NCBI RefSeq assembly: GCF_006345805.1
Contig: NC_043004.1
Coordinates: 10,974,001-11,038,000 of the forward strand
Source: Octopus sinensis
Taxonomy: Eukaryota
DNA: 64,000 bases
Direction: 5' to 3'
In this document: positions 1 to 64,000 of the stretch, in pieces
How positions within the stretch are numbered: the stretch's first letter is position 1
Layout: every line of letters starts with the position of its first letter
Translations under genes and position numbers: made by a program
The notes under the pieces: model-generated
Seen by the model: only the letters and a program-made list of their open reading frames with translations
The model's database searches: none
What the model was told of the DNA's origin: nothing

Positions 1-111
1 GGCGGTTATGCGTGGATCACACAGACACAAAGACACAGACACAGACATACAGTCACTCACATACACTTACATACGACGTACCAAATTTACTCACAAGACT
101 TTGGTCGGCCC
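1..111 (-). mobile_element. SINE family A, internal fragment
   Basis: TACCAAATTTACTCACAAGACTTTGGTCGGCCC is the reverse complement of the family A body (GGGCCGACCAAAGCCTTGTGAGTGGATTTGGTA). Confidence 0.6.
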
Positions 112-248
112 ATATATATATATATAAATATTTTAACCTTCGGATTTTTCTTAATATGCTAGGCCACTGGTTTTAATTGATTAATATCAATTTCTACCCT
201 TATTAAATTTATATATATATATGTATATATATATATATGTATATATAT

Positions 249-650
249 AGGCACAGGAGTGGCTGTGTGGTAAGTAGCTTGTTTACCAACCACATGGTTC
301 CGGGTTCAGTCCCACTGCGTGACACCTTGGGCAAGTGTCTTCTACTATAGCCTCGGGCCGACCAAAGCCTTGTGAGTGGATTTGGTAGACGGAAACTGAA
401 AGAAGTCCGTCGTATATATGTATACATATATATGCGTGTGTGTGTTTGTGTGAGTGTGTTTGTCCCCCTAGCATTGCTTGACAACCGATGCTGGTGTGTT
501 TATGTCCCCGTTACTTAGCGGTTCGGCAAAAGAGACCGACTGGGCTTACAAAAAGAATAAGTCCCGGAGTCGAGTTGCTCGATCAAATCGGTGCTCCAGC
601 ATGGCCACAGTCAAATGACTGAAACAAGTAAAAGAGTAAAGAGTAAAGAG
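249..650 (+). mobile_element. tRNA-derived SINE family A, full length
   Basis: A-box-like TGGCTGTGTGG and B-box-like GGTTCAGTCC; CORE-like ACCTTGGGCAAGTG; internal (TA)/(TG) tract; 3' tail GGTGCTCCAGCATGGCCACAGTCAAATGACTGAAACAAG followed by (TAAAGAG)n. More than ten copies or fragments in the window. Confidence 0.9.
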
Positions 651-730
651 TATATATATATAATATATATATATATAATATATATGTATTAATATATGCA
701 TACATATATACATATATACATATGCATGCG

Positions 731-769
<39 letters not shown>

Positions 770-798
770 TGCACAAATGTGTATATATATATATATAT

Positions 799-1226
799 AA
801 TCAAAATAAGCAACAAGACATCAAGTACTGATGCAGTACAACCGTTTCAAGCGGCTCCATTTAATTGAACAAGGCAATCATTAGATCAGTTTAAATGCAG
901 ATATATAATTTTAACCAGTTCCTTAAATCCTTGAAAATGTTTTAGCCCGAAGGTCGCGGCCATTAATGTAATTTTTCTCAAATGCTTTAACAGAGCAAGA
1001 AGATGTCTATTCTTAGCTACAATAGCGACAACATGAATTTCTTCCATCTTCTGAGAAAAATTGTATTAATGTGTCCAACTGGTTAAAATTATATATCTAT
1101 TCAATTGTGCAGCTGTTGATGAAATTACATTTAAATTGATGTAATGATTGCATTGTTGAATTAAATGGAGCCGCTTGAAACGGACGTACTGCATCACTAC
1201 TTGATATCCTCTTGCTTATTTTGATT
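799..1226. repeat. Imperfect foldback of about 430 bp abutting a (TA)n tract
   Basis: 799-920 is the reverse complement of 1077-1226 apart from an indel of about 30 nt; 961-984 also pairs with 1046-1071. Confidence 0.85.
1107..1194 (+). ncRNA. Type I hammerhead-like motif with variant core CUGUUGA and expanded stem II region
   Basis: TGCAG-CTGTTGA-(about 57 nt)-GAAAC-GGAC-GTA-CTGCA: perfect 5-bp stem I, 2-bp stem III, GUA site; stem II base is weak. Confidence 0.5.
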
Positions 1227-1308
1227 TTATTCACCTTACTTCGAGGTGTGCGGATAATACCATACTGACTTGGTGCTTCAACTTAAGTACCTAGTTCGAC
1301 TGAGTCTC

Positions 1309-1345
<37 letters not shown>

Positions 1346-2014
1346 AAAAAAGCCCACTTTGTCGTATGGTTAACACCATATAGATTTCTGGTGCATCCAA
1401 GTTAAGTACCATATTCATGTGAATTCAACAGAACTCACTTGAATCTTAATTGCTTATACCGTATATATATTTATATATATATATATATACCCTCACACAC
1501 ATATACACACATATATACCTTTTGACTCAACGATAGTTAAGGTACCTCTGAGTAATGACTGTAACTGTAATTTCTTCTGCTTTTCATTGTGAAATATCAA
1601 CAGTATATCTCGACTAGGGACTATAGAATATACGAAACGGCATTGACACTTCCTTACCAACCGACAGTAAATAACTGGATGTCTAATCAAAGTTATATAC
1701 CCTCCAGCTGTTTCCTGCGGTATACTTTAGCAAGTCAATGTAATATTGTAATGGACATTATCTTAGCTAAATGTAGTTGTATGAAATGAACTGCTTGCTG
1801 CTTCATTAATATTTATGTACTATTAAGTTCTCTTTGTCACAATCGGATACAATTTACAGGGCATTTGCTGTGTACATAGCGTAGAATATGACTCCCATAT
1901 ATTTGCGTTTGAGTGTACATATGTGGGTATGTTCGTGTGAGTGTTTGTGTGAGTATGAGTGTGTGTATTTATATGTGTGTGCGTGAGAGAGAGAGAGAGG
2001 GGGGAGTGTATATA

Positions 2015-2220
2015 TGTCTTTGTGTCTGTTGTAACTCCCATCGATTGACAACCAATGTCGATTTATTCACGCTCCGTAACTTAGCGGTGGAGGAAAATCG
2101 AACGAGAGAATATGTACCAGACTAAAAAAAAAAGTACTTGGGTCAATATCTTTGAGTAAACCTTTCAGAATGTGATGCTCCAGCATGGTCCCTGTCTAGC
2201 GCCTGGAACAAGTAAAAGAC
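2015..2220 (+). mobile_element. SINE family A, diverged 3' half
   Basis: CGTAACTTAGCGG ... TGCTCCAGCATGG ... AACAAGTAAAAG. Confidence 0.7.
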
Positions 2221-2318
2221 ATTCGCCCATCCATCCGTACATGCATATATGTAACTATGTATTAGTCGCACATGAAGAAACAGATACCTTGGGTTATCTA
2301 CTACATCTCAGTGAATTT

Positions 2319-2736
2319 CTATTTCTTTACTACCCACAAGGGGCTAAACATAGAGGGGACAAACAAGGTCAGACAAAGGGATTAAGTCGTTTACATCGAC
2401 CCCAGTGCGTAAATGGTACTTATGTAATCGATCCCGAAAGGATGAAAGGCAAAGTCGACCTCGGCGGAATTTGAACTCAGAACGTAGCGGCAGACGAAAT
2501 ACCTATTTCTTTACTACCAACAAGGAGCTAAACACAGAGAGGACAAACAAGGACACACAAACGGATTAAGTCAATTACATCGACCCCAGTGCGTAACTGG
2601 TACTTAATTTATCGACTTCGAAAGGACGAAAGGCAAAGTCGACCTCGGCGGAATTTGAACTCAGATCGTAACAGCAGACGAAATTCGGCTACGCATTTCG
2701 CTCGGTGTGCTAACGTTTCTGCCAGCTCGCCGCCTT
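2319..2736 (-). mobile_element. SINE family B dimer (one head plus two ~184-bp body units)
   Basis: Minus-strand head AAGGCGGCGAGCTGGCAGAAACGTTAGC; B box GTTCAAATTCC; core GCCTTTCATCCTTTCGGG; imperfect 18-bp TSD at 2301-2318 and 2738-2755. Confidence 0.9.
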
Positions 2737-2945
2737 GCTACATTTCAGTGTATTTCGTTCCAGTGTATACCAGCTTCTGTCATGTGAAAAATACGACGAG
2801 TTTTTAAGTGACCAGTCAAAAGAATGTAGAACAACGGGCTCGGAAAGTCCTTACGCAAGCACTCAAATATTCCAACTGTAGTAGTTTTAATTGCAGCTCA
2901 AAAGTTCGTGAAACACCCAAGTAGATATGCATACGTAGATACCTA

Positions 2946-3178
2946 CCTATTTCTTTACTACCCACAATGGGCTAAACACAGAGGGAACAAACAAGGACAG
3001 ACAAACGGAATAAATCGATTACATCGATCCCAGGGCGTAACTGGTACTTAATTTATCGACCCCGAAAGGATGAAAGGCAAAGTCGACCTCGGCGGAATTT
3101 GAACTCAGAACGTAATGGCAGACGAAATACGGCTACGCATTTCGCCCGGCGTGCTAACGTTTCTGCCAGCTCGCCTGC
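2946..3178 (-). mobile_element. SINE family B monomer
   Basis: Same head, core and tail as 2319-2736. Confidence 0.9.
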
Positions 3179-3248
3179 CTGCGTACCGACCTATCTACTT
3201 ACCTATCTACCTACCTACATATATATATATATAGACTGTCAGAATGTT

Positions 3249-3304
3249 GTGAACGCCTCTGATGAGAACCCAATAAGTTTCGAAAATCGATTAACATTGT
3301 TCAT
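3249..3304 (+). ncRNA. Degenerate minimal hammerhead motif (Penelope type)
   Basis: CTGATGA-GAAC-ccaataa-GTTTC-GAAA-ATCGAT-TA; palindromic helix III (AATCGATT); stem I is eroded, with only distal TGAAC/GTTCA pairing. Confidence 0.55.
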
Positions 3305-3333
3305 CAATCTTCATTCAGCAGACAGATGGCTAT

Positions 3334-3800
3334 GGACGCAGGAGTGACTGTGTGGTAAGTAGCTTGCTTACCAGCCACATGGTTCCGGGTTAAGTCCCAC
3401 TGCGAGGTACCTTGGGCAAGTGTCTTCTACTATAGCCTCGGGTCGACCAAAGCCTTGTGAGTGGATTTCGTAGACGGAAACTGAAAGAAGACCGTCGTAT
3501 ATATGTATATGTATATGTATGTATATATATGTGTGTGCGTATGTTTGTGTGTGTGTGTGTGTGTTGTGTGTGCATATTTGTGTGTCAGTGTTTTTCCCCC
3601 CAACATCGCTTGACAAGCGATGCTGGTGTGTTTACGTCCCCGTAACTTAGCAGTTCGTCAAAAGAGACCACGATAGATTAAGTACTAGGCTTCCAAAGAA
3701 TAAGTCCTGGGGTCGATTTGCTCGACTAAAGGCGGTGCTCCAGCATGGCCACAGTCAAATGAGGAAAAGTCAAACAAGTAAAGGAGTAAAGAGTAAAGAG
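3334..3800 (+). mobile_element. SINE family A, full length
   Basis: Matches 249-650 throughout; (TAAAGAG)n tail runs into a (GA)n tract. Confidence 0.9.
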
Positions 3801-3838
3801 TATAGAAAAAACAAAGAGCACGAGGAAAAGAGAAAGCG

Positions 3839-3893
<55 letters not shown>

Positions 3894-5167
3894 GGACAGA
3901 AACAGAGAATCAGAGTGAATGAGAGATGAAAAGAGAGAGAGAGAGATGAAAAGAGAGAGAGAAAGAGAGAGAGGTAATTTAGTTCTGGTACGTACGGGAA
4001 TAAAGAGGAAATGACAGAAAATATAAAACTATCGATAAAAATAGTAAAATGATAAGCATTGAGTTACATACAGTTACAGACACATAAATACGCAAACATA
4101 TATATACTACACAGATATATACACACACATACACCATTTATTTATACATGTGCGTATGTGCGTGTGTGAATGTGAGTGTGTTTGCACACGTATATATATA
4201 TATATACAGATATTCCTAAACTCAGACATAAATGTACATTATTCCACTTACGTTCCGGTTATCGAGTATGTATATGTATGAATTTATAAATGTGTCTATG
4301 AGCAGAGATGTGTGTGTATGTGTTCGTATGTGTCAGTATGCATGAACGAGAGTAAATTGTTTTTTTTCTCCCCCAGAAATACTCATTAAATAGGGTTTGT
4401 TCGAAATATCTCAACATCACATCAGATTAAAACGCTAAAAAGGATCATAAATTTTCTGGTAAGCACTGAAACACACACACACACCCACACACACACACAC
4501 AGACATATACACACACACACACACACACAACACACACGCACACAGACATATACACATATACACACACTTGCACACACACCACACACACACATACATACAC
4601 GGACACACGCGCACAATCACAATCACACACACACCGTCACTCAAGCAAATGTAGGAAAAACAAAAACGTGACCCTACCGAGAAGCTAATACATTAGATCT
4701 AAAACACGTTTTATTTGTGTTAGGCGGAAAACAGGATTATATTATTGATAACATAATACATATAACATATGTAAATGTTTTATTTATTTACATATTTATT
4801 AATATATATATTTATTTATCTGTATTTTCTATTATCTACTTTCCTCATTTTAATACAACTTGTTGCTGTTTTTTCTTGTCTCATTGTTTTGTGTTTTGGG
4901 TAGTGGCGGGGAGGCATCCACAGTTTGTGGTCAAAAATTTTATTACTCTCGTAAGATTTGTTGGTGCTGTGATAATATGTCACATTCATAATTAGAATTA
5001 TGTCCCTGTAATGACGATAACGCCCTATTTATATTAGAATTTGTTCTCGATCTGGTACTTCATAACAAGTAAATATTTACTATGCTGAATACCCGAAACA
5101 GCAAGCGACAATTAACAGGTGTGGTAGGTCTTTAGTTTATTTATTCCCTTTAGCTACAGAGGAAGTC

Positions 5168-5290
<123 letters not shown>

Positions 5291-5445
5291 AGAATAGTTA
5301 GCACGCCGGGCAAAATGCTTCGCGGCATTTAATCTGTGTCCATGCTCTGAGTTCAAATGCCACCGCGCTCGACTTTGCCTTTCATCCTTTCGGGTCAATA
5401 AAATGAGTACCAGTTGAACACTGGAGTCGATGTAAACGACTCACC
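5291..5445 (+). mobile_element. SINE family B, diverged partial copy
   Basis: TTAGCACGCCGGGCAAAATGC ... GAGTTCAAAT ... GACTTTGCCTTTCATCCTTTCGGG. Confidence 0.8.
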
Positions 5446-5609
5446 CGGAAACATATGGTTGGTAAGCAAGCTACTTACCACACAACAAGGTTTAAGTCGA
5501 ATGGGTTTTCGTAGTTCAAGCTTTAATTCATTGTTCAAACAAATTGCATAGGAGAAACATTTATTCATCAAAATATATTCTACTTTATTTTATTGCCTGT
5601 TGACGTTGT

Positions 5610-6700
5610 TATTCCAAAAGCCCAATTCCACGCTTTTACCATTTCGCTGCTTTAGAGACAAAAATCTCTCTGCACACATTTTCAAACTCATCAACGTTTT
5701 TGACACTCCATCCGTGCAAAAAATGAGCCATGACTCTAAAAATGTGGTAATTTGATGGTACAAGTTCTTGACTGTAGACTGAGACAGAACTTCGAGTCAT
5801 GCAAGCTCTTCTAGCTTGCGCTTGTCCACGTAGGCAGCTGTGCGTCTTCGATTAACCAATGCAAAGCTTTCAAAGCAGCATAAACTCACTGCAGTTGTTG
5901 AGAAGTAAGGTTTACGTTGACAGCTTCGAGTTTGGGGCAACACATGATTTTCTGCCCAACCCATCCTTATTTGGTAACTGGCTTTCTGGCAGAAACTTTA
6001 GCACGCCGGGCGAAATTCTCAGTGGTATTTCGTCTGCCGCTACGTTCTGAGTTCAAATTCCACCGAGGTCGACTTTGCCTTTCATCCTTTCGGGGGTCGA
6101 TTAAATAAGTACCATTTATGCACTGGAGTCGATGTAATCGACATAATCCGTTTGTCTGTCCTTGTTTGTCCTCTCTGTGTTTAGAGCCCCCTGTGGGTAG
6201 TAAAGAAATAGGTTTTGGAGCATGGCCGGAAGAGAGCCACTGCTTTCTGCTAGGATTTCGAATATAGATCTATTTTTCACCCCTACTCGTCGCCGATTAA
6301 AAAATGGTATCTCGCGGATTTGCCAGCAAATGCTCGCACGTCGTTGCTCCTGGTCAACTAGACAGTTCATAGCGTCTGTGCACAAGGCAGAGCTTATGGC
6401 GGTCTGTGGTGCTTTGTGAAGAAGCTAAGGTGATGATGCTCTGCGAAGGACTAAGTTCTACTGACAATGTAGGAGTCCTTGAACTCGGCTGTTGTTCAAT
6501 CATTTCATGCAAAGCTTCATCTTCCACAACAGGTCGCACTGACATTGGTTTGTCTTCGAGCTGCTTTTACCTTCCTTGAAGCGTCTGAACCAATCTTGTG
6601 CAACACAGACATCGACAATTCATAGACTTTCTACCTCGTTCATTCATATTTACCGCTACCCTTTCACTCCTTCGTTTTTCCACAGCTGGTGTGAAATGAC
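5610..6700 (-). pseudogene. Degenerate mariner transposase interrupted by a SINE B copy
   Basis: Minus-strand fragments: AQDWFRRFKEG..LEDKPMSVRP (HTH/GRP region), GEK*IYIRNPSRKQWLSSGHAPKP (TGDEKW region), QELVPSNYHIFRVMAHFLHG (YSPDLAPSDYHLF region). Many stops and frameshifts; TIRs not identified. Confidence 0.8.
5985..6212 (+). mobile_element. SINE family B monomer inserted in the mariner relic
   Basis: CTGGCAGAAACTTTAGCACGCCGGG ... GTAGTAAAGAAATAGG. Confidence 0.9.
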
Positions 6701-8087
6701 TCTAATTGCAATTTTTTCACCACTCATTATCAAATCTGTAAAATAAAGAAAATACAATTAATGCTTATATGTTATATCTGAAAATAAAGAATAAGCAATT
6801 CAACAATTGGACAAGTTTATCAAATTAATGATTTAACACGGAGATACAAATTGCAAAAAAAAAAAAAAAAAAATCATCAGTGAAAATTAAAAAACGGAAA
6901 AAAAATTGACTCAACTTCAGATAAAACCACACATAAACACACACACGCTCTCTCTCTCTTTTTTTCTTCTCTCTCTCTCTCTCTCTTTCTCTCTCACACA
7001 CACACGTACATACACACATATATATATGTGGGAGGTTGAGTCAAAAGTGTTTTTTTCGTTTTTCACAACGAAGTTTAACTTCACAATTCATTCATCACAA
7101 AAAATAAGTTAAATTTTTGTCTGGATTTTCAAGTTGAGAAAATATCAATATTAGAAGTTTATGATGAAGATAATGACGACGGCTACGGCGACGGTGACAC
7201 CGATGGTGATGATGAGCAAGATGACAATGGTGATGATTATGGAGATGTGAAGGAGTAGGAGGAGGAGGATCATAATCACGACGATTTTGATCATAGGGAA
7301 ACCTGAGCGTATGGCAGACATAATGGTGGTGGTAATAATGGCAAAGTCAACTATAGTGACGGTCAAGGTTATGAGAATTTTCATAATGATGCTGACGAAT
7401 GCAACAACCAGGATGACGATGAAGACGATGAGAAGGAACAATTATGTTGATAAAGATGATGAGGATGATTTTGCTGCTGCTGCTGCTGCTGCTTTTGGTG
7501 ATTGTGACGGCGGTAGTGATGATAAAAATAAAAACGATGATGAATAACAGGAGGAAGAGTATAAACTCCAGCTATTGATGAGTTATAATCGGAGAGTATT
7601 TCTCAATGACAGGAATCAAAGTCAGTAGCCAAGCGATCATTTTTGTAGACAGAAAGTAAATTGAATTTCAAATTTCAACTGACCATCAGTCCCTGAAATA
7701 AGCAACAAGTTCATCTTTTGTTCTATGAAAATTATAATCGATTGTCTATCGATTATCGATTTCCAAAAGTGTTAGATTTAGATTCTGATATATTGGAGAG
7801 CAGAATAGAGGAGTAGAGAAGAGAAGGACAGAGAGAGCGCGGAGGTTAGTGTTGAGGTCATTTGTATTTCCTCATACAGTGGTTTAACCTAATGATTGAT
7901 TGTAAGATCTTGGTGGTGCCGGTGATTTAAATTGGCGTGCTATGTTTTATCCATAAACCAAGAACGGCGAATAAATTCTGCTTTTCAGAATTCCATTAAT
8001 ATTCAGAAACATAAGCACGCTCACGCTTTCATTTATTCACATGAAAACACAATGCCTGCATATATATGTATGAAATAATATATGCAC

Positions 8088-8118
<31 letters not shown>

Positions 8119-8803
8119 TGTATGTATGTATGTATGTATGTATGTATGTGTGTATGTATGTATACATACATACATACATACATATATATATGTATATGAA
8201 TGTATACATATATATAGGTATATGAATGTATATGTATATGAATGTATATGTATATGTATATATACATGAATGTATGTGTGTGTGTTTGTGTGTGTATCTA
8301 AGTAGATAGCTATGAAGGTATGTGTGTCAGTAATGTATATGTAAGTATTTAAATATGTATGTAAATATGTTTCACCGATTTTATTTTTCTAAACTCTTAC
8401 CAATATACAAAGAACCGCTTTCTTGTCTAGAAACAATGAGTCATTAGTATTTAAACATCAGTCTTGCAAGTACGCTGGCGCATTCATACATTCATGCATA
8501 TATACATACATGCAAACGCACATACGCACATACGCACATACACACACGCACGCACACACACACACACATATGTGTGTGTGTGTGTATATATATATAAACA
8601 AACATACGAACGTACATACATTTAGATGTTGCTTTTGTGGTTGAGAAAAGATGGAAAACTCTAAACCAGACTAGAATCACTTCCATCAATGATCCAAGTG
8701 TTTTCACTGTATCTGATGAGTATTAGAGGTAGATGAAAACATAACGTACGATATAACAAGACATGTATCGCTAAAAACATATTACAGGTGAATAAAGAAA
8801 ATA

Positions 8804-10096
8804 CGAGGGGCGTTCAATAAGTAATGCCCCTGACCCACTTCCCATAGCAGTAGAGCAACGAAACTTGGCACAGTTATTAATCTTTTTCTACATAGAAACC
8901 ATCCAGAGTTACGCATTTCTCCCATTGCTTGATGCAGCTCTGGGACCGTTTTTGTAGAAGACCCCAGCTTAGTCCGCCAACCACGACGTGACTTCAGAAA
9001 TCAAGGCTGCATCATCTGGGAAACGCTTTCCTTTCAAAAACGACTTCATGGCTGGGAAGAGGTGAAATTCAGAGGGTGCAAGGTCAGGATAGTAGGGGGA
9101 TGGGGGAGGAGTTCATAGCCGCACGCCTGTGCTTCTGATCTGGCGACACGCGAGTTGTAGACCGGAGCGTTGTCCTGCAGGAGGAGGATACCTTTGCTGA
9201 TCTTGCCCCGCTTCTTGATTTTGATAGCTTCTCTTAATTTCCTCAAAAGTGAAGCATAATAGGCTCCTGCAATTGTGGTACCCTTTGCCAGGAAATCTGT
9301 CATCACTATTCCGTCCTGGTCCCAGAAGACTGTGAGCATGACCTTGCCAGCGGAGGGCTGCACCCTTGCCTGCTTTGGAGGAGGTGAGTCACGGTGCTTC
9401 CACTGCATTGACTGGGCTTTGGTTTCTGGATCATTGTGATGGACCCAGGCTTCATCCTGTGTAATCAGTCTTTTGAAAAATTTTGACTCGTCTTCTTGGC
9501 ACATCTCCAAATTCATCCTCGAGCACTCGACTCGTTCAGGCTTCTGGAAAGGTGTGAGCAACCTGGGAATCCATCTGGCAGACACATTTTGCATATATGC
9601 AAATGGTCATGAATGATAGTTTCCACAGACCCGGTACTAATCTTGACCTCTTGGGCTATTTAGCGAATAGTTATGCGTTGATCTTCTAAAATGGCAGCCT
9701 CAACTTGACGGACAAATGCCTCATCAATGGCAGAAGGGGGGCGACCAGATCTGGGAGCTGTTTCCACAGAATTCCGACCATGTTTGAATTCATGATGCCA
9801 GCGTTTTACAAGGTCATATGATGGGGCATCATCACCATAAGTTACTTTCATTTTATCAAAAGTCTCCCGTGGTGTGCATCCTTTCAAATACAAAAACCGG
9901 ATCACTGCTCGACACTCAACAGGCTCCATTTCACACTTGTCTCAGTTCAAACACCTGTAAATCAGAAACCACAATTAGTTCAGAGCTGTAATTTGCCACT
10001 TCATCTGTAGAGATATAAATAATTGCACATGGAAAATTTCAGCTAGATCAAACAATTTCAAGTGGGTCAGAGGCATTACTTATTGAACGTCCCTCG
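8804..10096 (-). mobile_element. Full-length mariner transposon (about 1.29 kb), probably irritans-like
   Basis: About 37-bp TIRs, CGAGGGGCGTTCAATAAGTAATGCCCCTGACCCACTT and AAGTGGGTCAGAGGCATTACTTATTGAACGTCCCTCG, with TA on both sides (8802-8803, 10097-10098). Confidence 0.95.
8877..9929 (-). pseudogene. Mariner transposase, disrupted
   Basis: HTH plus RSGRP, WIPRLL, ITQDEAW, QDNAPV, YPDLAPSEFHLFP and WEKCVTLDGFYVEKD*; internal stops (for example at 9660) and several frameshifts. Confidence 0.95.
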
Positions 10097-11038
10097 TATG
10101 AAACTCGGAATTAAATAAAGTAGTGAGCGACAATGTGTTTGCTGTGCCAGTACTCATACTAACATTTGGGCTACTTGATTGCACGCTTGTTGAGGTCCGA
10201 GCTATTAATGTGAAAACCTGGATGATACTGATCAGCACAAATAATTTTCACATCAACAGCGATGTAGACCACATCCACCTAAAACAAAAACAAAGCAGCA
10301 GAGGCTTAACATCGTTTCAAACTGGTTTTGAACGTCAGGTCATATCCCTTTGGTAACGTCTTTTAAGCACTGAGTGTCGAAGTGCATTCCTTGACCAAGT
10401 TTGCATGCACGAATTTGATAACGTCAATGGACTTGGAAAGCAGCTCCTTGGACAACATACCCTGTCTAGTAACCTTGAACATATGCTCACAGAATTGGCA
10501 AGACTCTGCCAAAACGTATCATTAGATGAAAGGAGGAATGTATATCAGCAGAAGACCATGTATGGCTATATTAGCAGAAATCTTCAGAACGATATAGGTA
10601 CCTGTTTTTGTCTGTATATATGTATGCGTGGGTGCAGGCGAATGAATACATCGATGTCAATACAATATTCAATTTGTGTATCTTATTACATGACAAAACA
10701 TTCTGAATGCTCTATATATCTTAACAGTTTCTCTGATAGCTTGTGGCTCTAATCGTTTAATTAGGCACGTTCTCTGATTTTTGTTTTGGAACCCATCATC
10801 TTAACACCCTCACTAGGACAGGCAATCGCGCATCCAAGCGTTCAGATAATTGTTGTTAGAAATCTAACTCAGTTGTCCTCATGCATGTTTGAAAGAATGT
10901 AGTCATGGTTATGAATGCATATATGTGTATGTAATATAGAATATATATATATATATATGCATGCATACATGTAAGTATGTATATATATATATATGCATGC
11001 ATACATGTAAGTATGTATATATATATATATTATATATA

Positions 11039-11081
<43 letters not shown>

Positions 11082-11200
11082 TGTTCAGTTCATATCAAGA
11101 TTTCTTGTCAATCGAGAAAGAGTAGGTTTGAACCTAGAAACAAGGCTCCTTCACTAGAACTTCAACATCAATAATACGGTATTTTTTGTATGTATGTATG

Positions 11201-11232
<32 letters not shown>

Positions 11233-11336
11233 TGTATGTATGTATGTATGCATGTATGTATGCAGAGTTGTATGTTTTGTATTATGTATGTATACTCATG
11301 CATATAGTTTCATATCTAGACATGCTCATATATATT

Positions 11337-11750
11337 TAAATGATAAACTTCAGGAAATTTGTCAGATTTTTACAGTTCCAAAGATGGATTAGCTTCGAAT
11401 TAGATTTCAATTCTCTGGTTTTGAGAAGCCTAATTTCTCAGGAGTGGTATCTCAGGACCCCATTAATTACATGTATAAACCTGAACTTGTAATCTGGACA
11501 GAGTAACTGCAGATTTCTCAATAGTTCACCATAGGTGTTCTCTTTCTCACTTATCTTCAGCTTTATGTTAACATCCGTTGGGCAGCAAATTTCCAAAACT
11601 GTGCACAGATTCTCTTCTGTATCCCAAATCATTATATCAGGTCTGTAGTGCTTACATTTTATTGAGGTCTTCACTGGGACATTCCACCAGTTCTCCTTTT
11701 TATTATGAGTGGCTATGGTTTCTATCATACTGCGGGTTTTTATTTCGTTG
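11337..11750 (-). pseudogene. 3' end of an RLE-clade (R4/Dong-like) LINE, restriction-like endonuclease domain
   Basis: WWNVPVKTSIKCKHYRPDIMIWD..CTVLEICCPTDVN..KISEKENTYGELLRNLQLL..EKLGFSK..SIFGTVKI; RPD..E..K..Y pattern. Confidence 0.85.
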
Positions 11751-12122
11751 TGTATATGCACATGTATGTAAGCATACGGATATGAAAATAAACTGATCAA
11801 CATACAGACAGATAGGTACATAGGTTATATGAACAGACAAGCACACATACGCAAATGGAGACTGTAACACATAACCATATATACACAGACATACTTTACT
11901 TCACACAAGGACACAGATGGAGACACGTATCCACACGTATGGAGATGCACATCCATACATACAAACACGATACATAGTTGCAAAACACACACACACACAG
12001 ACATGCACACACAAGGAGACATAGGTGCATACATATACAAACATACGCACACACATACATACATATTTACATATGCATACACACATATATACATGCACAC
12101 ACATTCATACATACATGCATAG

Positions 12123-12167
<45 letters not shown>

Positions 12168-12249
12168 TACACACACACTGTCCCACACACATGCGCACAA
12201 ACAAACAAAAAGGAACGCAGTGTAAATAACGGACAGAGTCAAGACTATT

Positions 12250-12378
12250 GAAAAGGTTGCAAGACACAACGAAAATTTAAGGAAAATAAAAATAAGAAAT
12301 AAGTGGAAATTTTACCGGTGAGTGTATTAAATTATAAGGCACAAAAAGAAAATGACTCTCCCCAGACACAATAGTATA
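12250..12378. mobile_element. One end of the MITE-like element also present at 44303-44472
   Basis: Reverse complement of 44303-44424. Confidence 0.75.
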
Positions 12379-12517
12379 TATAGATATACATACATACGTA
12401 CATACATACATACATACATACATGCATACAGACATACATACATACATACATACATACACACACATACACACACATATATATATATATGCATGCATACATG
12501 TAAGTATGTATATATAT

Positions 12518-12563
<46 letters not shown>

Positions 12564-13894
12564 TATATACATATATATGTATGTACGCATGTATTTCTGG
12601 GCATGATTATATGACTGTGCACTTACATATATACATATGTTTGTGTGTATATCAGAGGTTTCTGTGCAGTTTTCGACTACCAAAATTTAGTCCCAAGTCT
12701 TTATACTGATTGATACTATGAATATATTATACTATTGAATATTCAACATATAAATGTCTGTGCATATATTTTCGGTGAAATTGCAAAAAGAAAATCCAGT
12801 ATATTAGTTAGGTCGTAAATTTTGAGAATTTTATATAATTTAATGTATATTAAATCAGTTTTGTTATCTTTATCTTTCAGCTTCTGTCGTTCAATGTTGC
12901 GGAAATTATCAGATGAATGAGAATAATTATTAACACTTATGTTTTCTTTGTTTCGTTGTTCAGTATTGCTTATCTCCGCAATCTACTAACATCGTGCGTA
13001 GGACTATAGGCCTGGTCTTGGAAATTTCCTTTGCGAATCGCAGTTCTGGTCAATTTGGGTAATATTTACTTCTGCACATGTCTAGTGGGCTACCCAAATA
13101 TATAACCTCATTTCTCAACGTAGCCGATATTGTTCAAGAATAATTCAAAAGTTGGCTTGTGTTACGTCTCACACGTTGCTGTGAGAATGCAACCAGCGAA
13201 ACAGATTGCACTGGACAGCCATATGTTTATCGAACTCAAAGCGATGGAGTATTCTATTGGACCATCATAACAATCTCTTTATCTTCAAGTACATAAACAG
13301 GATGATAAAAATGGAGTTTTCGACATTTGTTTTTAGCATTTGATTAACTCGTACAACGTCTTTTACAAAGCTTTGCTCGCTGTTGGTGAAGTGGGCGAAA
13401 AAACTCACTCATAGGCTATCCTCAAATCAGAAGATAGTTCCAAAAGTTTGTAGCAAGATCGATTACTCTAAAGTCACCTATGAATCGCGAGCACACAGTA
13501 ACTGAAGCTGTTTTGTTTGGCTGTACCACGTAATTTTGAGTTTATCACTAAAAATAACGATGCTTCTGTCAATGAAAGAATTGTAAACACAAAGCTACGT
13601 GGCTGTCTTGCAGGAGTATAGTAAAATGAAACCCTACACGCAAAGCGTATTCACGGGTTCAAGGCTTTAAAACGTATTTCGGGTTAAGAAGTAAAACTTA
13701 CCAACCAGCTTCCGTATAGAATCCTTTTACTTTCTTATTTTCTTTACTTTATTCAGAATTTTTGTCGTCACTCAAGGTCAAAGCAGTGGTATATATCTCT
13801 GAATGGCTAATTGCGATGAAAACTTGTGTCATATAAACAGTGATAAGAACTGATTTCAACGTAACGATGGAATGGAGGACATATTTGGTACATA

Positions 13895-14128
13895 TTTATT
13901 TCTTTATTGCCCACAAGGGGTTAAACATAGAGGAGACAAACAAGGACAGACAAGGGAATTAAGTCGATTACATCGATCCCAGTGATTAACTGGTACTTAT
14001 TTAATCGACCCCGAAATGATGAAAAGCAAAGTCGACCTCGGCGGAATTTGAACTCAGAACGTAACGGCAGACAAAATCCCGCTAGGCATTTCGCCCGGCG
14101 TGCTAACGTTTCTGCAACCTCGCTGCCT
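13895..14128 (-). mobile_element. SINE family B monomer
   Basis: Full head, core and tail; TSD-like CATATTTGGTACAT / CATATTTAATACAT. Confidence 0.9.
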
Positions 14129-14771
14129 CATATTTAATACATTTGGCTGAAATCGGACTCGGAAGAATGCTAGATCAGAATGTAACAGGGAAATTGTTCC
14201 CGGACAAATTCCTCTTCTTATTTCTTAACACATGTAGATATTTTCTGTGTCAGGCTAGGCTGAAAGTATAATCAATGGTAGTCACAGAAACAGAATGAGG
14301 TTTGATGTGAACAAGAGTATCATTTCAAGTAACACTGTGGAAGTTATATAGTTTCGTCTATGTATGAGCAGTTTTAGTAACTGTGCTCTGAATTCAGAAT
14401 ATACAGGCTTATACAAATGGTTAACCCCTTTGCGAAATATACGTATGTGCAAGGGTGTGTATGTGGAAATGGAAGACTGCGCAGAATCCGCAGCTGAGCG
14501 TAGTTGAATTTACATGGTCAGGATGTGGTGTTGTGTGTGGATATGTGAACTGGATAAACACATATATGCCATTTTACTAGGCGTGTGAATATGTATTTCC
14601 TTGCATTGAGTATATGTGAATTTATTGTATTACTCTTGAGAGCTTTGATGTTAGTAATTTCGGTCGATTTGAATGGTCAGTTTACTGATATTTACGAATA
14701 CCTATATGTAGAATGTATGAAGTATGCTTGTGTCAAATGTATGTGCCTCACAGTTTTCATTGCATGAATGA

Positions 14772-14811
<40 letters not shown>

Positions 14812-14813
14812 TA

Positions 14814-14849
<36 letters not shown>

Positions 14850-14967
14850 TGTATGTATGTATCTATAAAGTTATCCAAATATGAAAACACAAAGAGAAAA
14901 CGCAACGCGAGGACGTGAAAAAAGTATAGTGTTATTGGACGCTCAGGAAAGAAGGAAAGAAAGAGGC

Positions 14968-15000
14968 TTTAACGTTTCGAGCGGAGCTCTTCGTCAGAAA
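14968..15000 (-). ncRNA. Minimal hammerhead motif within a ~200-bp Penelope-type terminal module (about 14865-15075)
   Basis: Minus strand TTT-CTGACGA-A-GAGC-tcc-GCTC-GAAAC-GTT-AAA; downstream TCCTGAGCG is shared with the 23.5 kb and 46.7 kb modules. Confidence 0.7.
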
Positions 15001-15202
15001 CATAGGAAAAGGAAAGGCCCAAAGAAGGGAAGACGGAGGAAAAAAATCGCCAACGGTACACACGCGGTCACATCCCTTTTTTTATCTTGAAAATTGAAAT
15101 GTAGTGAAAGTCGGTTTAAATACTTTGTAATCGTTCTTACACTCATCTATATTAATGTTTGCTTTCAGTTTAGCATTCAGCCTTATTCATTATTTTTTCC
15201 TT

Positions 15203-15248
<46 letters not shown>

Positions 15249-15616
15249 TTATTTATTTATTTATTTATTTATATATATATATATATAATATATAAAACTT
15301 ACTGTTAACAAAAGTCGGGATACGTGGAGTTCAGTTAATCAATAAATGAAAAATCCATTAAATACTACAAAACGAACCTGCAAGACAGACACAGAAGGCA
15401 GTAATTCTTCATGAGTTATCGACCGAAAGTTCTAATACCCAGTTTCGTGCCTTTCACCATAGGACTGAGAACAGAGGACATAGAATTAGGGCTCGAGCAA
15501 ATAAGACAATGCAGAGGTGGACGTACTAAAGTAAATAAAATGTAATTTGAAACAATGGACGAAGACATTAATTAAAGCCTTTCGGCCAACGCGACATATG
15601 TGTATGTGTATATATA

Positions 15617-15675
<59 letters not shown>

Positions 15676-15719
15676 TGTGTATGTATATATGTATATATAT
15701 TAGATAAAAAGACAAGCAA

Positions 15720-15746
15720 ACAAATAGACAGACAGACAGATAGATT

Positions 15747-15779
<33 letters not shown>

Positions 15780-15787
15780 GCAGACAA

Positions 15788-15854
<67 letters not shown>

Positions 15855-15868
15855 GATAGATAGATAGC
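15720..15868. repeat. (GACA)n/(GATA)n microsatellite
   Basis: Read directly. Confidence 0.95.
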
Positions 15869-16387
15869 CATATGAATTTAGTCTGCGTGCCAATTTTGGG
15901 TATCTTCAGAAAAAAATGATAATTAATGCCTACCCAATTAAAGTATGTACTGCTTTATGTACCGTTGTGCTTAGTTTCTCCCAAACTATATAATCGCTAT
16001 TATCGTTTGTATGGGCAGGATGGGTTTACAAAATTTTTTATGAAATATTAAATTAAAACGAACACCAGTCGGTTCGGTCCTTCATGCACCCTCCCGAATA
16101 AATTTTCGCGTGGGCCTAATAAGAATTTAAATCAATTATGTGAGCCAAAGAACTGAATAATTCATAAACGATACTGCACTTGTCCCTAATAAATAATATG
16201 CTATACCAATGTGTTCCGGGAGAGTTTGACGTCCACACATGCTTTCTTGTGAGCAGAATAACAAAGAATAACGAATTTTGTCCAGTGACATTTCAAACAA
16301 GAGAAGCTGGTCGTGTTTATGTCAGACTTGTGGTTTATTACCGAGTTTTATTATATCTCTGCCTTAGAGATATAAAGATATGAAGCG

Positions 16388-16418
<31 letters not shown>

Positions 16419-16671
16419 TGGATGGATGGATGCATTTATACATATATATATGCACACGTGTGTGCGTGTGTGTATATGTATGCGAAGGTATGTGTATATA
16501 TATACGTGTGTATATACGTGTGTATATATATATATATGTATGTATACTTAAGTTTCATTCTCTCAATATATATACATATTTATATATATATGTGTGTGTG
16601 TGTCTCTATCTTTATCTCTCTCTCTCGCTCTCTCTCTCTATATATATATACATATACATATATATATATAT

Positions 16672-16724
<53 letters not shown>

Positions 16725-17584
16725 GAAAGACAGAGAGAGATAGGTAGATAAGTAGATCGATAGTTGGATAGATATAAATATATATGTATTTTAAGCATGC
16801 ATAACATGTATATGTAATATGTGTGTGCATATATACGGGTATGTATTCATATACATATACACACATACACACGTATATATATATATATGCATTTACATAT
16901 ACATATACGCAATCATTCATATATGGATACATACATATACGCACGATATCCTGTGAGATATGGGGGACAATCTCTTAATAGCTATTCGCTTGATTCATTT
17001 TGTAATTTTCCTCGATTTTTCTATACAAATATGTAAAGCATTTTATATTTCTACCTCCCTGGATATCGGAATATAATAATGAAGGCAATGAAACAAAAGA
17101 AAATTTCCTGCATGCAAAACATGGGCTGGAAATGTCGCGAGATATCCCAACATATTCCATTAATATCTTTGATAAATTACATCATTTTTACATAGAAAAA
17201 AATATAAACAAATTGAAACCTGAACGTGAGTATGAGCTTACATACATACATGTATACAAATACATACAACATACACACATGCACACACACACATATTTGT
17301 GTGTGTATGTGTGTAAGTGTGTATGTGAGTGTGTGTGTATTTATATCTATATCCGTATAAGTAGTTAGATAGCTACACACATATATATCTCTAAACATGT
17401 GTGTGTGTGTGTATGAAATATACATGCATATATATATATTCCAATATCTACACACACACACATATACATATACATATACATATATATTGCACAGTGATAT
17501 ATATACTGAGAGGTATGTATCTGGTTAGATATATGTATGCACACATACAGATGTATATATATATATTATATATATATTATATAT

Positions 17585-17626
<42 letters not shown>

Positions 17627-17993
17627 ATATATATGCACCTATATACACATCACACATATGTTCATATATATATTGGCATAGATGTCTTGATATATACACA
17701 GGCATACACCTACACACACATACACACAAACATACACACACACACATACACACATATATTAATATATTTATATGGGTATGTATAAAAAGTATATATAAGT
17801 TACAAAAGAAACAAAAAAAAACAAAGAAACAAAATAAAAACAAAACACAATGTTGGATATAATTCATTGTAAACCTCAGATGGGAATAGAAAATTTAGAG
17901 TTATCAAAGTAGAAGTCATTTTCTGAAGAATGATGGAATGTTTGCGAGATAAAGTTGTTGGCCAATAAAACAGATAAAACGGTGGATGATGGC

Positions 17994-18012
17994 ACATCGT
18001 CGTCATCATCAG

Positions 18013-18055
<43 letters not shown>

Positions 18056-18150
18056 GTCATCGTCGTCATTATGTTGAACATTTTTCCTATTATTCCTGTT
18101 AATTTCATCATTATCGTCATCGTCATCATCATCATCGTCATCATCTTCAT

Positions 18151-18183
<33 letters not shown>

Positions 18184-18420
18184 TATCTTCATCACCATCT
18201 TCATCATCATCATCATCATCATCATCGTCGTCATCATCATCGTCATCATCTTCATCATCATCATCATCATCATCATCATGAATAAAGCAAAAACAACAAC
18301 CACTGCCGCCGTCACTTCAGCCACACAAAACCACCACCGCCACTACCACCAATACAACGACCGCCACCACTACCACCAAAACCACTACCATCACCACCAC
18401 CACAACACAGCCGCCTCCAC
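17994..18420. repeat. (ATC)n followed by (ACC)n low-complexity tract
   Basis: Read directly; accounts for the poly-M, poly-I and poly-H ORFs. Confidence 0.95.
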
Positions 18421-18440
18421 CTCCGCTACCGTCACAATTA

Positions 18441-18859
18441 TCTATTTCTTTACTACCCACAAGGAGCTAAACACAGAGGGAACAAACAAGGGCAGACAAA
18501 CGGATTAAGTCGATTATATCGACCCCAGTGCGTAACTGGTACTTATTTAATCGACACTGAAAGGATGAAAGGCAAAGTCGAACGCGGCGGCATTTGAACT
18601 CAGAACGTAGCGGCAGACGAAATACCTATTTCTTTATTACCCACAAGGGGCTAAACATAGAGGGGACAAACAAGGACAGACATAGGTATTAAGTCGATTA
18701 CATCTACCCCAGTGCGTAACTGGTACTTAATTTAACGACCCCGAAAGGATAAAAGGCAAAGTCAACCTCGGCGGAATTTGAACTCAGAACGTAACGACAG
18801 ACGAAATACAGCTACGCATTTCGCCCGGTGTGCTACCGTTTCTGCCAGCTCACCGCCTT
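18441..18859 (-). mobile_element. SINE family B dimer
   Basis: Two body units plus one head; TSD-like ACCGTCACAATTAT / ACCGCCACTATTAT. Confidence 0.9.
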
Positions 18860-19376
18860 TCACCATACCGCCACTATTATCACCATCGTTGTTGTTATTT
18901 TTGTTATTTTGTTGTTTTTTTTTGCTTATATCATATTGGTAGAGAAACAATCATATAACTTACAATATCTCTTTACAGCTTTTTCAGCTCGAATCCGATC
19001 TTAGAATAACCTCTACGTTTCTGTTTTGTGACCTTTCACATTCGTACTGTGTAAAGTAAATACTGAAGTAAATACGTGTAAAGTACCATCTTTACATAAT
19101 CTTGCATCAAATTTTTCTTCAGCCTGAAGCAAGTGTGCAAGATTTCCTTCCATTCAGTGAAGTAACAGTCTGTTGTAATTGAACACTAATGTGCCCTGTA
19201 CCCATTTTTAGGGGAGCAACATGCAATGATTGATTGCTTTGCTCTAGTTGGGAATTGAAACCACGACCTATCGAACGTAAGGTCTATTCGAGAAAGCGAC
19301 ACTTTCATCAATAGACCACGCGTCTTCACAAAAGTTCTTATGCTTTTCTCTAAATAGCTTCTTCTCGTCCTCATCG

Positions 19377-19755
19377 ATATAATATAAATCATAAGAGCGG
19401 TGAGCTTGTAGAATCGTTAGCACGCCGGGTAAAACGTCTTAAATTTATGGGTTCAAATTTCTCTCTTTCGAGGGTCATTAAAATAAATACTAGCTGAGCA
19501 CTGGGTCAACGTAATCGATTTGCACCCTCCCCGATATTGCTGGCCTTGTGTCAAAATTTGAAACCGATATGATATAAATCATAAGATAAGAGCGGTGAAC
19601 TGGTAGGGTCGTTGCACGCCGGGCAAAACGTCTTAAATTTCTGGATTCAAATTTCATTCTTTCGGGATCACTAAAATAGGCTCAACGTAATCGACTTGCA
19701 CCCTCCCCGGTCTTGCTGGCCTTGTGCCAAAAATTGAAACCGATATGATATATAC
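19377..19755 (+). mobile_element. Tandem pair of internally deleted SINE B variants with an alternative tail
   Basis: Two ~190-bp units with the same deletion junction AAAACGTCTTAAATTT and tails of the GCTGGCCTTGTG-CAAAA-TTGAAACC type. Confidence 0.8.
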
Positions 19756-19789
19756 CGCTATTATTAGGAGGTTTTTGTCCTAGAGCGAT

Positions 19790-20000
19790 TGATTGGCCGA
19801 ATCCTTTCTGCGTCGGATAAAATGCATTGTCGTATTTGTTCCGGCACTTTATGTTCTGAGTTCAAATGATGCTGAGTTCAACTTTTCTTTACATCACTTC
19901 GAAGGACGATAGAATAAACTACTAGTCAAATAGTAAGGTCAAAATAATCGATTAGCCACGTATCCTCTAACTGTATGCCTAAATTACAAACAATTATTAA
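19790..20000 (+). mobile_element. Old SINE B-related copy
   Basis: TTATGTTCTGAGTTCAAAT ... CAACTTTTCTTTACATC ... GATAGAATAAACTACTAG. Confidence 0.55.
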
Positions 20001-20941
20001 GAAAGTCACTGTAAACGCAGGATCGCTAAATCGCACAACAAAATATCTTAGGATTTCGTTTATGCCGTTTCTAACTTCTTAGTTCAATCACATAACAGCC
20101 AATAAAATAAGTGCATTTGAACATACTGAAAGGTAAAGCGATAGCGTGAAATCGAGCTTGGGATTAACTCTTTGAACTCGTAATTATGTGTAAGCAGGCA
20201 TGAATTCATTTGACTTACTCTTAGGAGAGGAAAAACCCAGTGAACATATATAGTTTTGTGCTTTACAGCTTGCTAATTAACAGTAACATCGCTGTTTGCA
20301 GCCGTAAATACAAACTTCATGGCTGCTCGCTTTTATGTCTTTCAAATGCAATTGCACTCAGTAAAACTTGTGATTTGAAAAGGATAAATAGAGAGGTAAA
20401 AGACAAAATAATTAACTTATTATACTCCACCACATCCTCAGGGGTGCGATGGTGGATACAGTGTTTCAACTGGCGTTGTTGCATTTGAGAGCTGAGTATA
20501 TATTGTATACGTTTTATTCATATTCCTTAGCTGATACGTTACACGCTCGATGGAAAGTACTTCTTTACTAAACATATTTCTTCTTGCCCATAGATTAGCG
20601 ATTTGGATTCGTAAACTACCATTCTTATGAGTGGCGGAATATTCGTGAAATTTTAGAATAGTTTGAGCGTCGGAAAAAAATGTTGTGGCGTATTTCCTTA
20701 AATGTCTTAACGTTCCAGATATCAAACTCTATGGATATTAACTAAAATACAGTACTAGGATCACAATATGACTTTTCCTTTCACCGAAACTTGGGGTTTT
20801 GTGTTTAAGTTATACATTATTATTATAAGTACGGAAAGAGATGCCCAGCGGTGTATTGTTATATGCTTAAATGTTGTGATTTAATGTGTCGTCGAGGGAA
20901 CTTTCGAGCTCGGGAATTACACTTGACTACCGATACCTATA

Positions 20942-22226
20942 CGAGGTCTGATCAATAAGTATCCGGACTGTTGCAATAGTAACGAAACTCAACCACGCAG
21001 GGAAAAGCCGCTTGGCAAATATTGACCTTGACCTCTACGTACATACGCACTAAGTATTAACGATCCAGCCCACTTCCGCTGTTTATAGTAGAACTTCGAA
21101 TGAAAGTGTGTAGCGTGTGATCGTTGCATTGACCATGACATGGTGATACCTTCTCAGAGACCTACACAAAGTTGCAGAAAGTGTATGGAGACGAATGCAG
21201 AAGCTGCACACAAGTGAACGAGTGGTTCAGACTTTTCCAAGATGGCCGAAAAAGTGTCGATAGTGACAAAAGTTATGGGAGACCTGTAATCAGTAAAACA
21301 GAGAAAAACATCGTAGATGTGCGAGCCACTGTGAGAGGAAATCGTTGATTCCAGCATCAGTGAGTTATCAGAGGATGACCAGATTACTTACGGTTCATTT
21401 CAGTCCATTATCACCGAAGCTTTGGGTATGAGACGCCGATATACCAAGTTTATACTAAAACCGCTTTCGGCTGACTAAAAGTAGACTCGGGTTTCAGATG
21501 CACCAGATCCATTTCATTGCGACGAGAACGATGAAAAATTTTCGAGCATGTTATTAGGCGTAGGAGTGGCTGTGATGTAAGTAACTTGCCTACCAGCCAC
21601 ATGGATCCGAGTTCAGTCCTACTGCGTGGCACTGGGCAGGTGTCTTCTACTATAGCCTCTGGCCGACCAAAGCCTTGTGAGTGGATTTGGTAGACGGAAA
21701 CTGAAAGAAGCCCATCGTATATATGTATATATATGTGTATGTGTGTGTGTTAGTATGTTTGTGTATCTGTATTTGTCCCCAAACATCGCTTGACAACCGA
21801 TGCTAGTGTGTTTACGTTCCCGCAACTCAGTAGTTCGGCAAAAATGACCGATAGAATAAATACTAGGCTTACAAAGAATAAGTCCTGGGGTCAATTTGCC
21901 CGAGTAAAGGCGGTGCTCCAGCATGGCCAAAAGCAAATGACGGAAACAAGTAAGAAAAAAAAGAGTAAAGAGTAGGTATCGTTAAGATTTTGTTAAAATT
22001 TGATGCAGATTCTCTGGTCAACTTTTTCTGTCATTCAGTGCGACGATCACTCGTTGCACACCGTCAGTCCAAGCTCTGTTTCGAACAGCAGAAGTGAGCT
22101 AAAACGTTACATCTTAGTGTGCATGCACAGCAGAGTGCAAGGTTAATTTGTACCAAGCAACCTCACTTTGCGTGCTTTAGCTCCGATACTATGGCAACAG
22201 TTCAAACATTCATTGATCAGACCCGG
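20942..22226 (+). mobile_element. Non-autonomous mariner derivative with inverted ends of about 200-250 bp
   Basis: TA-CGAGGTCTGATCAATAAG ... TTGATCAGACCCGG-TA; internal HTH relic SETYTKLQKVYGDEC..EWFRLFQDGRKSVDSD..GRP; 20942-21140 matches the reverse complement of 22030-22226. Confidence 0.85.
21556..21973 (+). mobile_element. SINE family A, full length, nested in the mariner derivative
   Basis: Matches 249-650. Confidence 0.9.
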
Positions 22227-22678
22227 TATCTTTTAGTTTGACTAACAGTCAAGCTATAAGCAATCTACGCAAGTGAATGACCGTACATAGATCCCAGCTT
22301 AAAATACGGGAATACAGAAACATACAGAAATGAATACATCGAAATTTCCGACACTAATGAACAACCCAACTTTAGAATTTTGCCTCCTATAAATTTAGGG
22401 ACAATGAACCTATAATCAGCGTAGTAGCAAAGAATCATATTTCATCGCAAAATATAAACCTCCTTTGAATGGTTACATCACAGATGACATTACTACAAGG
22501 ATCTTAGAATAATACCGAAGCAAATATTAAAAACGATGGATATATTAAGAGCAGTCGCTACCCATGAATTTATTTAGAACAGTTCCTGCCACTACTGCTA
22601 CAACCACAAGTCACTTTTAAATCGCTTGACCCTTAAAGTAGATTTTACGAACAACCTCTATTACTGGGTCATACCACT

Positions 22679-22838
22679 CTCTTCTTCTTCTCTTCTTCTT
22701 CTTCTTCTTCTTCTTCTTCTTCTTCTTCTTCTTCTTCTTCTTCTTCTTCTTCTTCTTCTTCTTCTTCTTCTTCTTCTTCTTCTTCTTCTTCTTCTTCTTC
22801 TTCTTCTTCTTCTTCTTCTTCTGCTTCTGCTTCTGCTG
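22679..22838. repeat. (CTT)n microsatellite
   Basis: Read directly. Confidence 0.95.
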
Positions 22839-22954
22839 CGGCTTAAACCATCAAACCCCAGAAAGAAATATTTCTCTACTCCCATAAAAGACTAATTTTT
22901 AAAGATCTGCTACTACCTACCGAGCTTTCAAAAAGGAAGAGAGAGAGAGAGAGT

Positions 22955-22987
<33 letters not shown>

Positions 22988-23337
22988 AAGAGAGAGAGAC
23001 AGATAGACAGACAGATAGACAGGCAGACAGAAAAAAGGAAAACGTCCCACCTATTTGAAGAAGATGAAAATATTTACTGAACATTTCATTTAATTTTTTC
23101 TTCAATTTAATTATTTTTCTTCTTTCTTTTGCTCTTAATTGGAAAAACTCGAAAAGACTGAAAACGGTACTCAACGTAACAAGATGTATTTCATTTTATT
23201 TTACCATTTCCTATCTTGTCTTATTTTCCTTACACTTACCATCAACTCATGTGTTACTTTTCAAACTTCTACATATATACATACATAGATATATGTGTGT
23301 TTGAGTGTGTGTGCGTGTAGGTATATATATATGTATA

Positions 23338-23390
<53 letters not shown>

Positions 23391-23428
23391 TTGTGTATTT
23401 GTATGTATATTATGTATAAATATATATG

Positions 23429-23460
<32 letters not shown>

Positions 23461-23570
23461 ATATATATTATATATATATAGGGAAAGTTTACGAATAAGA
23501 CAAAAGACGAAGACAGGTGGTGTACAAAACAAACAAATGTATTAGTATAACGCTCAGGAATAGCAAAAGT

Positions 23571-23606
23571 CTTTTACGTTTCGAGCCTACGCTCTTCTAC
23601 AGAAAG
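23571..23606 (-). ncRNA. Minimal hammerhead-like motif with variant core CUGUAGA, in module 23481-23655
   Basis: Minus strand CTTT-CTGTAGA-A-GAGC-gtag-GCTC-GAAAC-GTA-AAAG; the module 3' end abuts (TA)n. Confidence 0.65.
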
Positions 23607-23785
23607 GTACATAGAAAAAACAAGGAGAGAAAAAATGTGTGTAGTGGCTAAAGCACACACAAACACACACACCACACACACACACACACTCACACACACA
23701 TATATGACATAGAGAGATACACATGTGGGAGAAAAACAGAGAAAGATAAGGACAGATAGATAGATAGAGTGATAAAGAGAGATAG

Positions 23786-23854
<69 letters not shown>

Positions 23855-24094
23855 TAGAGAGAGGGGGGTGACGTTATCTCCTGGGGCTTTGCTATCGAAT
23901 CACTGATATGGTCACCTGGTAAACGATAGATATATGTTTCAAACAACGTGAGGTGCCCAGGTTCACTCTCTTGTGAAAATTACTTCTTTTATTTAATATA
24001 TTCTATCTATTGTACTTACTACCTGAAGGCACATAATTGCATAACCTAGTTCTTGGGATTTGGGGATCAGGATTGTTAGAAAATGCATTTACTT

Positions 24095-24718
24095 TTCATT
24101 ATTTACATTACTTACATTATTTACATTTGGTGGATATTTGTCCTCATCTTGTTTGTTGTTAACACAACGTTTTGGCTGAGATACCCCCCACCGCTATTAT
24201 CAGGTGTCTTGGGGAAATTTCGAACCTGGGTTCTCATTCCTAAGGTATTTTTCGATGTTATTACTATTATTATTATTGTTATTATTATTATTACTCTCTT
24301 TACTCTTTACTCTTTTACTTGTTTCAGTCATTTGACTGCGGCCATGCTGGAGCACCGCCTTTAGTCGAGCAAATCGACCCCGGAACTTATTCTTTGTAAG
24401 CCCAGTACTTATTCTATCGGTCTCTTTTGCCGAACCGCTAAGTGACGGGGACGTAAACACACCAGCATCGGTTGTCAGGCAATGCTAGGGGGACAAACAC
24501 AGACACACAAACACACACACACATACATATATATATATACATATATACGACAGGCTTCTTTCAGTTTCCGTCTACCAAATCCACTCACAAGGCATTGGTC
24601 GGCCCGGGGCTATAGCAGAAGACACATGCCCAAGATGCCACGCAGTGGGACTGAACCCAGAACCATGTGGTTGGTTAGCAAGCTACTTACCACACAGCCA
24701 CTCCTGCGCCTATTGTTA

Positions 24719-24781
<63 letters not shown>

Positions 24782-24902
24782 TCACAACCTGGATTCGAAC
24801 TCGGAATCTTGTTGTTAGTAACCCGCGCTCTTAACTATTATGCCATATGTAAACAACGTAAATAATGAACATAATTCCTCATCTCTTAAATATAGAACTG
24901 TA
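24095..24902 (-). mobile_element. Penelope-derived terminal unit: tRNA-like head, (AAT)n, mutated hammerhead, plus an inverted copy of its own 3' tip at the 5' side
   Basis: Head at 24779-24850 (B box GTTCGAATCC); hammerhead relic at 24161-24208, GACAC-CTGATAA..CAGCC-AAAAC-GTT-GTGTT; 24858-24902 is the inverted 3' tip seen at 53767-53812; homologous to 29715-29900. Confidence 0.8.
24292..24710 (-). mobile_element. SINE family A, full length, inserted in the (AAT)n tract of the Penelope-derived unit
   Basis: Reverse complement of 249-650. Confidence 0.9.
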
Positions 24903-25174
24903 TTATGCGTTTACTTGTCCAATTGGATGTCGCATATGTCCTTTTAGCAAGACACTTGGTTTTTGCATTGCCTCAGTCCATTGAGCACTTATTGTCTTTT
25001 AAAATATAAAGGGCATTAATATATGTTGTAAGAGATTATGGTAGCTTTGCATTCCATTTCCTTTAAGACATATAATATTGATTTCTAGCATAGGAACGAT
25101 GTCATAATTTTATGGTGACAATACGGTCGGCTTTTACGATCCCAGTACGTGCCTGGTAGCTGTTGAAGCGATAC

Positions 25175-25656
25175 AGACGAGGTCGCTGTGTGGTAAGAAG
25201 GTTGGTTCCCAACCACATGGTTCGGGGTTCAACCCCACTTCATATTGCCTTGGACAAGTGTCTTCTACTGGATTCTTTGGCCGACCAAAACCATGTGAGT
25301 GAATTAGGTAGCCGGAAACTGAAAGAAGTCCGGCGCACATATATCTATATCTATCTATGTCTCTCTCTCTCTCTCTCTCTCTATACATATATATATATAT
25401 ATATATATATATGTATCTATATATGTGTGTATGTGTGTTCGGGGGGGGGGCGTGTGTGCGGTCACGCATGTCTTTGTGAATGCGTTTCTCCAATCCCCCA
25501 TTGCTTAACGACCGGTAGTTGTATGTTTATGTCCCCGTAACATAACGGTTCAGGAAATTAACCGATAGAGTAAGAAACAGTTTTGAGAAAATAAATAGTT
25601 GCAATCGATTCTTCCGACTGAAAATACTTTAAGTCGGTGCCCCAGCATGGCTGCAG
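25175..25656 (+). mobile_element. SINE family A, diverged subfamily
   Basis: GCTGTGTGGTAAGAAG ... GGTGCCCCAGCATGG. Confidence 0.8.
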
Positions 25657-25659
25657 GCA

Positions 25660-26045
25660 TGGCACAAGGCCCGAAATATAGGGGGAGTGGGCCAGTCGAT
25701 TAGCTCTACCCCAGTACGCAACTGGTACTTAATTTATCGACTCCGAAAGGATCAAAGGCAAAGTCGAATTCGGCGGAGCTTGAACTCAGAACATAAAGAC
25801 AGACGAAATACCTATTTCTTTACTACCCACAAGGAGCTAAACACAGAGAGGACAAACAAGGACAGACACACGGATTAAGTCGATTATATCGACACCAGTG
25901 CGTAACTGGTACTTATTTAATCGACCCCGAAAGGATGAAAGGCAAAGTCGACCTCGGCGGAATTTGAATTCAGAACGTAGTGGCAGACGAAATACCGCTA
26001 AGCATCTCGCCTGGCATGCTAACGTTTCTGCCAGCTCGTCGCCTT
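25660..26045 (-). mobile_element. SINE family B composite (head, standard unit, then core with alternative tail)
   Basis: The 3'-most unit ends TTTCGGGCCTTGTGCC on the minus strand. Confidence 0.85.
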
Positions 26046-26277
26046 TCTCCTAGCCAGGCTCATGGGTCCGGATTCCCTGTTTCTATGGCGTATATTTTAC
26101 CCAGCTGGACGGGACGCCAGTCAATCGCAGCGTTACTCATTTTTGCCAGCTGAGTGGACTAGAGCAACGTGAAATGTAGTGTTTTGCTCAAGAACACAAT
26201 GCGTCACCCCAAGTCCAGGAATTGAAACCATAATCTTACGATTGTGACATCCTAACCTCTAAACCACGCGCCTCCAC
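26046..26277 (-). mobile_element. tRNA-derived SINE family C with V-domain-like tail
   Basis: Head GGAGGCGCGTGGTTTAGAGGTTAG; core TGTGTTCTTGAGCAAAACAC..TTCACGTTGCTC; tail CTGCGATTGACTGGCGTCCCGTCCAG. Confidence 0.8.
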
Positions 26278-26279
26278 TA

Positions 26280-26699
26280 CCTATTTCTTTACTACCCACA
26301 AGGGACTAAACACAGAGGTGACAAACAAGGACAGACAAACGGATTAAATTGATTATATCGACCCCAGTGCGTAACTGGTACTTAATTTATCGACCCTGAA
26401 AGGATGAATGGCAAAGTCGACCATGGCGGAATTTGAACTCAGAACGTAACGGCAGACACAATTATCTATTTCTTTACTACCCACAAGGGGCTAAACACAG
26501 AGAGGACAAACAAGGACAGACAAAGGGATTAAGTCAATTATATCGACCCCAGTGCGTAACTGATACTTATTTAATCGACCTCGAAAGGATGAAAGGCAAA
26601 GTCGACCTCACCGGAATTTGAACTCAGAACGCAGCGGCAGACGAAATACCGCTACGCATTTCGCCCGGCGTGCTAACGTTTCTGCCAGCTCGCCGCCTT
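26280..26699 (-). mobile_element. SINE family B dimer
   Basis: Two body units plus one head. Confidence 0.9.
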
Positions 26700-27399
26700 C
26701 AATAACAATAATATTGATTGTTGATATTTTTGTCGAACAAAAACTATAACTTATCAAACGGAGGCGGCATATGTCTCCTTCATAACTTATATAAATAGAC
26801 AGTTCTTATTACAGTTGTCCACGCATAGTCGGATATCTACTCATTGCATACATCTATACATACATACATACCGATACGCACACACAAACGCACACATACA
26901 CTTGCACGTATATGTCACATATTTTACTGGAGGTTTCAGAAATACTGTTTTGTAAAGCCGAGCTGTCTACCCTGTTAGCAGTGACCTCTATTGGTGGTGG
27001 CTGCGAACTAAAACTGGTGCAATAAGAACAATAAAAGTCAGAATAGAGTTATTGTTGCATGATGACCAAGCAGTCAGGTGGAAACTCCAGCAATATACTG
27101 TTGTGGAAAACCAATGGCATACAATGAAGACAGTCATTGGTATTATATGTGAAAGTGATCTTTGCAACAGCTATTTTCAACATCAGAAAGAAGCAAAATA
27201 TCAGCAGCAGTAGAGGCTGCAGAAGTTAGGAGGAGGATGAAAAAGAGGAAGAGGAGGTGGAGGCGGTGGTAGAGGAGGAGAGTGAGGGAAAGAGTAACTG
27301 TAGATATAGTACAGTAGGAATAGCAATGAAGTCATTGACTTTAAAATACAAGGGTAAATCTATGTTGCTGATTATGTCTGTTTAGGGTGAGATATGAGA

Positions 27400-27560
27400 T
27401 ACAGATGGCATCCCATCCATGGCCGTCTCGTCTTTTTTTTTTGGAATCATATGGGACTATAATCTTACCGGTTCTTTCAATTTGTGAAGCTGAAGGGTGT
27501 AAATTGAGTTTGATTTGGCTGCTATTTCTAGCAAGTCAAACGACTGCGTAGAAACTCATT
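27400..27560 (+). repeat. Old dispersed repeat with weaker copies near 29490-29580, 42050-42130, 57690-57750 and 58620-58745
   Basis: Shared degenerate pattern TTAAGACGG..GGGT(G/A)TGATTTG..GATTTGGCTGCTATTTCTAGCA. Confidence 0.4.
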
Positions 27561-29714
27561 GTTGTCATGAGAGCAGAAAGTTCCCTTTGTAATATGTTTC
27601 ATCTACAATCTATTGTCATTAACTTGTTTCAGTTATTGGAGTTCGGGCATGTTTGGTCCCCACCTTGAAATTTTCTGGTCAAATATATCGCGGTATATAT
27701 GTAAATGTCTGGGACTTACTCTGTCAGTCTTACTTTTGTATGGAGAAGCAGCGAGTTCTGACACTAAGAAAGCTGAAGATTTCGTGCGTGAATTCTATTA
27801 GCTCATCGCAACCGAGGGATACACCGCACAACAAGTATTCAATGTGATGAAGCTTTTACATATGTGAAATTATGGGTTCCCGCGTATGTGTGTGACATAA
27901 GTTTCATTTAGACCCTTTATATATAACAATAAAAAAATGCTGTCCATTGGAACCCAGCAAAATTCCCATTTTGAAAATTTACACGCAAGGAAATGTGTAC
28001 AATACTTTTTGCATCTACATGCTGAAATTTTCAAATTTCTAAATTGTATTTATTTGTACCTGAGTATAAAATTAACAGGGATCGCACATATACCATCATA
28101 CGCGGTAAATTTTCGCCATAGTAATTACTTCATATAGTTTCACTACCTCAGTGTACTCAGATATTCAGACAGATTTTGTTCAGAATTTGACCAGGCCGGA
28201 CATTGATAACACTGTTTCTTGTATAAGTTTGCTTGAAAAACGGACATAAAGTATAGCAAAAGAGTAACGTGATATTCGGGCCATAATTTTTGTAAAAATA
28301 GAAATGAAGAAATAATATAATTTATTAAAAAAATATTATGGACCAGTGCAGTTTTTAGTAATATTAATCTAAACATACATCTTACACGCAAATGGGAGAC
28401 AAACTTGCATAGAATCAGAAATGAATGGAAACCAACAAAGAATATGATAAATCTCTAGACAGATTTATAACTACAAAATGGAAAAAAAACAACCCCAAAA
28501 TAAAGAAAAAAACAAACAAAAATCAAAATCAAATGAACTAGTCTTTCTGAGTAATACCAGCGAAAAAATAACATGACAAAAGAAAAAAAAATAATAGTTA
28601 ATAAAGATTTTGTAATAGAGAGAAAAATTGTGTCCCCAACGTCAGAATTAATTTGTTCTTATGACGCACGAACTTGCTCTGTTCAATGATATTTATCTCT
28701 GTATCTGAACCATCTACATGTAAAAGGCGACATTAGATGTAGATCGGAAATCACAACCGACAACCGAGAATGACAGTGAAGTTTTTATCAACAGATGTAT
28801 GATATTTAAGGTGAGAGTGGTGTTCATAACGTATTCACCTATCTTTCTTGGGTTCAAATATTTCTGTAATTTTTTAAAACAATAACTGAAATACTGACAG
28901 AAAACTATTATGTAGAGACAGTTGATAGGTAAAAATATAATATTGATAATTGGAGAATAAAACCAATGAAACAAAAAACCACGAGCAAGCAGTTAGGAAG
29001 AAAGTTGAAGAAAGTTAGGAATAGAATGAAGGCTTATAAATATCTCGACGATTTGTTTCTCATAAGATAGAAAACTGGTTCACCACACATAGGAAAAGCT
29101 TTTGAAACTTAAATTATGCATATAAAATTTTGCATAATTTTGAAGTATTTAAACATTATCTTTAAAGGAATTACATCAACGTCTTATCTCTCTTTCCTAT
29201 TAACGGAATCAGATACTGAAAGCTAAAATCAAACCTATTACCACTGCAATTCTAATGAAGTATTAGACGGCATATTTTAGAGGCTTACATTTTGAACAAA
29301 TAACTGAAGTCGACTGATTGTCGATAATAAATTTAAATGTATACGAATAAATTCGTACAAGTAAATATGGAGTTGAACTCTACAGAATAGGTCCCGTCTA
29401 AAATGTTCAAAACTGCAGAATAAAGTTAATAATTTCCAAAAACGTAGAATAGTGTTAATATTTCCAAATTGTACAGAACCAACAAAATAAGCTCCAGGAA
29501 AATTACCGCTACAAGTATCTACCAAATCCTTCTGTAAACATACCTGACCGTCTTAAGATGGATATGCTATTAGACATTGTTTGGGATAATACCGATTCGA
29601 TAGGGTTCACTATCAGAGAGAGAAGGAGAAAGGTAGCCAGTGTGTCCGATAGTGCAGAATGCGGAATATGCGTGTGTGATCTACTCGGCATTCATAAGCA
29701 TTGTACACTTCTAT

Positions 29715-29900
29715 ATTTGACGGATATTTGTTAACACGTTTAGGCTGATATACCCTCCAAGGGTTCTTCTCATTCCTAAGGTATTTTTCCATGTTACTAT
29801 TATTATTATTATTATTATTATTAATAAGGTCGCTGCTTTGAATCGAACTCGGAATCTTGGGGTTAGTAGCCCGCACTCTTAACCACTACGTCATATGCCT
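29715..29900 (-). mobile_element. Penelope 3' terminal region: tRNA-like cassette, (AAT)n, partly deleted hammerhead
   Basis: GGCATATGACGTAGTGGTTAAGAGTGCGGGCTACTAACCCCAAGATTCCGAGTTCGATTC, then (AAT)n, GAAAAATACCTTAGGAATGAGAA and TTGGAGGGTATATCAGCCTAAACG. Confidence 0.8.
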
Positions 29901-29921
29901 GTATGGAGTGAATTTTAGGGC

Positions 29922-30272
29922 TTATAAATCTAATATTTTCCTATCCTTCCTTAATACCGGTTCCCATATGCTATTCATATCTGCACTCGGTCTGCTTAGG
30001 AGGTTGTTGTATCCTAGCATATGTGCTGCTTCTTTTAATTCTCATATTTTCCAATTGTGTTCTTTGCCTATTATTTTAACTTCATCCTACAGAGGGAGGT
30101 GGTCTCCATTTTTCTATACATGATCAGCTATACCCGATTTATCAATATATCCTCGTGTTACAACTTTGCGATGCTCCTCTACCCTTATTTTGAGGGGGCA
30201 GCATGTTTCGCCTTTGTACAACCTACCACAGCTGCAAGGGATGAAGTACACGCAGTTTTTGGTCATATTCTC
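29922..30272 (-). pseudogene. Penelope-like element GIY-YIG endonuclease (C-terminal end of the ORF)
   Basis: KNCVYFIPCSCGRLYKGETCCPLKIRVEEHRK..KSGIADHV*..DEVKII..KEAAHM..MNSIWEPVLRK..*; three in-frame stops; absent from the ORF track. Confidence 0.9.
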
Positions 30273-30334
30273 TCTCCTCTATTGGAGACAACCTCTCTCA
30301 CACTGGCTACCCTTCTCTCTTCTTCTTTCTCTTC

Positions 30335-30366
<32 letters not shown>

Positions 30367-30454
30367 GTTATAAGGGGACCCTATCGAATCGGTATTATCC
30401 CAAACAAAACCGCCAAATATCCGTCAAATGTAACCGATGCAAATAATATTAATA

Positions 30455-30633
30455 AGGCGTAGGAGTGGCTGTGTGGTAAATAGCTTGCTTACCAACCACA
30501 TGGTTTCGGGTTCAGTCAAACTACGTGGCATCTTGGGAAAGTGTCTTCTACTATAGCCTCGGGCCGACCAAAGCCTTATGAGTGGATTTGGTAGGCAGAA
30601 ACTGAACGAAGCCCGTCGCATATAGTATATATA

Positions 30634-30727
<94 letters not shown>

Positions 30728-30945
30728 ATGAGTGTGTATGTGTTTGTGTATCTGTGTTTGTCCCCTCAACATAGCTTGGCAACCGATGCTGGTGTGTTTA
30801 CGTCCCCGTAACTTAGTGGTTAGACAAAAGACACCGATAGAATAAGTACTAGGCTTACAAAGAATAAGTCTTGGGATCGATTTGCTCGACTAAAGGTGGT
30901 GCTCCAGCATAGCCACAGTCGAATGACTGAAGCAAGTAAAAGATT
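30455..30945 (+). mobile_element. SINE family A, full length, with about 100 bp of internal (TA)n
   Basis: Matches 249-650. Confidence 0.9.
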
Positions 30946-31814
30946 AAGCGTGTTACAAACGTATGATATTTTATGTGACGGCTGTAATACTCTAATCCGT
31001 ATGTCAGTTCACCTGTCGCTAGAGCCCACTGGAATCTGAGCATTTCTGTACCATGCTGGTACATCGCATGTTAGAATAGATAGACAGTCAATTAAATAAC
31101 CTGCCCTTCTTGAATTTCACTGGTACTCTATTCCATCGACTGCGGTATGATGACAGATAAAAAGGGAAGATAATTTTACGATAATCGTGAAGATCAGAAA
31201 CGAACAATATAAGCCATTGTACCCGCCACTAACAATTCTATCATTTCATCGCCCTTTGGAGCACAGATTTATAGCGACTTAGATCTAATGATAAGTTTAT
31301 CGCGGCTTAAAATTTTGAAATCTTATTTCACATCTTTCCACAATATACTGCGTCTGATTTTTAATTACAAACCTCAAACCTTCGCCTCACCTGATAGTAT
31401 TTCAATGCTATTTTCTTTTCTTTCTCTTAAGGCTATCATTGTTTCACTTCTTATCTTTTGTATATATTTATGTACATTTACGTATGGAGACATATACACT
31501 ATTTCAATGTAGCAAGTCACTGATACTACAAAGGTGGTCAAATACATTCCAGTTGTCGTGTTGTAAACAATTTAAATTTCGCTCCCTTTTTTTTTTTACT
31601 TTTGATTTTACTTTATTCCCTATTTGATCTTGTATTCGGTTTTTCATTTTCTCTTTTTTTTTTGCATTTTATTGTTTCCCTTTTGCATGTGTCTTTTTAG
31701 TTTCTTTTAATTTTTCCCCTCTGCTAAGGCCTAGTTTTTGTCAGTCTGTGTTATTTTTCTTTATTATTCGTCCCCGTTTTATGATTTTAAGTTAATTTTA
31801 TGCTGCCTACCATT

Positions 31815-31860
31815 TCATCTTCTGCTTCTTCTCCTCCTCCCTCTTCTTCTTCTTCTTCTT

Positions 31861-31923
<63 letters not shown>

Positions 31924-32220
31924 GTTATTGTTATTATTATTATTATTATTGTTCTCTTTCTTCTTCTTCTTCTTCTACTTCTTCTTCTCCCCCTCCTTCT
32001 TCTTCTTCTTCTTCTTCTCCTTTTTCTCTTCTCTTTCTTCTTCTCCTCCTCCTCCTTCTTCTTCTTCTTCTTTTTCTTCTTTTTCTTCTTCTTCTTCCCC
32101 TTCTGCTTCTTCTTCTTCTTCTTCTTCTTTTTCTTCTTCTTCTTTTTCTTCTTCTTCTTTTTCTTCTTCTTCTTCCCCTTCTGCTTCCTCTTCTTCCACT
32201 TATTCCTTCTTCCTTCTTTT
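31815..32220. repeat. Compound (CTT)n/(ATT)n microsatellite
   Basis: Read directly. Confidence 0.95.
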
Positions 32221-32671
32221 AATTTTCTTTTTCTGATATTCTTGCCATTATTGTTCTTGTCTATTTAACCATATATTTATTTATCTATTTACCTCGTTTC
32301 CTTGAATTCCTTGCTTCCTCAAGCGCTTATGTATTTTACTCTTCTCTACCGTTTTCATATTCATCTTTTTTTTTATCCCCCAACCTCTCTTTCCTTCTAT
32401 GTTTTCTGTATCCCCTATTTCCTCTTTTGTATCTGTTTTAAGGCGGGTATTCAACGACCATCCCTACAAATGCCATTTCTTTAGCTTGTATTTTGAAACG
32501 TTGACTGAAGAGAATCACATTATATGAGGGTTGTCTTACATAACTACTAGAAACATGTGTATTCAACGTATTCAAAATAAAGACATCTGCTGTTGTGTTT
32601 TATTCTCACACACGCATATAAATATAAATACATACATACATATAAATATAAACATATATACTTACATATAA

Positions 32672-32703
<32 letters not shown>

Positions 32704-34041
32704 TATATATATATATATATATTATATATATTATATATATATATATGTATGTAAACACGAGTAAAGACTGGCATCTTTGCTATATAAGTAGTTTGTATTC
32801 AAGTCAATGCAAATATATTGACTATATACTTGACATGTCTCGCTAAATTCTAGACCAACAAGCAATCTAGACAGATTAGAAAAATGGAAATTTACATTTA
32901 TTTTCGCAAACAGGATAAAAAAAATACTATTCTCCGAACAAACACTCTTAAAAATACGGAATCAGTTAAAAAGAAATATTTAAATTTTGCTTAGTAGATC
33001 GCATTTTAAGAAGACACTAAAAACTACCGCACTAAAACAACTATACGTTGTATGTTAAATGACGCAATATTGAAGAAGGGAGTGTACACCAAAAGAGTAA
33101 TACGTACGCATCCCTCTAGCAATGGCGGTATAGTTATAATTACATCTAAACACAAGTGAACCAATGATACTTGGATAACAGACAACAATATACGAAACCA
33201 ACGCAAAATCTCTATTTTTCTCTTTCCATCACACACACACAGACACACACACATATTTCTCTGTGTGTATATGTCTGGCTGTGTTTAAATTACTTTTTGG
33301 AATTTCATTTCGCATATATGTATATATTTTTTATCCAGTGTATAAATTTTCGATAGACTTCTTTTTTGTATTTTTATTTACGTTTACAAAATATTTTCCT
33401 TCTGCTATTTTTCTTTCCATTTTAATTCATAAATTTGTTATTTTTCTTTTGATTGCATTAAATTCTATGGACTTTATATTTTATATGCAATTCTAATTTC
33501 CTTGTCTTACATTCATATTCTTCCATTTTTGGCTTTTATTTATTTCTTCTTTTCAAAGAAGCAATAATCTGAAAGACAGTTTATCCAAAATGCATTGCTT
33601 TTCTATTGTCTAAGTTTGTTGCTGCTTGTATTTATTCGTTAATATCATATACTTAGCGTTCAAATATAGGAAATATCCATCTACCCAGTTAGCTGTTCTG
33701 ACTTAGTCATTCTACCTCCAAGTCGTTATATTTCTCTACTTAAAGCCTTTCCTTTCTTTTCTGATATTCTCTGTCAGACAACCGATTTCTGTGAACACGC
33801 ATATTTACACGCATACACTAGCATATATATATGGACATGCACACGCACATAATCACACATCCACGCGCGCTTGTGTGTGTGTGAACATGAGACAAAATTT
33901 TTGAAAATCGAGTCTGCAGTATATACCACGGTGGGACTGAAGAAATATTCGACAGTTATATTATGAATAGTTCTAGCATGTTATATTACGAATCATATAG
34001 TTCTAGCATGGATGGTTCTAGCATGTTATATTATGAATGGT

Positions 34042-34378
34042 GAAGGCGCATGGCTCAGTGGTTAGAGCGTCGAGCTTACGATCGTGAAGTTGTGAGTTCG
34101 AATCCTGGACCGGGCAGCGTGTTGTGTTCTTGAGCAAGACACTTTATTTCACGTTGCTCCAGTTCACCCAGCTGTAGAAATGAGTTGAGACGTCACAGGT
34201 ACCAAGCTGTATCGACCTTTGCCTTTCCCTTGGATAACACTGGTGGCGTGGAGAGGGGAGGCCGGTATGCATAGGCGACTGCTGGTCTTCCATAAAACAT
34301 CCTTGCCAGGACTTGTGCCTTGGAGGGTAACTTTCTAGGTGCAATCCCAAGGTCAGTCATGACCGAAGCGGGGTCTCA
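34042..34378 (+). mobile_element. tRNA-derived SINE family C, full length
   Basis: A box TGGCTCAGTGG, B box GTTCGAATCC, core GTGTTCTTGAGCAAGACACTTTATTTCACGTTGCTCCAGTTCAC; ATAGTTCTAGCATG on both flanks. Confidence 0.9.
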
Positions 34379-35761
34379 AATAGTTCTAGCATGTTTGCCC
34401 AAAATCCGATCCAAAACCATTTTATAGAATACAGTTGCCTCAGCACAAGTTGGGAAAGAAAAAAACATCATTCAAACATTTGACAACATCGAGATGCATA
34501 TTCTCGGTTTCTGGGTAATACATATATGTATATATATGTACACGTATGTGTGCATGCGTGTATTCTTGCATGTGTGGGAGTGTTTCTGCACGTACGTACA
34601 TGTTTATTACATGCACAGGCGGCGGAGCAACATATGTCAAAAGCCAGCTGATTTACCTATGTGCAGTCTCATACCTTTTAACATTCTAATACATAGCTCC
34701 TCTCTATTCACTCATACTTTCATACACATACATATATGCAAATGCCAACCGCTTCGCGGACGCATAAGCCCAGGGGCTTTCACTCACATACACATTGTTT
34801 AACACTGCGGTACTTTCACTTTAGTGACAATTTCTAATCATGCATTTCTTCTCTTTAAATTGATATATCTACATAAGCGCTAGAAACTCATAAGCTTTGC
34901 AATAAGCACACACGATTTTTCCCTTATTACTTCTCTTCCCTTTCTATTCACACTTCTTTCAGACATAAAAAACAACGTAATTAACCGCCATTTCATTACT
35001 GTACCACATTCATCACATCTAGCTTCTCACCTGTGCAGCCTATTTTTTTCTCAGTGGTATTTAGTAGCTCCTTTATCTTTCTCATTTGTGGGTTTTACCA
35101 GTTTATTACCATCTTCTTGAAATTAAGCTAAATCATGCTAAACTGAACCCATTTTGTCGTAATTTTCACATTTTCCCCACTGTTTTTGAGATTTTCTATA
35201 CCCACAGCGTTGAATAATTGTTCCCTCTTTCAAGTTTTAATATAAACATTCAGTCGAAGTGAAAAAGTTCCGATATTTGTTCGTTATTTCCTGATACGCT
35301 TTGTTAGACATTTTATGTTGCACCTGCCAACGCTTTTGCTTCAACGATATGCTTCTTTCTTCAAATTCCCAGCAGTGCCTGCCTCTTCACTGCTGTGCCT
35401 GCCTGTTCATATATAAGCTTCCACACAACACACCTAGCGATTATACATGCACACCGACACCCACCATACACTATACAAACCGTTATATATATATATATAT
35501 ATACACTTTATTCGCACGCAAACAGTATTTCCCATTTTATTCGCTTCCAAAAATGGCTACATTCTTATACTGCATCCACACACGCGCCCGTCCTCCCTGT
35601 TTAGCTCTTCTATAGAACAGCATTGTCACATACTTCCTAACACTTGTTTTTCTCATTGACTAATTTTTTCACTCATTCTATAAGTTTTCTGCTGAAAGTC
35701 TAACATTCGAAACGTTACGGTTTTAAAGCTACACATGAAAACTTGTCAAACATTGATGTAT

Positions 35762-38212
35762 GATGATTTTTGATTTTGATTTTTCCAGTTTCAGCTTATG
35801 AGCTGTGGCCATGCTGGGGCACCGCTATTTGGTGTTGCTACTTGGTTTCACTTCATGAAGGCTTTCTAGCAGCTGCTATTTGGTGCATGAGAGAGTTCGA
35901 TGCAGCTGCCCTCATCTGCCCCTCCTGCCGTGAAGTTGGTTCATCTGGGACACCTGACAGGAAGAGATCCAGCTTCATTTTAAATACATCTGTATCCACC
36001 CCATGCAGGTCTCTCAGGTTCTTCGGGAGGATATTGAAGAGCTGTGGGCCTCGGAAGCCCAGGCTATCACAGAATCTTGTCCTACATCTTGATGGCAGGT
36101 TTGGAGTCCTAGGCACCACGCAGTGGCGCCCAGTTCTGGCATTTGCGTAACTCTCGATGCCAAAGTTCAGGACACTTCCCTCCAGGATCTTCCAGATGTA
36201 TATTATGGCATATCTTTCCCGCCTACGCTCCAGGGAATATAATTTTAATTCCTGAGTCTTTCCCAGTAGCTTACATTCTGCATAGAGGCTATCTTCTTCG
36301 TGTAGCTACGTTGGATCGCCTCGAGCTCTGTGATCAACTTGACACTGGATGGTGACCATAACTGAGAGCAGTAGTCAAAGTGGCTTAGGACAAGTGTCCT
36401 CCAGAGGACCATCATGGTTTCTTGTTCTCTTGTTCTAAAGGTTCTGAGGATCCATCCGGCCAGTCGTCTACATTTCATTGCCAATTTAGCAACATGTACA
36501 CGAAAGGTCGCGTCATCACTCATGTAAATACCTAGGTCACGCACTGATTGTGCCTCTGGGATTGCTATTCCTCCGGGTCCAGTGTATTCATTGGGTATTG
36601 CATTTAGTTTTGCATGCTGATAGTATAGAGCTTGAAACTTTTCAGCATTGAACTGCATGCTATTCTTTTCGGCCCACTTGTATATTTTGTCTAGCTCACA
36701 TTGCAGGTGTTTAGTGTCCTCAGGGTTCTGTATTGCCTGTGAAACTTTTGTATCATCTGCATAACTTGTGATCGTGGCTCTCTGCGTGGCTGAGGGCATG
36801 TCTGAGAGGGCCATTATGAACAGTAGTGGTCCCAGAACAGTGCCCTGCGGAACACCGCTCACTATTTGCGTGTTAATGGAAGTGGCCCCATTGGCCACTA
36901 CCACCTGACTTCTATCTTTCAGAAAGTCATGAAGCCATTCTCCCAGTTTTCCAACTATGTTGAGATCACGCAGTTTGTGACATATCATTCCATGATCGAC
37001 TTTATCAAAGGCCTTTGCAAAGTCGAGATATATCACTTCCACATTTGAGTGGTTGAGCAGCCGTTTCAGCAGCCAGTCATAGTGTTGTAGGAGCTGAGTT
37101 AAACAGCTTCTCCCTGGTCGGAAACCATGTTGGGTGTCGGGCAGCAAGTCATTTTCTTCAAGGAAGGTGATCAGCTTCCTTCTGACTATTCGTTCCATGA
37201 CCTTGCTGATGTGTGAGGTCAGAGAGATAGGTCTATAGTTCTTGGCTTCCGCTCTGCTACCTCCTTTATGAATGGGGCATATTTTACCTTCCTTCAGTTT
37301 TCTTGGAAGTTTGCCAGCTGCAAGGAAGCTCTGAAAGAGGAACTGCAGTGGTCTTGCTAGGACTCTCTTATATGCTTTTAGGAGGATTGCCGGGAATCCA
37401 TCGGGGCCAGTAGCTGAGTCTGTTTTCATTTCATCTATAGCCTTGATTACATCGTCTTCCTTTATATCGATGTAATCTATCGTCGCCGCCTCTGATTTTA
37501 TATCTGCAGTGGTAAAAAAGTCAGTTGGATTGGTGATTTGGAGATGCCCAAGGGGTGGAGTGAAAACACTCTTGAATTGCTCATTCAGTATTTCACTTAC
37601 CCTCATTGGTTTTCCTGTAAGTGTGCCATCCTTTTCGAGGAGTGGCCCTATTCTACAGTGCACCGTAGCTGTTTCTTTGGCATACCTGTAGAAAGCTCTG
37701 GGGTTAGATTTTATGTTGTCTATAGCCCAGGCTTCTTTGTCTGCTCTTTCCTTTTCATGGGAGAGTTTCAGACATTTTTCGATTTCCAACAATTTTATTT
37801 TTAGGCGGGACTTTTCACTGCTTTCAATCTGTTTGTTTAGGCGATTTGAAAATTTTGTACGCCGTCTCATTAGAATTTTCCTCTCTCTGGGGATTTTGTT
37901 CTTGTGTACAGTGGCTTTTCTCTCTGGGACATATTTGTAGCATATGGCTTGCATTACAGACATGAATTGTTGAAGTTTCACGTCGATGTCTGGCGAGGAG
38001 AGACATTTAGGCCAGTTTTGTTTGAGGATCTCTTTCTCAATTTGTTTCCAGTTTGCCTTATGGTAGTTCAAGCTGGAAAGATTCTGGGGGTTTCTTGTAG
38101 GCTGCATGTCCGTGCTCTCTTTTGGCCCGTACATGGTCAGCTCTATCATGTTGTGATCCGAGAGTAGTGTCGGTGTCACTTTCACATTATGGATGAGATC
38201 GATGTCATTTGT
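35762..38212 (-). mobile_element. 5'-truncated CR1/L2-group LINE with intact 3' end
   Basis: ORF2 from the end of the endonuclease to the stop, short 3' UTR with hairpin, and (AAAATC)n-type tail. Confidence 0.92.
35853..38212 (-). pseudogene. LINE ORF2 (APE end plus reverse transcriptase), one frameshift near 36245
   Basis: SDH, NYRPISLTS, QHGFRPGRSC, YLDFAKAFDKV, GVPQGTVLGPLLF and YADD; after the shift it reads LKLYSLERRRERY..GPQLFNILP..FKMKLDLFLSGVPDEP. Confidence 0.95.
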
Positions 38213-38429
38213 ATAGTTATACATATATCATATCTTGATACTCTGTGACTAGAATATACCTTGACAAGCCACATGCACATTTGTAGTTTCCAGTTCTCTG
38301 GTGTTATTGGATTTGTTGTGTATATGAACGGTTTGATCATTTGGTACTTTTGTATTGGCCAAGTGGCACTTGACGAACAGGGGTCAAAAATCGATCCTTA
38401 CGTTTTCGATATATGAAGAAATAGTTAAA

Positions 38430-38850
38430 GAATGAGAGCGTGACGATAGTATTATTTTCTTACAGTTTCATTTAGTCAGGGCGAAATTAAGTCCATGTAG
38501 TTAACAATAATTACCTCTACTCTCATAGGTGCATAGATCCATATTTAATAACATCTCCTTTTTAATAGGAACAAGATACATACTCAGCAACACAACCCAA
38601 TGAAATCAAGTACAGAGCAATATCTTTATAAGAGCGTTATATTTTTCTTCCTGATGTTTCATGTAATTCATATCAGAAACAATAGTTTAGGGAATACATC
38701 GATGGATAGTAGCGAGAATCTTGTAAGTGAAGTCGGGACTAACCCGTAATAATTATTGTTATGTGTATCCAAGCGTAAACCTATAAGAAACAGGTGCCTA
38801 CTCCATCATCCATCATCCATCTCTGCTCTGCTTTTGCCCGACCCTACCTT
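38430..38850 (+). repeat. Direct duplicate of 42721-43140
   Basis: About 420 bp, colinear, roughly 90-95% identical by eye. Confidence 0.95.
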
Positions 38851-39245
38851 AGATATACAGAATTTTGTATATCTAAGATATACGATTAAACCCCATTACA
38901 CATCCATCCATATATCCATCCATCCGTATATATATATATATATGTGTGAGTGTGTGTGTGTGTGTGTGTGGTGTGTGTGTGTGTGTGAGTGAGAATGTGA
39001 GTGTGTAAAAACCAGAAGACATGCACTTAATACAACAGTTTGTATCTATTTTCAACAAATCGTTTTTGGATATTTAACACCCTTACGCACAAAGATTCTA
39101 CGCCTTGCGTATAGTATATAATACTCTCTTATTTATCTATGTATCCTTCCTCCTTCCTCTCCTATTTATACTTCCTCTCCTCCTTCCCTCCTACTCTCCT
39201 CTTACTCATACTGCTGGTAGTATTGCTGCTGCTGCTGCTACTAAA

Positions 39246-39304
<59 letters not shown>

Positions 39305-39475
39305 ATGTGTGTGTGTGCGTTTATATTTAACTGTGATAACAAAGACGTATGAGCGAATGTAACTCACCGATTCATACAGAGCATCTAAAATAAATAGCGT
39401 TATTTCTACACAAATGCGCGCGCCCACACATACACAGACAAACTTGTGCATATATATGTATATGCATGTATATGC

Positions 39476-39512
<37 letters not shown>

Positions 39513-39517
39513 CATGC

Positions 39518-39549
<32 letters not shown>

Positions 39550-39567
39550 TGAGAGAGAGAGAGATGC

Positions 39568-40160
39568 GGAGGCGTGGCTGTGTGGTAGTAGCTTACGAAG
39601 CACAGGGTTCCAGGTTTAGTCCCACTGCATGTCACCTTGGACAAGTGTCTTCTACTATAGTCTTGGGCCGGCCAAACCCTTGTGAGTGGTTTGGTAGACG
39701 AAAACTGAAAAATGCGCATCATATATATGTTTGTGTGTGTTTGTGTGTGTGTGTAGGCTGAAGCCGGAATCATATGCTTACCAGCCACATGGTTCCAGGT
39801 TCAGTCCCACTTCGTGGCAACTTGGGCATGTGACTTCTGGTATAACGTCGGGTCGACCAAAGCCTGTTGAGTGATTTGGTAGACGGAAACTGAAAGAAGC
39901 CCGTCGTATATATATGTATATATGTGTGTATATGTGTATGTTTGTGTGCCTGTGTTTGTCCCCCTATCATCGTGTGACAACTGATGGCGGCGTATCTATG
40001 TCCCTGTAACTTAGCGGTTCGGCAAAAGCCATCGATAGAATAAGTACTAGGCTTACAAAGAATAAGTCCTGGGGTCGATTTGTTCGACTAAATGGCAGTA
40101 CTCCAGCATGGCCGCAGTCAAATGACTGAAACAAATAAAAGCCTAAAAGTATAAAAGAAT
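39568..40160 (+). mobile_element. Two adjacent SINE A pieces (5' half, then a near-complete copy)
   Basis: Head at 39568-39725; second copy from about 39775 to 40160 with the GTCAAATGACTGAAAC tail. Confidence 0.85.
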
Positions 40161-40166
40161 ATGTAT

Positions 40167-40221
<55 letters not shown>

Positions 40222-40365
40222 TATAAATAAGGGTATCTGAGAGATACCACCATGCCGAAATAGCAGTCAAAATCCTGACCCTAAAACCACCTTAAATGTT
40301 CATATCTCGCCATGGGATAAGACAGCGAGACAAAATAAACTAGCAAAAAAAGATTTTACTGGATA

Positions 40366-40424
40366 ATTCAAGATCCTGGATTTCTGGCTTTGCTTCAAAT
40401 AAGCTTTGTCTTCGTCAGTTGAAT
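40366..40424 (-). ncRNA. Type I hammerhead motif with palindromic helix III
   Basis: Minus strand ATTCAA-CTGACGA-AGAC..GCTT-atttg-AAGC..GCCA-GAAA-TCCAGGA-TC-TTGAAT: 6-bp stem I and AUC site; stem II base is mismatched. The module 3' end abuts (TA)n at 40216. Confidence 0.75.
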
Positions 40425-40620
40425 ATACCAGATGGGCACATAAATACAAATATATATATACAGAATATACGTTATACATACATATACGAACGTCCATACA
40501 TACATATATATGCACGTATGTACAAGACCGTGCATATTATGTATGTATGTCAAATGACTGAAACAAGTAAAAGAGTAATATGCATGAATGTATGCATCTG
40601 TATGTGTGTGGATATACACA

Positions 40621-40752
<132 letters not shown>

Positions 40753-41241
40753 GAAGAGAAGAATGAAAAATGAGAAAGATATAAATATAGAGGAAGCGCG
40801 GGAGTGAGGAAGGTGTGTTAATTTCGCTTTGTTTATAGATAAGAGTAGAAATACGGTGGGTGGGTGCGGTTTAGAAAGAAGTGTAGGTTATTCGAATGAG
40901 TAAGATAACGTGGGAAGTGGGGAAATATTGAATTGAGAGGAACTGAGAAATGAGGGATAGTAAGAGAATAAAGTTAGAAAATGCATTGTATACATAAACA
41001 ACGAAATGTGAGAGATATAAACATATATGCATACATACATGCATATATACAGGTAAACATACACCTCTTCCATCTATCTATCTGTATATATATATATATA
41101 TATATATAAAAATTTATATATACATACATATATATACGTACATACAGGGATATACATACACTATATATACGTACACACACGTATATACATACACTATATA
41201 TATGTGTGTGTGTGTGTGTTATTCTTTTTCTCTATCTACTC

Positions 41242-41290
<49 letters not shown>

Positions 41291-42157
41291 ATATGGTGAA
41301 AAGAAAGTGAGGAAGAGTGAGCGGGAATGCGTGTGCAATGACTGATAAATAGAGAGATTGAAAGAACGAAGTAGGAACCAGATAAGAACAAGCGGGAGAA
41401 AATTATCACAGACACTAATAATTTTGAAATTCCTTTACGAAATGAATTTAATAAATCTGAAACATTAATCCATTATAATGTTTTTTGGGGCTGTTTTTTT
41501 TTTTTTTTGTTCTTCGGAAATTTCTCTAAATTTCCAGAGATAACTGCAATCAACTTAAAATTCAATTAAACAGCGGAGTTAAGACGAAAAACAGCCACAA
41601 ATGAGACAAGCGTCTCAATCTTGCTGTAGTTTCTATAATCGATTATTGCATGTTAGAGCCAAGCCCGCAATCTATAATTTATCAATCACTCTTCATTACA
41701 GTTCTGTAACCAAATACAAATGGAGTAAGTTGCACTTTCGTTATGTTGCTTTATAAATGACTAGCTACAAGCATTGCTTTTGTGTGTGGGAGAGTGTGGT
41801 AGGAATATTTCATTTAAATACCTGTTTCGTATGATATGCTTTCGAAAAGCGTTAGTTATATCTCCTAACTGCAGCCATAACAGAGCATAAGTTATGTATA
41901 CTCTCTTCCATCTTAAATTCCAGATTGTTTTTCTTTACTTGTGCGTTTTCTTTTCCCATTTGTTTTATTTCTATACCCATTTCCTTTTTTCTTTTATTAT
42001 TATTATTAACCCTTGTCAATGTTTAATATCTCAAAAACCAGTAACAAAGGAACCGCTATGTAGTCATTCGATCTGCTAGAAACAGCGGCTACGTCGGCAA
42101 ATTTGACCGTGTTTTCTTCCTTTTAAGAAATAAACGACATTTTATACGATGTAATAT

Positions 42158-42370
42158 TGGTTTCAAATTTTGGCACAAGGCGAGCAAGTTCGGGGGGAAG
42201 AGTCGATTACATCGACCCCAGTACCCATCTGGTACTTATTTTATTGATATCCGAAGTGATAAAAGTTAAAGTCGACCTCGGCAGAATTTGAACTCAGAAC
42301 GTAAAGACGGGTGAAATGCCGCTGAGCATTTAGTACCAGATGTTATCGGTTCTGCTAGCTCACTGCCTTA
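42158..42370 (-). mobile_element. SINE B variant with alternative tail
   Basis: GGTTTCAAATTTTGGCACAAGG..GTCGATTACATCGACCCCAG..GAATTTGAACTCAGAACG. Confidence 0.85.
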
Positions 42371-42720
42371 ATATAACATAATATTAATTTATTTCTTACT
42401 TAAGTGAAAAGGGATTAAATAGTACCGTTTTCAGAACACCCAGCACTAGTAGAATGACAGGAGAAACGATATCCTCAAACCAGAACCAAGGCTCGAACAT
42501 TAGCAACAGAGGACGACGTATCTAAACGTATCTGACACCTAGTGACGGATTAAGTTTACCGGTCAAGTAATGAACGATGGGATTTGATCTCAGAACGCAA
42601 AGAGACGGAACAAATTCTTGGATAGTCTCATTCACTCTTTAAGGATTTTGCCGCTTCACAGTTCTAGTTTAGTAATTCGACTCTTAAACACCCAGAATAT
42701 CCGGAAAACAATGGTAATGA

Positions 42721-43140
42721 GAATGATATCGTAACGATAGTATTAATTTTTACAGTTTCATTTAGTAAGGGTTAAACTAAGTCCATTTAGTTAGCAATAC
42801 TTACCTATACTTTCATAGGTGCATAGATCCATATTTAATAACATCTTCTTTTTAATAGGAACAAGATACATACTCAGCGACACAACCCAATGAAATTAAA
42901 TACAGAGCAATATCTTTATAAGAGCGTTATATTTTTCTTCCTGATGTTTCATGTAATTCATATCAGAAACTATATTTTAGGGAATACATCGATGGATAGT
43001 AGCGAGAATCTTGTAAGTGAAGTCGGGACTAACACGTAATAATTATTGTTATGTGTATCCATGCGTAAGCCTATAAGAAACAGGTGCCTACTCCATCATC
43101 CATCATCCATCTCTGCTCTGCTTTTGCCCGATCCCACCTT
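42721..43140 (+). repeat. Direct duplicate of 38430-38850
   Basis: Same alignment as above. Confidence 0.95.
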
Positions 43141-43730
43141 CAGTACTGTTGCCCACTGTTGTCCCCCCACCCACCCATACGAAGCAAGTCATTATGAAAG
43201 TAGAATCACTCCAGAGGTCAATACCAAGAAAGATAGACGGCATGAGGAGCATTTTTTATTGGGGTCGACTAAAAAAAAAACTCAATCTCTACTCTCTCCA
43301 ACGCCGCTGGGAGCGCTACATCATTTGTGTTATGAGGAAAATATTCCACCAATATTGCACAAATGATGTTGGCATCAATTTAAAAAATCCATCGAACAGT
43401 TGGCCCCCGTGCTATCCGCCCACTACAAAAATCGAACTCGGTACACATAGCAACATTACGTCACAATTACTTTACCTCAACCGGTCCAACTCTCTTTAAT
43501 TCCATACGTCAAAACGGAAACGGATCCCATATAATTCAAATATACACTCGACAAATTTCTTCAAAAAATCCCGGACCTACCTCCTATACCTGGATATTTC
43601 TCCAACAATAATAACTTTGCTAGAGTGAGCTATGGTGTCCCATATATGACTAAAAGTCTTCACTAGGTGGTGCTATTGAGTTAGACATTACCTGGGCCTA
43701 TACTGGTCGAAACCTATCAAATAAAACAAA
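43090..43730 (+). pseudogene. 3' fragment of a second CR1/L2-group LINE
   Basis: RSHLQYCCPLLSP..KVESLQRSIPRKIDGM..YWGRLKK.LNLYSLQRRWERYII..FKYTLDKFLQKIPDLP.IPGY; homologous to the C-terminus at 35853-36400. Confidence 0.85.
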
Positions 43731-44302
43731 AGTAATTGTGAATATCAGCAGATATCATGCCGTTGTAACTTGATTGAGTCTGACGATGTTCAATGAATAG
43801 TAAATGAATAATGGATAGATTGTACTTTTATGTGTGTAACACTACAAGTTGAGACTTTTATCTACCACGGAGCTATATCGTGTTGTTTGAACTTCTCAAG
43901 TATTGTAGCTTTTCGGCTAAAGTTTCACCAATACATGACGGCACTTGTCTATCATCGGCTTCTGAAATTTTGACAAAGTCATATGAACTGTGCTAGTGCA
44001 AAATTAATGCAAAACAGCTTCGAACTTTAAAGCTAAGGTTGCAAGATGCTAAGTCTTAAAAGAAATTAAACATATGGCCGTTTCAGCTTACTTTCACATA
44101 GGAATTAAATAAATTTTTGATAAAAGAATTATTATAAATATTTTTATCATAAACATATTCACCCAGAATCGTCAATGAATTGCATCAATTCGTAACACCT
44201 CGCGCTCTACTACAAATCATGTTTCATTAAATGTCTTCGGTAATACAGATTAATATGATATAAGTGTTGCAAAACTGTTTCTAAAATGGTAAACAACTTG
44301 GA

Positions 44303-44472
44303 TATACTGTTGTGTCTTGGGAGAGTCATTTTCTTTTTGTGCCTTATAATTTAACACACTCACCGGTAAACTTTCCGCTTATTTCTTATTTTTATTTTCC
44401 TAAAACTTTTGTTGCGTCTTGCAAATTATAAGGCAGAAAAAGAAAACGACTCTCCCCAGACACAACAGAATA
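44303..44472. mobile_element. 170-bp MITE-like element with ~48-bp TIRs
   Basis: TACTGTTGTGTCTTGGGAGAGTCATTTTCTTTTTGTGCCTTATAATT versus AATTATAAGGCAGAAAAAGAAAACGACTCTCCCCAGACACAACAG. Confidence 0.8.
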
Positions 44473-46257
44473 TTCTTCAACACACGAACTCATATAAAGT
44501 ATTTTGCAAGCCAAATTCAATAAACGAAACTTGGATATAACAATATACATAGAATGAATTCTAATCAATATTTATCATAAAGTTCTTAATACTTTCTATA
44601 AAATTCCAAATTTATTTTACTTTGTAATAAATTATAATGGACTGGGCAACTATTTGGGAAATTTATCTGTTAGAGATGCCATATGATGTCAACAACTGTC
44701 CCTCACAGGGAACTATGTCTCACTAGATTATACCATGTTATTGTGTCCAATGCCTATGCAACTGAGAGCAGAAACGAGGCCTATCAACCCTCCTGTTCAT
44801 GAACCAACAAAATATCCAGGAAATGACAGGAAATGAGAATTGGTGAGACTGGTGTAACGTGAAATTAAGCTCAATGCTCTTGACCATAACGTGCCACCCT
44901 GTATTGTAATCGAACCAACAACATCCTGGTCGTGTTACGAACTCTACTTCGGAGAAGATATTTATATGGGTTATCATTTATAAATCTTTCGAAGTCATTA
45001 TACTAATGAGATTATATGAGTTTCAGTATAGTAGCAGAGTGAACTCGTTGTTCTTGCGGTTTAGTCCAACTTTGACCAAATCATTTAACCTAAGATTGAA
45101 AACACTACAGGAGGATACACTCCGCCTTTTGTTTTGAGAAAGTTGATCTAGGACAATATCATTCGAATTGTGTTCTAATATGACGATTTTACGACTTGTT
45201 CATTTTTAGCCAGTACACTTTGAACAAACTCTGCGTAGATTTAAATATTCCCAGTAACTCGTATAATATGCGAAATCTGTAATTTACGACGCTGCAGTTC
45301 ACGTCTAAATATATAAAAAAAAAATTGTGTAGTGTTTTTGTGTTATGGACACACTTTAAATCTGAATGAGGATTCACATTTTTGAAATTTGTCTAAATAT
45401 CCTTCAAGATGTTGCATTTCTTTGATAGACATAGCGACAAAACGTGCAAAGTAGAATGTCCATCTCTCTGTAACATTAATACAATGTCACGCCGTAGCCG
45501 TATGCAATGACTGTCGCGTCTTTGATCTTTAATATGAAGAGCTTTTAAACTAAGTAAGAGCATTTCAAAATTCTCAGCCACATCTATTGAAATAGCTAGA
45601 AATCATATGAGAATTTCAAGTTTAACAAAAAGAAAAAAATACTAAGATGTACAAAGCCTTTGATTTCACTCTTTGTCTTCGAGATGCAATTCTACTGATT
45701 TTAATATTGCAACATTTTGAGAGCACTCATATTTTTGGATTATCGACAGTTTTGTAGTGAAATATTTCAAGAGGAGATCAAATTTGTCAGGCTTTACTGT
45801 TTATGACTTCTCACTATCAAAATTCGTTTGCATTACTAAATTCCTGTTTGGCTTTTTCTGTTTATTTAACATGTCGGAGTGTGATGTTTGAAAAAAGCAT
45901 CACAGTAAGGAGTTCTGTTGTGAATAATAGACATTCCACTAAACCAAAAACTACATAGTGGATTCTGTTTCAGAATGAGGTAATGAAGAGATATTTCTTT
46001 TCCTAATGTCTTTTTAAACTACTTAAGCCTGACATATCCTGGTTTGTCGTTTAGTAAAAAGATCTGTATTGTGCATCTGTAAAGCTTATGAAACTGTGTA
46101 TGAATACACGCATATGCGCGCACACTAAAACACTTACACACAAATACATACATACACACACACGCATACACAAACACGTACATACAAACAAGTGCGCGTA
46201 TGAATGTTAATTCATTGAGAAGTAATAAATAAATCAATAAGTGTAGTGTATTCTTTA

Positions 46258-46580
46258 AGACGCGTGGCTTAGTGGTTAGGGGCATTCGGCTCATGATCGT
46301 AAGGTCGTGAGTTCAATTCCCGGCGGCACGTTGTGTCCTTGAGCAAGACACTTTATTCCACGTTGCTCCAGTTCACTCATTTGGGCAAAAATCAGTAGTA
46401 CCTGTATTTCATAGGGTCAACCTTGTCACACTCTGGGTCATGGTGAATCTCCCCGAGAACTATATGAAGGGTACACGTGTTTGTGGAGTGCCCAGCCACT
46501 TGCACGTTAATTTTACGAGCAAAGCTGCACCGTTGATCGTATTAGCTGGGACCATCGTCGCCGCAACCGACGGAGTGCTC
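46258..46580 (+). mobile_element. SINE family C head/core with a third tail type
   Basis: TGGCTTAGTGG, GTTCAATTCC and TGTGTCCTTGAGCAAGACACTTTATTCCACGTTGCTCCAG. Confidence 0.85.
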
Positions 46581-46664
46581 ATATATATATATCATGTTGA
46601 TTCGATAGTTACTGCACGCATTTTTTTTCTCTCCTTCTTTCTGTGTTTTTTTTCTCTCTGTGTA

Positions 46665-46702
46665 TCTTTCTGTTGAAGAGCGTAGGCTCGAAACGTTAAA
46701 GA
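46665..46702 (+). ncRNA. Minimal hammerhead-like motif with variant core CUGUUGA, in module 46595-46800
   Basis: TCTTT-CTGTTGA-A-GAGC-gtag-GCTC-GAAAC-GTT-AAAGA; same family as 23481-23655 and also ends in (TA)n. Confidence 0.7.
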
Positions 46703-46800
46703 CTTGTTTTATTTATATTTCCTGAGCGCCATACTAATACAATTGTTTGTTTGTTTTCCACCTGCCTTCGTCTTTTGTCTATTTTCATAAAGCTTCCCGT

Positions 46801-46837
<37 letters not shown>

Positions 46838-46861
46838 ATAGATCTGTGTGTGTATGTACGT

Positions 46862-46914
<53 letters not shown>

Positions 46915-46952
46915 AATGTATGCATGAACGTATGCACGTATATTTTGAAATA

Positions 46953-47226
46953 TATTAACTGATGAAGGTTAATATATGACCCCATTTTCAAGAAATTGAT
47001 GAATGTTGCCGATGTGCATGTGTGCAAGCGTGTGTGGAGTCGACATGCGCAGAAACGTGTTACTTTTGCAACAAGCTGGTTTCCTGTAGGGAGTTACAGG
47101 TAGCTAGCTGGTTGCTATAGCAACACCCTTCTGCGCATGTCCACTCCATACACGCTCGTACACACGCACATCGACAACATTTGTCAATTTCTTTAAAACG
47201 GTGTCATAAAGCCGAAATATTGAATA
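46953..47226 (+). ncRNA. Hammerhead core split by a 234-nt hairpin in stem II
   Basis: TATTAA-CTGATGA-A-GGTT-aata-[114-nt arm, 6-nt loop, 114-nt arm]-a-AGCC-GAAA-TA-TTGAATA. Confidence 0.6.
46975..47208. repeat. Ungapped foldback (arms 46975-47088 and 47095-47208)
   Basis: About 20 mismatches in 114 positions by hand count, no indels. Confidence 0.95.
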
Positions 47227-47468
47227 CAAGGTAAGTCTAGATTATTTCACATAATTTGTCTTCTTGTGATTTGCCTTCCATTTACTTCGCATTGTTTTGG
47301 CCTAGGCCACGATCTTATATACGCCTCGTCGTTTTAAATGTGTATTATGTAGTATAGACATTTTTAGTACAATGTTAATAATAATAATATATTTAAATTT
47401 ATATTTTGTTATAGATAATATATTTCATTATTAATTGAATTACTTTATAGAGGTTCTGTCTCTTAATT

Positions 47469-47534
<66 letters not shown>

Positions 47535-47537
<3 letters not shown>

Positions 47538-47832
47538 CACGTGATCCCGTGACCGACCATGCTATCAGTTGTTGCTAGAGATCGCTGGTCACAATGCGCT
47601 TCACATTGTTTTAGCCTTCATATGACGCCACCCCGCTGGCTAAGCGAGAAGGCCGACAGAAGAAAGAGTGAGAGAAAGTTGCGGCGAAAGAGTACAGGAG
47701 GCATCGCCACCACCGCCTGCTGGAGTGTCGTGGAGCTTTAGATATTTTCGCTCAGTAAACACTCACAACACCCGGTCTTGGAATCGAAACCGCGATTTCG
47801 CTGCCCTAACCATTGGGCCATTGCACCTACGC
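47535..47832 (-). mobile_element. tRNA-derived SINE family E
   Basis: Head TGGCCCAATGGTTAG..TTCGATTCC; core TGAGCGAAAA..AAGCTCCACG..CTCTTTCGCCGCAACTTTCTCTCA is shared with 58132-58442. Confidence 0.8.
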
Positions 47833-48286
47833 ACACACATATATATGCTAATAGAAAAAATATATATGTACTGATAGAAAATTCACCAAAAGCTGCACTC
47901 CATCTGGTGAGAGATAAATATTATTTATTTAGTTCGTTATATGTGGCTTGCGCCTGAAGATTTTGTTTGCGTTTTCTCAGCAAATGAAACTATTAGAGAT
48001 AAGGATGTATTGCTGTTCGCTGCAGGCATTGTGTAATGTTTGTAAAATTATCTTAGAAAAATTATAACGGCTATTGTAGTCCACTCCGCATTGTTGTGCC
48101 ATTCCAGACACGTTACATTTTACATAAATATATATGTATACCTAAATACAATATTTATATACATAAACACCCGTGCGCATACACACACACAAACATTTAT
48201 ATATATATAAGCTTAAAGCTTATAGAAGTCACTGCGTAAGGACTAAAGAGAATAGTCTAATAATGGGGCATATAAGCCCGCGTGAG

Positions 48287-48375
48287 AAAAAAGTAGATTT
48301 TCCGTACGCGTATGACTCGAACTCAAGCCTCTTTGTTTGCGCGACCAACTGTGCTACCGATTAGACTACCGGACC
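48287..48375 (-). other. Isolated tRNA-like Pol III cassette with T6 terminator (pseudo-tRNA or SINE head)
   Basis: GGTCCGGTAGTCTAATCGGTAGCAC..GAGTTCGAGTC..TACGGAAAATCTACTTTTTT; the cloverleaf is imperfect. Confidence 0.55.
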
Positions 48376-48532
48376 TACCTGCTTTTTTACCTGTCAAATT
48401 TAAGGACTACAACGTGTTAATAGTTGTTTTTGTAAACAAACTTTTATGTTTTTATTGCGAATGGTTTTACTGCGATAAGAAAGAAGTATAACTTCTTTCT
48501 TATCGTGGACACATGCTCGTAATAGATATATT

Positions 48533-49409
48533 CTTTTCTACTATGGACACAAGGCCTGAAATTTTGGGGGAAGGTGCAAGTCGATTACATCGACCCCAGT
48601 ACTCAACTTGTACTTATTTAATCGACCGCGAAAGGATGAAAGGTAAAGTCGACCTCGGAGGAATTTGAACACTGAACGTAAAGACAGACGAAATAACTAT
48701 TTCTTTACTACCCATAAGGGGCTAAACATAGAAGGGACAGACAAGGACAGACAAACGGATTAATCGATTATATCGACCCCAGTGTGTAACTGGTACTTAA
48801 TTTATCGACCCCGAAAGGATGAAAGGCTAAGTCGACCTCGGTGGAATTTGAACTCAGAACGTAACGGCAGACAAAATACCTATTTCTTTACTACCCACAA
48901 GGGGTTAAACACAGAGGGGGCAAACAAGGACAGACACACGGATTAAGTCGATTACATCGACCCCAGTGGTAACTGGTACTTATTTAATCGACCCCGAAAG
49001 GATGAAAGGCAAAGTCGGCCTCGGCGGAATTTGAACTCAGAAAGTAAAGACAGACGAATTACCGGTAAGCATATCGCCCGGCGTACTAACGTTTCTGCCA
49101 GCTCGTCGCAGACAAAATACCTATTTCTTTATTACCCACAAGGGGCTAAACATAGAGGGGACAAACAAGGACAGACATAGGTATTAAGTCGATTACATCG
49201 ACCCCAGTGCGTAACTGGTGCTTAATTTATCGACCCCGAAAGGATGAAAGGCAAAGTCGACCTCGGCGGAATTTGAACTCAGAACGTAACGGCAGACGAA
49301 ATACCGCAAAGCATTTCGCCCGGCGTGCTAACGCTTCTCCCAGCTCGCAGACAAAATACCACTACGCATTTCGTCCGGCGTGCCAACGACCCTGCCAGCT
49401 CACTGCCTT
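48533..49409 (-). mobile_element. SINE family B concatemer (four cores, three head segments)
   Basis: Units of about 184 bp; exact 13-bp TSD TAATAGATATATT at 48520-48532 and 49414-49426. Confidence 0.9.
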
Positions 49410-50696
49410 CTTCTAATAGATATATTGCTAGATCTTCAACTATGATACATTAGATTACTATCTTGTACAAGCGAAAATTCTTATGGGGAATTTTCTCAAG
49501 ATTTCCATGCTCATGTCTCTATCTTATGCTTTCTTTCAAAGTAGATGTTAAACAAACAGTATTTGAGTTACTTTTATGCATAAAATTTTCCAGATGCGCT
49601 GCTGGAAATCGATGCTGGCAAATAACCAAGACATATGTAAATCTGTGGGTGACAAGTTAAGTTTTGACTGTGTAATGCAACCCTAGACCGTGCTGTTGTA
49701 TTCAGCTCTGGTTATCTTATCTGAAATAACTTCAACTCATTGAATATTACGTTGTATTATTTGATGAGGAATTAGATTTGTTTTCTGAAACTATAGTCCT
49801 CTTTTTCTGTTTACAAAACAGCATTTATAAGTGGTTCTGTTCGCGATGATCCAAATTAATATTTCTTATAGCCACATACTATTAGCAATATATAGTGTCG
49901 GTATGAAATCGCTCACTGCGCTGGGAGACCAATCGATAAATCATACTCTAAACAAATCGAAACAGATGATAAATATAACCTATAGCGTCCAATCATTAGT
50001 CACCTGAGCGTTCCTACTGAGACAGTAAGCTGTTTCGTGCCTCAGACACAGCTTATATTTGATATAGGACTTATTAATTTCTAGTGGAAATTTGCGAGAA
50101 TTTGATGGGCCATCAGTATGTCGACAATGCCTTTGCATATGTAACGTTCTGATGAGAACCTCATAAACACAAATTTTGTTGGGGAGTTTGAAGTTCTTTT
50201 CTTTCAAGATTCGTTTCTGAAGTGGGAACCAAATACAACAGCAGTTTCTCAGTCTTAAATTGTTTTCAGAATCTAGCGATTCATCTCCGAAGACAAGGAA
50301 GCCAAATGTTCTGAAACTGGTCGAATGCTGACAGATATTTTGATCCAGAAATATCTAACTCCTTACATAAACCTTTTCTTCTAGTACAAACCGTCAATAA
50401 AAAACGGCTGCCGTTATAATTTCTATTAAACTTTCAGTAATATTTCTACTTTGGTTGGATATGGTTGCGGACCTTTCAGCTAAACAGAAAATTCTCTCGC
50501 ATACAGAAGTCGGGGAGATTCTTTAGTAGCTCAGTGTCTGCTTTCATTTCGGTAATTTATCTATCATGAATAAATGAATATGATCTCAGTATTCTGGTGA
50601 ATTTGAATATTGTAAATATGATATGGTGTACTCAGTGTTTTTCAGAGAAAAAATGTTGCCCGAGAGTGTTACGCAGGAAAAATTCGCGAACTAATT

Positions 50697-50878
50697 GGTT
50701 TCAAATTTTGACACGGGCCAGTAATTTCGACTCCAGTGTTTAACTGGTACTTATTTTATCGATTCCGAAAGGTTGAAAGGCAAAGTCGGCGGAATATGAA
50801 CTGAGAACGGGAAGACGGACGAAATGCTGTTAAAGATTTTGTCTTGTGCCCAAACGCTTCTGCCAGTTCGCCGCCTTA
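50697..50878 (-). mobile_element. SINE B variant, internally deleted
   Basis: GGTTTCAAATTTTGACAC..AACTGGTACTTATTTTATCG..GCCAGTTCGCCGCCTT. Confidence 0.8.
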
Positions 50879-51662
50879 ATGAAGAAATTTATTGCTTCCA
50901 TCAGCCTAGACTCGAAGCCGGGGAAGTATTCTATCACTGAACGGCTGACGTTTCGGATGAAATAGCGTATTAATTGAAAAGTGTTGTAGATACGCTCCGT
51001 TCATAACGTACAACTTCTCAATACTTCGCACTCGTTACACCATATACTCTTTGAATATCACATGGTATATAACTAAACATCAATATGCATTTCACTAACA
51101 GTGAATATTACAAATATTTCCTAATACAGCTAAAATCTCCCATATTTGTTACTGGTCAAGCAGCATCTGTTAAAATAATTATATTCTAGTAGATCTTGGA
51201 TAAATAGCATTTAAATAATAAAACCCGAAAATATGTAAAAGATTTTTTGTTTTAATGGAAGACGTAATAACAAAGTTTGAGGGAAGTTGGATTTTAAAAA
51301 ATGTAAAGAAAAACCTTCTTAAGCGATTAAGGGCTGAATAATTAATTAATTCATATTTATTTTCGTTTCTTTAGTATTTGAGTATTTCAAATAAATTACG
51401 TCTACAGATCTACTGTAGTATGTATTTTTGATATTGCAAAAGATAGCGTTACTTCACACATCATATGGCATCATCATCATCATCGCCTTTTTTATGCCCA
51501 TCATCGTTGTCATCGTCTTCCCCGGCTCCTTCTCCTCCTCCTCCTCATCATCATCATCATCCTCGTCGTCATTATCATCATCTTCATCGTTGTCCTCGTC
51601 ATCATAGTAACCTTCGTCCTCATTAGAACACACTTCGTCATTCATATCAACTTTTACATGGT

Positions 51663-51696
<34 letters not shown>

Positions 51697-51700
51697 ATTA

Positions 51701-51742
<42 letters not shown>

Positions 51743-52657
51743 GTGATTTTGGCAAATGCAGAAAGTTCCCTTTCTTGCATTAAATATAATAACCGATAAA
51801 TATCCTGGAAAACGTCTATAAAATATTGAAACTTAAGAAAGCAGCGTGCAAATTCTCTCACCTCATTTACGCATCAAAGTATATTATTTTTTACAACCTT
51901 ATGTAAAGAAGAATTTCTGATTACGTAAACTATTTTTTTTTGATTTTTTGCATGTTTTATGTCAGTCCTTATATGTAATCGATCAATGTCTCTACCGTTG
52001 TACTAGTATAAGAGAATGATGGATGGATTTCTGAAGTGCCCTAATACTTTAACGTCGACAGCCAGCTAGATGTGTTTTCTTATGCTTTCAACGCTCTTCT
52101 GTACATTAATAAATAACATACTGTCATTGCTACATCGGTTATTAGTCGACCATTGTGAATTTTTTCCGGGAATGTTACGTTAAGCGTTTAATGTGATGTT
52201 TGGTTTACGCTAAAGTTTCCTAATATTTCTGTATTTTCCTTTTCCAACAAATGAAGATACGCATAATTATTGGAAAAAAATATTTTCCTTAAGCGGCAAT
52301 AACTCAGAACGCTAGATACACGCTAGATTCTTAATGGGAATTTTCTAAAGCGCATGCGTAAAGCCAGCATACTTGCAGAAATTTGCCTCTATCAATATAT
52401 ATGAAAACAGTACGTTCTCGGGTCCCAGTTGCTGAAGCAATGTTCGTCTACCGCCGCTATATATCGAGATTTTAAAAATAGCACGTTAATAAGAGATATT
52501 ATCTCTGGACAAATAGCACAACAATTTTGCCTACCACGATGTATTTTCACTGTGTATGATACATAAATGGATATGTAAGTGTGTGTGCATGTATTTATAT
52601 ATGTAGATATGTACGTATATACACATATAAATTTGTGTGAGTGTATATATATATATA

Positions 52658-52704
<47 letters not shown>

Positions 52705-52854
52705 CAGCATATATATATATATATGTCACTACCTTCGTCATATTTATTTATCTAGCCATCTCTATGTGTGTGGGTCTGCATTTGTATAAACAAAGACTAA
52801 ATTTGGTATATATAACCGTAGCATATACATATATAATTACATACATACATACAC

Positions 52855-52895
<41 letters not shown>

Positions 52896-52924
52896 ACACA
52901 CACACACACACAACAGAAGCCTGA

Positions 52925-53340
52925 CGGTTCTGCAGATGGAGAGAGAAGAGGTCGATAGAAGAAGTACGGTGTTTTACAACAAAGTAGCTACTATTGGTTG
53001 ATTCGTTGGACTAAAATTTCTGAAGGCGGTGCCCCAGCATGGTCATAGTATACAGACTGGAACGAGTAAAATATAAAAGCCTTATGAGTGGATTTGGTAG
53101 ACGGAAACCGAAAGAAGCCCATCGCATATATATGTATATATGTTTGTGTGTTTGTCCCCCAACATCATTTGACAACCGATGCTGGTGTGTTTACGTCCGC
53201 GTAAATTAGCGGTTCGGCATAGAGACCGACTGAATAAGTACTTGGCTTACAAAGAATAAGTTCTATGGTCGATTTGTTCGACTAAAGGCGATACTCCAGC
53301 ATGGTCGCAGTCAAATGACTGACACAAATAAATAAAATAT
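52925..53340 (+). mobile_element. SINE A tail fragment followed by a 5'-truncated SINE A
   Basis: GGCGGTGCCCCAGCATGG at about 53025; AAAGCCTTATGAGTGGATTTGG through GTCAAATGACTG at 53076-53321. Confidence 0.85.
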
Positions 53341-53356
53341 ATATATACATCCAAAT

Positions 53357-53389
<33 letters not shown>

Positions 53390-53499
53390 CACTCACATAC
53401 ATCCATATATACATATAGTATCCAATGTCTGTGTCTACAATCAGTTTTTAGTGTAAGTCCGTGTGTCCTTCGCTGGGCTGTAAAGGTTCATTGGAGTAT

Positions 53500-53770
53500 A
53501 TATTATCATATTATCATTATTACTATTTCTCTCTATCACAAGCTTTGTTGAAGCTCCTGGAGTCGTACATGCGTAGCAGGTTTGCTATCTGTAGCCTACA
53601 GTACCATGCCATCTATTCTTTTCAGCTAATACTTTCCTGGTTATTCTAGCCATCCCAAGGAGGCAACCTTTTGTATCAGTGCTACTGGGCATTCTATTCC
53701 TATTTCCTTTATATTCCCCGTGATGCCTTCCGATACTGTTCCCAAGGACCTAACAATAACTGACACTACA
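53500..53770 (-). pseudogene. R4/Dong-like LINE 3' terminus with (TAA)-like tail
   Basis: VVSVIVRSLGTVSEGITGNIKEIGIECPVALIQK.CLLGMARITRKVL, matching the VVPxIVGALG..QKxxLLGTARIxRKVL pattern. Confidence 0.85.
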
Positions 53771-53880
53771 TTTCTCTATTTAAGAGATGAGGAATTATGT
53801 ACATTATTTACATTCGACGAATATTTATCCTCATCTTTGTTGTTAACACAACGTTTCGGCTGATATACCCTCCAACCGAT
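53767..53880 (-). mobile_element. 3' tip of the Penelope-derived unit with the 3' half of the hammerhead
   Basis: GGTTG-gagggtatat-CAGCC-GAAAC-GTT-GTGTT, homologous to 24110-24190. Confidence 0.85.
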
Positions 53881-54334
53881 GTATTGGCGGCGAGGTTGGC
53901 CCTCGACCAATTTTTCGACGCCACACAGGAAGGCTGCGTTATCAGAATTACGGCACGTTCACTAAAAGGGGGGGGGGGGAAATAGGGTTGTTCAAAGGGC
54001 CCAAGTAGTGGAGACAAAAAACGTGGCACCAAAGCCACCATTCGGTCTTTGATGGACCAAAACGAGCGCGTGGTTTTCAAACCGAAACAGATGTACGCGG
54101 CCTTCCAGCAGCACTTTGCGCGACTGTTTGGGACGAATTGTAGGGCAGGCAACGGGACAGACTTCGGTATGTAGCTGGACAGCCTGCCACAATTCTTGCC
54201 CAGCGAGGCCGAGTGCTGCTAAAGACTGATAACAACGTGGGAAGGACAAGAAGCTATGAAAAGCTGCACAAGAGGCAGATCACCGGGTTTGGATTGTCTG
54301 CCCTACGAGTTTTATAGTTCAATACCAGACTTGA
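53881..54334 (+). pseudogene. L1/Tx1-like ORF2 fragment (linker and start of RT)
   Basis: TIRSLMDQNERVVFKPKQMYAAFQQHFARLF..ITTWEGQEAMKSCTRGRSPGLDCLPYEFY, matching SPGxDGLPxEFY. Confidence 0.75.
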
Positions 54335-55345
54335 TACCGTATGTATGACCAATGGAGAGAAAGGATTCTTTCAACTCACGGAACAGAAATTATGTGATCA
54401 AGCCAGAGCAATAAGAAAAAAAATCTTTGGGTCACAGAAGTAGAGTTCGAAGCTATCAAAAGACGGGTATTGGAAAACAGCAGCAGAGGAATCGAGGAAA
54501 ATACAGATCCTACTGATAAAAGTAATCTCATAGCAGAAAACAGAGGTGAAATTTCAAATAAACCAAAGGAAAGGAACAGTGATAGATTGCTCGATGAGAG
54601 ACATATAGATAGTTTGGAAGAGGACAATTAAACTAATGGTGAAATGACAGGTGGGCAAAAGGCAATCTACAACAGAATAAAGGCACGGCTACAGGAGAAT
54701 GATAGTGACATTATTTGCAACCTTAAAAAGGTTTATCGCGAGAAATTAAATCAAGAAACGAAAAATGTGAATGAAATTCTGAAATACATCAGAACAAAAA
54801 AGATCACAGAAACAAATAATTTGATCAGGGCAGCAAGTATTGTTGCAGCAGAGAATGTGGGTGTTGATGTCAAGAAAAAGAAATATAATGGGAACGATAA
54901 AAGAAAAGATCCATGATGGAAAAGAAGAATTTAGACGGGGTCAGATATGCTCTCGAAGGACATTTCTGTGTTAGACCGAAAAGGGAAGGAGAAGTTTAAA
55001 AGCGAACAAAAATACAGGGCACTGAACAGGAAGTATGATAGTCAAAGAAAAGGCCTGAAAGTGGTAATGGAGGAGCTGAAACAGCGCCCCGTCGCAAAGG
55101 AAACAAAGACGGTAAGATACGACCACAGAATGAAGGGTTATCAGCAGAATAGGTTATTCAGAGTATATAGAAGAGATTGCACAAAGAAATAAATAGAGAG
55201 TGTACAGCAGAAAAGTTGATACCAGATAACATTGAAAGTCAAAGGTTTTGGAGTGAATTCTGGAGCAAAGACAAGGAGCACAAGAAGGATACTGAGTGGT
55301 TGCAACAACTGAAACAACATTAGTCTGTCCAAAACAGGCAGAACA
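54335..55345 (+). pseudogene. R4/Dong-like LINE N-terminal fragment
   Basis: LTEQKLCDQARAIRKK..ITETNNLIRAAS..P*WKRRI..EELKQR..RY..YQQNRLF..FWSEFWSK..HKKDTEWL. Confidence 0.85.
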
Positions 55346-55510
55346 AATTCGAATGACAGATATTAAACAGTCAAAAGGGAATGTAGTTTAATCGACCCTG
55401 TGACCGTATGATTTCGAAACGAACGTCTTATTCATACGATCACACAGCGGTTAAACACAGCCTCTTCACATCCATCTGTACTCACACACAAGCACGTCTA
55501 CTCACGCCAC

Positions 55511-55589
<79 letters not shown>

Positions 55590-55590
55590 T
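55511..55590. repeat. (GATA)n microsatellite
   Basis: Read directly. Confidence 0.95.
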
Positions 55591-55644
55591 ATTAGAAGCA
55601 TAAATACATATCATATATGATGGTGGCGCAACTTAAGAGAAATA

Positions 55645-55848
55645 ATGGTTTCAGATTTAAGGAAACGTCAGCAGTTTTTGAGGGGATGAGGAATTCGATT
55701 ACACTGTCCCTACTATATGAATGGTACTTATTTGACTGACCCCGAAAGGATGAATGATAAAGTCGACCACGGCAGAATTTGAACTTAGTATGCAAATTCT
55801 ATGTATTTTGACCTGTGCGCTAACGATTCAGCCAGCTCGACGACTTAC
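55645..55848 (-). mobile_element. Diverged SINE B variant
   Basis: GGTACTTATTT..ACCCGAAAGGATGAA..AAAGTCGACCACGGCAGAATTTGAAC. Confidence 0.75.
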
Positions 55849-56594
55849 CATGATGCAATATTACAGTATACATACGTACATACATACATACGTACACAAA
55901 TACGTAAATACATACATACACACACATATAACACACACACATACAGACATGCACATATGCTACCATGTGCTCCGTATCATTCAATAAGTAATACCTCTGG
56001 CAAGACATCCATCGTCAGAGTAAAGTCCTCGTCATAATCGCATCAATATAATCAAGTTTTCATACAATCCTGTCACCGCTTCAGAAATAAGCTATCCGTT
56101 CAACAAATTATTTTCATTAACCGCAAGATGGCGCTTCATCAAGATATGGTGAATTCAATTTGTGTCTCAGGTCTATCCAGGTGTATAAGCGCAGTGAATA
56201 TTCGTCCATAATCGAAATATTTCTATCTTACATAACCTTTCCTTGCTGTTCGGTGCTCGTATTTTTTATTATTTTTTTGCTTTTTTATTGTTGTGGTAGA
56301 CAATATGTTTCTGCACTTTGGTGGTTTCTTTCCTTTCTTTTTCTTCTTTCTTTTTTTTTCCCCCGTCAGACATATCGACTCCGTGACCAAGTAGGAATTA
56401 GATTAGATACATTGGAAGTTGTTTACGTAAGATTTTTGTTAATAGTCTAGTTTAATGGTGTGATTGTCAATAAGACGCCAATTACTTTATTAAGTCAAAA
56501 GAAAAAGAAAAAAAGAAAAGGTATGATTACGAAGATTTTTCGAGAATTAGTAGAATACAATGAGATCGATGTCGGGGAGGCTGCTGCAGCTGAT

Positions 56595-56653
56595 AATGGT
56601 GATGATGAGAATGATGACGACGACAACGACTACAACGATAATGATAGAAATAC

Positions 56654-56708
<55 letters not shown>

Positions 56709-56806
56709 GTTATTATTATTATTATTGTTATTATTATTATTAAGAAGAAGAAGAAAAAGAAGACAGAGAAAACAGACGAAGCATAAGAATTATGCGAAAA
56801 TATATC

Positions 56807-56838
<32 letters not shown>

Positions 56839-57206
56839 AGAAGAAGAGGAAGAAAAAGAAGTAGAATGGGAATAATTATTCAGAAGAAAAGAGTAGAGGA
56901 AAATACAAGAAGGAAACATAGATGAATAATAAGAAGTATGCAAAAACATAATAAAAATAATAATAATGATAATAATATTATGAAGATGATGATGATGACG
57001 ATGAGGAGGAGGAGGAGAATAATGACAATAGAGGAATAGTAGTAGCACTAGTGTTTGTAATAGACGAAGAAGAAGAAGAAGAAGAAGAAGAAGAAGAAGA
57101 AGAAGAGAAGAAGAAGAAGAAGAAGAAGAAGAATGAAGAAGAAGAAGAAGAAGAAGAAGAAGAAGAAGAAGAAGAAGAAGAAGAAGAAGAAGAAGAAGAA
57201 GAAGAA
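56595..57206. repeat. Compound (GAT)n/(ATT)n/(AAT)n/(GAA)n tract
   Basis: Read directly. Confidence 0.95.
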
Positions 57207-58131
57207 TATGTATTTTGGAAAGGAATGCCATGTCATATAGAGAGGCAAGAGAAAGACATAAATGAATAAAGATAATGCTAACAATACGAAATACAATACA
57301 AAAATGTGAAAGAATATGTAGAAAAGAAATATATAAGACAGAAAAAGAAGTAAATAGTTGAGATGTTGTAACGGAAATGTTTTACTGAGATTAGAACAAG
57401 ATGGCGTCGACATCTGTCAATTTGTGGGTTTATTCAGTGCAGATTTTCTAGTTAGTGAACCAAACTGAATCCGCACCCCGTTTTTGTCTTTCTTTTTTGT
57501 CTATTACGTATTATATTGTTTATTGTGTAGTTGTAAGGTAATCGTCTAACGCTTGTTTAATATTTATTTTTCTGTCTTAGAGCAATTAAAATAGAACTCG
57601 TATATCAATTGTGATAATTATTATATACACAAATGTATCTTACTTCCTACTCTTCTGCTAGACAAATGAGAAAGCTTTTGCATAATTGGACGATCTGCTC
57701 AAAATCGCAACAATCTTTCTATCAAATCACACCCTACCTTCTATAAAATATATAAGATGAATTCAATGAAGTATACTCGCTGAAAACTAAACCCCCGCTA
57801 TTCTTTCGTAAACATCGTATTCTGCTTATCTTCCATCGGAATATTCAACTTACTTGTCAGGAGTTACGAAATCCATGAGACTCAGGCATTCCATGGGGAC
57901 ATACGCCATATTTTCTTTTCCTATTCTACTGGGATCGTCTATTGGTTACATAACGACAACAATAATAGCAACAACATCCAACAGCTAAACTAGCACCGCC
58001 TTGATCTACTTGCTAATAAAAGAACCTGTGTAGCTTACCTTACATAAAACGTTTTAAGGCAACTCCTGTGATGTTTAAACAGAGAAAGGCTATACTAAAT
58101 AATAAAGACGTACACATGCAACAACATAATA

Positions 58132-58442
58132 GTGGGGGCACATGGTCAGGTGGTTGGAGCAGCGGACACGCGGTCGAGGGATCGCCGGTTCGAATATCAA
58201 CCCGGGCGATGTGTGTGTGTTTATGAGCGAAACACCTAAGCTCCACGCGGCTCCGGCAGAAGGTAATGGCGAACTTCTGCTGACTCTTTCGCTACAACTT
58301 TCTCTCAACCTTTCCTCCTGCATCTTGCAGCTCATCTGCGACGGACCGGCGTCCCGTCCAGGTGGGGAACCTATACGCCAAGAAAGCCGGGAAACTGGCC
58401 CATATGAGCCAGGCATGGCTTGAGAAGGAACAAACAAAAAAC
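58132..58442 (+). mobile_element. SINE family E head/core with V-domain-like tail
   Basis: TGGTCAGGTGG and GGTTCGAAT; tail CTGCGACGGACCGGCGTCCCGTCCAGG..TATACGCCA..ATGAGCC is shared with 26046-26135. Confidence 0.85.
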
Positions 58443-58844
58443 AAAATTAATAGATTCATGGCTGAAACGTTCTTCATTGTACATTCGCTCGACCAGAGCT
58501 GACCTCGAAATCTATAACGAAAAACGACAACGATTATCATTTGTTATTGCTTTTTATTCCATCGTCAAGCATGGTCCAGCAAACCCATGAAATAAAAGTA
58601 TATCAGCTATAACCAAACCGTCGGAATGTATCTGGTGCAATACAATAAAGTATTGTTCTCCTTTTTAAGACGGTTGGGTATGATTTGCGGAGAAACTTGA
58701 CTGTTAGTTATAATAACTCAAATTATCAGTCATAGGGTCCTACATTTCATTGAGACTACGTATGCTTATTTGAATAGCGTTAATTGTGTTTTATTTAATT
58801 GCACCAATTGCTTTTATTATGATTGTTGTTTTTTTTCCTGCTCT

Positions 58845-58929
58845 TGTGTCTTCCATTATAGCCTCGGGCCGACCAAAGCCTTGTGAGTGGATTTGGTAGA
58901 CGTATATATGTATATATATATATATATGT

Positions 58930-58981
<52 letters not shown>

Positions 58982-59187
58982 TTGTGTGTCTGTGTTTGTC
59001 TCCCACCATCACTTGACAACCGATGCTGGTATGTTTACGTCCCCGTAACTTAGCGGTTCGGCATAAGAGACCGATAGAATAAGTACTAGGCTTAAACAAG
59101 AATAAGTGCTGGGGTCGATTTGCTCGACTAAAGGCGGTGCTCCAGCATGGCCACAGGCAAATGACTGAAACAAGTAAAAGAGTAAAT
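58845..59187 (+). mobile_element. 5'-truncated SINE family A
   Basis: Body and tail match 249-650. Confidence 0.9.
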
Positions 59188-59479
59188 GATTATGCTACTG
59201 GAGCTATATGTGTACTTATATTAATAATCTGTGTTGTAGCGAAAGAAATTTCTGAGATATTGTTTTTTTCTTATGTTTCTATAATACTCTTCTTTCTCTT
59301 ACATTAAGTAGAAGTCTATATATATATGAATGTCAGTGTATGCATGATGGTACCCGCATGTGGTTTTTATAGTATCTGCTTCACTATATGTGAAACGTCT
59401 TTGTCAATTACTAGCTTAAAAGCTGCACTCCGTGCGTACTTTTACGATACCTCTTACGGAGGTCCAAAACTAAAGGGAG

Positions 59480-61010
59480 ATAAATAGCATGACTATAATA
59501 CGTCTATAACCACTATATGCTCCGCTGGTGTTTGATCAGAGGTTATGGACGGATCAAAATTAATTCTGTAATGCAATCATTCTATCGTTCCAGTCCCAAG
59601 TTGAATCCCAACTGTTAGCCAATGTGTCTCAAAGTTGTTATCTCGATGTAAAATTAGTGAAGCCAATGTCATTTATCTCCGCCCTAAAATCTCTGGCGTC
59701 ATCTGACAAACGCCAACAAAATAGTAACACAATGCTTTTATAAATCATATCCCAATGCTGGATGTTGAAGAACCAAACGAAGGGCAGATTCTTAATCCCG
59801 GGATCATTCTGATTCTAAAAAGGTATAATATGTCTATGTAGAGGAAATGTAGACGGAGATACAGGGTTTCTGGATAAACAGGATTTGGCATTTATTATTA
59901 TAGATGAACTGATTTTTTGGAGTTGACAGCGTTTATTTGACATTCGTTTCATTGGTTTTCTTTTACCTATAAAATGTTTTCGTTGATGAAGATATTGGTT
60001 CCTCCGTCAAAAATTTGTTTGGATGTTTCCAGCATTTTATTATGGAACAGCATGTTCTGCAGGTACTGAATAACCGTTTCAGTTGCGATTCTTTCTTCAC
60101 TTCTGCTATTACGGTTTCTAATGGAATACACGTCACATGGGTAAAAATTAGCAGCAATATGTCCCGCAAAATACACGTTGCCATCTTGTATCGGCAGAGG
60201 CTACAATATAAACAAAGGAAAGCGTTGTGGCCTTTAGTCAGTCAACAGATTTAACAGAACTGGAGTTTTCGAAATACGATTGCACGACGCTGTTAGTTTT
60301 GAATGTGAAGTATTGTCAGGTACTGAAAACGCTCTATATGAACAATGAATTCAATTGTAAAATGGTCCACGCATCATGTCAAGGAAGGACATAATTCATC
60401 GATGACTTGGGATTCACTTTTCAGATCAATGAAAACTCATTATGCAGCATCCTCAAGGGTTTATTGGCATTATAGAGTTCCTATGGTGTACTACCTGCTC
60501 GTAATCATATGTGCAGAGACTACAGTTTGATTATCAAGACATAACTGAAATATATCTGAGGCATACAAAAGTACGCCGCCCAATTCGTTTCCACTTGTAT
60601 CATATCAGATCAGGGACCAATGTAGAAGTTTTGCTCTTTTATAAAGAATCACCGATCGTTGAACAGTGAAGAAATCTCAGGATCTTAGTTCTTGGGGATT
60701 TAACATTTTATCCTTCACCCACCAAAATATTCTGCCTCCTTAGACAATGAAATGAAGTTGTTCTGTCTGTTAGAAATATAAGTCAGACCTATTATCAAAG
60801 GCATTTCACTTGTGAACATTTTGTCTGTTTCCTAACATAGTACCTAGCATTTTAGCCTGGCCTACCAACGGAAGTGATGCTCAGCTTGCTTGAAACCTCA
60901 ATCACGCCTATCCCATATGCTCTTTCAACATAGACACCAGAGAGATGAAGATTACTGTCTCGGATATTCCAAAGGATGGTGGCTGATCAATCATTATGAA
61001 TAGGCTCAGT
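59480..61010 (-). pseudogene. Probable highly degenerate Ty3/Gypsy pol relic
   Basis: Ordered minus-strand scraps: SFGISE (LPFG), EAEYFG, QELRS, DNQTVVSA..YTIG (RNase H), HIAANF, VIQYLQN, PGIKN..FVWF..CQ (integrase zinc finger), HIVVID. Confidence 0.45.
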
Positions 61011-61480
61011 TGTCAGTCAGGCCGACCCTTTTGTAAAAACAGATGTTTTACATAAACTCAAGTCAATAATTGTAATATACATTTTTTTCTGCATTTCTTT
61101 GGACATTATATTATTGCACAGGATAAATAATGAAATAAAAATATTTCTCTGATATGCTGTTATCGTATAGAATACAAACACAGGATGTTATGGAGATAAA
61201 AAAGAAAACAACTAACTAATAACTGAATTGGTGGAAGAAAAAAATAAAGAGAAATGCATTTGTTTACTCATTTCAGATAGTTAACTGCTTTGCCAGAAAT
61301 AGCTGGTCTGGTAAAATATACTTCAGACTACAACATACTATAATTACAAAGGAATGGATACATTACATGTGTAACTCTAGATATACTATGCCGAAACAAA
61401 GGGAGAAACGATTGGAGTTTGAATGCCATTGTTTGCAGGACTGCTCGCTCGAGACTGACCTAAGGTTAAACGAAAATGTA

Positions 61481-61980
61481 GTTAAATCTTCCCCAAATAT
61501 TGGTCTCAAACTTTGGAACAAGGACAGCAATTTCGGGGTGAAGGGTATGTCTATCATATTGATCTCAGTGTTCAACTGGTACTTATTTCATCGACCCCCA
61601 TCCGGAAGTATGAAAGGCAAAGTCGATCTTTGTAGAATGTGAACTAAACACGTAAAGCCGGATGAAATACGGCTATGTATTTTGTCCAGAGTGCTAACGG
61701 CTCTTTCAGCTCGCCGAGTTAAATCTTTCACAAATATCGGTTATAAATTTTGGGACAAGGCCAGGAATTTCGTGAGGTGGGGTGCGGAGAAGTAGAATGC
61801 GTCGTTTCCAGTGCTCAGCTGGTACTTATTTTATCGGATCTGAAGAATGAAGAAGAAAAAGCAACGTCGACCTCAGCGGAATTTGAACTAAGAACCTAAA
61901 GCCGGACGAAATACGGCTGTGCGTTTTGCCAGCGTGCTAATGATTCTTTCAGCTCGCCGAGTTAAATCTTCCACAAATAT
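61481..61980 (-). mobile_element. Two SINE B variants separated and flanked by three copies of a 20-bp target repeat
   Basis: GTTAAATCTT(C/T)(C/A)..AAATAT-type repeat at 61481, 61718 and 61961. Confidence 0.85.
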
Positions 61981-63204
61981 TGCAGTTAATTTACACATCT
62001 ATATCTGTAAGGGACGGGGTTATGTTTGTTGGTTTCGAGATAACCTTACTATGTCTCAATGAATGCAAGAATGTTTTTAGCACAACGACTAATATTCCCA
62101 AAATAATGCATAACAAAAAAAATCTCGTGTCCGATGTTTTCCTGGTGAAAAAAAGGTGGATTGTACCAAAAACATCGTGAAAAACTATAAATAATAATTA
62201 TAATCAAACTCTCTGCTTCTCTCTCTCTCATTCTCTCTTATGATGGCAGCTTATGAAACACGCAAATTGTCTGAGTCACAAATGCGTTGAACACTTTTGT
62301 ACATATCTACGTCCTGTTGCTGTTAGAGATAAATTAGAACGATGTCGTACTAATGACGCCTCTTAAGGTAGAAATATATGTTCGCTACTGACAATAAGCT
62401 AGTAGTTTTCTTTAATAATTTGGCAATATCATAAAATTTTGCTCCTCGTGATGGTCATTCCTCCTCATATGGACTATCCTTAAATTACCCTTTGTTAATT
62501 ATATCATATTTTAGAGTTCAGTACTAAATCCAATGGTAGAAGTGCAAAACAGACGTTTGCTACGTCACATTATGAGATTACCTAACCAGGTACGGAAAAT
62601 ACGCAACGAAGTATAGTTTCCTGTGAAGTGCGGGTCACCATTGCCACTGTATTTCATTTTAATTCAGATGAAATAAATATATGACTTAAATCACGTACGT
62701 CTTTGTCAACGTTACATGAAACTTTCCCACAGAGATTATACTTGGATAAACGGAAACTTTATAGTTCCAGCGATATCGAATTGCTTTCTTAAATAGTTCG
62801 TTGTTGCTTAGAAATCAACAGACATGTATTCCAATACTGTACCTCATAACGAATTATACGTGTCCTTAATTAGTACTTGTAATGTCTTATATGATATGTA
62901 TTAAAATCTTCGCTGTTAATTAGTAATTATTCATATTCTTGGAATTAAAACTCATCATAAACTTGGAATGCAAGCGTGATGTTTCAATAAGACAGTCAAT
63001 AGCAGAATGGCTATTAACCGGGTGCTGCGTGGATACAAATTATTTGAGAAACAGCAAAATTTGTGGTAAGAGAAATGTTAAATTAAACCAGTTGAATATT
63101 AATAGCTGATTTTGTCAGTACCTAATTAGCATCTTCAGCACATTAATACTTAGAATATTTGTGCGCATGCACCTATGTAAATATAAGTTTGGGCTACAAA
63201 GGTC

Positions 63205-63335
63205 TCTGTTCCACAGTATGGTTTTTGAGTTCAGCCCCAGTGCGAGGCATCTTGGCATCTTGTCTTCATTATCCGCTTCAAGAGTACTGTATGAGCGTAG
63301 TTGGCTCGCTGGAAACTGTAGAGAAGACAGATGTT
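63205..63335 (+). mobile_element. Old SINE A-like 5' half
   Basis: GAGTTCAGCCCCAGTGCGAGGCATCTTGG..TGTCTTC..GGAAACTGTAGAGAAG. Confidence 0.55.
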
Positions 63336-63387
63336 GTAAGTATGCATGTTGTATGTCTGCATTTCTCTCTCTCTCTCCCTCTTAGTC

Positions 63388-63418
<31 letters not shown>

Positions 63419-63927
63419 TTATGTACGTTCAGGATCAATTCCTTGTATTCAGTTCCATCAAACCACCAATACCCGATTTAAGGCTGAACCTTCCGAGCAT
63501 GCATGAGACTGATCGGCCACAGCCGGACGCACCGTGATCCATCTTTTCTTCCCCCATGTGATGCCCTTGGTCATCGTCAACAATGACGGATGAACATTAT
63601 TATAATGTATGTATGATATTCGTATATTTGTCTGTCTTCATGCTTCTGTCTAGAGACCCAACTTGAAAGACATCCTGTAACTCAGTGCTCCATCTTCGTG
63701 TTAATTGCGAAATCACAGGTGATAAGGAGCTAAATTCTGTTTTTAAATGACTCGCTTTGAGAGTTGCATTCGGTACAATATGCTTATATTTAGTAGTTAT
63801 GACTTTAAGAGTCCCTCCGAGTGTGTGGCATTTATGTGTAATAATGCCCTCTATACAATATAATTAAATATTTTCAAAGCAACCCTGCTATACTCTTTCA
63901 CAACAACTTTCTGGAAGTACATATGTC

Positions 63928-64000
63928 TAGAAGTAGTATTTTCAGTAGTGTTTGTTTGTTTGTCCGTGGATAAGAAATCTCAAGAACCGCTGGATGGATT
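63928..64000 (+). mobile_element. Possible start of a DINE-1/HINE-like (Helentron-associated) element, cut by the window edge
   Basis: GTATTTTCAGTAGTGTTTGTTTGTTTGTCCGT..ATCTCAAGAACCGCTGGATGGATT resembles the microsatellite plus core layout of such elements. Confidence 0.4.

Follow-up and report, generated by a model that had tools for sequence, protein, structure and literature searches.

A tRNA-derived head in the pseudo-LTR of an octopus Penelope element, a probable internal Pol III promoter

A Penelope family of Octopus sinensis carries a tRNA-derived head in its pseudo-LTR (pLTR). It is probable (at a rough probability of 0.6, judged from sequence) that this head serves as an internal promoter for Pol III and so determines where the Penelope RNA begins, namely just upstream of the first base of the head. 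The family was studied from its copies in the window, a stretch of 64,000 nt (contig NC_043004.1, positions 10,974,001 to 11,038,000), and from copies sampled in the source genome (2.72 Gb). Positions in the element are numbered from +1, the first base of the tRNA-like head, and some computed positions may be off by one. The cassette consists of the tRNA-derived head, (AAT)n, a minimal hammerhead and a tail of ~85 nt. By domain order and layout it is assigned as the pLTR of an EN+ autonomous element of the Penelope/Poseidon type.

Features of the window

The features are listed in Table 1. A preliminary description had placed a tRNA-like cassette with A and B boxes, (AAT)n and a hammerhead after the GIY-YIG stop codon, and both order and place were confirmed, with the head starting at ~29900. 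The gap between stop and head is 21 nt in this copy, shortened by deletion, and 29 nt in most copies. The unit also recurs where it had been reported (24095-24850), at 24107-24849 with the head from +4, but its size was overestimated; ~420 nt of that interval belong to an unrelated nested SINE, so that the solo unit is really ~270 nt long. It had further been described as lacking any ORF, which is incorrect, since it includes the start of the Penelope ORF. The 3' tip, placed earlier near 53767-53880, was found at 53767-53877. As already noted then, no copy here is intact, the hammerhead being broken in all three window copies.

Table 1. Coordinates of the Penelope copies and of a second SINE in the window.
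Feature	Position	Strand	Remarks
Penelope ORF 3' end (GIY-YIG-type endonuclease region)	29922..30285	-	5'-truncated; 3 internal stops; 89% identity to family majority sequence
Stop codon TAA closing the GIY-YIG-type frame	29924-29922	-	
tRNA-derived head, ORF-linked copy	29826..29900	-	A box 29883-29893, B box 29840-29848
(AAT)n spacer, ORF-linked copy	29793..29825	-	
ORF start codon region, hammerhead remnant and part of tail	29715..29792	-	helix I 5' arm and CUGAUGA deleted
Inverted tail piece (+208..+241), upstream of the ORF fragment	30414..30447	+	
Solo unit, 5' portion: head (from +4) and beginning of (AAT)n	24713..24849	-	A box 24835-24845, B box 24792-24800
Unrelated abundant SINE interrupting the solo unit at (AAT)n and foreign to the Penelope element	24292..24712	-	ends approximate
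Solo unit: remaining (AAT)n, ORF start, hammerhead 24161-24208, end at +241 (short 3' end)	24107..24291	-	hammerhead core mutated at G8 and G12
Inverted tail arm (+221..+272) immediately upstream of the solo head	24855..24906	+	typical Penelope 5' inversion
5'-truncated copy, +155..+268: helix II, GAAA, tail; long 3' end	53767..53877	-	
Second SINE copies	247-695, 3337-3800, 21555-21972, 24292-24712, 30455-30947, 39566-40161, 53076-53332, 58845-59186		

Several other repeats were observed. The second SINE, which is the commoner one (~420 nt, with a degenerate tRNA-like head and internal (TA)/(TG) repeats), has at least 8 copies in the window, often inside the Penelope (AAT)n. The Penelope fragment is flanked by an inverted repeat pair with (GA)n (29577-29632 / 30349-30407; 59 columns, 85%), which was present in no other fetched locus; an inversion or the remains of a DNA transposon may explain it. 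A repeat of ~240 nt, dispersed and locally tandem with copies 70-90% alike (42153-42361, 48528-49360, 50727-50879, 55641-55796, 61480-61980), possibly represents repeated exons or a minisatellite. The 660-aa open frame at 36245-38227 (-) is by its motifs presumably that of an RT-type retroelement and served as a TTTT control (see below), and the fragment at 9046-9606 (-) is taken to resemble a mariner-type transposase.

The Penelope family

A majority sequence of 2926 nt was obtained by walking upstream from the endonuclease in RT-selected loci, with a median depth of at least 32 in each 200-nt block. It contains a single frame of 835 codons without stops, including the motifs YVDD and CVYSIPC...YKGET. 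The frame starts with an ATG at +113, passes through the hammerhead and tail, and stops 29 nt short of the following head, which gives the element the order ORF stop, head, (AAT)n, ATG (+113), hammerhead (+147), tail (+240/+266) and rest of the ORF; the pLTR unit carries the first ~50 codons of the 835-aa ORF. The frame is open over residues 7-287 in one natural copy (L232), and in a relative from the database (P0002) the same N-terminus is likewise encoded by the hammerhead, with 44% identity. RVT_1 matched the ORF with an E value of 5.6e-6, below the Pfam cut-off. Pfam GIY-YIG gave no match in the ORF, the endonuclease being assigned by motifs and relatives, and a PDB sequence search with the C-terminal part found no match.

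The single ORF with RT and C-terminal GIY-YIG, together with a pLTR recognized by partial tandem, optional tail and inverted 5' arms, corresponds to the EN+ PLEs. The layout pLTR-ORF-pLTR was found in locus L180, and inverted 5' arms in 49/86 head-selected loci. After 45 distinct endonuclease stops in RT-selected loci, the head was present in 41, partial in 3 and lost in 1, so the expected retention of the cassette in ORF-bearing copies holds. A count of 30/30 in EN-selected copies was set aside and replaced by the RT-selected count, because the search query itself had contained the head.

Exact 22-24-mer counts over the genome were 9889 for the tail, 6443 for the body, 2764 for the head, 908 for the stop and 733 for EN. 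After correction by exact-match rates (7/46, 20/45, 25/49, 14/46, 20/62), the rough copy estimates are 10-18 thousand for the head, 2 thousand for the stop and 30 thousand for the tail. The identity of sampled copies has a median of 88% and a maximum of 95.6%; the family may be silent today, since the sampled copies are decayed. It is also present in DNA contigs of three other organisms, as well as in contigs and RNA reads of a relative.

The tRNA-derived head

The head aligns in register with the tRNA genes of this genome, the best alignment having 50/74 identical positions and a score of 61; a shuffled control scored 34.5 ± 4.0, with a maximum of 51 among 500 shuffles. Arg-TCT was the best match and Cys was close, with 7 isotype labels among the genes sampled. 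A pattern search for the presumed source tRNA gave 0 matches. ARAGORN and Rfam, applied to the window and one intact solo, called neither tRNA nor hammerhead, as both are too strict for degenerate or minimal forms. The head no longer folds as a tRNA and its acceptor and T stems are degenerate; the A and B boxes are intact in the family majority sequence. The family has a tRNA-related head with A/B boxes, 5' ends at the head and target-site duplications, all of them features of tRNA-derived SINEs. The Penelope body follows the head in 78/86 loci, and 8/86 stop at or before (AAT)n; no large free-standing family of this head was found among the 86 head-selected loci, because the body is attached in so many. 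Its probable origin is the insertion of a simple tRNA-(AAT)n SINE into the UTR.

As a control, 79 PLE loci from metagenomes were used, of which 49 have at least 180 nt downstream of the ORF and several share one assembly. None of these 49 3' regions (25 with a hammerhead core) has an A/B pair between stop and hammerhead, and the sole A/B motif match lies inside a tandem repeat past the hammerhead. No tRNA was called in the control 3' UTRs by ARAGORN (51/79) or Rfam (14/79). ARAGORN and Rfam each called one tRNA upstream of a truncated control PLE ORF; the tRNA-like sequences at L312:2013-2080 and L341:879-953, upstream of truncated PLE ORFs on metagenome contigs, are probably unrelated to the head.

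The hammerhead

The hammerhead consensus proposed in the preliminary description proved correct. Its 46-mer motif has 761 exact copies in the genome (reversed control, 0), and the majority core, CUGA(U/A)GA, retains CUGANGA, with T at N7 in 114/150 and A in 33/150. It has the parts of the minimal type I PLE hammerhead, namely the CUGANGA and GAAA core, an extra base after A9, helix II, a short helix I and a palindromic helix III. The hammerhead begins at +147 and its predicted cut is after +182. From the palindromic helix III we infer that self-cleavage would occur only as a dimer; MFE folds of monomer and dimer did not yield the catalytic fold. At +180..+189, the site of the predicted cut, 25/376 5' ends were located, ~2.5x the background of ~1 per nt elsewhere, a figure confounded by the GTTAAC palindrome and internal deletions.

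5' and 3' ends of the copies

The head-selected sample comprises the first 90 of the 2764 exact head matches, minus 3 duplicates and 1 second arm, leaving 86. Starts fall within -22..+16 in 67/86 copies, compared with 12.3% expected by the upstream rate (P 6e-44), and are scattered over -38 to -779 in the other 19; among copies without an inverted arm, 28/37 start within the same interval. Copies thus begin in a sharp peak at the tRNA-like head, as the preliminary description had predicted, and not by random truncation. A separate sample was selected by the tail (first 70 of 9889 exact matches). Its life table (n=70) gave, in ends per nt, 0.0032 for the body, 0.016 for AAT, 0.0005 for the tRNA part, 0.029 at +20..-13 and 0.0022 for the ORF, so that the rate at +20..-13 is ~10x that of body or ORF. 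Stops inside the tRNA-like part amount to 1/38, and a lesser second cluster of 5' ends was observed within (AAT)n or immediately behind it. The exact counts drop 3-fold from head to stop over 66 nt and 1.2-fold from stop to EN over the next 105 nt. A promoter of any type at the position of the head would yield an identical peak.

Among 28 ORF-start loci, two start at -2, namely L241 and the near-full-length L221/L180. Four ORF-start copies in all reach the head, and the other two (L233, L238) continue through it into the endonuclease end; the succession of endonuclease end, pLTR and ORF start in these copies needs a tandem or circular template. The remaining loci are truncated within the pLTR. 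The downstream piece restarts at -13..+6 in 6/28 loci, the pattern that a template jump at an RNA 5' end would leave, and at +84..+106 or +181 in ~6 others.

The 3' ends of 376 copies include 122 at +266 and 70 at +240, and those of the 70 tail-selected copies lie near +240 (39) or near +266 (31). Target duplications of at least 9 nt (9-12 bp) were detected in 7/24 solos without inverted arms and in 0.4% of mismatched pairs. Mobilization by Penelope, as had been proposed, is supported by the two-site tail, the inverted pLTR arms and these duplications.

Transcription and proposed mechanism

If Pol III starts at the head, the RNA would begin a few bases (at most ~8) upstream of the first base of the tRNA, and RT would prime internally at +240 or +266. 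Internal priming at two sites was shown in vitro for an anole element (PMC11167929). Priming in the 5' pLTR, or on a solo RNA, would lead to run-off at the RNA 5' end after ~270 nt and hence to many solo units; priming in the 3' pLTR would give randomly truncated ORF-bearing copies.

The sense strand contains no TTTT in 2926 nt, 2.9 being expected in the ORF by codon shuffling (P 0.025); with T-matched controls, where a majority sequence is compared with single copies, P is ~0.05-0.06. G4 is likewise absent (1.1 expected). In 51 control ORFs of at least 1.5 kb the median is 3.8 TTTT per kb; one has none, several T-poor ones have a single run each, and none of the 49 with at least 2 expected lacks the motif. 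The unrelated retroelement ORF in the window has 3 (3.7 expected). No second PLE family was found in the genome as a control, all 50 loci examined belonging to the same Penelope family. The absence of TTTT weakly suggests that Pol III could transcribe the element from end to end. In unstranded RNA-seq of the relative, the pLTR was covered ~2000-fold per strand and the ORF N-terminus mostly <15-fold, with no pile-up of starts or ends; as it is unstranded and tracks copy abundance, it does not bear on the promoter.

It is possible, if rather doubtful, that the autonomous coding element itself has switched to Pol III. The head would then start a TTTT-free RNA of 2.9 kb, the two pLTR hammerheads would cut as a dimer, and the uncut RNA or a ligated circle would hold the ORF; the start codon lies upstream of the predicted cut, so the whole ORF would be found only in these two forms. 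The formation of circles is speculation by analogy (PMC4209133; PMC7229834).

Alternative explanations

An initiator-like TCACTCC, likened here to the initiator consensus, lies ~20 to 14 nt upstream of +1. The head may accordingly be read as a passenger SINE relic, the RNA coming from an ordinary Pol II internal promoter nearby in the pLTR, or the ends from a hairpin-induced fold-back stop of the cDNA on longer RNAs. Pol II-type promoters of this kind are a described case, the Penelope of D. virilis having an internal TATA-less promoter in its pLTR (PMC2377424), and the degenerate cloverleaf of the octopus head fits a relic. A GCCC-AC-GGGC hairpin spans the head start, with a fold-back arm there in 20/113 heads not joined to an ORF, and could for that reason add to the 5'-end peak; however, it has only 4-5 bp, the peak persists in copies without inverted arms, and RT hardly ever stopped inside the tRNA-like part. 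The upstream match extends no more than 8 nt before +1 in 109/113 non-linked heads and further in only 4/113, so that almost none of them includes the initiator-like motif. This reading is therefore considered unlikely. Processing offers another source of the 5' end: a longer transcript, of the host or made by Pol II, would be cut by RNase P at the tRNA-like head. No upstream match is present in 43/113 non-linked heads (including copies that begin inside +1..+14), as such a cut would leave them; however, 48/113 match at least 4 nt upstream of +1 (fold-back accounting for part of this), the acceptor stem is degenerate, as is the T stem, and neither ARAGORN nor Rfam called a tRNA, which makes processing very improbable.

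The preliminary description took the solo unit for a separate SINE or retrozyme lineage born of the pLTR. In its strong form, solos would be an independent Pol III lineage amplifying from its own copies and the autonomous element would use another promoter. Solos outnumber ORF-linked heads ~4 to 1, have target duplications, and carry both promoter boxes and RT start sites; non-autonomous elements derived from pLTRs have been published (PMC8557442; bioRxiv 10.64898/2026.07.22.740005). Hammerheads are intact in 21/96 solos vs 4/64 ORF-linked copies, groups that were selected differently, and the excess may reflect ascertainment or selection for uncut templates. Against this stands the comparison of 113 solo with 83 ORF-linked heads, in which no diagnostic allele remained after correction over 238 positions (smallest uncorrected P 0.0034) and body divergence was equal (0.052 solo, 0.056 ORF-linked); a non-autonomous lineage apart from its partner is thus not seen in alleles or divergence. 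B-box C56 is retained more often in solos (P 0.0034), a difference discounted as due to CpG and selection. Solo and ORF-linked copies have both 3' end classes in common, and the near-full-length copy starts at the same head. A second same-strand head was nearby in only 2/86 loci and tandem arrays were not seen in the sampled loci, so the head-to-tail tandem hammerhead units of non-LTR retrozymes are not a feature of this sample. On these grounds a separate lineage is not supported, and its strong form appears improbable. With internal priming, any RNA begun at the head yields solos and no separate lineage is needed; in view of the missing diagnostic differences, solos are most readily explained by run-off on RNAs starting at the head, and possibly serve as extra sources without diverging.

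Relation to known elements

Octopus OK, OR1 and OR2 are reportedly tRNA-derived SINEs, described by Ohshima and Okada in 1994. The solo unit, tRNA-derived like these, may be identical to OK or OR1; OR2 is listed as a CORE SINE (PMC4758252). Penelope/Poseidon PLEs such as the anole PAc (PMC11167929) share with the octopus family the single ORF with RT and C-terminal GIY-YIG, the pLTR and the inverted 5' arms; in PAc, too, the ORF begins at the hammerhead and continues across it, and the tail results from two start sites of RT. The minimal hammerheads of PLEs are likewise of type I, with an extra base after A9 and a palindromic helix III (PMC4209133). In the available text of these two reports, however, neither a tRNA-derived head nor Pol III boxes are described. 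The Schistosoma Sm-alpha and Sj-alpha SINEs are also tRNA-related, apparently transcribed by Pol III and equipped with a type I hammerhead, but they are non-autonomous tandem repeats with a canonical hammerhead, and the text available describes no ORF partner sharing the unit (PMC2770079, PMC6765202); the octopus unit is dispersed and belongs to an autonomous element, forming its pLTR and the beginning of its ORF. The TRIMp3 elements Cassandra, Helenus and Ajax have a Pol III promoter derived from a small RNA inside the terminal repeat, probably by SINE capture (PMC10886601). They differ in that all are non-autonomous LTR elements, whose autonomous partners were argued to require Pol II, whereas in the octopus family it is the autonomous element that carries the head. 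Non-LTR retrozymes (bioRxiv 10.64898/2026.07.22.740005; PMC7229834) and Chlamydomonas MRC1 (PMC8557442) are short non-coding hammerhead or pLTR units linked to PLEs, the retrozymes being defined by tandem units; in a term search of the available text of the preprint (bioRxiv 10.64898/2026.07.22.740005), tRNA, Pol III and octopus had 0 mentions. The literature searched contained no PLE whose head is tRNA-derived, and the family may have a Repbase or Dfam entry. Hammerheads in pLTRs, tails and pLTR-derived non-autonomous elements are already known; the tRNA head in a Penelope pLTR is apparently new.

Significance

PLE transcription and pLTR formation are known so far from very few elements. In the octopus, tens of thousands of copies preserve the trace of a single RNA 5' end and of two sites where RT starts. 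Their ends support the anole internal-priming model in vivo and account for solo pLTRs by run-off. A head that works as a Pol III promoter would represent a SINE-type promoter captured by an autonomous element, a counterpart of TRIMp3, and would open a direct route from PLEs to hammerhead SINEs such as Sm-alpha. An uncut or circular ORF RNA, if it exists, would sidestep the missing cap. Should Pol III make the coding RNA, this would break a working rule, by which autonomous retrotransposons depend on Pol II or on co-transcription with the host.

What the first reader, a model, noticed from the sequence alone, without database searches (positions are those of the whole stretch)
46953..47226. 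Hammerhead ribozyme core whose stem II is a 234-nt foldback
Seen: CTGATGA (46959-46965) and GAAA (47214-47217) sit at the two feet of an ungapped 114+6+114-nt hairpin, closed by GGTT/AGCC. The flanks TATTAA and TTGAATA resemble stem I of the hammerhead at 40366-40424 (ATTCAA/TTGAAT). A strong splice donor AAG|GTAAGT follows at about 47230. Established: Penelope-like elements carry minimal type I hammerheads with little or no helix III, and their stem II is normally short. Inference: either a foldback MITE landed in loop II while preserving the fold, or a family natively couples self-cleavage to a long dsRNA stem (a Dicer/ADAR substrate). Standard hammerhead descriptors with short stem II limits would miss it. 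Helix III is essentially absent (GAAA-UA), so this copy may be inactive.
Basis: partly seen in the sequence, partly recalled or inferred. Interest (0 to 1): 0.8.

Follow-up and report, generated by a model that had tools for sequence, protein, structure and literature searches.

The report
Two-family hammerhead chimera in transposon debris
The apparent self-cutting RNA with a giant hairpin is a one-off patchwork: the front half of one repeat family's hammerhead ribozyme lies against a head-to-head pair of ends from a different Penelope-like retrotransposon family, most likely joined by a deletion, and it is predicted not to cut.

Summary
The motifs and the 114+6+114 hairpin are real, but they are not one element, and the hairpin is no MITE.

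- The hairpin is a head-to-head pair of 3' ends of a Penelope-like retrotransposon (family A). Such foldbacks occur at 24 of 49 family-A loci examined.
- GAAA-TA-TTGAAT and the splice donor belong to family A's own short hammerhead (U3-A8 core, 4-bp stem II), which is decayed in this copy.
- CTGATGA is the 5' 29 nt of a different hammerhead family (E; 11 other copies, 0 control hits), whose 3' half is missing here.
- The E-A junction occurs once in the genome.
- The arms decay without strand bias (6 G-U, 6 A-C).
- The chimeric fold has no helix III and is predicted at P ≤3e-4.

Best reading: a non-cleaving chimeric relic made by deletion with a short templated filler (0.85). The one hint of selection is a private CC>AG change that lengthens the stem II foot from 2 to 4 bp. 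Side result: this genome holds hammerhead families with natively long stem II (47 and 82 nt).

The parts
46941..46969 (+). 5' fragment of hammerhead family E: 5' strand of stem I, core CTGATGA (46959-46965) and first bases of stem II. The 3' half of E is absent.
   Evidence: 12 hits at up to 2 mismatches, 0 for the reversed control; the other 11 continue into a full hammerhead; nhmmer matches model positions 3-31, E=0.001, with no further E hit until 50667.
46970..46974 (.). 5-nt filler at the E-A junction. 46967-46977 is a 10/11 reverse-complement copy of 46950-46960 (inferred templated insert) and forms a competing hairpin.
46975..47088 (-). Left arm: inverted copy of the family A (Penelope-like) 3' region, cut off inside loop II of family A's own hammerhead
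   Evidence: (87% to natural copy L004)
47088..47322 (+). Forward 5'-truncated copy of family A: last codons of the ORF (stop 47118-47120) and the pLTR region. The first 114 nt after the loop form the right arm (47095-47208).
   Evidence: (90% to L004); RT and GIY-YIG frames lie upstream in other copies
47189..47224 (+). Family A's native minimal hammerhead, decayed here: core 47192-47198 (G5 position T; G in 52 of 55 copies), stem II 47200-47203/47210-47213 broken, GAAA 47214-47217, palindromic ATAT 47217-47220
   Evidence: architecture as in PMC4209133
47210..47211 (+). Private CC>AG change that lets AGCC pair with GGTT
   Evidence: C in 50 of 55 and 49 of 55 copies; 1 of 100 listed hits; 0 of 54 copies pair fully.
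47228..47236 (+). Splice-donor motif AAG|GTAAGT native to family A (likely pLTR intron). The candidate acceptor seen about 120 nt downstream in other copies is cut off here.
   Evidence: intron function inferred from PLE literature, not tested
47323..47470 (+). 3' fragment of repeat family B, starting in helix III of B's own long-stem-II hammerhead (core and GAAA absent here)

Best explanation
The locus is a single-copy patchwork of three repeat families, in which the 5' half of a family-E hammerhead lies against a head-to-head pair of Penelope-like family-A ends, likely joined by a deletion, and the resulting hammerhead-shaped chimera is predicted not to cleave. Shown: CTGATGA comes from family E; the hairpin, GAAA and splice donor come from family A; the right flank comes from family B; the junction is unique in the assembly. 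Inferred sequence of events: (1) family A inserted in the usual Penelope way, as a 5'-truncated copy with an inverted copy at its 5' end, next to a full E element in a (TA)n-rich tract; (2) a deletion of roughly 200-250 bp removed the 3' ~100 nt of E and the outer ~115-150 nt of the inverted A copy, and was repaired with a short snap-back templated filler; (3) the arms then decayed neutrally, and A's own hammerhead lost G5 and its stem II. If transcribed, the RNA would form a long imperfect duplex like the family's other foldbacks, but cleavage would need a dimer partner that is absent.
For: Family A origin. RT and GIY-YIG upstream in other copies: weak, below cut-offs; PF26215 clusters, score 0.96. 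Foldbacks at 24 of 49 loci, none with CUGANGA at the foot, and all 24 left arms reach at least the 47262-equivalent whereas this one stops at 47208. Inverted 5' partners are described as typical of PLE insertions (PMC8557442 passages). Family E origin. Junction unique. Filler is a reverse-complement copy of 46950-46960. Arm mismatches are 6 G-U and 6 A-C, with one shared derived base. The chimeric fold lies 4.8-10.4 kcal/mol above the MFE, P = 2.8e-4 to 2.4e-8. A15.1 and U16.1 are adjacent, and a single minimal hammerhead showed no detectable cleavage in PMC4209133. Rfam gives no hammerhead match at E<=10.
Against: The private CC>AG change turns two mismatches into pairs with GGTT; 0 of 54 other copies do this. 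My rough post-hoc chance is about 1e-3 if the two changes were independent, although the same copy has another multi-base change at 47304-47306. When forced, stem I extends to 4+3+7 bp. Decayed E copies also fold poorly (median closing-pair P 0.10 and 0.016, n=18), so the folding argument separates only weakly. No listed contig bridged the E-A junction, so it rests on this assembly alone. The deletion is inferred; no empty or pre-deletion allele was seen.
Confidence: 0.85

Rival explanations
1. Same chimera, but made at insertion: family A integrated into stem II of an E element, or the Penelope reverse transcriptase switched template between E and A RNA, with loss of E's 3' half. Also non-functional.
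For: PLEs tend to insert into or beside other PLEs (PMC6765202 passage). All three junctions fall inside hammerhead motifs: E stem II, A loop II, B helix III.
Against: E's 3' half is not found beyond the insertion. All 24 other foldbacks have longer left arms. The filler looks templated from local DNA.
Confidence: 0.08
2. The chimera arose by accident but has been co-opted: it cleaves as a dimer or with help and releases a ~260-nt hairpin for Dicer or ADAR.
For: Intact CUGAUGA and GAAA. Private CC>AG completes a 4-bp foot. The competing internal hammerhead is dead. A contig of organism C covers 47128-47239 with 1 difference, so the right foot is shared beyond this assembly.
Against: No helix III and no tandem partner. 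The competing 5' hairpin has P>0.9 over most pairs. No strand bias in arm decay. The ORF list (>=110 aa) showed repeat-derived frames and no recognisable host gene near the locus (read by eye, not scanned against Pfam).
Confidence: 0.04
3. A foldback MITE landed in loop II of one intact hammerhead (first reader, option 1).
For: TA dinucleotides lie at both feet of the hairpin.
Against: The arms are the 3' end of an RT/GIY-YIG element and run on without a break into GAAA and the donor in 55 copies. The two half-cores come from different families.
Confidence: 0.01
4. A repeat family natively couples self-cleavage to this 234-nt stem (first reader, option 2), or the junction is an assembly error.
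For: Families B and E do have natively long stem II (82 and 47 nt). For error: no listed contig spans the junction.
Against: The junction pattern has 1 hit in 2.7 Gb; 0 of 24 foldbacks carry the core. A templated filler is more typical of repair than of mis-assembly (inference).
Confidence: 0.02

Closest known systems
Penelope-like elements with tandem/inverted pLTR insertions (PMC8557442, passages; Fig. 2 legend)
   Same: 5'-truncated copy with an inverted copy at its 5' end; RT followed by C-terminal GIY-YIG; hammerhead and splice donor in the pLTR; location among (TA)n microsatellites.
   Different: Here only 235 nt of the forward copy remain, the inverted arm is cut off inside the hammerhead's loop II, and it is fused to another family's half-core.
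Minimal PLE hammerheads (min-HHR), including the U3-A8 core variant of Schistosoma Cercyon elements (PMC4209133, parts 1-2 of 4)
   Same: Family A's native motif has U3-A8, an extra nucleotide between 9 and 10.1, G10.1-C11.1 and a palindromic 15.1-16.1 region. The paper also reports dual min-HHRs 100-700 bp apart on opposite strands.
   Different: Family A's helix I is only 3 bp. The window's apparent ribozyme is a composite of two families with 248 nt between the half-cores.
Rfam Hammerhead_1 (RF00163), type I hammerhead
   Same: Order stem I - CUGANGA - stem II - GAAA - UH - stem I.
   Different: The locus gives no match at E<=10. A natural family-B copy matches at 17.9 bits with a 78-nt unaligned loop II, below the gathering score of 34.
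Foldback MITEs
   Same: Short non-coding inverted repeat.
   Different: The arms are not element termini; the family sequence continues past the right arm and, in other copies, past both.

Membership tests
Penelope-like element (family A, source of hairpin) | RT followed by a C-terminal GIY-YIG endonuclease in one ORF | tested here: met
   Frames in natural copies show YVDD then a GIY-YIG-like C-terminus with CxxC and two His. Pfam RVT_1 E=0.029 and GIY-YIG E=0.083 are both below cut-off. Atlas hits are PF26215 clusters at 0.96; the link of PF26215 to PLEs is recalled. No phylogeny was built.
Penelope-like element (family A) | Tandem or inverted 5'-truncated partner copies | tested here: met
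   24 of 49 distinct loci are head-to-head; tandem pairs at L017/L018 and L106/L107.
Penelope-like element (family A) | Hammerhead motif in the pLTR | tested here: met
   U3-A8 min-HHR motif in 36 of 55 copies, 17 of 55 with 4/4 stem II pairs. Cleavage not tested.
Penelope-like element (family A) | Intron in the pLTR/5' UTR | tested here: inconclusive
   Donor conserved; candidate acceptor in 4 of 5 copies printed; no spliced reads examined.
Type I hammerhead (the chimera) | Conserved core CUGANGA ... GAAA ... UH | tested here: met
Type I hammerhead (the chimera) | Helix III, or a tandem partner with a palindromic helix III | tested here: not met
   A15.1 (47217) and U16.1 (47218) are adjacent; the junction is single-copy. 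In family A's own register (cut after 47221) the first stem I pair with the E strand is an A-G mismatch (sequence).
Type I hammerhead (the chimera) | Stems I and II form around the core | tested here: inconclusive
   Possible but disfavoured, P<=2.8e-4; decayed E copies also score low.
Type I hammerhead (the chimera) | Self-cleavage | not testable with these tools
   Needs an in vitro assay or RNA-end data.
MITE | Terminal inverted repeats at element ends with target-site duplication; multi-copy as a unit | tested here: not met
   arm lengths vary by locus and continue into retroelement sequence
Hammerhead family E (source of CTGATGA) | Full type I architecture across copies | tested here: met
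   36 copies scored (5 of 41 dropped as partial or interrupted): C3 36/36, G5 36/36, G8 33/36, inner stem I pairs 31-35/36, A15.1-U16.1 31/36. This is conservation by descent with few two-sided changes; RNAalifold gave no consensus fold. Eleven copies were picked by a pattern containing the core.

The most novel reading that the evidence does not exclude
Recombination between two Penelope-type families built a new hammerhead from two half-cores; a later CC>AG change completed its stem II foot and was kept by selection, and the locus now cleaves (as a dimer or with help) to release a 114-bp hairpin for Dicer or ADAR. This would be the birth of a ribozyme by shuffling of transposon parts.
Probability: 0.04. 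Interest if true: 0.75.

Novelty: new member of a known kind. Interest (0 to 1): 0.2.

Why it matters
As found, it matters little: it is transposon debris built from known parts. It is a useful caution that in genomes full of Penelope pLTR fragments, half-cores from different families can frame a foldback and mimic a long-stem ribozyme. Two by-products are worth keeping. Family A makes head-to-head foldbacks at about half of the loci examined, a large potential source of long dsRNA. Families B and E have natively long stem II regions (82 and 47 nt), and a B copy falls below Rfam's gathering score, so hammerhead counts in such genomes are probably too low. If the chimera did cleave, it would be a clear case of a ribozyme assembled from two transposon families.

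Tried and rejected
- Rfam on the whole window: swamped by microsatellite-driven miRNA matches; 150 of 266 rows shown, none a hammerhead.
- Left flank as a unique sequence: an exact 18-mer and a 65-nt DNA search found only the locus. This was misleading; a 2-mismatch pattern found family E.
- Family C (CTGATGAAGG...AGCCGAAA) as donor of both feet: rejected; its upstream and downstream sequences differ.
- Family D (40366-40424) as donor: its match is within the shuffled-control range.
- One search's constrained fold forced an A-A pair and used wrong coordinates for the competing hairpin; redone.
- RNAalifold on family E returned no structure; pairs were counted by hand instead.
- Expression: no RNA holder listed, which is no evidence either way. 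Small-RNA and editing data were not examined.
- Laying contigs: no listed piece bridges the E-A junction. The left-flank matches were other loci; at least one has E-type flanks. Holes prove nothing.
- My strict descriptor scan found only 1 hammerhead in the window against 0 in 20 shuffles, so it cannot give a density.
- Earlier scan notes: none for this genome.
- Literature: searches listed no paper on these families or on such a chimera (one search returned 0). Subscription journals, Repbase and Dfam were not searchable. Lunse et al. 2017 was not held and no supplements were read; either may describe long-stem-II PLE hammerheads.

Full report
Observation. The hairpin pairs 46975-47088 with 47095-47208 without gaps around a 6-nt loop: 94 Watson-Crick, 6 G-U, 6 A-C and 8 other pairs, z = -19.6 against 100 shuffles. 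GGTT/AGCC sits below a 4x1 internal loop. The genome is 2.7 Gb and rich in microsatellites. It looks octopus-like to me; that is an unchecked inference, used only to choose literature terms.

The hairpin is the end of a Penelope-like element. A genome search with 46945-47240 gave 87 matches from 40 scored candidates of 720. Most match the right arm plus the right flank on one strand, and the left arm on the other strand at the same place. Only the locus itself covers the first 27 query bases. [quoted passage not shown] Pfam support is weak (RVT_1 E=0.029, GIY-YIG E=0.083, both below cut-off); the Atlas places the fragment with PF26215 clusters at 0.96. The window holds a forward copy at 47088-47322 and an inverted copy at 46975-47088 (90% and 87% to natural copy L004). 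Of 58 family-A loci fetched, 9 overlapping duplicates were dropped; 24 of the remaining 49 are head-to-head foldbacks. Thirty of the 58 were chosen by a pattern over 47203-47227, which may favour some arrangements. An inverted 5'-truncated partner is described as typical of PLE insertions (PMC8557442, passages), and dual minimal hammerheads 100-700 bp apart on opposite strands are reported in PMC4209133.

GAAA belongs to family A's own hammerhead. In 55 aligned copies the commonest letters form a minimal hammerhead: a 3-bp stem I, a TTGAAAA core, one extra base, a GGGG/CCCC stem II with a 6-nt loop, GAAA, a palindromic ATAT, and then the donor AAG|GTAAGT. The U3-A8 core, extra base, G10.1-C11.1 and palindrome match PMC4209133 (parts 1-2 of 4 read). 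Thirty-six of 55 copies keep the motif and 17 keep all four stem II pairs. The window's right copy has T at G5 (G in 52 of 55) and changes at 47199, 47202, 47210 and 47211, so its native ribozyme is predicted dead (that G5 is required is recalled knowledge). The donor is native; a candidate acceptor about 120 nt downstream in other copies (4 of 5 printed) is cut off here by family B.

CTGATGA belongs to another family. Exact and BLAST-type searches of the left flank found only the locus. A 25-mer with up to 2 mismatches found 12 places against 0 for the reversed control, varying mostly at N7. The other 11 continue into a full type I hammerhead (one is interrupted by an insertion). A further search gave 43 matches from 40 of 214 candidates. 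In 36 copies scored (5 of 41 dropped as partial or interrupted) C3 and G5 are 36/36, G8 33/36, inner stem I pairs 31-35/36, and 22 of 36 have 47 nt between core and GAAA. This is conservation by descent rather than covariation. A profile of family E matches the window at 46941-46969 only (model 3-31, E=0.001), with nothing for the 3' half nearby. The E-A junction pattern has one hit in the genome, and 0 of 24 other foldbacks have CUGANGA at the foot.

Right flank. From about 47323 the sequence is a third repeat, family B (52 matches from 40 of 419 candidates), entering in helix III of B's own hammerhead. Four of six B copies printed have 82 nt between core and GAAA; one scores 17.9 bits on Rfam Hammerhead_1, below the gathering score of 34.

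How it arose (inferred). All 24 other left arms reach at least the 47262-equivalent; this one stops at 47208. E's 3' half is also missing. Between the two lies a 5-nt filler, and 46967-46977 is a 10/11 reverse-complement copy of 46950-46960, the pattern expected of snap-back templated repair (recalled). One deletion of about 200-250 bp explains all three facts. Insertion of A into E, or a template switch, is the main alternative; PLEs tend to insert in or beside other PLEs (PMC6765202, passages).

Would it cleave? The chimera has an intact core but A15.1 and U16.1 are adjacent, so it could act only as a dimer. It has no tandem partner, and a single minimal hammerhead showed no detectable cleavage in PMC4209133. 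The filler hairpin buries the core: the hammerhead fold lies 4.8, 5.4 and 10.4 kcal/mol above the MFE in three contexts, P = 2.8e-4 to 2.4e-8. Rfam finds no hammerhead at the locus. The arms differ from the family's commonest letters at 13 of 114 (left arm) and 21 of 235 (forward copy) positions, with equal G-U and A-C mismatches, as expected for neutral decay.

Against this reading. The CC>AG change at 47210-47211 is private (1 of 100 listed hits; 0 of 54 copies pair fully with GGTT) and extends the foot from 2 to 4 bp. A rough post-hoc chance is 1e-3 for two independent changes, but the copy has another multi-base change at 47304-47306. When forced, stem I can extend to 4+3+7 bp with wobbles. 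Decayed E copies also fold poorly, so folding is a weak discriminator. Contigs of other coded organisms share the right part: organism C covers 47128-47239 with 1 difference, organism B covers the A-B junction with 0. No listed contig bridges the E-A junction, so it rests on this assembly. Expression could not be assessed.

Papers seen: PMC4209133 (parts 1-2 of 4); PMC8557442, PMC6765202, PMC11167929 and PMC3088659 (passages); bioRxiv 10.64898/2026.07.22.740005 (part 1 of 5); others as search listings only. Lunse et al. 2017 was not held. No supplements were read, and they may bear on whether long-stem-II PLE hammerheads are already described.

Verdict. A real but ordinary patchwork of Penelope-type debris, most likely non-cleaving (0.85 for the deletion route, 0.93 with the insertion route). 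Novelty: new member of a known kind. Interest 0.2. The co-opted chimeric ribozyme is not excluded (0.04; interest 0.75 if true).

Noticed in passing
L040, L044, L047, L048 (L048:1250-1362 +); 3' fragment at window 47323-47470: Family B: type I hammerhead with a natively long stem II region (82 nt between CTGAAGA and GAAA) and a palindromic helix III. It scores below Rfam's gathering threshold.
   Followed up: partly
L158-L198; window 32489-32591 (+) and 46941-46969 (+): Family E: old ~130-nt hammerhead repeat with 47 nt between the half-cores and a two-part stem I. Several copies lie head-to-head. No ORF was sought for it.
   Followed up: partly
family A loci L002-L030, L102-L131: About half of the loci (24 of 49) are head-to-head foldbacks, a possible genome-wide source of long dsRNA.
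   Followed up: partly
L053, L057-L101: Family C: abundant, fairly young hammerhead repeat with a 5-bp stem II; 258 hits for one variant pattern alone, 0 control.
   Followed up: partly
window 40330-40445 (-); L132-L156: Family D: canonical type I hammerhead with a palindromic helix III; the best copies are 92-97% identical.
   Followed up: partly
window 14997 (-) and about 46660-46705 (+): Two copies of a further minimal hammerhead type ending GAAACGTTAAAG; the second has a damaged core (CTGTTGA).
   Followed up: no
window 46969/46975, 47208-equivalent, 47323: All three family junctions at this locus fall inside hammerhead motifs (E stem II, A loop II, B helix III). This may be chance, since these fragments are short; not tested.
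   Followed up: no
window 36245-38227 (-), 35853-36305 (-), 9046-9606 (-): A 660-aa LINE-type reverse transcriptase frame and a mariner-like transposase fragment, recognised by eye from the translations.
   Followed up: no
window 2318-2617 and 12 further places (family D14): A dispersed ~184-nt-period repeat family occurs many times in the window.
   Followed up: no
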